From IMG/VR virus record IMGVR_UViG_3300038318_000524, positions 1-44,690 of that record: a DNA stretch of 44,690 nt; one strand, written 5' to 3'. The position numbers and the translations under genes are program-made. This DNA comes from a virus. Its lineage: Duplodnaviria > Caudoviricetes. Position 1 is the stretch's first letter, and each line of letters opens with the position of its first letter. Of the stretch, positions 1-44,690 are shown in pieces. The notes beneath the pieces are model-generated. The model was not told where the DNA came from and made no database searches. It worked only from the letters and a program-made list of their open reading frames with translations.

Positions 1-2295
1 TTATGTACAGCATCGCTCCTCATCCATCATTTTCCTGTAATGCTGATCTTGACCGAGGCATTCAAAGAGCAGCTTGAATACATCTTTGCACTGTTGCGCA
101 TCACCGGCGATTTCCACGAAGTGCATTCCGTCATTATAACCGAAGGACTGGGTGCTCAAATACGCAAGCATGGAATCGGCGAGGTGATATCTTGATCGGT
201 CGGCCTTTTCATCCTCGGGGTTGTCCACCAAGCGGGGGAGGTTTTCCTTGAGGACGGTATCACGAAGCTCGTTACCATCGTACCCGCAAAGCTGGATGCA
301 GTAATATTCCAATATTCTGCGGATAACGCTCAAGGTTGGTATTACAGTTGAAACTTCTCTGAACTCGCTCCACAGTGCCGCATATGAGTTTTGAACGGGC
401 GTGTAATTCTCTCTTTCGGCGGTTTCGTTTTGCGCCGGGCGGGTGCATTCAATTACCGCAGAAATGTTATTTGTTTTGCTTATCAGGAAGAATGACACCG
501 AATCATAATATCTGACCTGATTGTAGCTTATTTCTTTGAAAAAATAGGTGTTATGAGTTAGGACGAAAATCTGCCGAATAAACTCTCCGCCAACGCTTCC
601 GTCTTCGGGATGTATGTAGTGGCGGCAAACTTGAATCATATCCCGCACCAAGGCGCTTATGATAAACAGCGAACCGCTGTCCATGCTTGATACCGGGTCA
701 TCGATGACTACGATTCTGTCTTTTCTTACGCCGCTGTCATCAAGGCTGCCGCGAACCAGATGGTAGAAATACAGGAACGCAATGAAGTTCAGTTCGCCCT
801 CGCTCAGGTTTTCGGCAATGTCACCGTTCTGCCGACGCACCTCATAAACATTCGGATGACCATCCTTTTCGTGCAGCGTGAAGCCCTGAAAACCCGCATC
901 GCGCAGGGTGTTGTTGACGCCCTTAATTGTCGGCTGGGTACTGACGGTATGACGGCTCAGTTCGGTTATATCATCTGCCAACTTATCTGAGGCATCTTTT
1001 GCCGTTGTGATTTCACCCTCAAACCGTGTGATTTCCCCGGAGAGAGCGACATTCCTTGCGTTGTAATCCGAAACCTCGCTGGCAAGCGTGAATGCAATTA
1101 GTTCCCATACCTCATCGGTGCAAGCCTTCTGCTTAGTCGGTCTGTCCGCGATGATGGCATTGTTGGCTTCAATCAGATTATTAAATTCTGCAATGAGCAC
1201 ATTGATTTCGTTACGGATAGTTTGGATGCCGTCAAGCGTAACCACGGAGGACGGCTCCTTTATTTTTTCGGAGATTTTCTTTATATTTCCTTCGACTATC
1301 CGCTTAAGCAACTCAACTTTCGTTTTGTATGCTTCCGTGTCTATCTTGGAATACAAGTCCATTTGAAGATTATTGTCTAAAACGGCAATGTTGGCGTTCA
1401 TCTCTTCCGTGTAAACGGAGAGAAGCTGATTCAGTGAGGCTAAATCGGCCTGATATTGCTCGTCAAAGCACGATGCAATTTTTTCTTCAATGTCCGAAGG
1501 TAGCGGCTGCTGGCAATACGGGCATTTTCCATCCGGCGTATTCGGATAATGCTCATGACCTTGAGTGACCCACGATGCGGCATTCATTGCCTTAACGAAT
1601 CTGGCAAATTCCGTATCGCTGCTGCTTGTGATGGGCTGTCCCAAGAGAGCAAAAGCATTGGAAAACTCGGCCAGTTTGCTTGGTTCGCCAATCAATCTGA
1701 ATTTCGGATAAGAACGGCCGCCATCACTGTTCGCCGTGCTGTACAAATCTTCCAAGGCATTTATACTGTGTTCGACAGGAGTGATTTTTCTGACATTGAG
1801 AGCAAACTGTTGGCTCTTGCCAAAGCCAGACATCGCCTTGGGGAAAAGTTTACGGATGGTTTCGGTACGCTTCCAGCACTTGTCCTTAAAGTCCTCCCAA
1901 AGCTGAGCAGCTTCATCGGACTTTCCCTTTTTCTTCTTTTGCAGTTCCTTTAGTTCGGAGTCTTGGACTTTTTTCTGACCCGTCATTTCACCGACTTTTG
2001 CTTGAATCTCTGCATTTACCTTTCCGATGGTGTATACACCGGGAACATTTCCAAAGCCAGAAAAATTCTGCGTGATGAATTTCTTATCGAAGACCATAAT
2101 TGAATAGTCATCTTCCGAATACCCTTGCTCCCACGACAGTCCTTCATTTTTCTTGATAGCCTCGGCAATGGTGGATTTTCCCGTTCCGTTGTTGCCGTAA
2201 AAGAAATTCACCAGCGTAGGCTTGATTTCAATATCGCTAAAGGTAGCGGTATTGACCCTGATTTTTTGTATTCCATATCGTATTTTTTCTTTCAA
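1..2295 (-). CDS. RloC-like (AAA_13) ABC/Rad50-type ATPase with zinc hook and C-terminal HEPN-like region
   Basis: Walker A GNNGTGKS, coiled coils around CPYCQQ zinc hook, signature LSEGE, Walker B/D-loop VVIDDPVSS, H-loop LTHN, C-terminal IRRILEYY. Confidence 0.85.
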   Translation of the reverse strand: MKEKIRYGIQKIRVNTATFSDIEIKPTLVNFFYGNNGTGKSTIAEAIKKNEGLSWEQGYSEDDYSIMVFDKKFITQNFSGFGNVPGVYTIGKVNAEIQAKVGEMTGQKKVQDSELKELQKKKKGKSDEAAQLWEDFKDKCWKRTETIRKLFPKAMSGFGKSQQFALNVRKITPVEHSINALEDLYSTANSDGGRSYPKFRLIGEPSKLAEFSNAFALLGQPITSSSDTEFARFVKAMNAASWVTQGHEHYPNTPDGKCPYCQQPLPSDIEEKIASCFDEQYQADLASLNQLLSVYTEEMNANIAVLDNNLQMDLYSKIDTEAYKTKVELLKRIVEGNIKKISEKIKEPSSVVTLDGIQTIRNEINVLIAEFNNLIEANNAIIADRPTKQKACTDEVWELIAFTLASEVSDYNARNVALSGEITRFEGEITTAKDASDKLADDITELSRHTVSTQPTIKGVNNTLRDAGFQGFTLHEKDGHPNVYEVRRQNGDIAENLSEGELNFIAFLYFYHLVRGSLDDSGVRKDRIVVIDDPVSSMDSGSLFIISALVRDMIQVCRHYIHPEDGSVGGEFIRQIFVLTHNTYFFKEISYNQVRYYDSVSFFLISKTNNISAVIECTRPAQNETAERENYTPVQNSYAALWSEFREVSTVIPTLSVIRRILEYYCIQLCGYDGNELRDTVLKENLPRLVDNPEDEKADRSRYHLADSMLAYLSTQSFGYNDGMHFVEIAGDAQQCKDVFKLLFECLGQDQHYRKMMDEERCCT

Positions 2296-2325
2296 ACCGC
2301 TACCTCCATTATAGACTGCATTCAG

Positions 2326-2523
2326 TTATTCTTTTATTTTTCCCTCGCGGACCCATTCGTCCACTTCGGATATTTTGAACTTATAGCGCTTTCCGGCACG
2401 ATAGACAGGCAATTTGCCTTCTCTGACCCATGTACGCACAGTATCTTGACTTAAGCTGAGATGCTCGGCGATGTCCTTAAGATTTACCCATTTTTCTGTT
2501 GTGTTTTCGGGTTCTGTGTTCAT
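2326..2523 (-). CDS. Excisionase/MerR-like helix-turn-helix protein (HTH_17 type)
   Basis: 65 aa, LKDIAEHLSLSQDTVRTWVREGKLPVYRAGKRYKF winged-HTH pattern; GGAGG RBS upstream. Confidence 0.85.
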   Translation of the reverse strand: MNTEPENTTEKWVNLKDIAEHLSLSQDTVRTWVREGKLPVYRAGKRYKFKISEVDEWVREGKIKE

Positions 2524-2553
2524 GTGTTAACCTCCATTTGTTAGTAAATCGAT

Positions 2554-3216
2554 TTATAGCTTCAGAATCGGGATTTGCACGCCTGCATCTCGTAATTCTT
2601 CAATCAAGTTGATGCGTTTTATCGTCCAGTGGGTGCAGTTCATTTCATTGAACCTATCAGGCATACCGAGGTTAAGCTCCACAGCCATTGTGTTGATTAA
2701 GTCCTGTGAAACGCTCAACAATTTGCAAAAATAGAACTTAATGTCGTCCTCTTGGATTTTTATATCCGTGATCAGACCGACATAAGCCACATGGCCTTCG
2801 TTATTCTTGCCCCGGTATGTATCATTCTCACTGGCAAACAATGCGGGAAAAGTCTTTATTCTTTCTATTGCCTCCGTCGACATGGATGAATATTCATTTT
2901 TTGTATCAGCGGGTGTGTATTCGGTGAGAGAGCGTTTCTTGGCAATTGTAAAGTGAGAACCATCAAATGATTCTCCGGCTTTTACGAATAGGTTATAACA
3001 ATCGCAGTTCAAACGTCCCAGTGCGCCGATAATGTCAAACTGCCCGGCACCTGTCTGCGGCAGACCGGCAAGAAGTATGTTGAAACAATTATTGACCACA
3101 TCGGCACGGCCGATTTGTGTTCCGTTGTCGCCTGTCTGCGTAAAAGTCATCGGAGCAGGGCTTTGATTTGCCACAGCAATTTCCGCAGACTGAACAGGCT
3201 TTATCTCATTGCTCAA
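2554..3216 (-). CDS. Hypothetical protein with N-terminal RHIM-like motif and C-terminal globular domain
   Basis: 220 aa, TTG start with AGGAGGG RBS; residues 25-43 FTQTGDNGTQIGRADVVNN; C-terminal YNLFV...EYT...FPALFASE...THWTIK. Confidence 0.75.
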   Translation of the reverse strand: MSNEIKPVQSAEIAVANQSPAPMTFTQTGDNGTQIGRADVVNNCFNILLAGLPQTGAGQFDIIGALGRLNCDCYNLFVKAGESFDGSHFTIAKKRSLTEYTPADTKNEYSSMSTEAIERIKTFPALFASENDTYRGKNNEGHVAYVGLITDIKIQEDDIKFYFCKLLSVSQDLINTMAVELNLGMPDRFNEMNCTHWTIKRINLIEELRDAGVQIPILKL

Positions 3217-3229
3217 ATCATTACCCTCC

Positions 3230-4087
3230 TCAGTCGCCGTGTTTTATATTCAAAGTTCCGATACTGCCTATTTGGATTCCGTTATTGCCGTACTGATTAA
3301 ACACAACGGGGTTATTAACGGTCTGTGTTGTGTTCTGCTGCCGGTCATCGGATCGATCATCTGCCGAATCGTCAATAACCGTTTCCTCATAGCCGGGAGC
3401 GGACTCCTCGGCATCCTCCGAAGGAACAGCTTGTTCGATATAATTATAAACATTCAGATTTTGCGTGAAGCCTTTGGATGGTGTCCAGTTTTCAATTGTG
3501 TTTCTGCCGATTTTGTTATCCGGGCGTTGCAGAAGGATATAGTGCCACACGCCAACCAAAAACGCCTGCAGGCAAATGTCTGCAGAAGCCGTCAGTGATT
3601 CTTTGGTAACCGCCGTTCCGTTTTCCAGCGCATAGAACAATGCGTCAGATTCAATAGAACTGTCTTCTGATATTAACTCGATGAGTGCCTCCACAAGGTA
3701 CTCATCTTTTTTTGTGTCTTTTTCCGCATCAAGAAAGGTATCGGTGAACGCCAGCATACGAGAGAGAGCCTCGCCATAATTTGTGCGAACACATTCATCA
3801 AACGAGCGCACCTCACCCGTATCTCCAAAAGGCAGATAAGTGCCGGACGATGCTTTACAATTTTTGAAATCCGAGGTGTTACCCTTAAAAGTCGGGAAGG
3901 TCGATGGTGTTGGCTCTGTATAAGAAGGACTACATACTTTAATTAGGGCTACGAGTGCATTCGGGTCTGAAAGGCCGTCAGACTCACCGCTGTATTTTTG
4001 TCTGGGTCCGATTCTCTGTTTTCGGGCATTCAAGAGCTGCATGAAGAATGTTCCGCCGCAGAGGCAAGGATGCACATTATTTGACAT
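3230..4087 (-). CDS. Hypothetical protein with C-terminal RHIM-like motif after an acidic linker
   Basis: 285 aa, GGAGG RBS; ends FNQYGNNGIQIGSIGTLNIKHGD. Confidence 0.75.
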   Translation of the reverse strand: MSNNVHPCLCGGTFFMQLLNARKQRIGPRQKYSGESDGLSDPNALVALIKVCSPSYTEPTPSTFPTFKGNTSDFKNCKASSGTYLPFGDTGEVRSFDECVRTNYGEALSRMLAFTDTFLDAEKDTKKDEYLVEALIELISEDSSIESDALFYALENGTAVTKESLTASADICLQAFLVGVWHYILLQRPDNKIGRNTIENWTPSKGFTQNLNVYNYIEQAVPSEDAEESAPGYEETVIDDSADDRSDDRQQNTTQTVNNPVVFNQYGNNGIQIGSIGTLNIKHGD

Positions 4088-4106
4088 AGCTTTCCTCCGT
4101 AGAAAT

Positions 4107-4163
4107 TACTATCACTACTAACGCTACTATCGTTACTAACCATAGCACACTAACTCTATTAAC
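4107..4163. repeat. Tandem TACTA(A/T)C direct repeats with 9-bp period
   Basis: Copies at 4107, 4116, 4125, 4134; degenerate copies at 4148 and 4157. Confidence 0.8.
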
Positions 4164-4169
4164 GATTGG

Positions 4170-4204
4170 ATTGCTCTTGTGAGAAGTCACAGGGGCAATT
4201 TTTT
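4170..4204 (+). terminator. Intrinsic terminator-like hairpin in the switch region
   Basis: ATTGCTCTTGTGA-GAAG-TCACAGGGGCAAT (13 pairs including G-U) followed by a T run. Confidence 0.55.
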
Positions 4205-4258
4205 ATTTTACAAGAAGTTTGCTGCCAGAAAACAAACCGCAACAAACCCCACTAAACC

Positions 4259-4287
4259 ATTATATCAGACTTTTATGTAAAAAACAA
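4259..4287 (-). promoter_or_regulatory. SigA-type promoter for the leftward operon
   Basis: Minus strand TTGTTT-17 nt-TATAAT with extended TGn -10. Confidence 0.65.
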
Positions 4288-4371
4288 TCAGACAAGCACA
4301 TCTTCTGTAAAAGTTCATACAGCTTTTCTCCTGTGATTTTCTCACAAATCAAAATCTAAGGAGAAAATCAT

Positions 4372-5088
4372 ATGAAAAATCATCAAAAACAGCACTACCA
4401 CGAGTTCTACATCATGCTGTCGGACGGCAGCAGCATCAAAACCTCCCGCCGCGAGTGCTTTGCACCGGCAGAGCCTGTTACGTCGGACAAGCCGTATCCG
4501 CAAAGATGGTACTACTCCCCGGATCAGCAGATGGCAATCCGTCTCCCCCGCAACGAACTCGGCGAAAAGTTTGGTAAAGACAATGCCGTCGACCTTAAGT
4601 CCGAAGAACGCGAGACAGAACGCAAGAACCTCTGCATCGGACAAACCTCCCATGCAAGCTGCACCGTGACCTGTGCCGAGTGCCATTTTAGCGATTACTG
4701 CGATTCTGAATATCGTGCAAAAAACGGTGTCGGCTGTAAACGCAAATGCGACTGCTGTTCTTCGTATGTTCGCCGCACCCTTGAGCTGGACAAGCCGCTC
4801 GGCTTTAACGACGACGGCGCCGAGGTCACCTTTGATCTTGCAGATGAAACTGCGGATGTTGAGGGTACATATTCCGGCACCGAACAGCGCGATGCAATCG
4901 CTGCGATTATCGCTTCCCTCGATCCCGTTGACCGTGAATTGTGGTTCTGCCTTGTTCGGAAAATCAAAAAGAATGAAGTTGCGGACAGGCTGCACATGAC
5001 CGTTGACGGTGTGTATTATCGGCAGAAAAGATTGGAGCGTATGCTCCGGGAAAATGAAGCCCTAAAAAAGTTTTTTGAGAATTTCTGA
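4372..5088 (+). CDS. Phage sigma-70/ECF-like regulator with Cys-rich segment
   Basis: C-terminal region-4-like HTH (LDPVDRELWF...KKNEVADRLHMTVDGVYYRQKR); central Cys cluster; AAGGAG RBS. Confidence 0.7.
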   Translation: MKNHQKQHYHEFYIMLSDGSSIKTSRRECFAPAEPVTSDKPYPQRWYYSPDQQMAIRLPRNELGEKFGKDNAVDLKSEERETERKNLCIGQTSHASCTVTCAECHFSDYCDSEYRAKNGVGCKRKCDCCSSYVRRTLELDKPLGFNDDGAEVTFDLADETADVEGTYSGTEQRDAIAAIIASLDPVDRELWFCLVRKIKKNEVADRLHMTVDGVYYRQKRLERMLRENEALKKFFENF

Positions 5089-5092
5089 TTTT

Positions 5093-5140
5093 CACTACGG
5101 ATATCGCTCCTTGCCTGTCCAGTACGAGGTGAGGAGCGAT
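5093..5140 (+). promoter_or_regulatory. Dispersed motif A, copy 1 (putative phage-sigma promoter/hairpin)
   Basis: ACTACGG-16 nt-GTCCAGTAC...GTGAGG; near-identical copies at 9225 and 41149. Confidence 0.65.
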
Positions 5141-5201
5141 GCTTCTACATTATGAACGGAGGTAAATCGTATGAAAATCAACGAAAAAGGAGGGCTTGCT
5201 T

Positions 5202-5519
5202 ATGTCGCCGGATAAAGCCCAGCAAATCGGAAACGACCTCGCCTGCATTGCGAGAACCCTTGCGGAATTGGCAAAGGAAATCAAAGCCGAGTATGACTTT
5301 GACCACGATGCCGATGACGAGCCCTTGGAAGAAGAACCTGCAGCGGAAGTCAAGCACCCGGATATTTCGGAGGTGAGAGGGCTTCTTGCCGAAAAGTCGA
5401 GAGCCGGTCACACCGCAGAGGTTCAGGCTCTGCTTGTCAAACACGGAGTCAAGAAACTTTCGGAAGTGCCGCCTGCAGAGTATACGGCGCTAATGGAAGA
5501 AGCGAGGAAGCTGGAATGA
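5202..5519 (+). CDS. Small conserved phage replication-module protein
   Basis: ATG 5202 after AAGGAGGG; C-terminal EVRGLLAEKSRAGHTAEVQALLVKHGVKKLSEV typical of the gene before DUF2800. Confidence 0.7.
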   Translation: MSPDKAQQIGNDLACIARTLAELAKEIKAEYDFDHDADDEPLEEEPAAEVKHPDISEVRGLLAEKSRAGHTAEVQALLVKHGVKKLSEVPPAEYTALMEEARKLE

Positions 5520-6625
5520 GCCATGCACTGCTATCCCCATCCGCAAGCAAAAGGTGGATAGAATGTCCACCCAGCGCAAGGCTCACCGAATTTCTGTCAG
5601 ATACCACTTCGGTCTATGCCGCCGAAGGAACGCTGGCTCACAGCGTAGCGGAAGGTAAGCTGAATCAGCGACTCGGTTACGCAGGCACGAAGCACAAATG
5701 CCAGGATGCCGAGATGGATGAATACACGGATGACTACGTCAATTTCGTTCTTGAACAGGCAGCGGCGCTCACAAATCCGACCGTTTATGTAGAACAGCGA
5801 GTTGACTGCTCCAAGTACATCCCGGAGTGCTTCGGTACCTGCGATGCGCTCATTATATCGGATGGTGTGCTTCATGTCATCGATCTAAAAAGCGGGTACG
5901 TCGAGGTCGACGCGGAAGAAAATGATCAGCTTCGTATATATGCTCTCGGTGCTCTTGCGATGTTTGACTTCCTGTTTGACTTCAACACGGTGAGAATGAG
6001 CATTTTTCAGCCGAAACTCGGCAACTGCTCCACCTGGGAGATTTCCGTAGCTGAACTGACCGATTGGGCGGAAAACACGCTGATACCCGCGGCGCAACTT
6101 GCATGGAACGGCGGCGGCGATTACAAAGCCGGAAGCCACTGTCAATTCTGCAAAGCCAAAGCAGAGTGTCGTAAACGCGCCGAAGCAAACCTTGCTCTTG
6201 CGGTCTATGACTTCACCGACCCGGCGCTGCTGCAAATATGTGAGATATCGGAAATCCTCGGCAAAATCGATGAACTGGTTTCGTGGAGTTCCGATGTTAA
6301 GGAGTTCGCCCTCTCCAAGGCACTGTCCGGCACGAAATTCGACGGCTGGAAAGTAGTCGAGGGAAGAAGCATACGGCATTATTCGGATGAAACCGCCGTG
6401 GCAAAGGCTGTAACGGATATCGGACTCGACCCATATGAACACAAGCTATTCGGAATTACGGCAATGACTTCATTGCTCGGCAAAAAGCGATTTGAAGACA
6501 CTCTTGGCGGCTTGACATATAAGCCCGCCGGCAAACCCGTGCTTGTACCCGTAACTGACAAGCGTAAAGAAATGAACACGGCAGCGGATGATTTCGCTGA
6601 CCCTATCGAAAATATGGAGGATTAA
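5516..6625 (+). CDS. DUF2800 family PD-(D/E)XK (Cas4-like) nuclease
   Basis: HALLSPS..RW..CP start, FGTCD...VIDLKSG, QLRIYA, C-terminal CQFC..K..C. Confidence 0.85.
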   Translation: MSHALLSPSASKRWIECPPSARLTEFLSDTTSVYAAEGTLAHSVAEGKLNQRLGYAGTKHKCQDAEMDEYTDDYVNFVLEQAAALTNPTVYVEQRVDCSKYIPECFGTCDALIISDGVLHVIDLKSGYVEVDAEENDQLRIYALGALAMFDFLFDFNTVRMSIFQPKLGNCSTWEISVAELTDWAENTLIPAAQLAWNGGGDYKAGSHCQFCKAKAECRKRAEANLALAVYDFTDPALLQICEISEILGKIDELVSWSSDVKEFALSKALSGTKFDGWKVVEGRSIRHYSDETAVAKAVTDIGLDPYEHKLFGITAMTSLLGKKRFEDTLGGLTYKPAGKPVLVPVTDKRKEMNTAADDFADPIENMED

Positions 6626-6629
6626 TATC

Positions 6630-7211
6630 ATGAAAAACACTGTAACTAACGCAAATCCCTGCAAGGTCATAACCGGTCTCGCTCGTCTGAGCTATGCCAA
6701 CATCTGGACTGCAAAGAGTATCAACGGAGGCACACCGAAGTTTTCTACCAGCGTTCTGATTCCGAAGTCCGACACTGCTACCGTCCAGAAAATCAAAGCG
6801 GCGATTCAGGCGGCTTATGACGAGGGCGAAAGCAAGCTCAAGGGCAACGGCAAGTCCGTACCTGCTCTCGCGACACTGAAAACTCCCTTGAGAGATGGGG
6901 ATGTTGAACGCCCGGACGATGAGGCATATGCGGGTCACTGGTTCATCAACGCCAACAGCAATACTGCCCCCGGCGTCGTGGACATCAACCGTCAGCCCAT
7001 CCTCGATACCAGCGAAATCTACTCTGGCGTTTATGCCCGTGTGTCGCTTTCTCTGTATGCGTTCAACAGCAACGGAAATCGAGGAATCGCCTGTGGGCTT
7101 CAGAACATCCAGAAGATTAAGGATGGTGCGTCTCTCGGCGGCAAGGCTAACGCCGAAGACGACTTCAATGACGATTTTACAACTGACGCAGACGAGGATT
7201 TCCTTTCATAA
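6630..7211 (+). CDS. DUF2815 family ssDNA-binding protein (T7 gp2.5-like)
   Basis: RLSYANIW, LRDGD, YSGVYAR, GIACGLQNIQK; acidic aromatic C-tail; GGAGG RBS. Confidence 0.85.
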   Translation: MKNTVTNANPCKVITGLARLSYANIWTAKSINGGTPKFSTSVLIPKSDTATVQKIKAAIQAAYDEGESKLKGNGKSVPALATLKTPLRDGDVERPDDEAYAGHWFINANSNTAPGVVDINRQPILDTSEIYSGVYARVSLSLYAFNSNGNRGIACGLQNIQKIKDGASLGGKANAEDDFNDDFTTDADEDFLS

Positions 7212-7228
7212 ATCCATTATTCTCGGTT

Positions 7229-7264
7229 GGTGGCGGAGGGTTATCCTTCCGCCGCTTTCCTTTA
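7229..7264 (+). terminator. Hairpin/terminator after SSB
   Basis: GGTGGCGGAGGG-TTAT-CCTTCCGCCGCT followed by TTCCTTT. Confidence 0.55.
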
Positions 7265-7270
7265 TAGGCG

Positions 7271-9220
7271 GTGAAAAACTTGAAAAATATAAGTATAGAC
7301 TTGGAAACGCACAGCAGCGCCAATCTCGCCAAATGCGGTGTGTACAAATATGTGGAGGCACAAGATTTTGAAATAATCCTATTTGGATACAGCATTGACG
7401 GTGGCGAGGTTAGCGTAGTCGATTTGGCGCAGGGTGAAAAAATACCGCCTGAGGTGCTTTCTGCACTGGAGGATGATTCTGTTATCAAATGGGCATTCAA
7501 TAGTTCCTTTGAGCGCATATGCCTTTCCCGTTTCCTCGGCTATCCTGCTGGGGATTACCTCGACCCGTCCTCATGGCGATGTTCTATGATATGGTCGGCA
7601 TATTTGGGGCTGCCGCTGTCCCTAAAAGGCGTCGGCGCTGTTCTCGGTTTGGATAAGCAGAAAATGGATGAAGGCAAAGACCTCATCAAATATTTCTGCC
7701 AGCCCTGTGCTCCGACAAAGTCAAACGGCGGCCGGACACGCAATATGCCGTCCGACGCCGAAGACAAATGGTCGACCTTTAAGGAATATAACAAGCGCGA
7801 TGTTGAGGTTGAAATGCAGATACAGCAGAAACTCGCAAAGCTCCCCGTGCCGGAAAGCGTGTGGGACGAATATCACCTAAGCGAAGAAATCAACGACCGT
7901 GGCATCCGTGTGGATATGCCCTTTGTAGAGCAAGCAATCGCTTTTGATGAAAAGTCCCGTTCACAGCTCTCTGCCGCCATGCGGGATATTACAGAACTGG
8001 ATAATCCAAACTCCGTACAGCAGATGAAAGCGTGGCTTTCCGAAAACGGTCTGGAAACGGATACGCTTGGTAAAAAGGCTGTCGCTGAGTTGTTGAAAGA
8101 CGCGCCGGGCAACCTCGGCGAGGTGCTTCTGCTCCGTCAGCAGCTTGCGAAATCCTCGGTAAAAAAGTATACGGCAATGGAAAACTCGGTCTGCTCGGAT
8201 AACCGTGTCAGAGGTATGTTCATGTTTTATGGAGCCAACCGCACAGGCAGATTTGCTGGGCGGCTGGTGCAATTACAAAATCTGCCGCAGAACCACATTC
8301 CCGACCTTGCCGAAGCCCGTGGACTCGTTGCAAGCGGAAATTATGACGCGCTTGAAATGTTGTATGAGGATATCCCGGACACGCTTTCCCAGCTTATCCG
8401 CACGGCATTTATTCCACAGGACGGCAGGAAATTCATCGTTTCAGATTTCAGTGCCATCGAGGCGAGGGTTATCGCATGGTTTGCCGGAGAGACATGGCGG
8501 CAGGAGGTTTTTGAAAGCGGAGGCGACATTTACTGTGCGTCTGCAGCTGCTATGTTCCATGTCCCTGTGGAAAAGCACGGCGAAAACGGACATCTGCGGC
8601 AAAAAGGAAAAATTGCTGAATTGGCACTCGGCTACGGCGGCTCTGTGGGCGCACTCAAAGCGATGGGCGCTCTTGACATGGGACTTACCGAGGAGGAGCT
8701 TCAACCGCTGGTAAACGCATGGCGGCAGTCCAACCCTAACATAGTACGGTTCTGGTGGGATGTTGACGCCGCCGCTAAAAGGTGCGTAAAAGAAAAAACA
8801 ACAACCGAATCCCACGGCATACGGTTTGCCTATCAAAGCGGATTTCTCTTTATTACCCTTCCATCCGGCAGGCGGCTTGCTTATGTGAAACCCCGCATCG
8901 GTAAAAACCGTTTCGGTGGTGAGTCTGTGACATATGAAGGTGTCGGCGGTACAAAGAAATGGGAGCGGCTCGAATCCTACGGCCCCAAGTTCGTGGAAAA
9001 CATCGTGCAGGCAACATCCAGGGATATTCTCGTATATGCCATGCAGACGCTACGCAATTGTTTCATCGTCGCTCATGTACATGATGAGCTTATTATCGAA
9101 TGTGATAAGCGTGTATCCAAAGACGCAATCTGTGAGCAAATGGGACGGGTGCCGCTCTGGGCTAAGGGCCTTTTACTCCGTGCCGACGGATATGAATGCG
9201 AGTTTTATAAAAAAGATTAA
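7271..9220 (+). CDS. polA: Phage family A DNA polymerase with 3'-5' exonuclease domain
   Basis: ExoI IDLET, motif A SDFSAIEAR, motif B RQKGKIAELALGYG, motif C HVHDE; start may be GTG 7271 or TTG 7280. Confidence 0.93.
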   Translation: MKNLKNISIDLETHSSANLAKCGVYKYVEAQDFEIILFGYSIDGGEVSVVDLAQGEKIPPEVLSALEDDSVIKWAFNSSFERICLSRFLGYPAGDYLDPSSWRCSMIWSAYLGLPLSLKGVGAVLGLDKQKMDEGKDLIKYFCQPCAPTKSNGGRTRNMPSDAEDKWSTFKEYNKRDVEVEMQIQQKLAKLPVPESVWDEYHLSEEINDRGIRVDMPFVEQAIAFDEKSRSQLSAAMRDITELDNPNSVQQMKAWLSENGLETDTLGKKAVAELLKDAPGNLGEVLLLRQQLAKSSVKKYTAMENSVCSDNRVRGMFMFYGANRTGRFAGRLVQLQNLPQNHIPDLAEARGLVASGNYDALEMLYEDIPDTLSQLIRTAFIPQDGRKFIVSDFSAIEARVIAWFAGETWRQEVFESGGDIYCASAAAMFHVPVEKHGENGHLRQKGKIAELALGYGGSVGALKAMGALDMGLTEEELQPLVNAWRQSNPNIVRFWWDVDAAAKRCVKEKTTTESHGIRFAYQSGFLFITLPSGRRLAYVKPRIGKNRFGGESVTYEGVGGTKKWERLESYGPKFVENIVQATSRDILVYAMQTLRNCFIVAHVHDELIIECDKRVSKDAICEQMGRVPLWAKGLLLRADGYECEFYKKD

Positions 9221-9224
9221 AAAC

Positions 9225-9277
9225 CACTACGGATTTCCGTCCTTGCCTGTCCAGTACGAGGTGAGGACGGATTTTTT
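9225..9277 (+). promoter_or_regulatory. Dispersed motif A, copy 2 (hairpin with T tail; putative terminator plus promoter)
   Basis: CACTACGGATTTCCGTCCTTGCCTGTCCAGTACGAGGTGAGGACGGATTTTTT. Confidence 0.65.
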
Positions 9278-9306
9278 CGTTCAATTCACATTCGGAGGTA
9301 TCACAG

Positions 9307-9684
9307 ATGCTCTATATCAAAACAAAACTGGGGGACGGCAGAATCGTCAGGTCGGGTATTCAGGAGAACAACACCTACGCCGTGTGCGGCGAGTGCGGCA
9401 AGGAAATCCCCATTCATCTCAACGAGGTTTTTTCCGTTGACAACGCAAACCCGCTTGATGCGGATATTGTCTGCCCGGAATGCACCAGAAAGCACTTTGC
9501 AAAACAGAAACCCTCGATGGAGGACATTGTGCTTCTTGCCACGGCGCTGTGCAGGTTCGGCTACAGCAAGCAGATTCTCCGCCTGTATGACGAATTCGGT
9601 ATCAGCGCAATTCAGGAACTGGGGGTGCAGGATTACGGTGTTTATGCTGAAGCGCTGCTTTCTGCTGTATCAGACAGAAATTAA
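9307..9684 (+). CDS. Hypothetical zinc-ribbon protein
   Basis: CGEC...CPEC pairs; GGAGG RBS. Confidence 0.7.
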   Translation: MLYIKTKLGDGRIVRSGIQENNTYAVCGECGKEIPIHLNEVFSVDNANPLDADIVCPECTRKHFAKQKPSMEDIVLLATALCRFGYSKQILRLYDEFGISAIQELGVQDYGVYAEALLSAVSDRN

Positions 9685-9698
9685 GGGAGGGACAGATT

Positions 9699-10487
9699 AT
9701 GAACGATATTCAGATTTTCAACAACAATGAGTTTGGACAGATTCGAACTCTTGAGGAAAACGGCAGTCCGCTGTTCTGCGGTAAGGATATTGCGACGGCG
9801 CTTGGCTACGAAAATGCCACAAAAGCTGTCCGCGACCACTGTCGAATGGATGGGGGTCCAAAACGTTACCCCATCGTTGATGCCCTCGGTCGGACGCAGG
9901 AAGCGGTCTTTATCTCTGAAGGAGACGTGTATCGCCTTATTGTCCACTCCAAACTGCCGACAGCGGAACGCTTTGAACGATGGGTGTTTGACGATGTTCT
10001 CCCCACGCTTCGTAAACACGGCGCATATTTGACCACGGAAACGATGGAAAAAGTCATGAACGACCCGGATGCATGGATTAAGGTGCTGACCGCACTGAAG
10101 GATGAGCGCCGCCAGAAAGAACAGCTTCAACTGAAAACCGAGGCTGACAAACCTAAAGTCGTATTTGCCGATGCCGTGTCCGTTTCAGATGGCACGATAC
10201 TGATTGGCGAACTTGCAAAAATCCTTAAAGGCAATGGAATCGACATCGGTCAAAACCGTTTGTTTGAAAAGCTCCGCCGGGATGGCTTCCTTATCAAGCG
10301 CAACGGCTCGGATTACAATGCACCGACGCAAATGGCAATGGAACTGGGACTTTTCAAGGTCAAGGAAACCGCCATCACCCATTCCGACGGCCATGTCACC
10401 ATTAGCAAGACTACCAAGGTAACCGGGAAAGGTCAGCAATATTTCATCAACCGTTTTCTTGGAGAGCAAGGTGCATCGCATGAATAA
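9699..10487 (+). CDS. Phage antirepressor (BRO-N plus KilAC/ANT)
   Basis: FNNNEFGQIR...FERWVFDDVLPTLRKHGAY; C-terminal IGQNRLF...KVTGKGQQYF. Confidence 0.9.
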   Translation: MNDIQIFNNNEFGQIRTLEENGSPLFCGKDIATALGYENATKAVRDHCRMDGGPKRYPIVDALGRTQEAVFISEGDVYRLIVHSKLPTAERFERWVFDDVLPTLRKHGAYLTTETMEKVMNDPDAWIKVLTALKDERRQKEQLQLKTEADKPKVVFADAVSVSDGTILIGELAKILKGNGIDIGQNRLFEKLRRDGFLIKRNGSDYNAPTQMAMELGLFKVKETAITHSDGHVTISKTTKVTGKGQQYFINRFLGEQGASHE

Positions 10488-11019
10488 TAGGATTTTTGAG
10501 CCACGTCAATGGGTGTATGTGATTGAAAAAGCAACGAATCAGGTGAAGGTTGGGGTCACAACGAAAATCTCTGACCGTCTCGAAATGATTGAAAGAACGG
10601 GTGGTTTTCATATTTCAAGAAAGCGGATGTTCGGTCCCTTTCAAAACGGATATCAGATTGAGAGTGAAATACACAGGCATATCTGCTCACAGCAAATCAT
10701 CGGAGAGTGGTTTTCAGTATCTTTCGAACAGGCAGTATCAGTGGCAAGCACTGTCGCTGATAGCTTAGGCGACACAAGTGTTGCCAATGCAGCTGCGGAA
10801 CCAGATTATGAGGAATTACTGGATTTTCTTTATCCGTGGCCCAAAGAAGTGTGGGAAGTTCTTGGATTTCTCAATGATGCGGGGCTGGGTGTATACAAGG
10901 AGAAAAACGGCTCTATATGGTTTGAATCTGAGGGGTACGGAATTTTCAGCTTGGACTTCTTAAAAGGTTATATGGATGTCGTGAATCATCGGCAAGGAGG
11001 ACACCAGCATGAGTATTAA
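10480..11019 (+). CDS. GIY-YIG superfamily (T5orf172/MUG113-like) protein
   Basis: WVYVI...VKVGVT...R, ESEIH, GEWF motifs. Confidence 0.7.
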   Translation: MNNRIFEPRQWVYVIEKATNQVKVGVTTKISDRLEMIERTGGFHISRKRMFGPFQNGYQIESEIHRHICSQQIIGEWFSVSFEQAVSVASTVADSLGDTSVANAAAEPDYEELLDFLYPWPKEVWEVLGFLNDAGLGVYKEKNGSIWFESEGYGIFSLDFLKGYMDVVNHRQGGHQHEY

Positions 11020-11443
11020 CAAATTCAATGCCGAGGGGTATTGCGACCCAACGGCTCATGCTGCGCTCTCCGCCATTGAAGCGGAGGAAAAGGCGCTGCG
11101 GGCGTTTCGTCCTATCGTATACATCTGCTCACCTTATGCCGGGGATACGGACTGCAATATCAAGGCTGCACAAAAATATAGCCGCCATGCGGTGGACAAC
11201 GGGTTCATCCCCGTTGCGCCGCACCTGTTGTTTCCGCAGTTTATGAATGATACCGACCCCAAGGAGCGTGAACTCGGTCTGCTTTTCGGAAATGCCCTAA
11301 TGAGCAAATGCTCCGAGGTCTGGGTGTTCGGCAGCACCATCTCCGCCGGCATGGCGGCTGAAATTAAACGAGCTAAGTGGAAGAACTACCGTTTGCGCTA
11401 CTTTAGCGAAAATTGTGAGGAGGTATCCGGCAATGCTTATTAA
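11009..11443 (+). CDS. DUF4406-like (nucleoside deoxyribosyltransferase-like fold) phage protein
   Basis: VYICSPYAGD, APHLLFPQF, CSEVWVFG..IS.GM..EI. Confidence 0.7.
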   Translation: MSINKFNAEGYCDPTAHAALSAIEAEEKALRAFRPIVYICSPYAGDTDCNIKAAQKYSRHAVDNGFIPVAPHLLFPQFMNDTDPKERELGLLFGNALMSKCSEVWVFGSTISAGMAAEIKRAKWKNYRLRYFSENCEEVSGNAY

Positions 11444-13799
11444 AATATCCGTCTGCAATCGCAGGACTGATAAAAAGTATAAAAACAAAGAACTGGAATG
11501 GGATTACATTGTTGACCGCAACCGCAATCCCGTCCGCACCGCAGAAACGGCCGAGGAATATCCGAAGTTACCGAAGGCGCAGCGCAGTGAACTCAAGGAC
11601 ATCGGCGGTCTGGTCGGCGGCTGGCTGAAAGACGGCGCCCGTAAAAATGGAAATGTCACTTTCCGCACACTGGGACTACTCGATGCGGACAATATTACCG
11701 ATGGTACAGATTTTCCACTACAAGTCCGAACGGTGCTTGACGGTATCACCTATTTTATCTATTCCACCCACAGTCATACCCCGGAAACTCCGCGATACCG
11801 TATAGTTATCCTTTTTGGCAGAGAGGTCAGTGAGGACGAGTACCCCGCTGTCATGCGCATGGTGGCAAAGCAAATCGGCATGGATTATTTTGATGATTCC
11901 ACTTATGAGTCGAACCGCATGATGTATTGGGCTTCGTGTCCGGCAAATGGAGAATTTATCTTTGATGAGAAGTCCGGCGCCCCTCTCGACCCCGATAAAT
12001 ATCTCGGTATGTATGCCGATTGGCACGATGTTTCGCAGTGGCCGACTTCCTCACGACAGTCTGAAGCAGTCAAACGCGAAGTCAGCAAGCAGGAGGACCC
12101 GCTCTCAAAGCTCGGTGTGGTGGGGACATTCTGCCGCGCCTATTCCATTCAAACCGCAATCGACAAATTCCTCTCCGATGTGTATGCGCCTTCGGCTATG
12201 GACGGCCGCTACGATTATATCCCGGCCGACAGCAGCGCGGGCGTGGTCGTTTATGATGATAAGTTTATGTACTCCCACCATGCGACCGATCCCTGCTGCG
12301 GCAAACTGCTGAACGCATTTGACCTTGTTCGCATCCATAAATTCGGTGACGATGATGAAAAGAAGTCTTTTTCCGCCATGATGGATTTTGCCGTAAAGGA
12401 CGAACTTGTCAGCACCATGCTCCTGCGGGAAAAACAGGAATCGGCGGCGGAGGAATTTGACGATTGGACAAAAGGACTTCAGCGTGACCGCGGCGGTCTG
12501 CTGAAAAACAGCCTGCACAATATCACGCTGATTATGGAAAATGACCCGCAGCTTAAAAGTATTGTCTTCAATCAGCAACTTGACGGTATGGAAATCAAAG
12601 GCTCTGTACCTTGGAAACACCCGTCAAAATACTGGCGCGATGCCGATGATGCGCAGCTTATCAGCTACATTGATTCCCACTATGGCACCTTTTCTGCTCG
12701 GAACTATGATATCGCCGTTGCAAAGGTTGCCGATGACCGTTCCTATCATCCTATCCGTGAATTTCTTGCCTCCTTGCCGGAATGGGATACCGTCCCTCGC
12801 GTGGACACGCTGTTCATCGACTATCTTGGTGCTAAGGATAACACCTATGTCCGTGCCGCGACCAGAAAAACAATATGTGCCGCTATTACCCGTGTAAAAA
12901 ATCCTGGATGCAAGTTCGACACAATGCCCGTGCTGAACGGGCCACAGGGCATCGGCAAAAGCACCTTGATTGCAAAGCTCGCCGGAGAATGGTTTTCCGA
13001 CAGCCTGAACCTCGGCGATACCAAGGACAAGACCGCAGCAGAAAAACTGCAGGGTTACTGGATTCTTGAAATCGGCGAGTTGGCAGGTCTGCGCAAGGCT
13101 GAAACAGAAACACTGCGTTCTTTTCTCTCCCGGCAGAACGATATTTACCGCGCTGCTTTCGGCAAGAGAGCAACACCGCATCCGCGTCAGTGTATCTTCT
13201 TTGGTACAACCAATGCGGAGAGCGGCTATCTGCGCGACACCACAGGCAACCGCCGTTTCTGGCCGATAAAAACGCCGGGAAATGGAAGAAAGCGTTCTTG
13301 GGAGCTGACCGAATACGACATCCGGCAGATATGGGCGGAGGCCATGGTATATGTCGAGCAAGGTGAAACGCTGTATCTGTCACCTGAGATTGAAGCATTG
13401 GCGAAGAATGAACAGCGCGACGCTTTGGAAGCGGATGAGCGTGAAGGTCTGGTACAGGATTTTCTTGATACTCTACTGCCGGAAAACTGGGACAAGATGG
13501 ACACCTATGAGCGCAGAAACTTCCTTGAAGGCACAGGTGCCGGCGGCATCGGTCAGACAGGCACGGTGAAACGCACGACCGTCAGCAACATGGAAATATG
13601 GTGTGAATGCTTCTGCAAGGAGCGCGCCAATCTTAAGCGCGCTGATTCCAACGAACTGATGGCCATACTCGCAAAACTCGGATGGGCGCGCCGACCGAAA
13701 AAGGGTCCCATTCCACTCTACGGTCAGCAGTATGTTTATGATCCCAAAATCGATCCCGAAAAAATATTGGGACAGCAGGATGAGTTGGGAACGGATTAA
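11433..13799 (+). CDS. Primase-helicase, virulence-associated E (VapE) family
   Basis: N-terminal primase-like LDAD and YSTHSHT; Walker A GPQGIGKS; GTTN, DTTGNRRFWP; GAGGAGG RBS. Confidence 0.88.
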   Translation: MLIKISVCNRRTDKKYKNKELEWDYIVDRNRNPVRTAETAEEYPKLPKAQRSELKDIGGLVGGWLKDGARKNGNVTFRTLGLLDADNITDGTDFPLQVRTVLDGITYFIYSTHSHTPETPRYRIVILFGREVSEDEYPAVMRMVAKQIGMDYFDDSTYESNRMMYWASCPANGEFIFDEKSGAPLDPDKYLGMYADWHDVSQWPTSSRQSEAVKREVSKQEDPLSKLGVVGTFCRAYSIQTAIDKFLSDVYAPSAMDGRYDYIPADSSAGVVVYDDKFMYSHHATDPCCGKLLNAFDLVRIHKFGDDDEKKSFSAMMDFAVKDELVSTMLLREKQESAAEEFDDWTKGLQRDRGGLLKNSLHNITLIMENDPQLKSIVFNQQLDGMEIKGSVPWKHPSKYWRDADDAQLISYIDSHYGTFSARNYDIAVAKVADDRSYHPIREFLASLPEWDTVPRVDTLFIDYLGAKDNTYVRAATRKTICAAITRVKNPGCKFDTMPVLNGPQGIGKSTLIAKLAGEWFSDSLNLGDTKDKTAAEKLQGYWILEIGELAGLRKAETETLRSFLSRQNDIYRAAFGKRATPHPRQCIFFGTTNAESGYLRDTTGNRRFWPIKTPGNGRKRSWELTEYDIRQIWAEAMVYVEQGETLYLSPEIEALAKNEQRDALEADEREGLVQDFLDTLLPENWDKMDTYERRNFLEGTGAGGIGQTGTVKRTTVSNMEIWCECFCKERANLKRADSNELMAILAKLGWARRPKKGPIPLYGQQYVYDPKIDPEKILGQQDELGTD

Positions 13800-13941
13800 A
13801 TCGAACCCAGCGAACCTGAAATAAAGTCAGGATGAATATTGGGAACAGCCCTCAAGTAAAATCGGAAAGCGGCGAAAACCGCACAAGCACAGACTTTTTG
13901 CGTTAAGCACACGGCAACTTAACAGGCGCTGTTCCCAATAT
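13764..13941. repeat. Iteron-like TTGGGAAC repeats and 14-bp inverted repeat; putative replication origin
   Basis: ATATTGGGAACAGC (13836-13849) and GCTGTTCCCAATAT (13928-13941) are perfect reverse complements; variants at 13764 and 13785. Confidence 0.6.
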
Positions 13942-14051
13942 CCTAAAAAAACTAAAGCATTGAGAAAATAATGAATATTACCCTATATAGCTGAAAATCA
14001 CACATATTCGCGCGCATAGAGATTTTTAGGTTTTGGGTTTAGGAGAAAGAA

Positions 14052-14333
14052 ATGCGAGAAAAACAGACAGAGCAAAAGCTGGTGTCATCGGTAAAAAAGT
14101 TGGGCGGTATCTGCCCCAAGTTCACAAGTCCCGGCTTTGATGGAATGCCAGACCGAATCGTGCTTTTACCGGGCGGTCGCATGGCTTTTGTTGAAGTAAA
14201 GGCAATAGGATGCAAACCGAGACCTTTGCAGCTTGCAAGGCATGGGATGCTTCGGCGGTTGGGTTTTCAGGTGTATGTACTGGATGATGCGGCGCAGATT
14301 GGAGGGATTCTTGATGAAATACGAGGCACATGA
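14052..14333 (+). CDS. VRR-NUC domain nuclease
   Basis: GMPDRIVL...FVEVK...PLQ. Confidence 0.88.
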   Translation: MREKQTEQKLVSSVKKLGGICPKFTSPGFDGMPDRIVLLPGGRMAFVEVKAIGCKPRPLQLARHGMLRRLGFQVYVLDDAAQIGGILDEIRGT

Positions 14334-15678
14334 TTACCAGAAATATGCGACTACCTTTATTGAGGAAAATCCCGTGTCCGCCATTCTGCTTGATATGGGC
14401 TTGGGTAAGAGCGTCATCACCTTGACAGCCATAAACGACTTGCTGTTTGAGAGCTTTGAAATACACAAGGTTCTCGTCGTGGCTCCTCTGCGAGTTGCCC
14501 GTGATACATGGCCTGCGGAGCTTGAAAAATGGGAGCATCTGAATGGATTGATTTATTCCGTGGCGGTTGGCACTGAGGTTCAACGGAAAGTTGCGTTGCT
14601 GCAAAAAGCCGACATCTATATCATAAACCGTGAGAATGTGGAATGGCTGGTGGAGAAAAGCGGTCTGCCGTTTGACTACGATATGCTGGTGGTCGATGAG
14701 CTTTCGTCCTTCAAATCCTACCAGGCAAAGCGGTTCCGCAGTCTGATGAAAGTCCGACCTTCCGTAAAACGCATCACGGGTCTGACGGGAACGCCAAGCA
14801 GCAACGGCCTTATGGATTTATGGGCGGAGTTCCGACTGTTGGATATGGGCAAGAGGCTCGGACGGTTCATCACCCACTTTCGAAGTGATTATTTCGTGCC
14901 GGACAAGCGCAATCAGCAGATTGTGTTCAGCTATAAGCCGAAGCCCGGTTCCGAGGATGCCATATACCGTCTTGTGTCGGATATCACTATCAGCATGAAA
15001 AGCACCGACTATCTCAAAATGCCGGAATGCGTAATAAACGAAGTCCCGGTGCGGCTCTCCGAGAAGGAAATGGAATGCTACCAGACATTAAAGGACGATT
15101 TGATTCTCAGCCTTGACGGGCAAGACATTGATGCCGCCAATGCCGTAGGACTGTCGAATAAGCTGACGCAGATGGCAAACGGCGCTGTTTATGGCGAGGA
15201 CAGCAAGGTAATCGCAATACACGAGCGAAAACTTGATGCCTTGGAGGATTTAATCGAAGCCGCCAACGGCAAGCCCGTGTTAGTGGCATACTGGTTCAAA
15301 CATGACCTCTCCCGTATTGAGGAGCGTTTACAAAAACGGCATATTCCGTTCTCAAAGCTGGACACTGCCGATTCTATCAAGCGGTGGAATAACGGTGAAC
15401 TGCCCGTGGCGCTGGTTCATCCTGCCTCTGCCGGACACGGTTTGAATTTGCAGTCCGGCGGCTCTACGCTGATATGGTTTGGTCTGACTTGGAGTTTGGA
15501 ATTGTATCAGCAGACCAATGCCCGCTTATGGCGTCAGGGACAGGAAGCCGATACAGTGGTTATCCACCACCTCATCGCTAAAGAGACCATTGATGAAAGA
15601 ATTATGGTGGCTCTGAAAAAGAAGGACAAAACACAGTCCGCATTAATTGATGCAGTAAAAGCGGACTTGAAAATCTAA
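14314..15678 (+). CDS. SNF2-family helicase
   Basis: DMGLGKS, VVDELS, LTGTP, SAGHGLNLQ, QTNARLWRQGQ. Confidence 0.9.
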   Translation: MKYEAHDYQKYATTFIEENPVSAILLDMGLGKSVITLTAINDLLFESFEIHKVLVVAPLRVARDTWPAELEKWEHLNGLIYSVAVGTEVQRKVALLQKADIYIINRENVEWLVEKSGLPFDYDMLVVDELSSFKSYQAKRFRSLMKVRPSVKRITGLTGTPSSNGLMDLWAEFRLLDMGKRLGRFITHFRSDYFVPDKRNQQIVFSYKPKPGSEDAIYRLVSDITISMKSTDYLKMPECVINEVPVRLSEKEMECYQTLKDDLILSLDGQDIDAANAVGLSNKLTQMANGAVYGEDSKVIAIHERKLDALEDLIEAANGKPVLVAYWFKHDLSRIEERLQKRHIPFSKLDTADSIKRWNNGELPVALVHPASAGHGLNLQSGGSTLIWFGLTWSLELYQQTNARLWRQGQEADTVVIHHLIAKETIDERIMVALKKKDKTQSALIDAVKADLKI

Positions 15679-15714
15679 GACAATCTTTGACAACATACGA
15701 CAATCCGTGCCAAT
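15679..15714 (+). repeat. Four G(A/C)CAA(T/C) repeats at 10-bp period
   Basis: GACAAT 15679, GACAAC 15689, GACAAT 15699, GCCAAT 15709. Confidence 0.7.
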
Positions 15715-15749
15715 CCGAGGGAAACAAAATTTTATCGGAGGTACAGATT

Positions 15750-15944
15750 ATGAATCCCTATGAAGAATTAGCAAATGCCATCGTGCTGCAAGCGGTCAAG
15801 GACTATCGGCTGCATGACGATGAAAAGGAACTGGTGAGCATCGAGCGTTTCTTTCGTTCCGACTGGTTTGGTGTCCTGACGAGTATTAACCCGGAGATAC
15901 TAATTACCAAGCTGAGAAAGGAAAAGGTGCGCTATGACTACTAA
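15750..15944 (+). CDS. Small hypothetical phage protein
   Basis: 64 aa MNPYEELANAIVLQAVKDYR; GGAGG RBS. Confidence 0.7.
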   Translation: MNPYEELANAIVLQAVKDYRLHDDEKELVSIERFFRSDWFGVLTSINPEILITKLRKEKVRYDY

Positions 15945-16368
15945 AACCTACCTTTCTCAAGCACGTTATCTGGATATGCGCATCAAGTCCAAGCTCCAGC
16001 AGGTGGATTCTCTGAACGAGCTGGCAACAACCTGTACATCGGTCTTGACGGGTATGCCCAGGAACCCCAGTGCTTCTACCTCTCGTATGGCCGATGCCAT
16101 TTGTAAGATCGTGGACCTGCAAAACGAAATCAACCGCGATATTGATACACTTGTTGACCTCAAGAAAGAAATCATGGGTGTTGTAAAAGCTGTGGCCAAC
16201 CCAGAGCATCAGACCCTTTTGGAGAAACGGTACCTCTGTTTCCTCTCTTGGGAGAAGATTGCTGTGGATATGGGCTACGACCTGCGATACACTCACAAGC
16301 TCCACATTCGGGCGCTGGATGAGTGCAAAATCCCCGCTTCTTCTGAAGTGGACACGAAAAGACACTGA
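15934..16368 (+). CDS. Late transcription activator (RinA/ArpU/DUF1492-like)
   Basis: YLSQA...LLEKRYL..LSWEKIAVDMGY...LH..AL; last gene before packaging module. Confidence 0.8.
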   Translation: MTTKTYLSQARYLDMRIKSKLQQVDSLNELATTCTSVLTGMPRNPSASTSRMADAICKIVDLQNEINRDIDTLVDLKKEIMGVVKAVANPEHQTLLEKRYLCFLSWEKIAVDMGYDLRYTHKLHIRALDECKIPASSEVDTKRH

Positions 16369-16400
16369 AAGACATCTACCTCTTATGATAGTATTATAAT
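16351..16400 (+). promoter_or_regulatory. Putative late promoter: phased GACA(C/T) repeats plus TATAAT
   Basis: GACAC 16351, GACAC 16361, GACAT 16371; TATAAT 16395-16400; no good -35. Confidence 0.65.
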
Positions 16401-16421
16401 GGCGAAGAAGAAATAGAGATG

Positions 16422-16455
16422 GGCCTTCAGGGAGCAATCCTTGAGGGCTTTTCTT
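16422..16455 (+). terminator. Terminator-like hairpin in the late leader
   Basis: GGCCTTCAGGGA-GCAA-TCCTTGAGGGCT then TTTCTT. Confidence 0.5.
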
Positions 16456-16476
16456 ATGCCCAAAGGAGGTGACCCT

Positions 16477-16833
16477 ATGCCCTACAAACCTAAACGTCCC
16501 TGTGCTTATCCCGGCTGCGGTCGGCTTGCTGTACGCGAGCAATACTGTGCCGAGCATCAAAAAGTTGTTACAAAACAATACAACCAGTACGAACGCGACC
16601 CCGCTTCCAACAAGCGATACGGTCGTGCCTGGAAGCGTATCCGTGACCGCTACGTCAAGTCGCACCCTCTCTGTGAGGAGTGTGAGAAACAAAACAGGCT
16701 AACACCTGCCGAGGAGGTACACCACATCCTTCCGCTTTCCAAGGGCGGCGGTAATGAGAAGAGTAACCTCATGGCTCTATGTAAATCCTGTCACTCTCGA
16801 ATCACTGCCGAAGGCGGCGACCGGTGGGGGTAA
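16477..16833 (+). CDS. HNH endonuclease (terminase-associated)
   Basis: HPLCEEC...VHHILP..GG...NL..LC..CH; AAGGAGGT RBS. Confidence 0.9.
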   Translation: MPYKPKRPCAYPGCGRLAVREQYCAEHQKVVTKQYNQYERDPASNKRYGRAWKRIRDRYVKSHPLCEECEKQNRLTPAEEVHHILPLSKGGGNEKSNLMALCKSCHSRITAEGGDRWG

Positions 16834-16905
16834 TCAAATCTCCAGGACTTTCCAATGCGGACAGCGGCGTGGGGCTTCGTGTTGAAAAACGCACATTCAA
16901 ACGAC
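16826..16905. other. Candidate cos (packaging) region
   Basis: Intergenic between HNH and terS, GC-rich core CAGCGGCGTGGGGC; position typical of HNH/cos phages; cut site not determinable. Confidence 0.4.
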
Positions 16906-16933
16906 CGAATAGCCCCAGCTCAAAAGGAGTGTG

Positions 16934-17491
16934 ATGAATATGGCGAAAGACGGCACCAACAGAGGCGGCGCTCGTGTCGGTGCGGGTGCAAAAAAGAAGC
17001 CGCTCGCCGACAAAATATCAGCCGGCAACCCCGGTGGCAGAAAATTGACTGTGATGGAGTTTTCAGATACGGCGGACTTGCAGGGTCAGACGATGCCCGA
17101 GCCTAATAAGATGCTTGAAGCTGTCCAGAAGGACGGCAAGACGCTCGTCGCAAGTGAAATATATAAATCCACATGGATATGGCTGAACGAGCGTGGCTGC
17201 TCGGCACTTGTCTCTCCGCAGCTTCTGGAACGCTATGCCATGAGTGTGGCGCGATGGATTCAATGCGAGGAGGCTGTGACAGAGTACGGATTTTTAGCAA
17301 AGCATCCTACTACGGGCAACGCCATCCAAAGCCCCTATGTGGCGATGGGTCAGAACTATATGAACCAGACCAACCGTCTGTGGATGGAAATATTTCAGAT
17401 TGTAAAGGAAAACTGCACCGGCGAGTATAACGGAGCCAATCCGCAGGACGATGTGATGGAGCGGCTGTTGACCGCCCGGAAAGGAAAATAA
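16934..17491 (+). CDS. terS: Terminase small subunit (P27 family)
   Basis: RGGARVGAG N-terminus, GNPGGR, HPTTG..IQSPYV; position after HNH; start could be 16940. Confidence 0.8.
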   Translation: MNMAKDGTNRGGARVGAGAKKKPLADKISAGNPGGRKLTVMEFSDTADLQGQTMPEPNKMLEAVQKDGKTLVASEIYKSTWIWLNERGCSALVSPQLLERYAMSVARWIQCEEAVTEYGFLAKHPTTGNAIQSPYVAMGQNYMNQTNRLWMEIFQIVKENCTGEYNGANPQDDVMERLLTARKGK

Positions 17492-17494
17492 CAT

Positions 17495-18676
17495 ATGATT
17501 ACTTATAAAACAGCAGAAAGCGTCTGCGCCGGACACCCGGATAAACTGTGCGACCTCATTGCCGACAGCATCCTAGATGCCTGTCTACGCAAAGACAAGG
17601 CTTCCCGTGTGGCCTGCGAGGTCATGGCGACTAAGGGCAAAATCATCGTTGCGGGCGAGATCACCTGCGACGGCAAAGTCGACATCCGCTGGGAGGTACG
17701 TGAAGTCCTCCGCAAGGTCGGCTATAATCCGTGGAAGTTTACGGTTTTCGTATTCATTCATAAGCAGAGCAAGGATATCGACGCCGGAGTTACCACTGCC
17801 CTCGAAGCCCGGAACGGCAGTGAGGAACGCTACGCCTCCCTCGGTGCGGGTGACCAAGGCACTGTTTACGGCTACGCCACCAATGAGACCCGTGAGATGC
17901 TTCCACTCCCGCTGGTGCTGGCGCACCGCATCGTCAAGCGTGTGGATACCGTCCGCAAGGACAAAATCGTGAAAGGTATTCTGCCAGACGGCAAAGCGCA
18001 GGTCACGGTTGAATATGAGGACGGCAAGCCCAAGCGTGTGAAAACTATCGTGGTTTCCGTTCAGCACGACCCTGCGAAAACACAGGAGCAGCTTTACTCC
18101 GACATCAAGCAAAACGTGCTCTGGCAATGCTTTGAGGACTTTCCCTTTGACGATGACACCGAAATCCTCATCAATCCCTCCGGCAGATTTGTCGAGGGCG
18201 GTCCCGCCGCCGACACAGGCTTGACGGGCAGAAAGATAATGGTGGACACTTACGGAGGGCTTGCCCTCCACGGCGGCGGAGCGTTTTCCGGTAAAGACCC
18301 CACAAAGGTCGACCGCAGCGGCGCTTACATGGCGCGGTACATCGCAAAGAATATCGTATGGAGCGACTTAGCAGAGAGATGCGAAGTCGCTCTTTCTTAT
18401 GCCATCGGCAAGGCTGACCCTGTGGCGGTTGACGTTGACGCTTTCGGCACGAGCAGCCTCACCAATGAAGAACTGCGTGAAATCGTGCTATCCGTGTTCA
18501 ACCTGCGTCCGGCGGCAATCATCGAAAAACTGCGACTGCGCAATGCCATCTACGAGGACACGGCAGTCTACGGCCACTTCAATTCCTGTCTGTTCCCATG
18601 GGAGGATGGCAGTGATCATTACAAAGAACTGAAAAAGGCGGCGGAGAAATATGTTGATAGAAAAGATTCAGACTGA
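17495..18676 (+). CDS. metK: S-adenosylmethionine synthetase
   Basis: ESV..GHPDK, GAGDQG, GGGAFSGKDPTKVDRS all intact. Confidence 0.96.
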   Translation: MITYKTAESVCAGHPDKLCDLIADSILDACLRKDKASRVACEVMATKGKIIVAGEITCDGKVDIRWEVREVLRKVGYNPWKFTVFVFIHKQSKDIDAGVTTALEARNGSEERYASLGAGDQGTVYGYATNETREMLPLPLVLAHRIVKRVDTVRKDKIVKGILPDGKAQVTVEYEDGKPKRVKTIVVSVQHDPAKTQEQLYSDIKQNVLWQCFEDFPFDDDTEILINPSGRFVEGGPAADTGLTGRKIMVDTYGGLALHGGGAFSGKDPTKVDRSGAYMARYIAKNIVWSDLAERCEVALSYAIGKADPVAVDVDAFGTSSLTNEELREIVLSVFNLRPAAIIEKLRLRNAIYEDTAVYGHFNSCLFPWEDGSDHYKELKKAAEKYVDRKDSD

Positions 18677-19883
18677 GCGGCTCATTCCCGCCGACTATAA
18701 TCCTCGCAAAAACCTCAAGCCTGGCGATCCGGAATATGAAAAGCTGAAGCGTTCCCTCGAGCAGTTCGGTTATGTTGAACCCGTTATATGGAATAAGACC
18801 ACAGGCCATGTCGTCGGCGGTCACCAGCGTTTGAAGGTGCTGCTTGACATGGGCATCACCGAAGTCGAGTGTGTGGTCGTTGAGATGGACGCCAAAAAAG
18901 AAAAGGCGCTCAATGTTGCACTCAACAAAATATCCGGTGACTGGGACAAAGGCAAGCTGGCTCTACTCATCGCCGACCTGCAAGGCGCAGACTTCGATGT
19001 ATCGCTTACGGGTTTTGACCCCGGTGAGATTGATGACCTTTTCAAGGATTCACTCAAAGACGGTATCAAAGACGATGATTTTGATGTGGATGCAGAGTTG
19101 CAAAAGCCTGCAATCACCAAGCAAGATGATGTATGGCTGCTCGGTCGGCATCGACTGGTATGCGGAGATTCCACCAAAGCCGACACCTTTGCAGCTCTGA
19201 TGGACGGGAAGCTCGCCAATCTTGTGGTAACAGACCCTCCGTACAACGTCAACTACGAAGGTACGGCTGGTAAAATCAAAAACGACAATATGGGGAATGA
19301 AGCGTTTTATGACTTCCTGCTTGCGGCATTTATGAACACCGAGGCGGCGATGGCACAGGACGCTTCTATTTATGTATTTCATGCTGACACCGAAGGGCTT
19401 AACTTCCGCAAGGCGTTCTCGGACGCGGGCTTTCAGCTTTCCGGCTGCTGTATCTGGAAAAAGCCGTCATTGGTGCTTGGGCGCAGTCCATATCAGTGGC
19501 AGCACGAGCCTGTACTGTTCGGCTGGAAGAAAAAAGGCAAGCACAACTGGTATACAGACCGCAAGCAGACCACCATCTGGGAGTTTGAAAAGTCAAAGAA
19601 AAACGCTGACCATCCGACCATGAAGCCAATTGCTCTGCTGGCATATCCCATTATGAATAGCAGCCTCACAAACTGTATCGTGCTCGATCCTTTCGGCGGG
19701 AGCGGTTCTACGCTTATCGCCTGTGAGCAGTCCGACAGGATTTGTTTCACAATTGAGCTTGATGAAAAATACTGCGATGTCATTGTAAAGCGGTATATCG
19801 AGCAGGTCGGTGGTGCAGACGGTGTTTTTGTTATCCGTGACGGTGTCACCATGAAATATGCGGAGGTGTCCGCCGATGAGTAA
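18651..19883 (+). CDS. ParB-like N-terminal domain plus N6A/N4C DNA methyltransferase (beta class)
   Basis: YNPR...VGGHQR; DPPY precedes HPTMKP and DPFGGSGST. Confidence 0.9.
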   Translation: MLIEKIQTERLIPADYNPRKNLKPGDPEYEKLKRSLEQFGYVEPVIWNKTTGHVVGGHQRLKVLLDMGITEVECVVVEMDAKKEKALNVALNKISGDWDKGKLALLIADLQGADFDVSLTGFDPGEIDDLFKDSLKDGIKDDDFDVDAELQKPAITKQDDVWLLGRHRLVCGDSTKADTFAALMDGKLANLVVTDPPYNVNYEGTAGKIKNDNMGNEAFYDFLLAAFMNTEAAMAQDASIYVFHADTEGLNFRKAFSDAGFQLSGCCIWKKPSLVLGRSPYQWQHEPVLFGWKKKGKHNWYTDRKQTTIWEFEKSKKNADHPTMKPIALLAYPIMNSSLTNCIVLDPFGGSGSTLIACEQSDRICFTIELDEKYCDVIVKRYIEQVGGADGVFVIRDGVTMKYAEVSADE

Positions 19884-19914
19884 CCTGACGCTCGGTTCTC
19901 TTTTATATACGTAG
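19876..19914 (+). pseudogene. Probable 5' remnant of a C5 cytosine methyltransferase
   Basis: GGAGG RBS then MSNLTLGSLLYT*; LTLGSL matches the start of C5-MTase motif I (GSLFxGxG). Confidence 0.55.
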
Positions 19915-19997
19915 ATTTTGTGTCCAAGGCATTGTGTCATATACACAAGATTCCACCGATAAATGACCGCCTTGTTCTCCACAGAAAACGCTTGAAA

Positions 19998-20039
19998 TGA
20001 CTTGCTATATAAGTGTTTTAGAGCGAATATGTGACTACC
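19998..20039 (+). promoter_or_regulatory. Dispersed motif B, copy 1
   Basis: TGACTTG-N11-TTTTAGAGCGAATATGT..CTACC. Confidence 0.7.
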
Positions 20040-20060
20040 AAAAAGAAAGGCGGTTTGAAA

Positions 20061-20954
20061 ATGGAACTCAAATACAATGTAACAGGCAGCGAACGCAAAT
20101 CACTGGTCGGAGCAATCAGCACAGCGCTGAACTCCCCAACCAAATACCTCGGAGCCCCAACCTTCGCCTACGAGGTCGGAATCTACCACATCGACAAGGT
20201 CGGAACGCTCACAGGCCCCGACAGTCTCGACCTGGAGGATGCACTTCACCAGCAGGGCTTTGGCGCAGACAGCGACTCCCGCAAGTACGATGAACCCGAC
20301 ACCTACGAAAGCGGGCTTGGCGGTCTGGGAGCGATTCCCGCCTTCGAGGATTTGCGGATGGACGGGCGCGAGGAACTGGGGCTTGGGCGCACCCGCCGCG
20401 AGGACTTCCAAGGCGAAAACGGGATGCAAGCAAGAGACGTTCCGGAAGCCAGCGAGGACATTGGATTGGCGATTGAAATGCCGCGCTCCTCCTTCACCGA
20501 CACGGCACTTGAAAACCTCAAGCGGCTGGTTGAAAGCAAAGGAAGCCTTATTAAAAAGGCCCTCGGCACAGAAACGCTCGAAATTGAAATAACCGATGAC
20601 ATTGTTCGGTTCCCGTGGTTCGAGGACGGCACAGACCCGGATGCAGTTAAGGCATACACACATTTCGTCACGGCCCTCTGCGAGATGGCGAGGGTACAAA
20701 AGCGTGTCACCGCCAAGGAAAAAGAAACCGATAACGACAAGTACGCCTTCAGATGCTTTCTCCTCCGGCTGGGCTTCATCGGCGACGAGTACAAAGCGGC
20801 GCGGAAAATCCTGCTCCGTAACCTCTCCGGCAGCGGCGCTTTCAAGAGCGGCAATCCGAAGGTACGGGAACTGGTCAAGCGCGCCCATACGGACGCCGGC
20901 CTTTATGACGATGTGATGAGCCTGCAGGACAAGGAGGTGGCTGACGATGAATAA
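20061..20954 (+). CDS. Conserved phage hypothetical (often annotated virulence-related protein)
   Basis: YNVTG.ERK.LV, YLGAPTFAY, FPWF, KYAFRCFLLRLGFIG.EYK..RK.LL.NL.G. Confidence 0.75.
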   Translation: MELKYNVTGSERKSLVGAISTALNSPTKYLGAPTFAYEVGIYHIDKVGTLTGPDSLDLEDALHQQGFGADSDSRKYDEPDTYESGLGGLGAIPAFEDLRMDGREELGLGRTRREDFQGENGMQARDVPEASEDIGLAIEMPRSSFTDTALENLKRLVESKGSLIKKALGTETLEIEITDDIVRFPWFEDGTDPDAVKAYTHFVTALCEMARVQKRVTAKEKETDNDKYAFRCFLLRLGFIGDEYKAARKILLRNLSGSGAFKSGNPKVRELVKRAHTDAGLYDDVMSLQDKEVADDE

Positions 20955-21183
20955 CCGATTCCCTTCGCACGAGGTCGTGGAGCGTATCCGAAAACAGTAC
21001 CCGGTCGGATGCCGCGTGGAGCTTCTCCGCATGGATGATGCCCAGGCACCGCCAATCGGCACAAAAGGCACCGTGCGGTATGTGGACGACATCGGCAGCT
21101 TGGGCGTCGCGTGGGACAACGGCAGCTCGCTCCAAGTGGTCTACGGCGAGGACCTTTGCAGGAGGTGCGACGATGACAAATAA
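20947..21183 (+). CDS. DUF4314 family protein
   Basis: YPVGCRVEL..MDD..APPIGTKGTV..VDDIG...V.WDNGSSL. Confidence 0.8.
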   Translation: MNNRFPSHEVVERIRKQYPVGCRVELLRMDDAQAPPIGTKGTVRYVDDIGSLGVAWDNGSSLQVVYGEDLCRRCDDDK

Positions 21184-21349
21184 GGTGCGCGAGCAAATTT
21201 TCGTCATCCGCAATACCGGGCTGACAAATATGTTTGATGTCAATACCGTTCAACGCATGGCGCATGAAATGAATTTCTTTGAATTGGTGGTTTTCCTGGA
21301 GGAGCATAAGGACCAATACGTCCACTTTATCCTCACAGGAGAAGAATAA
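21173..21349 (+). CDS. DUF5049 family protein
   Basis: EQI..IRNTGLTNMFD...VQ..A...Y..FILTG; AGGAGG RBS. Confidence 0.78.
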   Translation: MTNKVREQIFVIRNTGLTNMFDVNTVQRMAHEMNFFELVVFLEEHKDQYVHFILTGEE

Positions 21350-21427
21350 CGGCTGTAAACCACACAATTACGGCAACCGAAATGCTCTGAAAGATTGTAC
21401 AGTATACGCCGGTTTATATGGTGTAAT

Positions 21428-21469
21428 TGACTTGCTATTATCCTCTTTTAGAGCGAATATGTACCTACC
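21428..21469 (+). promoter_or_regulatory. Dispersed motif B, copy 2
   Basis: TGACTTG-N11-TTTTAGAGCGAATATGT..CTACC. Confidence 0.7.
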
Positions 21470-21503
21470 GAAAGGGAAAACACACTAAACGGAGGAAACG
21501 AAA

Positions 21504-21689
21504 ATGAACGAAAAACAATGGCAGCAGGTCGAGGCGCAGCTACCTCAAGGAGCGAAAATCCTGCGAACCTACAATGCCTTCGAGAACGGTGAATTGCGGA
21601 TAATCGTGCAACTCCCCGGCGAGCGATCCGAAACCCGGTACATCGTCCACTTTGAGGGCGAGGACGTAAAACTGGAACACAGACCGTAA
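21504..21689 (+). CDS. Small hypothetical moron protein
   Basis: 61 aa, GGAGG RBS, preceded by motif B and followed by a hairpin. Confidence 0.7.
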   Translation: MNEKQWQQVEAQLPQGAKILRTYNAFENGELRIIVQLPGERSETRYIVHFEGEDVKLEHRP

Positions 21690-21705
21690 CAAACAGCAAA
21701 ACAGC

Positions 21706-21779
21706 CGAGGACACCCCGAAAAGGGGCTGTCTCTCGTACAGATAGATTTTGAGGGCTTGCTTAATGCAGGTCTATTTTT
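21706..21779 (+). terminator. Two hairpins closing the accessory block before terL
   Basis: GAGGACACCCC-GAAAA-GGGGCTGTCTCTC and GGGCTTGC-TTAAT-GCAGGTCT-ATTTTT. Confidence 0.5.
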
Positions 21780-21802
21780 ATGCTCGGAAGGAGGCGGTCA
21801 AA

Positions 21803-23404
21803 ATCCGAAAACTGAAAAAATACACACCGACACGGTTTAAGGCCACTGATTCGGTTTACGACAAGACCGCCGCCGACTATGCAGTGGCTTTTGTCGAAGC
21901 CCTCGCCCATACCAAAGGCACCTGGGCTGGTAAGCCCTTCGAGCTGATTGATTGGCAGGAACAAATTATCCGCGATGTGTTCGGGACTCTGAAACCCAAC
22001 GGCTATCGGCAGTTCAACACCGCCTATGTGGAAATACCGAAGAAGATGGGAAAAAGTGAACTTGCGGCAGCGGTGGCCTTGCTCCTCACCTGTGGGGATA
22101 ACGAGGAACGTGCCGAGGTTTACGGCTGTGCTGCCGACCGAAATCAGGCATCCATCGTTTTCAATGTGGCGGCGGATATGGTGCGAATGTGTCCGGCGCT
22201 CTCCAAACGCGTCAAAATACTGGATGCGACCAAGCGGCTCATCTATCAGCCGACCGGGAGCATCTATCAGGTGCTGTCCGCCGATGTCGGCAACAAGCAC
22301 GGCTTCAATACCCACGGTGTGGTATTCGATGAGTTGCACACCCAGCCGAACCGAAAACTTTTTGATGTTATGACCAAAGGCAGCGGCGATGCGAGAATGC
22401 AGCCGCTGTATTTTTTGATCACCACCGCCGGGGATAACCAGCACAGCATCTGTTGGGAGGTCCATCAAAAGGCGCTGGATATTATTGACGGCAGAAAGCA
22501 CGACCCCACCTTCTATCCCGTCATTTACGGTGCGGCACAGGAGGACGACTGGACAGACCCCAAGGTATGGAAAAAAGCAAACCCCTCACTCGGCATCACG
22601 GTGGGCATGGATAAAGTTCGTGCCGCTTTTGAGTCCGCACGGCAGAATCCTGCCGAGGAGAACAGCTTCCGGCAGCTTCGGCTGAACCAATGGGTTAAAC
22701 AGGCCGTGCGCTGGATGCCGATGGACAAATGGGATGCCTGCGCATTCCCCGTGGATGAAAAGTCGCTTGAAGGGCGGGTCTGCTACGGAGGACTTGACCT
22801 CTCATCCTCCACCGATATCACGGCGTTTGTGCTGGTATTTCCACCGGAAGATGAAGCAGACAAATACGCCGTACTGCCGTTCTTCTGGATACCGGAGGAC
22901 AACATCGATTTGCGTGTTCGCAGAGACCATGTGAATTATGATGTCTGGAAAAAGCAGGGCTTTTTGCATATTACCGAGGGTAATGTGGTGCATTACGGCT
23001 ATATCGAGCAGTTCATCGAAACCCTCGGCGAAAAATACAACATCCGTGAAATCGCCTTTGACCGCTGGGGTGCCGTGCAAATGACGCAAAACCTTGAGAA
23101 CCTTGGTTTCTCGGTCGTACCTTTTGGACAGGGCTTTAAGGATATGAGTCCGCCAACCAAAGAGCTGATGAAGCTTACGCTGGAGGAGAAAATTGCCCAC
23201 GGCGGGCACCCGGTTCTCCGCTGGATGATGGACAACATCTTCATCCGCACCGACCCGGCCGGCAACATCAAAGCGGATAAAGAGAAAAGTACCGAGAAAA
23301 TCGACGGCGCGGTAGCCACCATTATGGCACTCGACCGGGCGATTCGGTGCGGCAACGATACGGGCGAAAGCGTGTACAACACACGCGGATTGCTCGTTTT
23401 TTGA
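21803..23404 (+). CDS. terL: Terminase large subunit
   Basis: PKKMGKS Walker A, VVFDELH Walker B, ITTAG, GLDLS, KIDGAVA nuclease motifs; start uncertain (ATC 21803 or ATG 21764). Confidence 0.93.
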   Translation: MRKLKKYTPTRFKATDSVYDKTAADYAVAFVEALAHTKGTWAGKPFELIDWQEQIIRDVFGTLKPNGYRQFNTAYVEIPKKMGKSELAAAVALLLTCGDNEERAEVYGCAADRNQASIVFNVAADMVRMCPALSKRVKILDATKRLIYQPTGSIYQVLSADVGNKHGFNTHGVVFDELHTQPNRKLFDVMTKGSGDARMQPLYFLITTAGDNQHSICWEVHQKALDIIDGRKHDPTFYPVIYGAAQEDDWTDPKVWKKANPSLGITVGMDKVRAAFESARQNPAEENSFRQLRLNQWVKQAVRWMPMDKWDACAFPVDEKSLEGRVCYGGLDLSSSTDITAFVLVFPPEDEADKYAVLPFFWIPEDNIDLRVRRDHVNYDVWKKQGFLHITEGNVVHYGYIEQFIETLGEKYNIREIAFDRWGAVQMTQNLENLGFSVVPFGQGFKDMSPPTKELMKLTLEEKIAHGGHPVLRWMMDNIFIRTDPAGNIKADKEKSTEKIDGAVATIMALDRAIRCGNDTGESVYNTRGLLVF

Positions 23405-23420
23405 TTGGAGGGAACTGCCT

Positions 23421-24734
23421 ATGAACATCTTTAAAGGAATATTCAAAGCCCGCGACAAGCCTAAAAACCTTGGCGGCGGCACCAGCTTTTTATGGGGCGG
23501 CTCGTCCTCCGGCAAGGTAGTCAATGAAAAAACGGCCATGCAGATGACCGCCGTGTACTCCTGCGTCCGTATATTATCCGAAGCAATCGCTGGCCTGCCA
23601 CTTTTCGTCTACAAATACGGCGACGACGGGAGCAAGGACAAATATCTTGAACATCCGCTGTGGCGTGTGCTGCATGACGAACCAAACCCGGAGATGACGT
23701 CGTTTGTTTTCCGCGAGACCATGATGAACCATCTTCTGCTGACAGGCAACGCCTACGCGCAGATTATTCGCAATGCCCGTGGCGAGGTCGTGGCGCTGTA
23801 TCCCCTCATGCCCGACCGGATGACCGTGGACCGGGATTCACAAGGACGGCTGTATTATCGCTACAGAAAAAGCAGCGACGACGCACCTGAGGTCAGCAAG
23901 AACAAGCCGAGCGATATTATCCTCGCACCAAGCGACGTGCTGCACATTCTCGGTTTGGGCTTTGACGGGCTGGTCGGCTACTCACCGATTGCAATGGCAA
24001 AAAACGCCGTGGGGCTTGCCATCGCCGCTGAGGAATACGGCGCTAAATTCTTTGCTAACGGTGCGGCGCCGAGCGGCGTCCTCGAACACCCCGGCACGTT
24101 GAAAGACCCAGAGCGCATCAGAGAAAGTTGGCAGTCCACCTTTGGCGGCAGCGCCAACAGTAACAAAATTGCCGTGTTGGAGGAAGGACTCAAGTACACT
24201 CCTATTGCGATCTCACCCGAACAGGCGCAATTCCTCGAGACACGGAAATTTCAGATAAACGAAATCGCCCGCATCTTCCGAGTGCCGCCGCATATGCTGG
24301 CGGATTTGGAAAAATCCTCGTTTTCCAACATTGAGCAACAGTCGCTCGAGTTCGTGAAATACACCCTCGATCCGTGGGTCATCCGCTGGGAACAGGCGAT
24401 GAACAAATCGCTCCTGCTCGAAAGCGAAAAGCGCGATGTGTTCACCAAGTTTAATGTGGACGGACTGCTTCGCGGCGATTATCAGAGCCGTATGACAGGC
24501 TACGCTACGGCGCGGCAAAACGGCTGGATGAGCGCAAATGATATCCGACAGCTTGAAAACCTTGACCGGATACCGGAGGAGCTCGGTGGCGACCTTTACC
24601 TTATCAACGGAGCAATGACCAAATTGCAAGACGCGGGCGCATTCGCAAATACAACAACAGAAACGGAGGAACCTTCAGATGGACAAAACAAATCGGGCGC
24701 AAGGCCCAGGCAAAGTCCCCGTCAGGGGGCGTGA
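23421..24734 (+). CDS. Portal protein, HK97 family
   Basis: TAVYSCVRILSE, GNAY, GYSP, EIARIFRVPP, SFSNIEQQ. Confidence 0.93.
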   Translation: MNIFKGIFKARDKPKNLGGGTSFLWGGSSSGKVVNEKTAMQMTAVYSCVRILSEAIAGLPLFVYKYGDDGSKDKYLEHPLWRVLHDEPNPEMTSFVFRETMMNHLLLTGNAYAQIIRNARGEVVALYPLMPDRMTVDRDSQGRLYYRYRKSSDDAPEVSKNKPSDIILAPSDVLHILGLGFDGLVGYSPIAMAKNAVGLAIAAEEYGAKFFANGAAPSGVLEHPGTLKDPERIRESWQSTFGGSANSNKIAVLEEGLKYTPIAISPEQAQFLETRKFQINEIARIFRVPPHMLADLEKSSFSNIEQQSLEFVKYTLDPWVIRWEQAMNKSLLLESEKRDVFTKFNVDGLLRGDYQSRMTGYATARQNGWMSANDIRQLENLDRIPEELGGDLYLINGAMTKLQDAGAFANTTTETEEPSDGQNKSGARPRQSPRQGA

Positions 24735-25458
24735 CAAAGCGCATTTCTGGAACTGGGACAATGACGAGGTATCGGATATCCGCACTCTTTACCTCGACGG
24801 CACCATTGCGGACGAAAGCTGGTGGGGAGATGAAATCACACCTCGGATGTTCAAGGATGAACTGTTTTCCGGCAGTGGCGATATTGTCGTGTGGATTAAC
24901 TCGCCCGGCGGGGACTGCGTGGCGGCTTCACAGATTTACACCATGCTCATGGACTACACCGGCAATGTCACCGTGAAAATTGACGGTCTGGCGGCGAGTG
25001 CCGCTTCGGTCATCGCAATGGCTGGTACCGAGGTGCTTATGGCTCCAACGGCTCTGCTCATGATTCACAATCCGATGTCAATCGCTATCGGCGATACCGA
25101 GGAAATGCAGAAGGCCATCGCCATGCTGGACGAGGTCAAGGAAAGCATTATCAACGCCTACGAAATCAAGACCGGGCAGTCGAGAGCGAAAATCTCCCAT
25201 CTCATGGACGGTGAAACCTGGATGAACGCAAACAAAGCAATCGAGCTGGGTTTTGTGGACGGCATCTTAGAGGATGCTAAGCGCGGTCATACCGAAGATG
25301 TGGTCTTTGCTTTCAGCCGCAGGGCGGTTACCAATTCCCTTATGAATAAGCTCATCTCGAAATCCGCTCCGAAGCCGGAGCAAAAGAAGCAGGAATCGTC
25401 CACGGGCGTTTCCATCGAAGCGGCTATGCAGAAACTGCAAGCCCGTAAATACATTTAA
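24679..25458 (+). CDS. ClpP-like prohead protease
   Basis: INSPGG, AASAAS, MIHNP, ETW. Confidence 0.9.
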   Translation: MDKTNRAQGPGKVPVRGRDKAHFWNWDNDEVSDIRTLYLDGTIADESWWGDEITPRMFKDELFSGSGDIVVWINSPGGDCVAASQIYTMLMDYTGNVTVKIDGLAASAASVIAMAGTEVLMAPTALLMIHNPMSIAIGDTEEMQKAIAMLDEVKESIINAYEIKTGQSRAKISHLMDGETWMNANKAIELGFVDGILEDAKRGHTEDVVFAFSRRAVTNSLMNKLISKSAPKPEQKKQESSTGVSIEAAMQKLQARKYI

Positions 25459-25473
25459 CGGAGGTATTTGATT

Positions 25474-26655
25474 ATGAAAAAGGTACTCGAAATGCGCGAA
25501 AAACGCGCAAAGGCATGGGACGCTGCGAAGGCGTTTCTGGACACCCGCGCCAAGGACGGTGTCCTCTCTCCCGAAGACAATGCCACCTACGACAAGATGC
25601 TCGTGGATGTGGACTCAATGGCGCACCAGATCGCCATTGAGGAAGACCGCGTGGCAAGAGACGCCGCTATGGCGCAGCCCACCAGCTCGCCCATCACGGC
25701 AAAACCCGCCACACAGGACGGGAAGCCCGTCCACTACAGGGCGACCGCCGAATATCGCGAGGACTTCTTGAACCTCGTGCGCGGCAAACGTCCGGTACAC
25801 AACGTTATGGAGGAAGGTACTCCTTCTACCGGCGGCTACCTCGTACCCATAGAGTTCGACAGAAACCTTGTTCGGGCGCTTGAGCGCGAGAACGTCATTC
25901 GTTCTCTGGCAAAGGTGATCACCACCGCCGCACCGCACAGAATTAACGTAGCACTCACCGATGTATCCGCCGACTGGGTGCTGGAAAGCGGCACCTTTAC
26001 GCCCAGCACGCCCACCTTCAACCAGCTTTCCCTCGACGCTTACACCCTCCGCGCGGCGGCGCTGGTTTCGGAGGAACTGCTTCAGGATTCCATGTTTGAC
26101 CTTGAAGCCTACCTCATCGACAATTTTGCCCGCGCTTTTGCGGCGAAGGAGGAGCAGGCCTTTTGCGTGGGGGCAGGCAGCACCCAGCCTACGGGCATTT
26201 TCACGGCGAATGGCGGCGATGTCGGCGTGACTACGGCGGCGGCCGGGGCAATTACAGCGGACGAACTCATCGAACTGACCTATTCCCTCAAGGACGGCTA
26301 CAAGAAAAGCGCCAAATTTGTTTTGAGCAGTGCCACTCTCGCGGGTATCCGCAAGCTGAAAGACGGTAACGGTGCATATATGTGGCAGCCGTCGCTGCAG
26401 GCAGGTCAGCCCGACCGTCTGCTTGGTTTCCCGGTGTATGTCTCGCAGTATGCTCCGACCATTGCGGCAAACGCATATACCGTCGCTTTCGGTGATTTCC
26501 AGAACTACTGGATTGCCGACCGCAGCGGTAGAACCGTGCGCCGTGCGGATGAACTGCATATCGCCAACCTGCAGACCGGCTTCTACGCTTTCCAGCGTGT
26601 GGATGGCAAGACTGTACTGCCCGAAGGCATCAAGCTGCTCAAGCAGCACGCTTAA
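25474..26655 (+). CDS. Major capsid protein, HK97 fold
   Basis: Coiled-coil delta domain, GGYLVP, LKDGNG.Y.W, FGDF..Y, RVDG. Confidence 0.93.
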   Translation: MKKVLEMREKRAKAWDAAKAFLDTRAKDGVLSPEDNATYDKMLVDVDSMAHQIAIEEDRVARDAAMAQPTSSPITAKPATQDGKPVHYRATAEYREDFLNLVRGKRPVHNVMEEGTPSTGGYLVPIEFDRNLVRALERENVIRSLAKVITTAAPHRINVALTDVSADWVLESGTFTPSTPTFNQLSLDAYTLRAAALVSEELLQDSMFDLEAYLIDNFARAFAAKEEQAFCVGAGSTQPTGIFTANGGDVGVTTAAAGAITADELIELTYSLKDGYKKSAKFVLSSATLAGIRKLKDGNGAYMWQPSLQAGQPDRLLGFPVYVSQYAPTIAANAYTVAFGDFQNYWIADRSGRTVRRADELHIANLQTGFYAFQRVDGKTVLPEGIKLLKQHA

Positions 26656-26670
26656 AAGGAGGATTTCGCT

Positions 26671-27033
26671 ATGTCATATAACACAAAAAACTACACCGAA
26701 CAGGGCGGTGAAAAAACCGTCATCGGCGGCACACTGGAAATCAAGGAGGGAGCCTCGGTAACGGGGCTCTCCGCCAATCCTCTTCTCGTAGCAACGGCTG
26801 AAGCTTTAGGTGGTATAAAAGCCGAAGAAGCCACTGTGGGAGATACCGTTGAAGTAAAAATCGGTGAGGACGGAATTCTTTATGTGCCGACATATCCGGT
26901 CGTACCTGAAATACCCATAGCTACAAATCAAGCTGACAGCATAGCCGAGGATACAGCCGCACTTGTCACGGATTTCAATGCCCTACTTGCCAAACTGAAA
27001 GCGGCGGGATTGATGGTGGCAGACGAAGAATGA
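26671..27033 (+). CDS. Head fibre/decoration-like protein
   Basis: YNTKNYTEQGG..., C-terminal DFNALLAKLKAAGLM; directly after capsid. Confidence 0.65.
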   Translation: MSYNTKNYTEQGGEKTVIGGTLEIKEGASVTGLSANPLLVATAEALGGIKAEEATVGDTVEVKIGEDGILYVPTYPVVPEIPIATNQADSIAEDTAALVTDFNALLAKLKAAGLMVADEE

Positions 27034-27052
27034 CTGAAAGGAGGCGGATGGC

Positions 27053-27370
27053 ATGACAACAGATAATCTTCTACCCAAAGTAAAAGCAAACCTAATCCTG
27101 GAGCATGACGCAGACGATGGCATTCTACTGCATTTCATCAAAGCAGCCGTCTCCTATGCGGAGAGTTACCAGCATGTCACTGAGGGCCATTACATTGAAA
27201 ACCCTATGCCACCCACCACGGAACAGGCAGTAATCATGCTGTCGAGTCATTTCTACGAGAGCAGAGATGGCTCTACGGCTGGTTTCTTCGCCGATAGCGT
27301 ACAGGCAGGTCAGCAGGTTTGGAACACGGTAAATTTACTTCTAAGACTCGACCGGGATTGGAAGGTGTGA
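27053..27370 (+). CDS. Head-tail connector (gp6-like)
   Basis: VKANL....DD..L...I.AA, QAVIML.SHFYE.R. Confidence 0.8.
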   Translation: MTTDNLLPKVKANLILEHDADDGILLHFIKAAVSYAESYQHVTEGHYIENPMPPTTEQAVIMLSSHFYESRDGSTAGFFADSVQAGQQVWNTVNLLLRLDRDWKV

Positions 27371-27371
27371 C

Positions 27372-27704
27372 ATGAGCTTTGGAAAGATGAACACCTTTAT
27401 AGACATTGTTGAGAAAGTAACCATAAAAGACTCGGAAGGTTTCAGTACTGAGGTTGACAATATTGTTGCTTCCATCAAAGCATATCGGGAAGGTCGGCAT
27501 GGCACCGAAATATGGGCGAACAGAGCCGCATTTTCGGAAGCCACCGACCTTTTCCGTTTCCGCTCTATTCCCGGTGTCACTGTTACAACCGCAATGCTTA
27601 TTGTTTGTGCAGACGGCCGATTTGAAATTACCTCAGTGGAGGATGTCAAAGGCCGTGGAATGTACATTGAAGTACTCGCCAAGGAGGTGCAACCCAGTGG
27701 CTAA
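27372..27704 (+). CDS. Head closure / head-tail adaptor
   Basis: Size, position, F.FR.IP and F.ITSVEDVKGRGMY.EV. Confidence 0.75.
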   Translation: MSFGKMNTFIDIVEKVTIKDSEGFSTEVDNIVASIKAYREGRHGTEIWANRAAFSEATDLFRFRSIPGVTVTTAMLIVCADGRFEITSVEDVKGRGMYIEVLAKEVQPSG

Positions 27705-28128
27705 AGTAACTATGAAAATGCCGGAGGACTTCCTTCTGAAGGTCTCACGGCTGAACGATAAAACTGATGAAATTATCCCTCGTGTGCTTAAGGCTGGCGG
27801 TGAGGTTGTGCTTGATAAAGTAAAGGCTAATCTCAATTCAGCGGTTGGTCGTGATACAAAGTATCCTTCACGTTCCACCGGCCAGCTTGCGGCGGCATTG
27901 GGACTTTCACCTGCCCTACAGGACAGGGATGGCAACCACAACGTTAAGATCGGCTTTTCTGAACCGCGCCGTGACGGAAACAGCAATGCGAAGATAGCCA
28001 ATATCATCGAATACGGAAAATCGGGGCAACCGGCAAAACCATTCTTGAAGCCAGCGAGAACCACCAGTAGAAAGCCCTGCATCGAAGCGATGAAAGCAAA
28101 GCTGGACGAGGAGGTAAATAAGATATGA
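27697..28128 (+). CDS. HK97 gp10-like neck/tail protein
   Basis: STGQL, IEYGKSGQPAKPFLKPA; GTG start with AAGGAGG. Confidence 0.8.
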   Translation: MAKVTMKMPEDFLLKVSRLNDKTDEIIPRVLKAGGEVVLDKVKANLNSAVGRDTKYPSRSTGQLAAALGLSPALQDRDGNHNVKIGFSEPRRDGNSNAKIANIIEYGKSGQPAKPFLKPARTTSRKPCIEAMKAKLDEEVNKI

Positions 28129-28466
28129 GTCTACTTTCAGATTTAAGTGAAGTCCTGACGCCGTTGAATATCCCTATCGAAACAGGCTTATTCAGCGGTG
28201 TACCTCCTGACGAATATTTGGTCTTTATCCCTCTGACTGATTTGTTTGAAGTTCATGCGGATAACCGACCAGGCTTTGACGTGCAGGAAGTGCGGATATC
28301 TCTGTTCTCAAAAGGCAATTACCAACAGCGGAAAAGGCAGATCACTACGGCTTTGCTGAATGCAGATATTACTGTGACTGAACGACGGTACATCGGGCAC
28401 GAGGACGATACCGGATATCATCATTACGCCATTGATGTGGCAAAATCATACGAAACGGAGGAATAA
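28125..28466 (+). CDS. Tail terminator/completion protein
   Basis: Position before the major tail gene; EDDTGYHHYAID. Confidence 0.7.
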   Translation: MSLLSDLSEVLTPLNIPIETGLFSGVPPDEYLVFIPLTDLFEVHADNRPGFDVQEVRISLFSKGNYQQRKRQITTALLNADITVTERRYIGHEDDTGYHHYAIDVAKSYETEE

Positions 28467-28469
28467 AAC

Positions 28470-29060
28470 ATGGCAACTATCGGTCTTGACAGACTTTACT
28501 ATTCAAAAATAACCGAGGACTCCAACGGCGAAGAAACCTATGCTACGCCGCTTGTCCTCGCTAAAGCCATCACCGCTGAACTCTCGGTTGAGCTGGTGGA
28601 GGCAATTCTGTACGCTGACGACGGTGCCGCTGAAGTTGTAAAAGACTTCAACAGTGGAACGCTCACCCTTGGCGTTGACGACATCGGCCCCACGGCGGCG
28701 GCAGATCTAACCGGCTCATCCACCGATGACAACGGTGTGCTGATTTCTGCCAGCGAAAATGTGGGTACACCCGTTGCGGTAGGCTTCCGTGCTCAGAAGG
28801 CCAACGGCACCTATCGATACTTCTGGCTCTATCGCGTAAAGTTCGGTCTGCCCGCAACGAACCTTCAGACAAAGGCGGATTCCATCACCTTCTCTACGCC
28901 GACCATCGAAGGAACGGTTATGCGAAGGAATAAACTGGACGGCATGGGTAAGCACCCATGGAAAGCGGAGGTCACTGAAGGTGACGCAGGAGTCTCATCC
29001 GGTACCATCACCGGCTGGTTTACTGAAGTTTACGAACCGGTCTACACGCCGGAGCCGTAA
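28470..29060 (+). CDS. Major tail protein (phi13 family)
   Basis: IGLD.LYY, LYADDG, VAVGFRA, YFWLYRVKF. Confidence 0.88.
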   Translation: MATIGLDRLYYSKITEDSNGEETYATPLVLAKAITAELSVELVEAILYADDGAAEVVKDFNSGTLTLGVDDIGPTAAADLTGSSTDDNGVLISASENVGTPVAVGFRAQKANGTYRYFWLYRVKFGLPATNLQTKADSITFSTPTIEGTVMRRNKLDGMGKHPWKAEVTEGDAGVSSGTITGWFTEVYEPVYTPEP

Positions 29061-29073
29061 GGAGGATTGAACT

Positions 29074-29478
29074 ATGGATAATGAGCGAAGCGCCGCTATC
29101 AAAATCGGCGACAAAGAGTATGAACTGGTTCTGACCACACGTGCGACAAAGGCCATTGCCGGTCGATATGGCGGGCTTGAAAATCTCGGGGAAAAACTGA
29201 TGAAATCAGAGAACTTTGAAATGGCGCTGGACGAGATTGTTTGGCTTATTACGCTGCTTGCAAATCAGTCCATCTTGATTCGCAACCTTAAGAATAAGAA
29301 TGCCCCGGAGGAACTTCTCACTGAGGAGGAAGTGGAACTTCTCACTTCACCACTTGACTTGGCAGCGTATAAAAATGCAATTACCGAAGCGATGTTCAAA
29401 GGTACAAAGCGCGATGTGGAAAGTGAGGAAGATAGCGTCACCGGGGGTGCCGCATCAAAAAACGTGGAAGTCGGGTAA
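29074..29478 (+). CDS. Tail assembly chaperone (gpG-like)
   Basis: Position between major tail and tape measure genes; ends at a slippery site. Confidence 0.8.
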   Translation: MDNERSAAIKIGDKEYELVLTTRATKAIAGRYGGLENLGEKLMKSENFEMALDEIVWLITLLANQSILIRNLKNKNAPEELLTEEEVELLTSPLDLAAYKNAITEAMFKGTKRDVESEEDSVTGGAASKNVEVG

Positions 29479-29666
29479 CGGACTCAGAGGTCTTTACCCG
29501 GCTTCTTTATTATGGAACAGTTCAAATGGGCATGGACGCAGAGGAATTCTGGCTCATGCCTATTGGACTGTTTTTTGATTTATGGGCGTGCCACAAACAA
29601 TGGCACGGCATTGAAAAGCCGAAAAAAATCCGAACAATTGACGATATTATCCCGCCGGGAATTTAA
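29457..29666 (+). CDS. -1 frameshift extension of the tail chaperone (gpGT-like)
   Basis: A AAA AAC at 29457-29463; the -1 frame is open to TAA 29666 (RGSRVTDSEVFTRLLYYG...EFWLMPIG...IDDIIPPGI). Confidence 0.75.
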   Translation, partial: KKRGSRVTDSEVFTRLLYYGTVQMGMDAEEFWLMPIGLFFDLWACHKQWHGIEKPKKIRTIDDIIPPGI

Positions 29667-29690
29667 AAATGTTGTAAATTGTGATATACT
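29662..29690 (+). promoter_or_regulatory. SigA-type moron promoter
   Basis: TTTAAA-17 nt-TATACT with extended TGn. Confidence 0.55.
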
Positions 29691-29727
29691 TCCATTACAC
29701 ACTAACGAATTTTGAAGGTGGTATGGA

Positions 29728-30321
29728 ATGAGCGTCATATTCGCCATTAAAGACGAGGGGAAAATCATCCTCGTCGCCGACAAACGGGGTTCAGGAAAGG
29801 ACGGGCGACTGATAACCGACGACATGAAGAAAGTCGCAGCGGTCAACAGTCAGCTGGCCTTTGCCTCGGCGGGAAACGCTGTGTTTGGAACGCTGGTGGA
29901 AATGGATGTCGCCAAGCTGGCGGAGAAAGAGATTTTAACGACAGACGATTTGGCGAGAATCATTCGGGACGCTCACCAGAAGATCCAGGACATTGGAGTG
30001 CTGAATAAGCTGAAAATGTCGTCGTCATTTTACTTCCTCATCGCAGGCAAAGACCAAAACGGTAGCGCGTGCCTGATTTCTGGTGGAAACCCCAAGGGAA
30101 AGCTGGACATGAGCGAGGTCCCGATGGCGCTCTACCCACCCGATGGTGCGGACTTAAAACAGTGTTGCGAGATATTTGCGAAGAATTACAAGTTCCACCA
30201 CGAGGATTTTGTGGAGCGCACTGTGCGTGAGATTTCGGCAATAAGCCCTTATGTGAGCCCAACAGGCGATCAGTGGGTCTATGATATCGCGGCTGGCAAA
30301 GGAACGTTAAAGTCCTTTTAA
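29728..30321 (+). CDS. Proteasome beta-subunit-like Ntn hydrolase (moron)
   Basis: After Met removal: Ser1, Asp17, Arg19, Lys33/34, Gly48, matching proteasome/HslV spacing. Confidence 0.65.
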   Translation: MSVIFAIKDEGKIILVADKRGSGKDGRLITDDMKKVAAVNSQLAFASAGNAVFGTLVEMDVAKLAEKEILTTDDLARIIRDAHQKIQDIGVLNKLKMSSSFYFLIAGKDQNGSACLISGGNPKGKLDMSEVPMALYPPDGADLKQCCEIFAKNYKFHHEDFVERTVREISAISPYVSPTGDQWVYDIAAGKGTLKSF

Positions 30322-30343
30322 ACTTAAAAAATATCTATTTCAA

Positions 30344-30370
30344 GAGCAACCGAAAGGCTGCTCCTTTTTT
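30344..30370 (+). terminator. Intrinsic terminator of the moron
   Basis: GAGCAACC-GAAA-GGCTGCTC then CTTTTTT. Confidence 0.65.
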
Positions 30371-30394
30371 ATGCCCAAAAGGAGGTGAGCACAG

Positions 30395-32815
30395 ATGGCG
30401 GACAATTTTGGCCTGAAAATAGGCATTGAGGGCGAACGCGAGTTTAAGAACGCTCTTCGCGACATCAACCAATCTTTTAAGGTGCTGGGCAGTGAAATGA
30501 CGCTCGTCACCAGCCAGTTTGATAAAAACGATAAGTCTGTGCAAGCGGTCACCGCCCGTAACGCTACGCTGAATAAGGAAATCGATGCACAGAAGAGCAA
30601 GATTGAAACCCTGCGTGCCGCTCTGCAGAACGCCTCGGAGTCCTTTGGCGAGAACGACCGCCGCACTCAGAACTGGCAGATTCAGCTGAACAAAGCACAA
30701 GCAGAACTCAACGGCATGGAGCGTGAACTTGAGCAGTCCACAATCGAAGCGGATAATCTCGGTGATGAATTAGACGATTCAGGTAAAAGCGCGGAAGATG
30801 CCGGTGGCAAGTTTGACAAGCTCGGTGGCATACTTAAGGGCATCGGTGTTGCGATGGGCGCAGTTGCCGTCGCCGCCGGTGCTGCCGCAATCAAGCTGGG
30901 CAAAGAAGTCGTACAACAATTCGGCGAGTTGGAACAAAACCTCGGTGGCTCGGAGGCGGTTTTTGGTGCATACGCCGCGTCGATTCAGAAAACCGGTGAG
31001 GAAGCATATAGAAACCTCGGTGTTTCCCAAAGTGAGTATCTCGCTACTGCCAACAAAATGGGTGCGTTGTTCCAAGGGTCTGGTATACAGCAACAGAAAA
31101 GCCTTGAGCTAACTGAAAAGGCCATGCAGCGGGCGGCGGATATGGCTTCTGTTATGGGCGTTGATATGCAAATGGCACTGGACTCGGTGGCGGGCGCAGC
31201 AAAAGGCAACTTCACCATGATGGATAATCTCGGTGTTGCTATGAACGCTACCAATATCCAAGCATATGCTCTCGCAAAGGGTCTGGATTTTACTTGGAAC
31301 ACCGCCACGCAAGCGGAAAAAGCCGAAATCGCAATGCAGATGTTTTTTGAGAACACGGAGCAGTATGCGGGTAACTTTGCGCGTGAATCAACTCAGACAA
31401 TAACCGGCTCTATTGGCATGTTACAAGCCGCTCTTGGCTCCTTTACAGGCGGACTTGGTAATGCCAACACCGACATGACCAATCTGACGGAAAACCTCGT
31501 GGATGCTTTCCGCGCGGTTGTCGCAAACATCGTACCTGTTTTGGAAAACATCGTAACCGCGCTCCCGCCTGCGTTCGATGCGATACTAACTGCGGTGGGT
31601 GACCTGCTTCCTATGTTGCTCGAAACTGTCATGAGCTTGTTCACGCAGGTGCTTGAGACGCTTCTGAACTTACTGCCGGAGCTTATCCCAGCGGCGGTTG
31701 ACGCTGTAATGACGATTGTCGGAGCGTTGATTGACAGCCTGCCACTTCTTATCGATGCCGCAGTGCAACTGGTCACGGCTTTGGTACAAGGCATAGGAAA
31801 CGCGCTGCCTAAACTGATTCCGGCGGCAGTTACTGCAATCACGACGATTGTTCAAGGATTGATAGATAACCTGCCAATGCTGCTGGACGCGGCCTTGCAG
31901 TTGATTATAGGATTGGCGCAGGGATTAGTTGATGCAATACCTCAGCTTGTTTCTGCCTTGCCCGCCATCATCGAAGCACTGGTGGATTTCCTGATTAAAT
32001 CCATTCCACAGATCGTCGATGCGGGTATTCAATTGCTGACCTCACTGGTGACAGCACTGCCTACAATCATTACAGCAGTTGTGGAAGCCATCCCACAAAT
32101 CATTGACAGTATTATCAGCGCAGTCATTGGGTCGATTCCCATGATCATTGACGCAGGCATTCGGCTTCTGATATCGCTGATACAGGCACTCCCTCAGATT
32201 ATTACTACTGTTGTAGCGGCGATTCCGCAGATCGTAACCTCGCTGGTAAATGCCATTGTTGGGAACATCTACAAGATCATTCTGGCTGGTGTTCAGTTGT
32301 TTATTGCCTTGATTGCTAATCTGCCAAAAATCATCGTCGAGGTGGTCAAAGCAGTACCGCAGATCATCACGGGTCTGGTCAAGGCATTCACCGGCTATAT
32401 CAGTCAGATGGCGCAGGTTGGTGGCAATCTCATCAAGGGGCTGTGGAACGGCATATCCGATGCGGGTACATGGCTATGGAATAAGATCTCCGGGTTTTTC
32501 GGCAATGTGGTGTCGAAGATTAAAAACTTCTTCGGCATCAAATCCCCCTCTGCTCTCTTTGCCGGAATTGGCCACAATATGGGCGAAGGCATCGGTGTGG
32601 GCTTTGAAGATGCAATGGCAGCAGTTTCAAGGGATATGCAGAATGCAGTGCCCACAAGCTTCGATTTAAATTATAGAAGTTTATCCGGGCAAGGCAGTGC
32701 CACCGGCACAAGCATCACGCAAAACCTATCTGTGGTGACACCAAAAGCACTGTCCGAAAAAGAACTGGCACGGGAGTTCAAAAACCTGTCCCGCAAGCTG
32801 GCACTTGAATATTAA
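30395..32815 (+). CDS. Tape measure protein
   Basis: 806 aa helical; N-terminal IGIEGE.EFK; periodic LP.I...G repeats; C-terminal FGIKSPS. Confidence 0.9.
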   Translation: MADNFGLKIGIEGEREFKNALRDINQSFKVLGSEMTLVTSQFDKNDKSVQAVTARNATLNKEIDAQKSKIETLRAALQNASESFGENDRRTQNWQIQLNKAQAELNGMERELEQSTIEADNLGDELDDSGKSAEDAGGKFDKLGGILKGIGVAMGAVAVAAGAAAIKLGKEVVQQFGELEQNLGGSEAVFGAYAASIQKTGEEAYRNLGVSQSEYLATANKMGALFQGSGIQQQKSLELTEKAMQRAADMASVMGVDMQMALDSVAGAAKGNFTMMDNLGVAMNATNIQAYALAKGLDFTWNTATQAEKAEIAMQMFFENTEQYAGNFARESTQTITGSIGMLQAALGSFTGGLGNANTDMTNLTENLVDAFRAVVANIVPVLENIVTALPPAFDAILTAVGDLLPMLLETVMSLFTQVLETLLNLLPELIPAAVDAVMTIVGALIDSLPLLIDAAVQLVTALVQGIGNALPKLIPAAVTAITTIVQGLIDNLPMLLDAALQLIIGLAQGLVDAIPQLVSALPAIIEALVDFLIKSIPQIVDAGIQLLTSLVTALPTIITAVVEAIPQIIDSIISAVIGSIPMIIDAGIRLLISLIQALPQIITTVVAAIPQIVTSLVNAIVGNIYKIILAGVQLFIALIANLPKIIVEVVKAVPQIITGLVKAFTGYISQMAQVGGNLIKGLWNGISDAGTWLWNKISGFFGNVVSKIKNFFGIKSPSALFAGIGHNMGEGIGVGFEDAMAAVSRDMQNAVPTSFDLNYRSLSGQGSATGTSITQNLSVVTPKALSEKELAREFKNLSRKLALEY

Positions 32816-32828
32816 AGGAGGTCTGACT

Positions 32829-33680
32829 GTGGAACTAACATATATCAATGCGGACGGCAGGAGCATTACGCTCAAACAAAGCCGTCCGTATTTTCTTAAG
32901 AAAATAGACGGCACGGGCAATATACGTCAGACCGTCAACACCTTCAAGGCACCGAATCAGGACGGTGCTTTTTATATTTCCTCCACACTGGATATGCGAA
33001 ATATCATACTGGAGGGTACGGTTGTAGCAGATACACCTGACGATGCCTATGCACGGAGGCAGCTTTTTCTTAAGATATTTAGCCCTAAACTGAATGGAAT
33101 GCTTCAATACCGTGAACGGCAAATTGCCTGCGTTGTCGAGGAGGCGGGGTTTACAGTTTCCACCCGGCAGCGAATACCTAACTTTTTCGTCAGCCTCCTT
33201 TGCCCCTCTCCCTTCTTCGAGACACTGGATGAAGTGCGTGAGGAACTGGCATCTTGGATACCATTACTCGAATTTGAACTGGAGATACCTGAAAGCGGCA
33301 TGGAGTTTGGAATGCGCCAGCCCAGCCAGATTATCACGGTTGAAAACATCGGTGATGTTTCCTGCGGGTGTGAGATCGTGTTCCAGGCATTGGGGACGGT
33401 CACGAATCCGGAACTCTTAAACATTGACACAGGTGAATACATCCGTCTCCTTACTACAATGAATGCCGGGGATGAACTTCGTGTATATACCCATTTCGCG
33501 GGTAAGCGTGTGGTCAGCATCAACGGCTCGTCGGTGACGAATGCTTTCTCGCTGCTGGATACCGGTTCGACATTCTTTCAGCTTGCCGCGGGAGTCAACA
33601 CCTTACGCTACGATGCTTCGGTCAATATGGAACTTCTGGAAGTTAGCATTTACTTTCGTCCGCAGTTTCTGGGGGTATGA
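32829..33680 (+). CDS. Distal tail protein
   Basis: Follows tape measure; QDG, R.I...G, CPSPFF, N.GDV, F.L..G.N. Confidence 0.8.
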   Translation: MELTYINADGRSITLKQSRPYFLKKIDGTGNIRQTVNTFKAPNQDGAFYISSTLDMRNIILEGTVVADTPDDAYARRQLFLKIFSPKLNGMLQYRERQIACVVEEAGFTVSTRQRIPNFFVSLLCPSPFFETLDEVREELASWIPLLEFELEIPESGMEFGMRQPSQIITVENIGDVSCGCEIVFQALGTVTNPELLNIDTGEYIRLLTTMNAGDELRVYTHFAGKRVVSINGSSVTNAFSLLDTGSTFFQLAAGVNTLRYDASVNMELLEVSIYFRPQFLGV

Positions 33681-35581
33681 ACATGCAACTATATATTTAT
33701 GACTATAATCGTGAACTCTCTGGTATTGTGGAGTCTTTCGAATACCTGCGCTGGACGCGGCGTTACTCGCAGTGTGGCTCATTTGAGTTAAAAGCCATAG
33801 CAACACCGGAAAATACTGCACTCTTAAAAGAAGGAAACTTCATCTGGAAAAACGATGATGAGGAAGCCGGGATTATTGAACATCTGGAATTGTCTCAGAC
33901 CGAGCAAGAAATTATCACGGCGAGCGGCCGCTTTGCGACTTCCTTCCTCTCCCGCCGTATTGTGTGGGGCACAGAGAAGTTGTCCGGTGACTTATCTGTC
34001 TGTGTGGAGCAGCTATTAGATAATAATCTCATCAGCCCTACCGATACGAATCGGCAAATAACCGGGGTATCTTTCTCATCCCCGAACTTGAGCATCCCCG
34101 TTAGTACCCAGATATCCTACCGAAATCTGATGGATGCAGTGACGGGACTATGCGCGGCTTCAGACATCGGGATTAAGACTGTGTTCAATCCGGCAACGGG
34201 TATTTTTACGGTAACGCTGTATAGGGGTGCTGACTCGCAGGCGGTATTTTCCAAGGAGTACGAGAATTTGACGGAACAGAGCTATACCGAGAGTGCGGCG
34301 GATTACGCCAACACTGCTCTCATCGGCGGCGAGGGCGAAGGAGAAAACCGCACCTTTGTCGCCATTACAAGCGGCTCCGGCGAGACTCGGCGTGAAATCT
34401 TCGTGGACGCCAAAGACCTGCAGGCGGCGGACTTCGGTACGGGTTATACCGACGCGCTGATTTTTCGAGGCCAGAGCAAGCTGAGTGAACAGGCGATCCA
34501 CTACTCCTTCGATACATCGGTTAACCCGCACGGCAACTTGACCTACAAGATAGATTTTGACCTTGGGCAGAGCGTTCAGGTCATCTCCAAGGCATGGGGC
34601 GTATCCATGACGACGCGCATCACCGAGATTGAAGAAACCTATGATGCAGACGGCCAGAGTATCAGTGTAGTGTTCGGAAAGGCTGAACTGACAATAGCGC
34701 AAAAAATCCGCTCCGACATGAGCGAGGTCAAAACAGCGCTGTCGGCCCCGACCGGTATATCCGAAGTGGCAGAAGCCATTGGCGTCGTGGAAGAGACGCT
34801 TAGTACTGTAGAGGAAACTTTGGGCGATTTGATGGTAGTAAATCCACAAATCAAGGGTGATGATTTTGCAAACACCATTAATAACCTGTTTGGAAAAGTT
34901 CCGGCACTTGAAATAATTGTAGGCGAGGGCACTACATCTATCGGTCAATACGCCTTGCACAATATGGTGCCGGGAGATGCCTTTTATTTCACCTCGTGGA
35001 GCGGCAACAAGTTTAGTGACCAGCCAAGTGAAGATGGACATGTCTTTCTCATAAAGCACAACGGGGATAACACGGGAAATGGATTTCAGCGAGCGATGGG
35101 ATTCTTTATATCCCGAAACACTATGACATTTTATGTGATTTCTGTTTTCGTGTTCAATAATCCGTCCGGGCAGGCAAACTGGCTCAACATCAATAATGAA
35201 CCAATAACCACGGCGAGGATTGCAAACGCTGCTGTGACTACCGCAAAGACAGCCCAGGAAGCTAACACTGCACTCACTTACTCACTTGGAAGTGACGTGA
35301 CAATGGGTATGAATATGTCGTTTGTTAATAAGGGTGTCGTTTCAATCGGAATGCAGGTAAACGTTGGTGCTTCGGGAGTCGCCTCCGGCGGCACAATTCT
35401 AACAATAACAAATACGAACTTTTACCCTTACTCGACAGTACGCACAGTGGCGACTGCGGTGGGTGGCAGCGGCACCAATATGCCGATTACAATCAACGCA
35501 AGTGGCGTGGTGGCGAACGCCGCCGCATCCACATTACCTGTAGGTTTTTATATGATATCTTGCTCTTACGCAAGGGCTTAA
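33677..35581 (+). CDS. Tail-tip/baseplate hub protein (ReqiPepy6 Gp37-like) with C-terminal extension
   Basis: SFEYLRWTRRY..CG.FEL, GEGEG..R, RREIFVDA.D, DFDLGQ.V. Confidence 0.78.
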   Translation: MNMQLYIYDYNRELSGIVESFEYLRWTRRYSQCGSFELKAIATPENTALLKEGNFIWKNDDEEAGIIEHLELSQTEQEIITASGRFATSFLSRRIVWGTEKLSGDLSVCVEQLLDNNLISPTDTNRQITGVSFSSPNLSIPVSTQISYRNLMDAVTGLCAASDIGIKTVFNPATGIFTVTLYRGADSQAVFSKEYENLTEQSYTESAADYANTALIGGEGEGENRTFVAITSGSGETRREIFVDAKDLQAADFGTGYTDALIFRGQSKLSEQAIHYSFDTSVNPHGNLTYKIDFDLGQSVQVISKAWGVSMTTRITEIEETYDADGQSISVVFGKAELTIAQKIRSDMSEVKTALSAPTGISEVAEAIGVVEETLSTVEETLGDLMVVNPQIKGDDFANTINNLFGKVPALEIIVGEGTTSIGQYALHNMVPGDAFYFTSWSGNKFSDQPSEDGHVFLIKHNGDNTGNGFQRAMGFFISRNTMTFYVISVFVFNNPSGQANWLNINNEPITTARIANAAVTTAKTAQEANTALTYSLGSDVTMGMNMSFVNKGVVSIGMQVNVGASGVASGGTILTITNTNFYPYSTVRTVATAVGGSGTNMPITINASGVVANAAASTLPVGFYMISCSYARA

Positions 35582-35596
35582 TGGAGGGAAAACAAT

Positions 35597-36100
35597 ATGG
35601 AGAAAAGCGGTTTTTTCAACTCATCCGATGGGGACAGGATTTACGACGCTGCCGATTTTGCGGCATATTTCGGAAGCCTTGTCTCCAACGGTGTTTTTTA
35701 TATGACAGCAACAAACCTGCAGGTGTCACCGTCGATTGGTTTGGCTGTGATTGTGGCGGCGGGAAGTGCGTGGATTAACGGATACCGTTATGAAAATACG
35801 GATGATTTAAACCTTCCGCTGACAACGGCAAACGGGAGCAATCCCCGCATTGACCGCATTGTTGTCCGCCTAAGCCAGATCAGCCGAAGCATTCAGATCG
35901 CCGTTGTTGACGGAACTCCCGCTGCAACACCTGTGGCTCCGGCTTTGACAAGAACCAGCGATGTGTATGAGCTTTGCCTCGCCGATGTGCTTGTACCGAC
36001 GGCGGCCACATCAATAGTTTCAAATAACATCGTGGATACCCGATTGAATACCGGCATTTGCGGTTTAGTAAACTCGCTGGTTTCGGCAGTCTATGAATAA
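35597..36100 (+). CDS. Baseplate/tail fibre N-terminal-type structural protein
   Basis: EKSGFFNS..GDR.Y, G.AWING, RIDRIV.RL, DTR....CG.V. Confidence 0.7.
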   Translation: MEKSGFFNSSDGDRIYDAADFAAYFGSLVSNGVFYMTATNLQVSPSIGLAVIVAAGSAWINGYRYENTDDLNLPLTTANGSNPRIDRIVVRLSQISRSIQIAVVDGTPAATPVAPALTRTSDVYELCLADVLVPTAATSIVSNNIVDTRLNTGICGLVNSLVSAVYE

Positions 36101-36114
36101 GGGGGTGAACGACG

Positions 36115-38469
36115 ATGGCGGATATTAACGGTGTATCTTTACAAGCAGGCACCAGCCCGACCGTACATTACACAATCACCTATACCAAAAGCCGACCCAA
36201 CAACAGCCAGATGACCTATAACTTCACCATATCCGCAGCACTCGGTTCATCCGGTTCTTTTATTCACAACGGTTATGCCCTGCTTTGTACCATGACCGTA
36301 AACGGTGTATCTTCACAGGTGCGAATCAAGACGGTAGACGGCGACAACTGGGACGGAACCACGCCAAGGCTCAGATATGTTTCGGTGACCTGTCCTTCCA
36401 CTACAGGAAATACTAATCAGGGTGTTCGCTTTCGGGTGGTATCGGACGGAAGGCTAACCCTCACCTCCGGGGTCATCGACAATTCAAACTACACGGTGTT
36501 AAGCTCCGCGCTCCTTACCACAGCTTGCGGAGCGCCGACTTCTTGTTCGGTCAATCCCATTCTCTCGGAAGGTGATGTTACTCTTTCATGGAGCGGGGCA
36601 TCCGGTGGCATCAATAATACGATTTCCAGCTATGAGATTCAGTACAGTGATTCCAGTGACAACTTTACATGGGGCTCTTGGACTGCATTGACTACAGTGA
36701 GCACTTCCGCAACCAGCGGCAGCATAACTACATCGCCGCCGTCCACCAGAGGGAATTACCGTAGATTCCAAGTGCGGACTCGTGGCACAGCAGGAGCAAG
36801 CTATTACTCCGGATGGAAAGTATCGACGAACTCCGTCCGTAGAAATACAGCACCGAAAGCGCCGACAACTGCCGTTGCATCCCCGGCAGCCTATAGCGAC
36901 GAAACCATTACACTGACTTGGAGCGGAGCGTCGGGCGGCACCAGTCCGGTAAAAGGCTACCAGATTGCCAGACGCACATCTACGGATAATGTCACATGGA
37001 GTACATGGAATGTGCTGACCACCCTGATTTTGTCAGCCAGCAGCGGCAGTTATAACCCAAATGTATCAAGGGTTCCGGGAACATATACGCAATTCGGCAT
37101 TTGGACAATTGATACTTTTGATGTTTATTCAGTGGAGAAGATCAGCAACAGCATTTTCTGTGACATCACAGCTTGTGGAGCACCTACGGCTTGCTCGGCG
37201 AGTGTAACTTTAGCTGAAGGAAATCTCTCACTCTCATGGAGTGGTGCCTCTGATGGCGCGGGCAATGCCATCACATCTTATGAGATACAATTTAGCGACT
37301 CGGCCGACAACAGCACATGGGGAGCATGGATGGCACTGACCACAGTGATCACTACGGCAACAAGTAGTATCTTAAGCGTCAGCCCATCGACCACACGCGG
37401 GAATTACCGCCGTTTCCGTGTAAGAACACGAGGTGCAGCCGGGGAGAGTTTCTACTCGGACTGGACTGTTTCCGGCAACACTGTCCGTAGAAACACACTG
37501 CCTACGCCGCCTTCTTCCTTTAACGCCGCTCCCGCTATTTACGAATCAACCACTATAACTCTTACATGGAACGGAACGATTCCCGGAACCAGTGCTATCA
37601 AGCAATATGTCATTCAGCGGTCAACTTCAACAGACGGTACTAATTGGTCAGCATATGAGGCTTTAACAATTGTCGTTTCAAGCTCTGCATCAGGAACGTT
37701 TATTGCGAACGCATCTCAGATAGCCGGAATGTATACCCGCTACCGCATCAGCGTAACCGACACATTGGATGCAGTTTCTGCTTATGTCGTCAGCGGCACT
37801 GTAAAGAAGAACAGTCCACCAACCGCTCCGGTAATTGTCTGCCCGGTATCCGGTAGTTCAAGCTACAATGCCACACCGCGTTTCATGATAACAACGGGCA
37901 TTGAGCCGGACGGTCAGACGCAGATTGTGGAAGTAAAAATAGATTCGAGTGCGTGGTTAAACAGCGTAGACAATCCTGAGATGTTTTCCATAAGCGGATA
38001 TCTGGGCAATAGCGTAAAAACGGTGTATCAAGCGGAAACACTGACCGCCGGGAGCCATACTGTGACTGTCCGTTGCCTTGACAGCGATATCGAGTCTTCA
38101 AGCCCGGAGGTTGTTCGTACATTTACGGTGCTGTCACCGCCGTTCGAAACAATCACTGCAAACGAAACCCATGTGAAGGCAACGCATATCCAAACGCTCC
38201 GCACCGCTGTAAATCTGGCGCGGAGCTATTACAACCTGTCGCCCGTGGCTTGGAGTGAGGACATTACCGCCGGAAAGACTACCATCAAAAACTGGCCGTT
38301 CCACATCGTGGAGCTTCGAAAAGCCATCGAGCCTGTCGTCACGGCGATCAACGGATTTGATTCCTCATCGGCTTTTGACATCCCACCTGACACGTGGCTC
38401 CCCCTTGGAACAGGACGGCCAAGAGCAGACGTGATGCAACAGATTCAGGACTTAATCTTAATGCTTTAG
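36115..38469 (+). CDS. Ser/Thr-rich tail fibre/adhesin with tandem Fn3-like domains
   Basis: Four LSWSG/LTW...Y.IQ...W repeats; internal duplication of about 216 aa. Confidence 0.7.
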   Translation: MADINGVSLQAGTSPTVHYTITYTKSRPNNSQMTYNFTISAALGSSGSFIHNGYALLCTMTVNGVSSQVRIKTVDGDNWDGTTPRLRYVSVTCPSTTGNTNQGVRFRVVSDGRLTLTSGVIDNSNYTVLSSALLTTACGAPTSCSVNPILSEGDVTLSWSGASGGINNTISSYEIQYSDSSDNFTWGSWTALTTVSTSATSGSITTSPPSTRGNYRRFQVRTRGTAGASYYSGWKVSTNSVRRNTAPKAPTTAVASPAAYSDETITLTWSGASGGTSPVKGYQIARRTSTDNVTWSTWNVLTTLILSASSGSYNPNVSRVPGTYTQFGIWTIDTFDVYSVEKISNSIFCDITACGAPTACSASVTLAEGNLSLSWSGASDGAGNAITSYEIQFSDSADNSTWGAWMALTTVITTATSSILSVSPSTTRGNYRRFRVRTRGAAGESFYSDWTVSGNTVRRNTLPTPPSSFNAAPAIYESTTITLTWNGTIPGTSAIKQYVIQRSTSTDGTNWSAYEALTIVVSSSASGTFIANASQIAGMYTRYRISVTDTLDAVSAYVVSGTVKKNSPPTAPVIVCPVSGSSSYNATPRFMITTGIEPDGQTQIVEVKIDSSAWLNSVDNPEMFSISGYLGNSVKTVYQAETLTAGSHTVTVRCLDSDIESSSPEVVRTFTVLSPPFETITANETHVKATHIQTLRTAVNLARSYYNLSPVAWSEDITAGKTTIKNWPFHIVELRKAIEPVVTAINGFDSSSAFDIPPDTWLPLGTGRPRADVMQQIQDLILML

Positions 38470-38486
38470 GCTTAGTTACTACTACG

Positions 38487-38516
38487 GCGCTCTCGTATTA
38501 TGTGGGAGCGCTTTTC
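38487..38516 (+). terminator. Terminator-like hairpin before holin
   Basis: GCGCTCTC...GGGAGCGC then TTTT. Confidence 0.5.
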
Positions 38517-38549
38517 TATACACAAATTTATAAACCGGAGGTGTTTTTA

Positions 38550-38975
38550 ATGAAAGAGATTTGGAATTGGATGCAGTTGGCTTTTGCCGCTGTTGGTGCG
38601 TTTCTTGGATGGTTTCTCGGTGGGCTGGATGGTTTTCTATATGCCCTCATTGCATTTGTTGCCATTGATTATGTGACCGGAGTGCTCTGTGCCATTATAG
38701 ACAAAAAGCTGTCCAGTGAAATCGGTGCGAAAGGTATCTTCAAAAAGGTGCTTATTTTTACATTGGTAGGTGTAGCTCATATCCTTGATACTCAGATATT
38801 AGTCAGCACTGTGGGCAGTGGTGGTGTCCTTCGGACGGCAGTAATCTTCTTCTACCTGAGCAACGAGGGTGTGTCTATCTTAGAGAATGCCGCTCATATT
38901 GGGCTGCCCATACCCGAAAAACTGAGAGAGGTTCTTAAGCAGCTTCACGGACGGGAAGATGGTGATGGAAAATGA
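38550..38975 (+). CDS. Holin (phage_holin_4_1 family)
   Basis: Hydrophobic helices, DYVTG, SS.IG.KGI.KK, NEG.SILEN, GLPIPEKL. Confidence 0.9.
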   Translation: MKEIWNWMQLAFAAVGAFLGWFLGGLDGFLYALIAFVAIDYVTGVLCAIIDKKLSSEIGAKGIFKKVLIFTLVGVAHILDTQILVSTVGSGGVLRTAVIFFYLSNEGVSILENAAHIGLPIPEKLREVLKQLHGREDGDGK

Positions 38976-40345
38976 TTGACTTAACTAAGGCATCAACCGT
39001 ACACATCGGTCGGCGCGGTGAGCACCACTTCCGTAACATCGAGTTTGATGTTTCCAGTTTATTAGGGGACGAGTACCCAAGTGCATCTTTGCAGGCAATC
39101 TACAAAAGACCCGATGGTACTGCCTATCCAGTGGTCACAAATAATGCCGATAGCGTACTGACATGGTCACCCAGCGCAACGGATACTGAAATTGTCGGCG
39201 TGGGGCAGTTGGAAATCAGGGTTACATTTGGGGATGTGGTTGGAAAAAGCGTAAAGGTTCTTACCATTGTTGAAGAGGCTCTTGTGGATGGCATTGTCAC
39301 GCCGCCGGAGCCGCCCGCGCAGGAGTGGTTGAATCAGGTGCTTTCTGCCTTAGCTGAACTGGATATTGATGAGCTGAACAACTTACTCAATCTCACTTAT
39401 AACCTGCTAAACACCACCCATGATTTGATTGAAGATTCACGCGACAATATGTATATGAGGACTGGAATTCTCCTCAATCATTTGCATCCAATCGAAACCG
39501 CTTCTGCACCGGATATGACCAGCCGAAGAGCGTCCATCACCTTCAGCGGCGTATCGAACGGAAATAACGCAGTGATCGGAACGGTAACATATACCTTCGT
39601 CACTGCCTTGGGTAGCCCCACCGCAAACAATGTGCAGGTGCTAATCCAAGGTAGCCTTCGCAATACGGTCAAGAAACTTGCCGAAGCCATAAGAGGTATT
39701 GAAGATGAAACGAATATTGCCTACGGAGCAGGAACAGATCCAAACCCGGCTTGCACAGCCTATTGGACAAGTCAAAGGTTTTCCATCGGCAGTACTACCA
39801 TTGATGCGGGCGAGAATTTGTTTGTGCTTGAAAGAGCGGAAGATTCGACATCTTCAATAGCGCTCACGTCCACCGCACCGGCAGCTATCAATCCATTTGC
39901 CCGGATAAGTTTCCTGAGATATCTCTTATCAGGTAATGTTTCCGGCTCAGGCGGGGCTAACAGCGTCCGGGGTCCTTTGCATACGGTATTGCCTATCGGC
40001 AGCGTTGTAATCGGTGGTCAGGGCGGATTGCTTTATCCGGCGACATATGATTGCCATTTAATAACCCTTTGCCGTCAATCGGATACAAGCGAGAAAGAAC
40101 TTGACTTCTATATTTCCAATGACGAGGAAACGTTTACCAGACTTCAACGCAGTACGCCCATTGGGTCGAACACCTCCGCTGAATCCCTGCACGTTGATAT
40201 CGAAATGCGCCAAGCCAGGGTGCCTGCGGGATATGGACTGTATATCTGTATGGGAAGTGACGGAACATCATCCAGTTCTTATTGCGATTTGAAGTTTACC
40301 TACCATCTATATCCCACTTCGCTTACGACAGACACAAACAATTGA
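38972..40345 (+). CDS. Hypothetical protein with BppU-like N-terminus (possible structural/receptor-binding protein)
   Basis: IGRRGE...IEFD...KRPDG..YPV...LTW....DT...G.G.LEI; beta-rich C-terminus. Confidence 0.55.
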   Translation: MIDLTKASTVHIGRRGEHHFRNIEFDVSSLLGDEYPSASLQAIYKRPDGTAYPVVTNNADSVLTWSPSATDTEIVGVGQLEIRVTFGDVVGKSVKVLTIVEEALVDGIVTPPEPPAQEWLNQVLSALAELDIDELNNLLNLTYNLLNTTHDLIEDSRDNMYMRTGILLNHLHPIETASAPDMTSRRASITFSGVSNGNNAVIGTVTYTFVTALGSPTANNVQVLIQGSLRNTVKKLAEAIRGIEDETNIAYGAGTDPNPACTAYWTSQRFSIGSTTIDAGENLFVLERAEDSTSSIALTSTAPAAINPFARISFLRYLLSGNVSGSGGANSVRGPLHTVLPIGSVVIGGQGGLLYPATYDCHLITLCRQSDTSEKELDFYISNDEETFTRLQRSTPIGSNTSAESLHVDIEMRQARVPAGYGLYICMGSDGTSSSSYCDLKFTYHLYPTSLTTDTNN

Positions 40346-40361
40346 TTGTGAGGTGATTTTA

Positions 40362-41087
40362 ATGAATTTACGCAAGTTAATATTAACAAGTAACGCTTGT
40401 TACAAGGCAGGCAGAGTAATAATTCCCAAAGGCATTATGGTGCATTCCACCGGCGCGAACAATCCAAACCTTAAACGCTACGTGGGTCCCGATGATGGCT
40501 TGCTCGGAAAGAACCAATACAATAACCACTGGAATCAAGAAAAGCCCGGTGGTCGTCAGGTTTGCGTCCATGCGTTCATTGGAAAACTGGCTGATGGAAC
40601 AATTGCCACATACCAGACCCTGCCGTGGAATCATCGGGGTTGGCATGGCGGTTCTGGCTCGAAAGGCTCGGTTAACGATACTCATATCAGTTTTGAGATC
40701 TGTGAAGATGGGCTGATCGATGCCATATACTTTAATTCTATCTACAAGGAAGCTACCGAACTCTGTGCTTACCTCTGCAAGGAGTACAAGCTCGACCCTA
40801 TGGCTGATGGCGTTATTATCGGTCATTACGAAGGGCATAAGCGCGGCATTGCCAGTAACCATGCCGACCCCGGACACTGGTTTCCGAAGTTCGGTAAGTC
40901 GATGGATTCTTTCCGTGCCGAGGTTAAAAGGCTGCTCACAACGATTGAAACACCTACCCCGACCGAACCGAAGAAACTGTACCGGGTTCAGGTCGGAGCA
41001 TACTCGGTTAAAGCAAACGCGGATGCCATGCTCGCCAAAATCAAAGCAGCAGGCTTCAAGGATGCCTTCATTAAATATAGCGAATAA
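40362..41087 (+). CDS. Endolysin: N-acetylmuramoyl-L-alanine amidase (Amidase_2) with SPOR-like domain
   Basis: IMVHSTG, WHGG, FEICE, IIGH, H.DP; C-terminal YRVQVGAYSVKANA; start 40353 or 40362. Confidence 0.9.
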   Translation: MNLRKLILTSNACYKAGRVIIPKGIMVHSTGANNPNLKRYVGPDDGLLGKNQYNNHWNQEKPGGRQVCVHAFIGKLADGTIATYQTLPWNHRGWHGGSGSKGSVNDTHISFEICEDGLIDAIYFNSIYKEATELCAYLCKEYKLDPMADGVIIGHYEGHKRGIASNHADPGHWFPKFGKSMDSFRAEVKRLLTTIETPTPTEPKKLYRVQVGAYSVKANADAMLAKIKAAGFKDAFIKYSE

Positions 41088-41102
41088 TGCTCCACTCTTT
41101 AC

Positions 41103-41141
41103 GCCCGTCGAGGATTTTTCTTCGGCGGGCATTATTTTTTT
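41103..41141 (+). terminator. Intrinsic terminator ending the late operon
   Basis: GCCCGTCGAGGA-TTTT-TCTTCGGCGGGC followed by ATTATTTTTTT. Confidence 0.75.
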
Positions 41142-41148
41142 GCCCACA

Positions 41149-41190
41149 TACTACGGATTTTCCGTTCTGCCTGTCCAGTACAAAGTGAGG
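41149..41190 (+). promoter_or_regulatory. Dispersed motif A, copy 3
   Basis: TACTACGGATTTTCCGTTCTGCCTGTCCAGTACAAAGTGAGG. Confidence 0.6.
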
Positions 41191-41226
41191 ATAGGAAACT
41201 TCTCTCCTCGGAACGGAGGAACGATC

Positions 41227-41616
41227 ATGACGGAAGGCCAAAAAACTCTTATAGATAAACTGCGACTTGAAGGATATGGATACTTAAAAATTGCAAAGCA
41301 AATCGGTGTATCCGAAAATACTGTGAAGTCCTATTGCCGCAGGAATAAAACAAACAGCAAGGCACAAGAGAACATTGCCGTTTGTGAACAATGCGGAGAG
41401 TCAATTGATATAAGCAAACGGAGTGCACGGCGTTTCTGCTCAGATGCTTGCCGTAATAAATGGTGGAATGAACATCCGAAGGCAGAAATGTCCTATTCCA
41501 TCTCGTGTGCCTGCTGCGGAAAGAAAATACATATGCGTCGCCGCAACGAGAAAAAGTATTGCTCCCATGCCTGTTACATTAAAACTCGTTATGAGGGTGG
41601 TGGCGGCAATGAATAA
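41227..41616 (+). CDS. HTH plus double zinc-finger protein
   Basis: GYGYLKIAKQIGVSENTVKSYCRR; CEQC...FCSDAC and CACC...YCSHAC; GGAGG RBS. Confidence 0.78.
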   Translation: MTEGQKTLIDKLRLEGYGYLKIAKQIGVSENTVKSYCRRNKTNSKAQENIAVCEQCGESIDISKRSARRFCSDACRNKWWNEHPKAEMSYSISCACCGKKIHMRRRNEKKYCSHACYIKTRYEGGGGNE

Positions 41617-41824
41617 TCGTAGCAATATCCAAGCTTATCATTCTGCTATGGCCCAGGTAAAAACCATGCTTGAAAGAGGCATCATTGACGAAAACGACAT
41701 TGTATCAATTGAGGACAAATTAGCACAAAAATATGAGCTTAAATTCGGCAGTATATATAGGGAAAATGACTTGATAAATCTCGGTTTTAGAGCGAATATG
41801 TCATATACCCAGGAGGTGATATAA
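41609..41824 (+). CDS. Small SHOCT-like protein upstream of recombinases
   Basis: 71 aa, AMAQVKTMLERGII.E.D...IEDKL..KY. Confidence 0.65.
   Translation: MNNRSNIQAYHSAMAQVKTMLERGIIDENDIVSIEDKLAQKYELKFGSIYRENDLINLGFRANMSYTQEVI
41767..41809 (+). promoter_or_regulatory. Dispersed motif B, copy 3 (inside the SHOCT-like gene)
   Basis: TGACTTG-N11-TTTTAGAGCGAATATGT...ATACC just before the recombinase RBS. Confidence 0.7.
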
Positions 41825-43156
41825 GTGCGTAAAAAAGTGAAAAAACTTGAAAAGAAGATGGTTTTAGAAAAGCCGAAACGTGTCGCAGCCTATGCAAGGG
41901 TGTCAAGTGGAAAAGATGCAATGTTGCATTCACTCTCTGCACAGGTCAGCCACTACAGTGAGCTGATTCAAGTTCATGAAGGTTGGCAGTACGCAGGAGT
42001 GTACGCCGATGAGGCACTCACAGGCACGAATGAAGACCGGGCGGATTTCCAAAGACTCCTGTCCGACTGCCGCGCCGGACTGATAGATATAGTCATAACC
42101 AAGTCCATCTCCCGTTTTGCTCGAAACACGGTAACACTTCTTCAAACCGTACGAGAGCTAAAGTCGCTGGGGGTGGACATTTTCTTTGAGGAGCAGAACA
42201 TTCATACGATGAGCACCGAGGGCGAGCTTATGCTGACAATCCTCGCTTCCTATGCCCAGGCAGAAAGCTTGTCTGCGAGTGAAAATCAGAAATGGCGGGT
42301 CAGAAAAGGTTTTGAAAAGGGCGAATTGATAAATATGCGTTTTCTATTCGGCTATAGTATTTCTAAAGATGAAATCGAAATTGACTCTGATGCTGCGCCA
42401 ATTGTAAAGGAAATCTTCAAGCGGGTTATTGCCGGTGACACCTTCGGTTCAATAAGCAGAGACCTGAACAAAAGAGGCGTTTCCGGGGCGCTCGGGGGAA
42501 AATGGTGTGTACAGCGCATCCGTGACATTGTCGGCAACGAAAAATATACGGGCAATGCCATGCTGCAAAAGCATTATCGCAACAATCATTTAGAAAAGAA
42601 GAAATGCCGTAATACGGGCGAATTACCAATGTATTATGCAGAGGATACGCACCCCGCCATAATTGACGAGGACACTTATAAGGCGGCTCAGGTAGTATTG
42701 TTGGCAACAAAAAAAGCGAACAGAAATAGACCTAAACCTAAAACGAGTGAGTTTACAGGACATATTTACTGCCCGCACTGCGGGAAGAATTATAAGCGTG
42801 TTACCAATAACGGTTCGGCTGGATGGAATTGCTCCACCTATGTTACACAGGGGAAAGTCTACTGCCACGGGAAAAAGATACCCGAAGATACACTCAAAAC
42901 CGTCTGTGCCGATACGCTTGGTTTATCTGAATATGATGTCAAAGTGTTTTCAGAGTGTGTTGAGCGCATTGAAGTGCCTGGCGAAAATCGCCTGTTATTT
43001 GTTTTCAAGGATGGCAGAACCGAAGATTGCATATGGGCGGATAAATCGCGGCGAGACAGTTGGACTGTGGAAATGAAGCAGGCCGCCGCAGAGAGAATGA
43101 GGCAAAGGAGGAAAAATAATGGCAAAAGTAACAACGATTCCGGCAACAAAAAATAA
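41825..43156 (+). CDS. Large serine recombinase 1
   Basis: YARVSS catalytic motif, SISRFARN, recombinase domain NEKYTG/HPAII, zinc ribbon CPHC. Confidence 0.93.
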   Translation: MRKKVKKLEKKMVLEKPKRVAAYARVSSGKDAMLHSLSAQVSHYSELIQVHEGWQYAGVYADEALTGTNEDRADFQRLLSDCRAGLIDIVITKSISRFARNTVTLLQTVRELKSLGVDIFFEEQNIHTMSTEGELMLTILASYAQAESLSASENQKWRVRKGFEKGELINMRFLFGYSISKDEIEIDSDAAPIVKEIFKRVIAGDTFGSISRDLNKRGVSGALGGKWCVQRIRDIVGNEKYTGNAMLQKHYRNNHLEKKKCRNTGELPMYYAEDTHPAIIDEDTYKAAQVVLLATKKANRNRPKPKTSEFTGHIYCPHCGKNYKRVTNNGSAGWNCSTYVTQGKVYCHGKKIPEDTLKTVCADTLGLSEYDVKVFSECVERIEVPGENRLLFVFKDGRTEDCIWADKSRRDSWTVEMKQAAAERMRQRRKNNGKSNNDSGNKK

Positions 43157-44690
43157 GTTCACGGCACTGCCGACAAACGCACTCACAAAACGCAGGGTGG
43201 CAGGTTATGCCCGTGTTTCTACAGACAGCGATGAGCAATTGACAAGCTACGAAGCTCAGGTTAATTACTATACTGATTACATTAAAAGCCGCGCCGATTG
43301 GGAGTTTGTTAAAGTCTACACTGACGAAGGCATATCTGCGCTCGGCACAAAACACAGAGACGGATTCAAGAAAATGATAGCCGATGCTCTCGCAGGCAAG
43401 ATTGACCTTATTATTACAAAGTCAGTCAGCCGATTTGCGAGGAACACTGTAGATAGTCTTGTTACCATCAGAAAGCTGAAAGAAAAAGGCGTGGAATGCT
43501 TCTTCGAGAAAGAGAATATTTACACTTTTGATGGCAAAGGAGAACTTCTGCTCACCATTATGAGTTCGTTAGCACAAGAAGAAAGCCGTAGCATCTCCGA
43601 GAACGTCACATGGGGTCAGAGGAAACGTTTCTCGGACGGCAAGGTCAGTGTCGGCTATTCCAATTTTCTCGGCTTCGAAAAGGGAGAAAACGACACGTTG
43701 AAGGTCGTACCTGAAGAGGCAGAAACCGTTCGAATTATCTACAAGCTTTTTCTTGAGGGCAAAACCACCCAAGGCATTGCAAACTACCTTATGGAACACG
43801 GAGTCTTAAGTCCGGCAAGAAAGCAGAAATGGCAGGCATCCACGATATCAAGCATCCTCACAAACGAAAAATATAAGGGAGATGCGTTATTACAAAAACG
43901 TTTCACAGTAGATTTCTTGACAAAAGAACTACGGGAGAACAACGGCGAGGTGCCACAATATTATGTGGAAGGGTCTCATGAAGCAATTATTTCGCCAGAG
44001 GAATTTGATATTGTACAAGACGAAATGGCACGGCGCAAGGAACTCGGAAGAGCTTACAGTGACAAAGCGTTTCACAGCAAGCTCATCTGTGGCGATTGCG
44101 ATGGGTTCTATGGTCGTAAGGTCTGGCACTCCACTGACGAGTATCGCACGGTTATTTTTCAATGCAACCGGAAATTCAAGAATGAAATTAAATGTACCAC
44201 GCCCAGACTCACCGAGGACGAGATTAAGGAACGCTTCCTAACCGCCTACAACGAGCTTATGGGCAACAGAGAAAACGTTATTGCAGACTGTGAACTTATT
44301 CGCCAGACCCTTTGCACTACAGAAGAATTAGATGCCGGAATGCAACAGGCACAAGATGAAATGACGGTGATCGCAGGGCTCATGCAGGCTCATATAAAGA
44401 AGAATGCGTCGATTGCTCAATCACAGGCAGATTATGCCATTGAAACCGAGTGGATTGAGAAGCGCTATAATGATGCGTTAGAACGTTACACCGCTCTTGA
44501 GGCTGAAAAGACAAAAAGGGTGCGTAAGAGCAAGGAACTGAAGGCTTTCACCAAAACTCTGAAACAGCAGCCTTTGGTGCTTTCTGAATGGAACGAACGC
44601 CTTTGGATAACACTCCTCGACACAGCAACGGTGAATAGTGGCAGCAGGATTGTGTTCCGGTTCAAAAGCGGAATAGAAATAACATCGTAA
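43119..44690 (+). CDS. Large serine recombinase 2 (integrase)
   Basis: YARVST, SVSRFARN, NEKYKG/HEAII, zinc ribbon CGDC, coiled coil. Confidence 0.93.
   Translation: MAKVTTIPATKNKFTALPTNALTKRRVAGYARVSTDSDEQLTSYEAQVNYYTDYIKSRADWEFVKVYTDEGISALGTKHRDGFKKMIADALAGKIDLIITKSVSRFARNTVDSLVTIRKLKEKGVECFFEKENIYTFDGKGELLLTIMSSLAQEESRSISENVTWGQRKRFSDGKVSVGYSNFLGFEKGENDTLKVVPEEAETVRIIYKLFLEGKTTQGIANYLMEHGVLSPARKQKWQASTISSILTNEKYKGDALLQKRFTVDFLTKELRENNGEVPQYYVEGSHEAIISPEEFDIVQDEMARRKELGRAYSDKAFHSKLICGDCDGFYGRKVWHSTDEYRTVIFQCNRKFKNEIKCTTPRLTEDEIKERFLTAYNELMGNRENVIADCELIRQTLCTTEELDAGMQQAQDEMTVIAGLMQAHIKKNASIAQSQADYAIETEWIEKRYNDALERYTALEAEKTKRVRKSKELKAFTKTLKQQPLVLSEWNERLWITLLDTATVNSGSRIVFRFKSGIEITS

Follow-up and report, generated by a model that had tools for sequence, protein, structure and literature searches.

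Organization of the locus

The window (the whole stretch of DNA analyzed, 44,690 nt) is a 44.7-kb provirus record, among whose ORFs replication, head, tail, lysis and recombinase genes were found. Its left end holds four co-oriented genes, divergent from the early genes: A, B (separated from A by a 13-nt intergenic gap), an HTH_17 gene and an RloC-like ATPase gene (Table 1). Neither A nor B matched any family in Pfam, PADLOC, NCBIfam or PHROG. The original prediction placed similar motifs at the C-terminus of A and the N-terminus of B, and both ORFs and both motifs are indeed present on the minus strand.

Table 1. Genes, domains, motifs and candidate regulatory elements of the A–B cassette (window coordinates).
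Feature	Position	Strand	Description
Gene A, 285 aa	3230..4087	-	Mostly helical globular domain, acidic disordered linker, C-terminal motif
Gene B, 220 aa	2554..3216	-	Disordered head with motif, then PUA-like domain
65-aa HTH_17/excisionase/MAD1-like gene	2326..2523	-	Family matches; 3' of B
AAA_13 RloC-like ABC ATPase gene, PADLOC candidate PDC-S06	1..2295	-	Family matches
9-bp-period direct repeats, candidate operator	4107..4164		Immediately upstream of the ribosome-binding site of A
TATAAT box	4259..4264	-	Weak promoter hint
A C-terminal motif, residues 263-281	3245..3301	-	
B N-terminal motif, residues 25-43	3088..3144	-	
A globular domain	3470..4072	-	Likely DNA-binding
B C-terminal domain	2569..3015	-	Predicted PUA-like (YTH/EVE/McrB-N-like) fold

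This arrangement recurs widely. Scans of viral and genome contigs yielded 212 loci, mostly from records labeled as Bacillota, and B lies immediately 3' of A in 106 of the 116 distinct related loci with enough downstream DNA. A 65-aa HTH gene follows B in 89/104 loci, an RloC-like gene lies within 600 bp of B in 88/104, and restriction-modification and other defense-type genes are found further downstream. The profile of the B domain alone matches 1,321 cluster representatives at E ≤ 0.001.

The RloC-like ATPases adjoining B (window 1-2295 and 53 homologues) have a C-terminal consensus without a conserved R-x4-6-H, the motif by which HEPN domains are defined. Their anticodon-nuclease site may thus be missing, and these proteins may act as sensors or partners. 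Elsewhere in the window, a SAM synthetase and a ParB-fused DNA methylase are encoded at 17495-19883, and a 43-nt stretch is repeated (93% identity, seen via cross-matches of L215 and L003) at 9225-9267 and 5093-5135, after a sigma-like gene and after a polymerase gene.

Matched motifs and their co-variation

The A and B motifs of the window share 9 of 19 residues, including 8 of the first 12. The local score of the A tail against the B head is 54, a value reached by none of 20,000 shuffles and by none of 261 adjacent co-oriented ORF pairs from the fetched loci (mean 19.2, maximum 40; this background set includes spurious ORFs). Across the family, the A motif is conserved beside a linker that is not. 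Motif composition is shifted relative to the globular domains, with more N (18.4 vs 5.1%), Q (7.9 vs 3.4%) and G (10.4 vs 6.3%) and less K (2.7 vs 6.9%) and L (2.3 vs 9.3%); it agrees with that of amyloid-signaling motifs, i.e., segments of ~20–25 residues rich in Q, N, G, V and I and poor in K, P and L.

Both motifs had been read as RHIM-like. The RHIM core is (I/V)Q(I/V)G, and in the window this reading holds for A, which has a strict IQIG, but not for B, which has TQIG. Nor does it extend to the family: [IVL]Q[IVL]G occurs in just 3/36 A tails and 3/36 B heads of divergent pairs, Q[IV]G is found on both sides in 4/36, and RHIM/PP-type Pfam models matched none of the 72 motif segments at E ≤ 10, in a search limited by the shortness of the segments and by HMMER filters, which discard weak matches. 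As the strict core is rare and RHIM-type Pfam matches are absent, the QIG resemblance in the window appears to be one variant of a wider N/Q/G-rich motif.

Pairing and co-variation of the motifs are present among the homologous gene pairs collected. After removal of four broken loci, 185 A–B pairs were kept, of which 36 with <70% domain identity entered the co-variation test. A tails scored 56.9 against their own B head and 30.5 against the others (p = 5e-5, the lowest value the test can return), and the cognate B head ranked first in 16/36 pairs and among the top three in 28/36. The linker adjoining the A motif had no such effect in the same test on the 36 divergent pairs. Variant classes (the PNYG, NNYGKGVQ, QSGGxGKQ and GDIYS types) were found on both sides together. 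In 12 extra pairs outside model building—including one from a Streptococcus prophage, one from a Lactococcus plasmid, pairs in which A is replaced by an unrelated family (A', below) and NACHT pairs—all cognates ranked 1 or 2 of 37, though several of these pairs are related to one another. Motif layout is therefore as proposed for amyloid-signaling pairs: paired, co-varying motifs at the C-terminus of one product and the N-terminus of the next, in closely spaced collinear genes.

Could the match be a product of chance or of neutral local duplication? The window itself lends this some color, since it is the exception in which 8/10 matched residues use identical codons. Over the family, identical codons encode 184 of 388 matched motif residues, near the 43% expected, which suggests that most motif matches are kept by selection on the protein, not by recent duplication. 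Conservation of the motif beside an unconserved linker, co-variation with near-saturated codons across the 36 pairs and loss of the motif in fusions (below) all speak against this explanation; together with the ranks of the 12 extra pairs they largely refute it, and we regard it as extremely unlikely.

The tail of A further tends to travel with B, as its motif class changes fewer times on the B-domain tree (9 changes; 18.0 when shuffled) than on the A-domain tree (15; 18.3 when shuffled), in counts that use FastTree trees, hand-assigned labels and 35/42 rows. That the A tail tracks the B tree would fit cassette exchange within the A linker.

Fusions and partner exchange

Nine A-PUA fusions occur among the best 150 representatives and a further one in L204 (at least 10 in all). 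A also forms the N-terminal domain of fusions with NACHT, NACHT-SNaCT14 or NB-ARC modules; seven such A-NLR fusions were counted. The motif model matches 111/127 stand-alone A and 82/153 stand-alone B proteins, compared with 1/10 A-PUA fusions (where the motif stands after the PUA domain) and 0/7 A-NLR fusions. By this comparison, matched motifs take the place of the covalent link seen in fused relatives.

Partners are exchanged on both sides, with a PUA-domain protein or a NACHT protein on one side and A or A' on the other. In L031, L039, L070 and L119, the A tail is a different motif, matched at the start of the next gene, which encodes a NACHT protein (SNaCT14 was confirmed for L033, L070 and L119). 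Conversely, B is paired via matched motifs with the unrelated upstream family A', and L210 has an A'-like PUA fusion. The A' family has an N-terminus that matches phrog_6948 and occurs paired or fused with B in L180, L182, L183, L185, L186, L200, L220, L221, L288 and L210.

More complex forms were also seen. Three-gene loci A-B1-B2 encode two divergent PUA-domain proteins (L001, L005, L014, L087, L203, L207, L209), with A tails scoring 42–59 against the B2 head and 28–49 against B1. In L125 and L129 (9052-9678), a third protein follows the RloC-like gene; its N-terminal motif matches the B head of the same locus, and its helical domain is similar to insertions present in certain long A and A' proteins (P0157, L200). 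Other architectures were seen in P0146, P0124, P0241, P0299, P0195 and P0204: a receiver domain may precede the motif of A, the order may be A-motif-FHA or A-PUA-motif-DUF6650, or PUA domains may stand in tandem together with motif-like stretches.

We consider it highly probable that the motifs mediate specific contact between A and B, and probable that this contact is of amyloid type (cross-beta). A different form of contact would be a non-amyloid clasp of beta-strands, small and constitutive, that simply holds together the two halves of a split one-component regulator without a self-propagating switch. The motif-poor A-PUA fusions imply that a tether would suffice, and the variability of the motif family, with the RHIM core mostly missing, points the same way. 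A clasp, however, needs complementary partners, whereas the A and B motifs are near-copies, as fits homotypic stacking; moreover, loci with two B proteins or a third protein have related motifs on every partner, and NACHT partners share the arrangement. We thus hold the clasp to be quite unlikely.

Predicted properties of proteins A and B

Protein A is mostly helical, with a globular domain at about residues 7–205 followed by the acidic disordered linker (model pLDDT is high for ~4–219 and under 50 for 220–285). Structure comparison gave no clear fold match for this domain, which is not recognizably a Bell/HeLo-type bundle but may have a fold outside those listed, and no match to the NLR or Bell/HeLo families was obtained for A or B, in agreement with the original prediction. 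There is no membrane helix in A (maximum KD19 1.47, at residue 168). Helices are predicted at residues 11–20, 41–52 and 64–75; searches for a helix-turn-helix returned no profile or fold match, with an XRE profile built on nine close sequences. The first 85 residues are net basic in 50/60 homologues. Upstream of the gene, 9-bp-period repeats are significant in 40/60 A loci, compared with 1/65 control genes, and recur upstream of the copy of A on a lactococcal plasmid; 10-bp repeats precede 5/6 A' genes.

Considering the lack of a fold match, the basic N-terminal half and the upstream repeats, A is probably a DNA-binding regulator, and we lean slightly toward an output that would be transcriptional rather than toxic. 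BrxR and CapW are one-component regulators of defense operons, of wHTH-WYL type, neither split nor motif-linked. By analogy with them, and given the null helix-turn-helix searches, the repeats could with about even odds be read as autoregulatory DNA binding by A. Like A-B, they combine a sensor with a DNA-binding regulator heading variable defense cargo, a layout that A-PUA fusions would share, although the domains differ.

The same motif coupling could instead activate A as a toxic abortive-infection effector, under a B or NACHT sensor, as Bab is activated by Agp. Here A has the position of an effector (upstream gene with a C-terminal motif; N-terminus of NACHT/NB-ARC fusions), the B domain occurs in fusions with TIR and trypsin effectors, the lactococcal plasmid holds a stand-alone two-gene cassette whose B, in the published material covered, could be cloned alone in a high-copy vector and did not feature among the constructs found protective, and toxicity and DNA binding can coexist. 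Set against this, A has neither a membrane helix nor a family match, the distant P0166 has substitutions at polar positions that close homologues conserve (judged by eye), and the operator-like repeats track A and A'. We consider a toxic A somewhat unlikely, though a serious alternative.

For B, comparison of structure models predicts a PUA-like fold for residues 63–219, resembling YTH, EVE (VcaM4I, THYN1) and the N-terminal domain of McrB at 6–17% identity, with no Pfam or P-loop family match. Conserved residues of the domain include W197, H196, Y74 and F77. In line with the TIR association suggested in the original prediction, other proteins join this domain to TIR, trypsin or A. B is accordingly a predicted reader of modified or foreign nucleic acid, similar in predicted fold to the YTH/EVE/McrB-N readers but without a nuclease domain. 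Separately, an Escherichia coli plasmid (L296 2519-3328) encodes a PUA-TIR fusion beside a YiiX/NlpC-P60 family gene, a candidate defense pair.

Accessory status, possible expression and the plasmid copy

The pair is missing from a near-identical phage, L215, which matches window 4352-9662 at 96.5% identity. There, an HTH gene and a 917-aa ORF replace the whole A-B cassette and its repeats, and no A match was found in the whole record (L215/G005). The pair is thus accessory cargo, dispensable for the phage, and A is not an essential repressor. This bears on another reading of A, as the lysogeny repressor of the prophage with B as its inducer, to which the divergence of A from the early operon, the palindromes in the intergenic region and the absence of an XRE-type repressor among the window ORFs scanned would be congenial. 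Given the substitution in L215 and the occurrence of the pair on a plasmid without phage genes in the fetched stretch, it is very unlikely.

The palindromes are two TGTGA-N4/5-TCACA elements (window 4178-4191 and 4332-4346). The first, which can also be seen upstream of many A homologues, lies inside a terminator-like hairpin (4168-4201) that faces the early genes.

RNA-library contigs (two runs, one study) span the cassette and end at 4242-4243, just beyond the TATAAT box; they do not include the early genes, although these are covered in a DNA run. A consensus promoter scan did not call this box. As the contigs carry no strand or level, they give a weak hint of cassette expression in the lysogen.

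B can be disrupted with A left intact, as seen from a 64-nt deletion (2738-2801) that frameshifts B; it occurs in L003 and in contigs from three runs (X11, X13, X15), and the truncated B still has its motif.

Lactococcus plasmid pUCCL628C carries an A-B pair with no adjoining HTH or RloC-like gene and no phage genes in the fetched stretch around it. In Table S2 of Grafakou et al. (2024; PMC11381338), the primers listed for construct 159 (pUCCL628_133) match both ends of the B gene on this plasmid. In the material of that study covered here, construct 159 was cloned alone in pNZ44 and is outside the systems reported active, and the adjoining gene _132, which is probably A, has no construct number (PMC11381338). 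Its absence from the active systems fits a B that needs A, and equally fits no defense role.

Relationship to known systems

Closest in layout is Bab/Agp (BASS11) of E. coli ECOR25, a Bell-type membrane effector with a TPR-GreA/B-PIN sensor, for which amyloid formation and phage resistance have been shown (10.1101/2024.11.07.622273). As in A-B, its genes are adjacent, are carried as prophage defense cargo and share a motif of ~20 residues at the C-terminus of the first product and the N-terminus of the second, and its receptor is not an NLR. In contrast, A is an unmatched helical domain, B is PUA-like, the carriers are Bacillota and A-B is known from sequence alone; the pair is set apart from BASS11 by description, not by motif alignment.

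BASS1–10 are Bell/NLR pairs found mainly in multicellular Actinobacteria and Cyanobacteria and rare or absent in Firmicutes; their listed effectors are Bell, TIR2, CHAT, hydrolase and guanylate cyclase domains, and their receptors NLRs (10.1101/2020.01.06.895854). Dyrka et al. treat two-gene matched-motif forms beside all-in-one fusions as the amyloid-signaling pattern (10.1101/2020.01.06.895854). A-B resembles them in its close collinear genes, its matched motif (Q/N/G/V/I-rich, K/P/L-poor) and its fusions beside two-gene forms, and A-NACHT pairs copy the effector-NLR layout. The window pair differs in having no NACHT/NB-ARC receptor, which is found only in the four sibling loci named above. 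Among NACHT adaptors, Kibby et al. list transcription-regulatory domains, with clade 14 an exception to the diversity of effector fusions (10.1101/2022.07.19.500537); in relation to NACHT-SNaCT14 proteins, A is an N-terminal domain or a motif-linked partner, although the window locus itself is without NACHT.

No account of the A-B pair was found in the openly accessible article text searched. If its motifs act as proposed, A-B would be an undescribed form of bacterial anti-phage signaling.

A proposed model for A-B signaling and its implications

Pairing, motif co-variation, motif loss in fusions and partner exchange make up, at the level of genomes, the signature of amyloid-signaling pairs. 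Comparative support for motif-mediated coupling is strong, and A-B is best described from it as a putative variant of such pairs. We propose, with a probability of about 0.45, that the matched motifs link A and B by amyloid-type templating, through which B, the reader, would switch A, the regulator of its own defense operon. Normally, A would occupy the tandem repeats before its own gene. Clustering of B on invading nucleic acid would nucleate the motif and draw A into the B-nucleated assembly, and capture of A would change expression of the cassette, i.e., of the HTH gene, the RloC-like ATPase and the restriction-modification cargo. A bolder version, which we hold to be rather unlikely, is a prion-like switch: B would polymerize on invader DNA or RNA, template an A fibril and reprogram the defense operon such that the cell survives, with motif variants serving as specificity codes that the prophages of unicellular Bacillota could swap.

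Bab/Agp, a bacterial amyloid system with shown function, ends in a membrane-targeting death domain (10.1101/2024.11.07.622273), and predicted bacterial amyloid systems have NLR receptors and occur mostly in multicellular taxa (10.1101/2020.01.06.895854). If the proposed coupling is true, A-B would bring three novelties to amyloid signaling: PUA-like readers as a receptor class, an output domain that may be a transcription factor, and a further phylum. With its many matched motif variants, the family is a natural resource for studying the specificity of amyloid templating, and the two-gene copy on a dairy Lactococcus plasmid—the B half of which has already been screened alone—is a ready test system.
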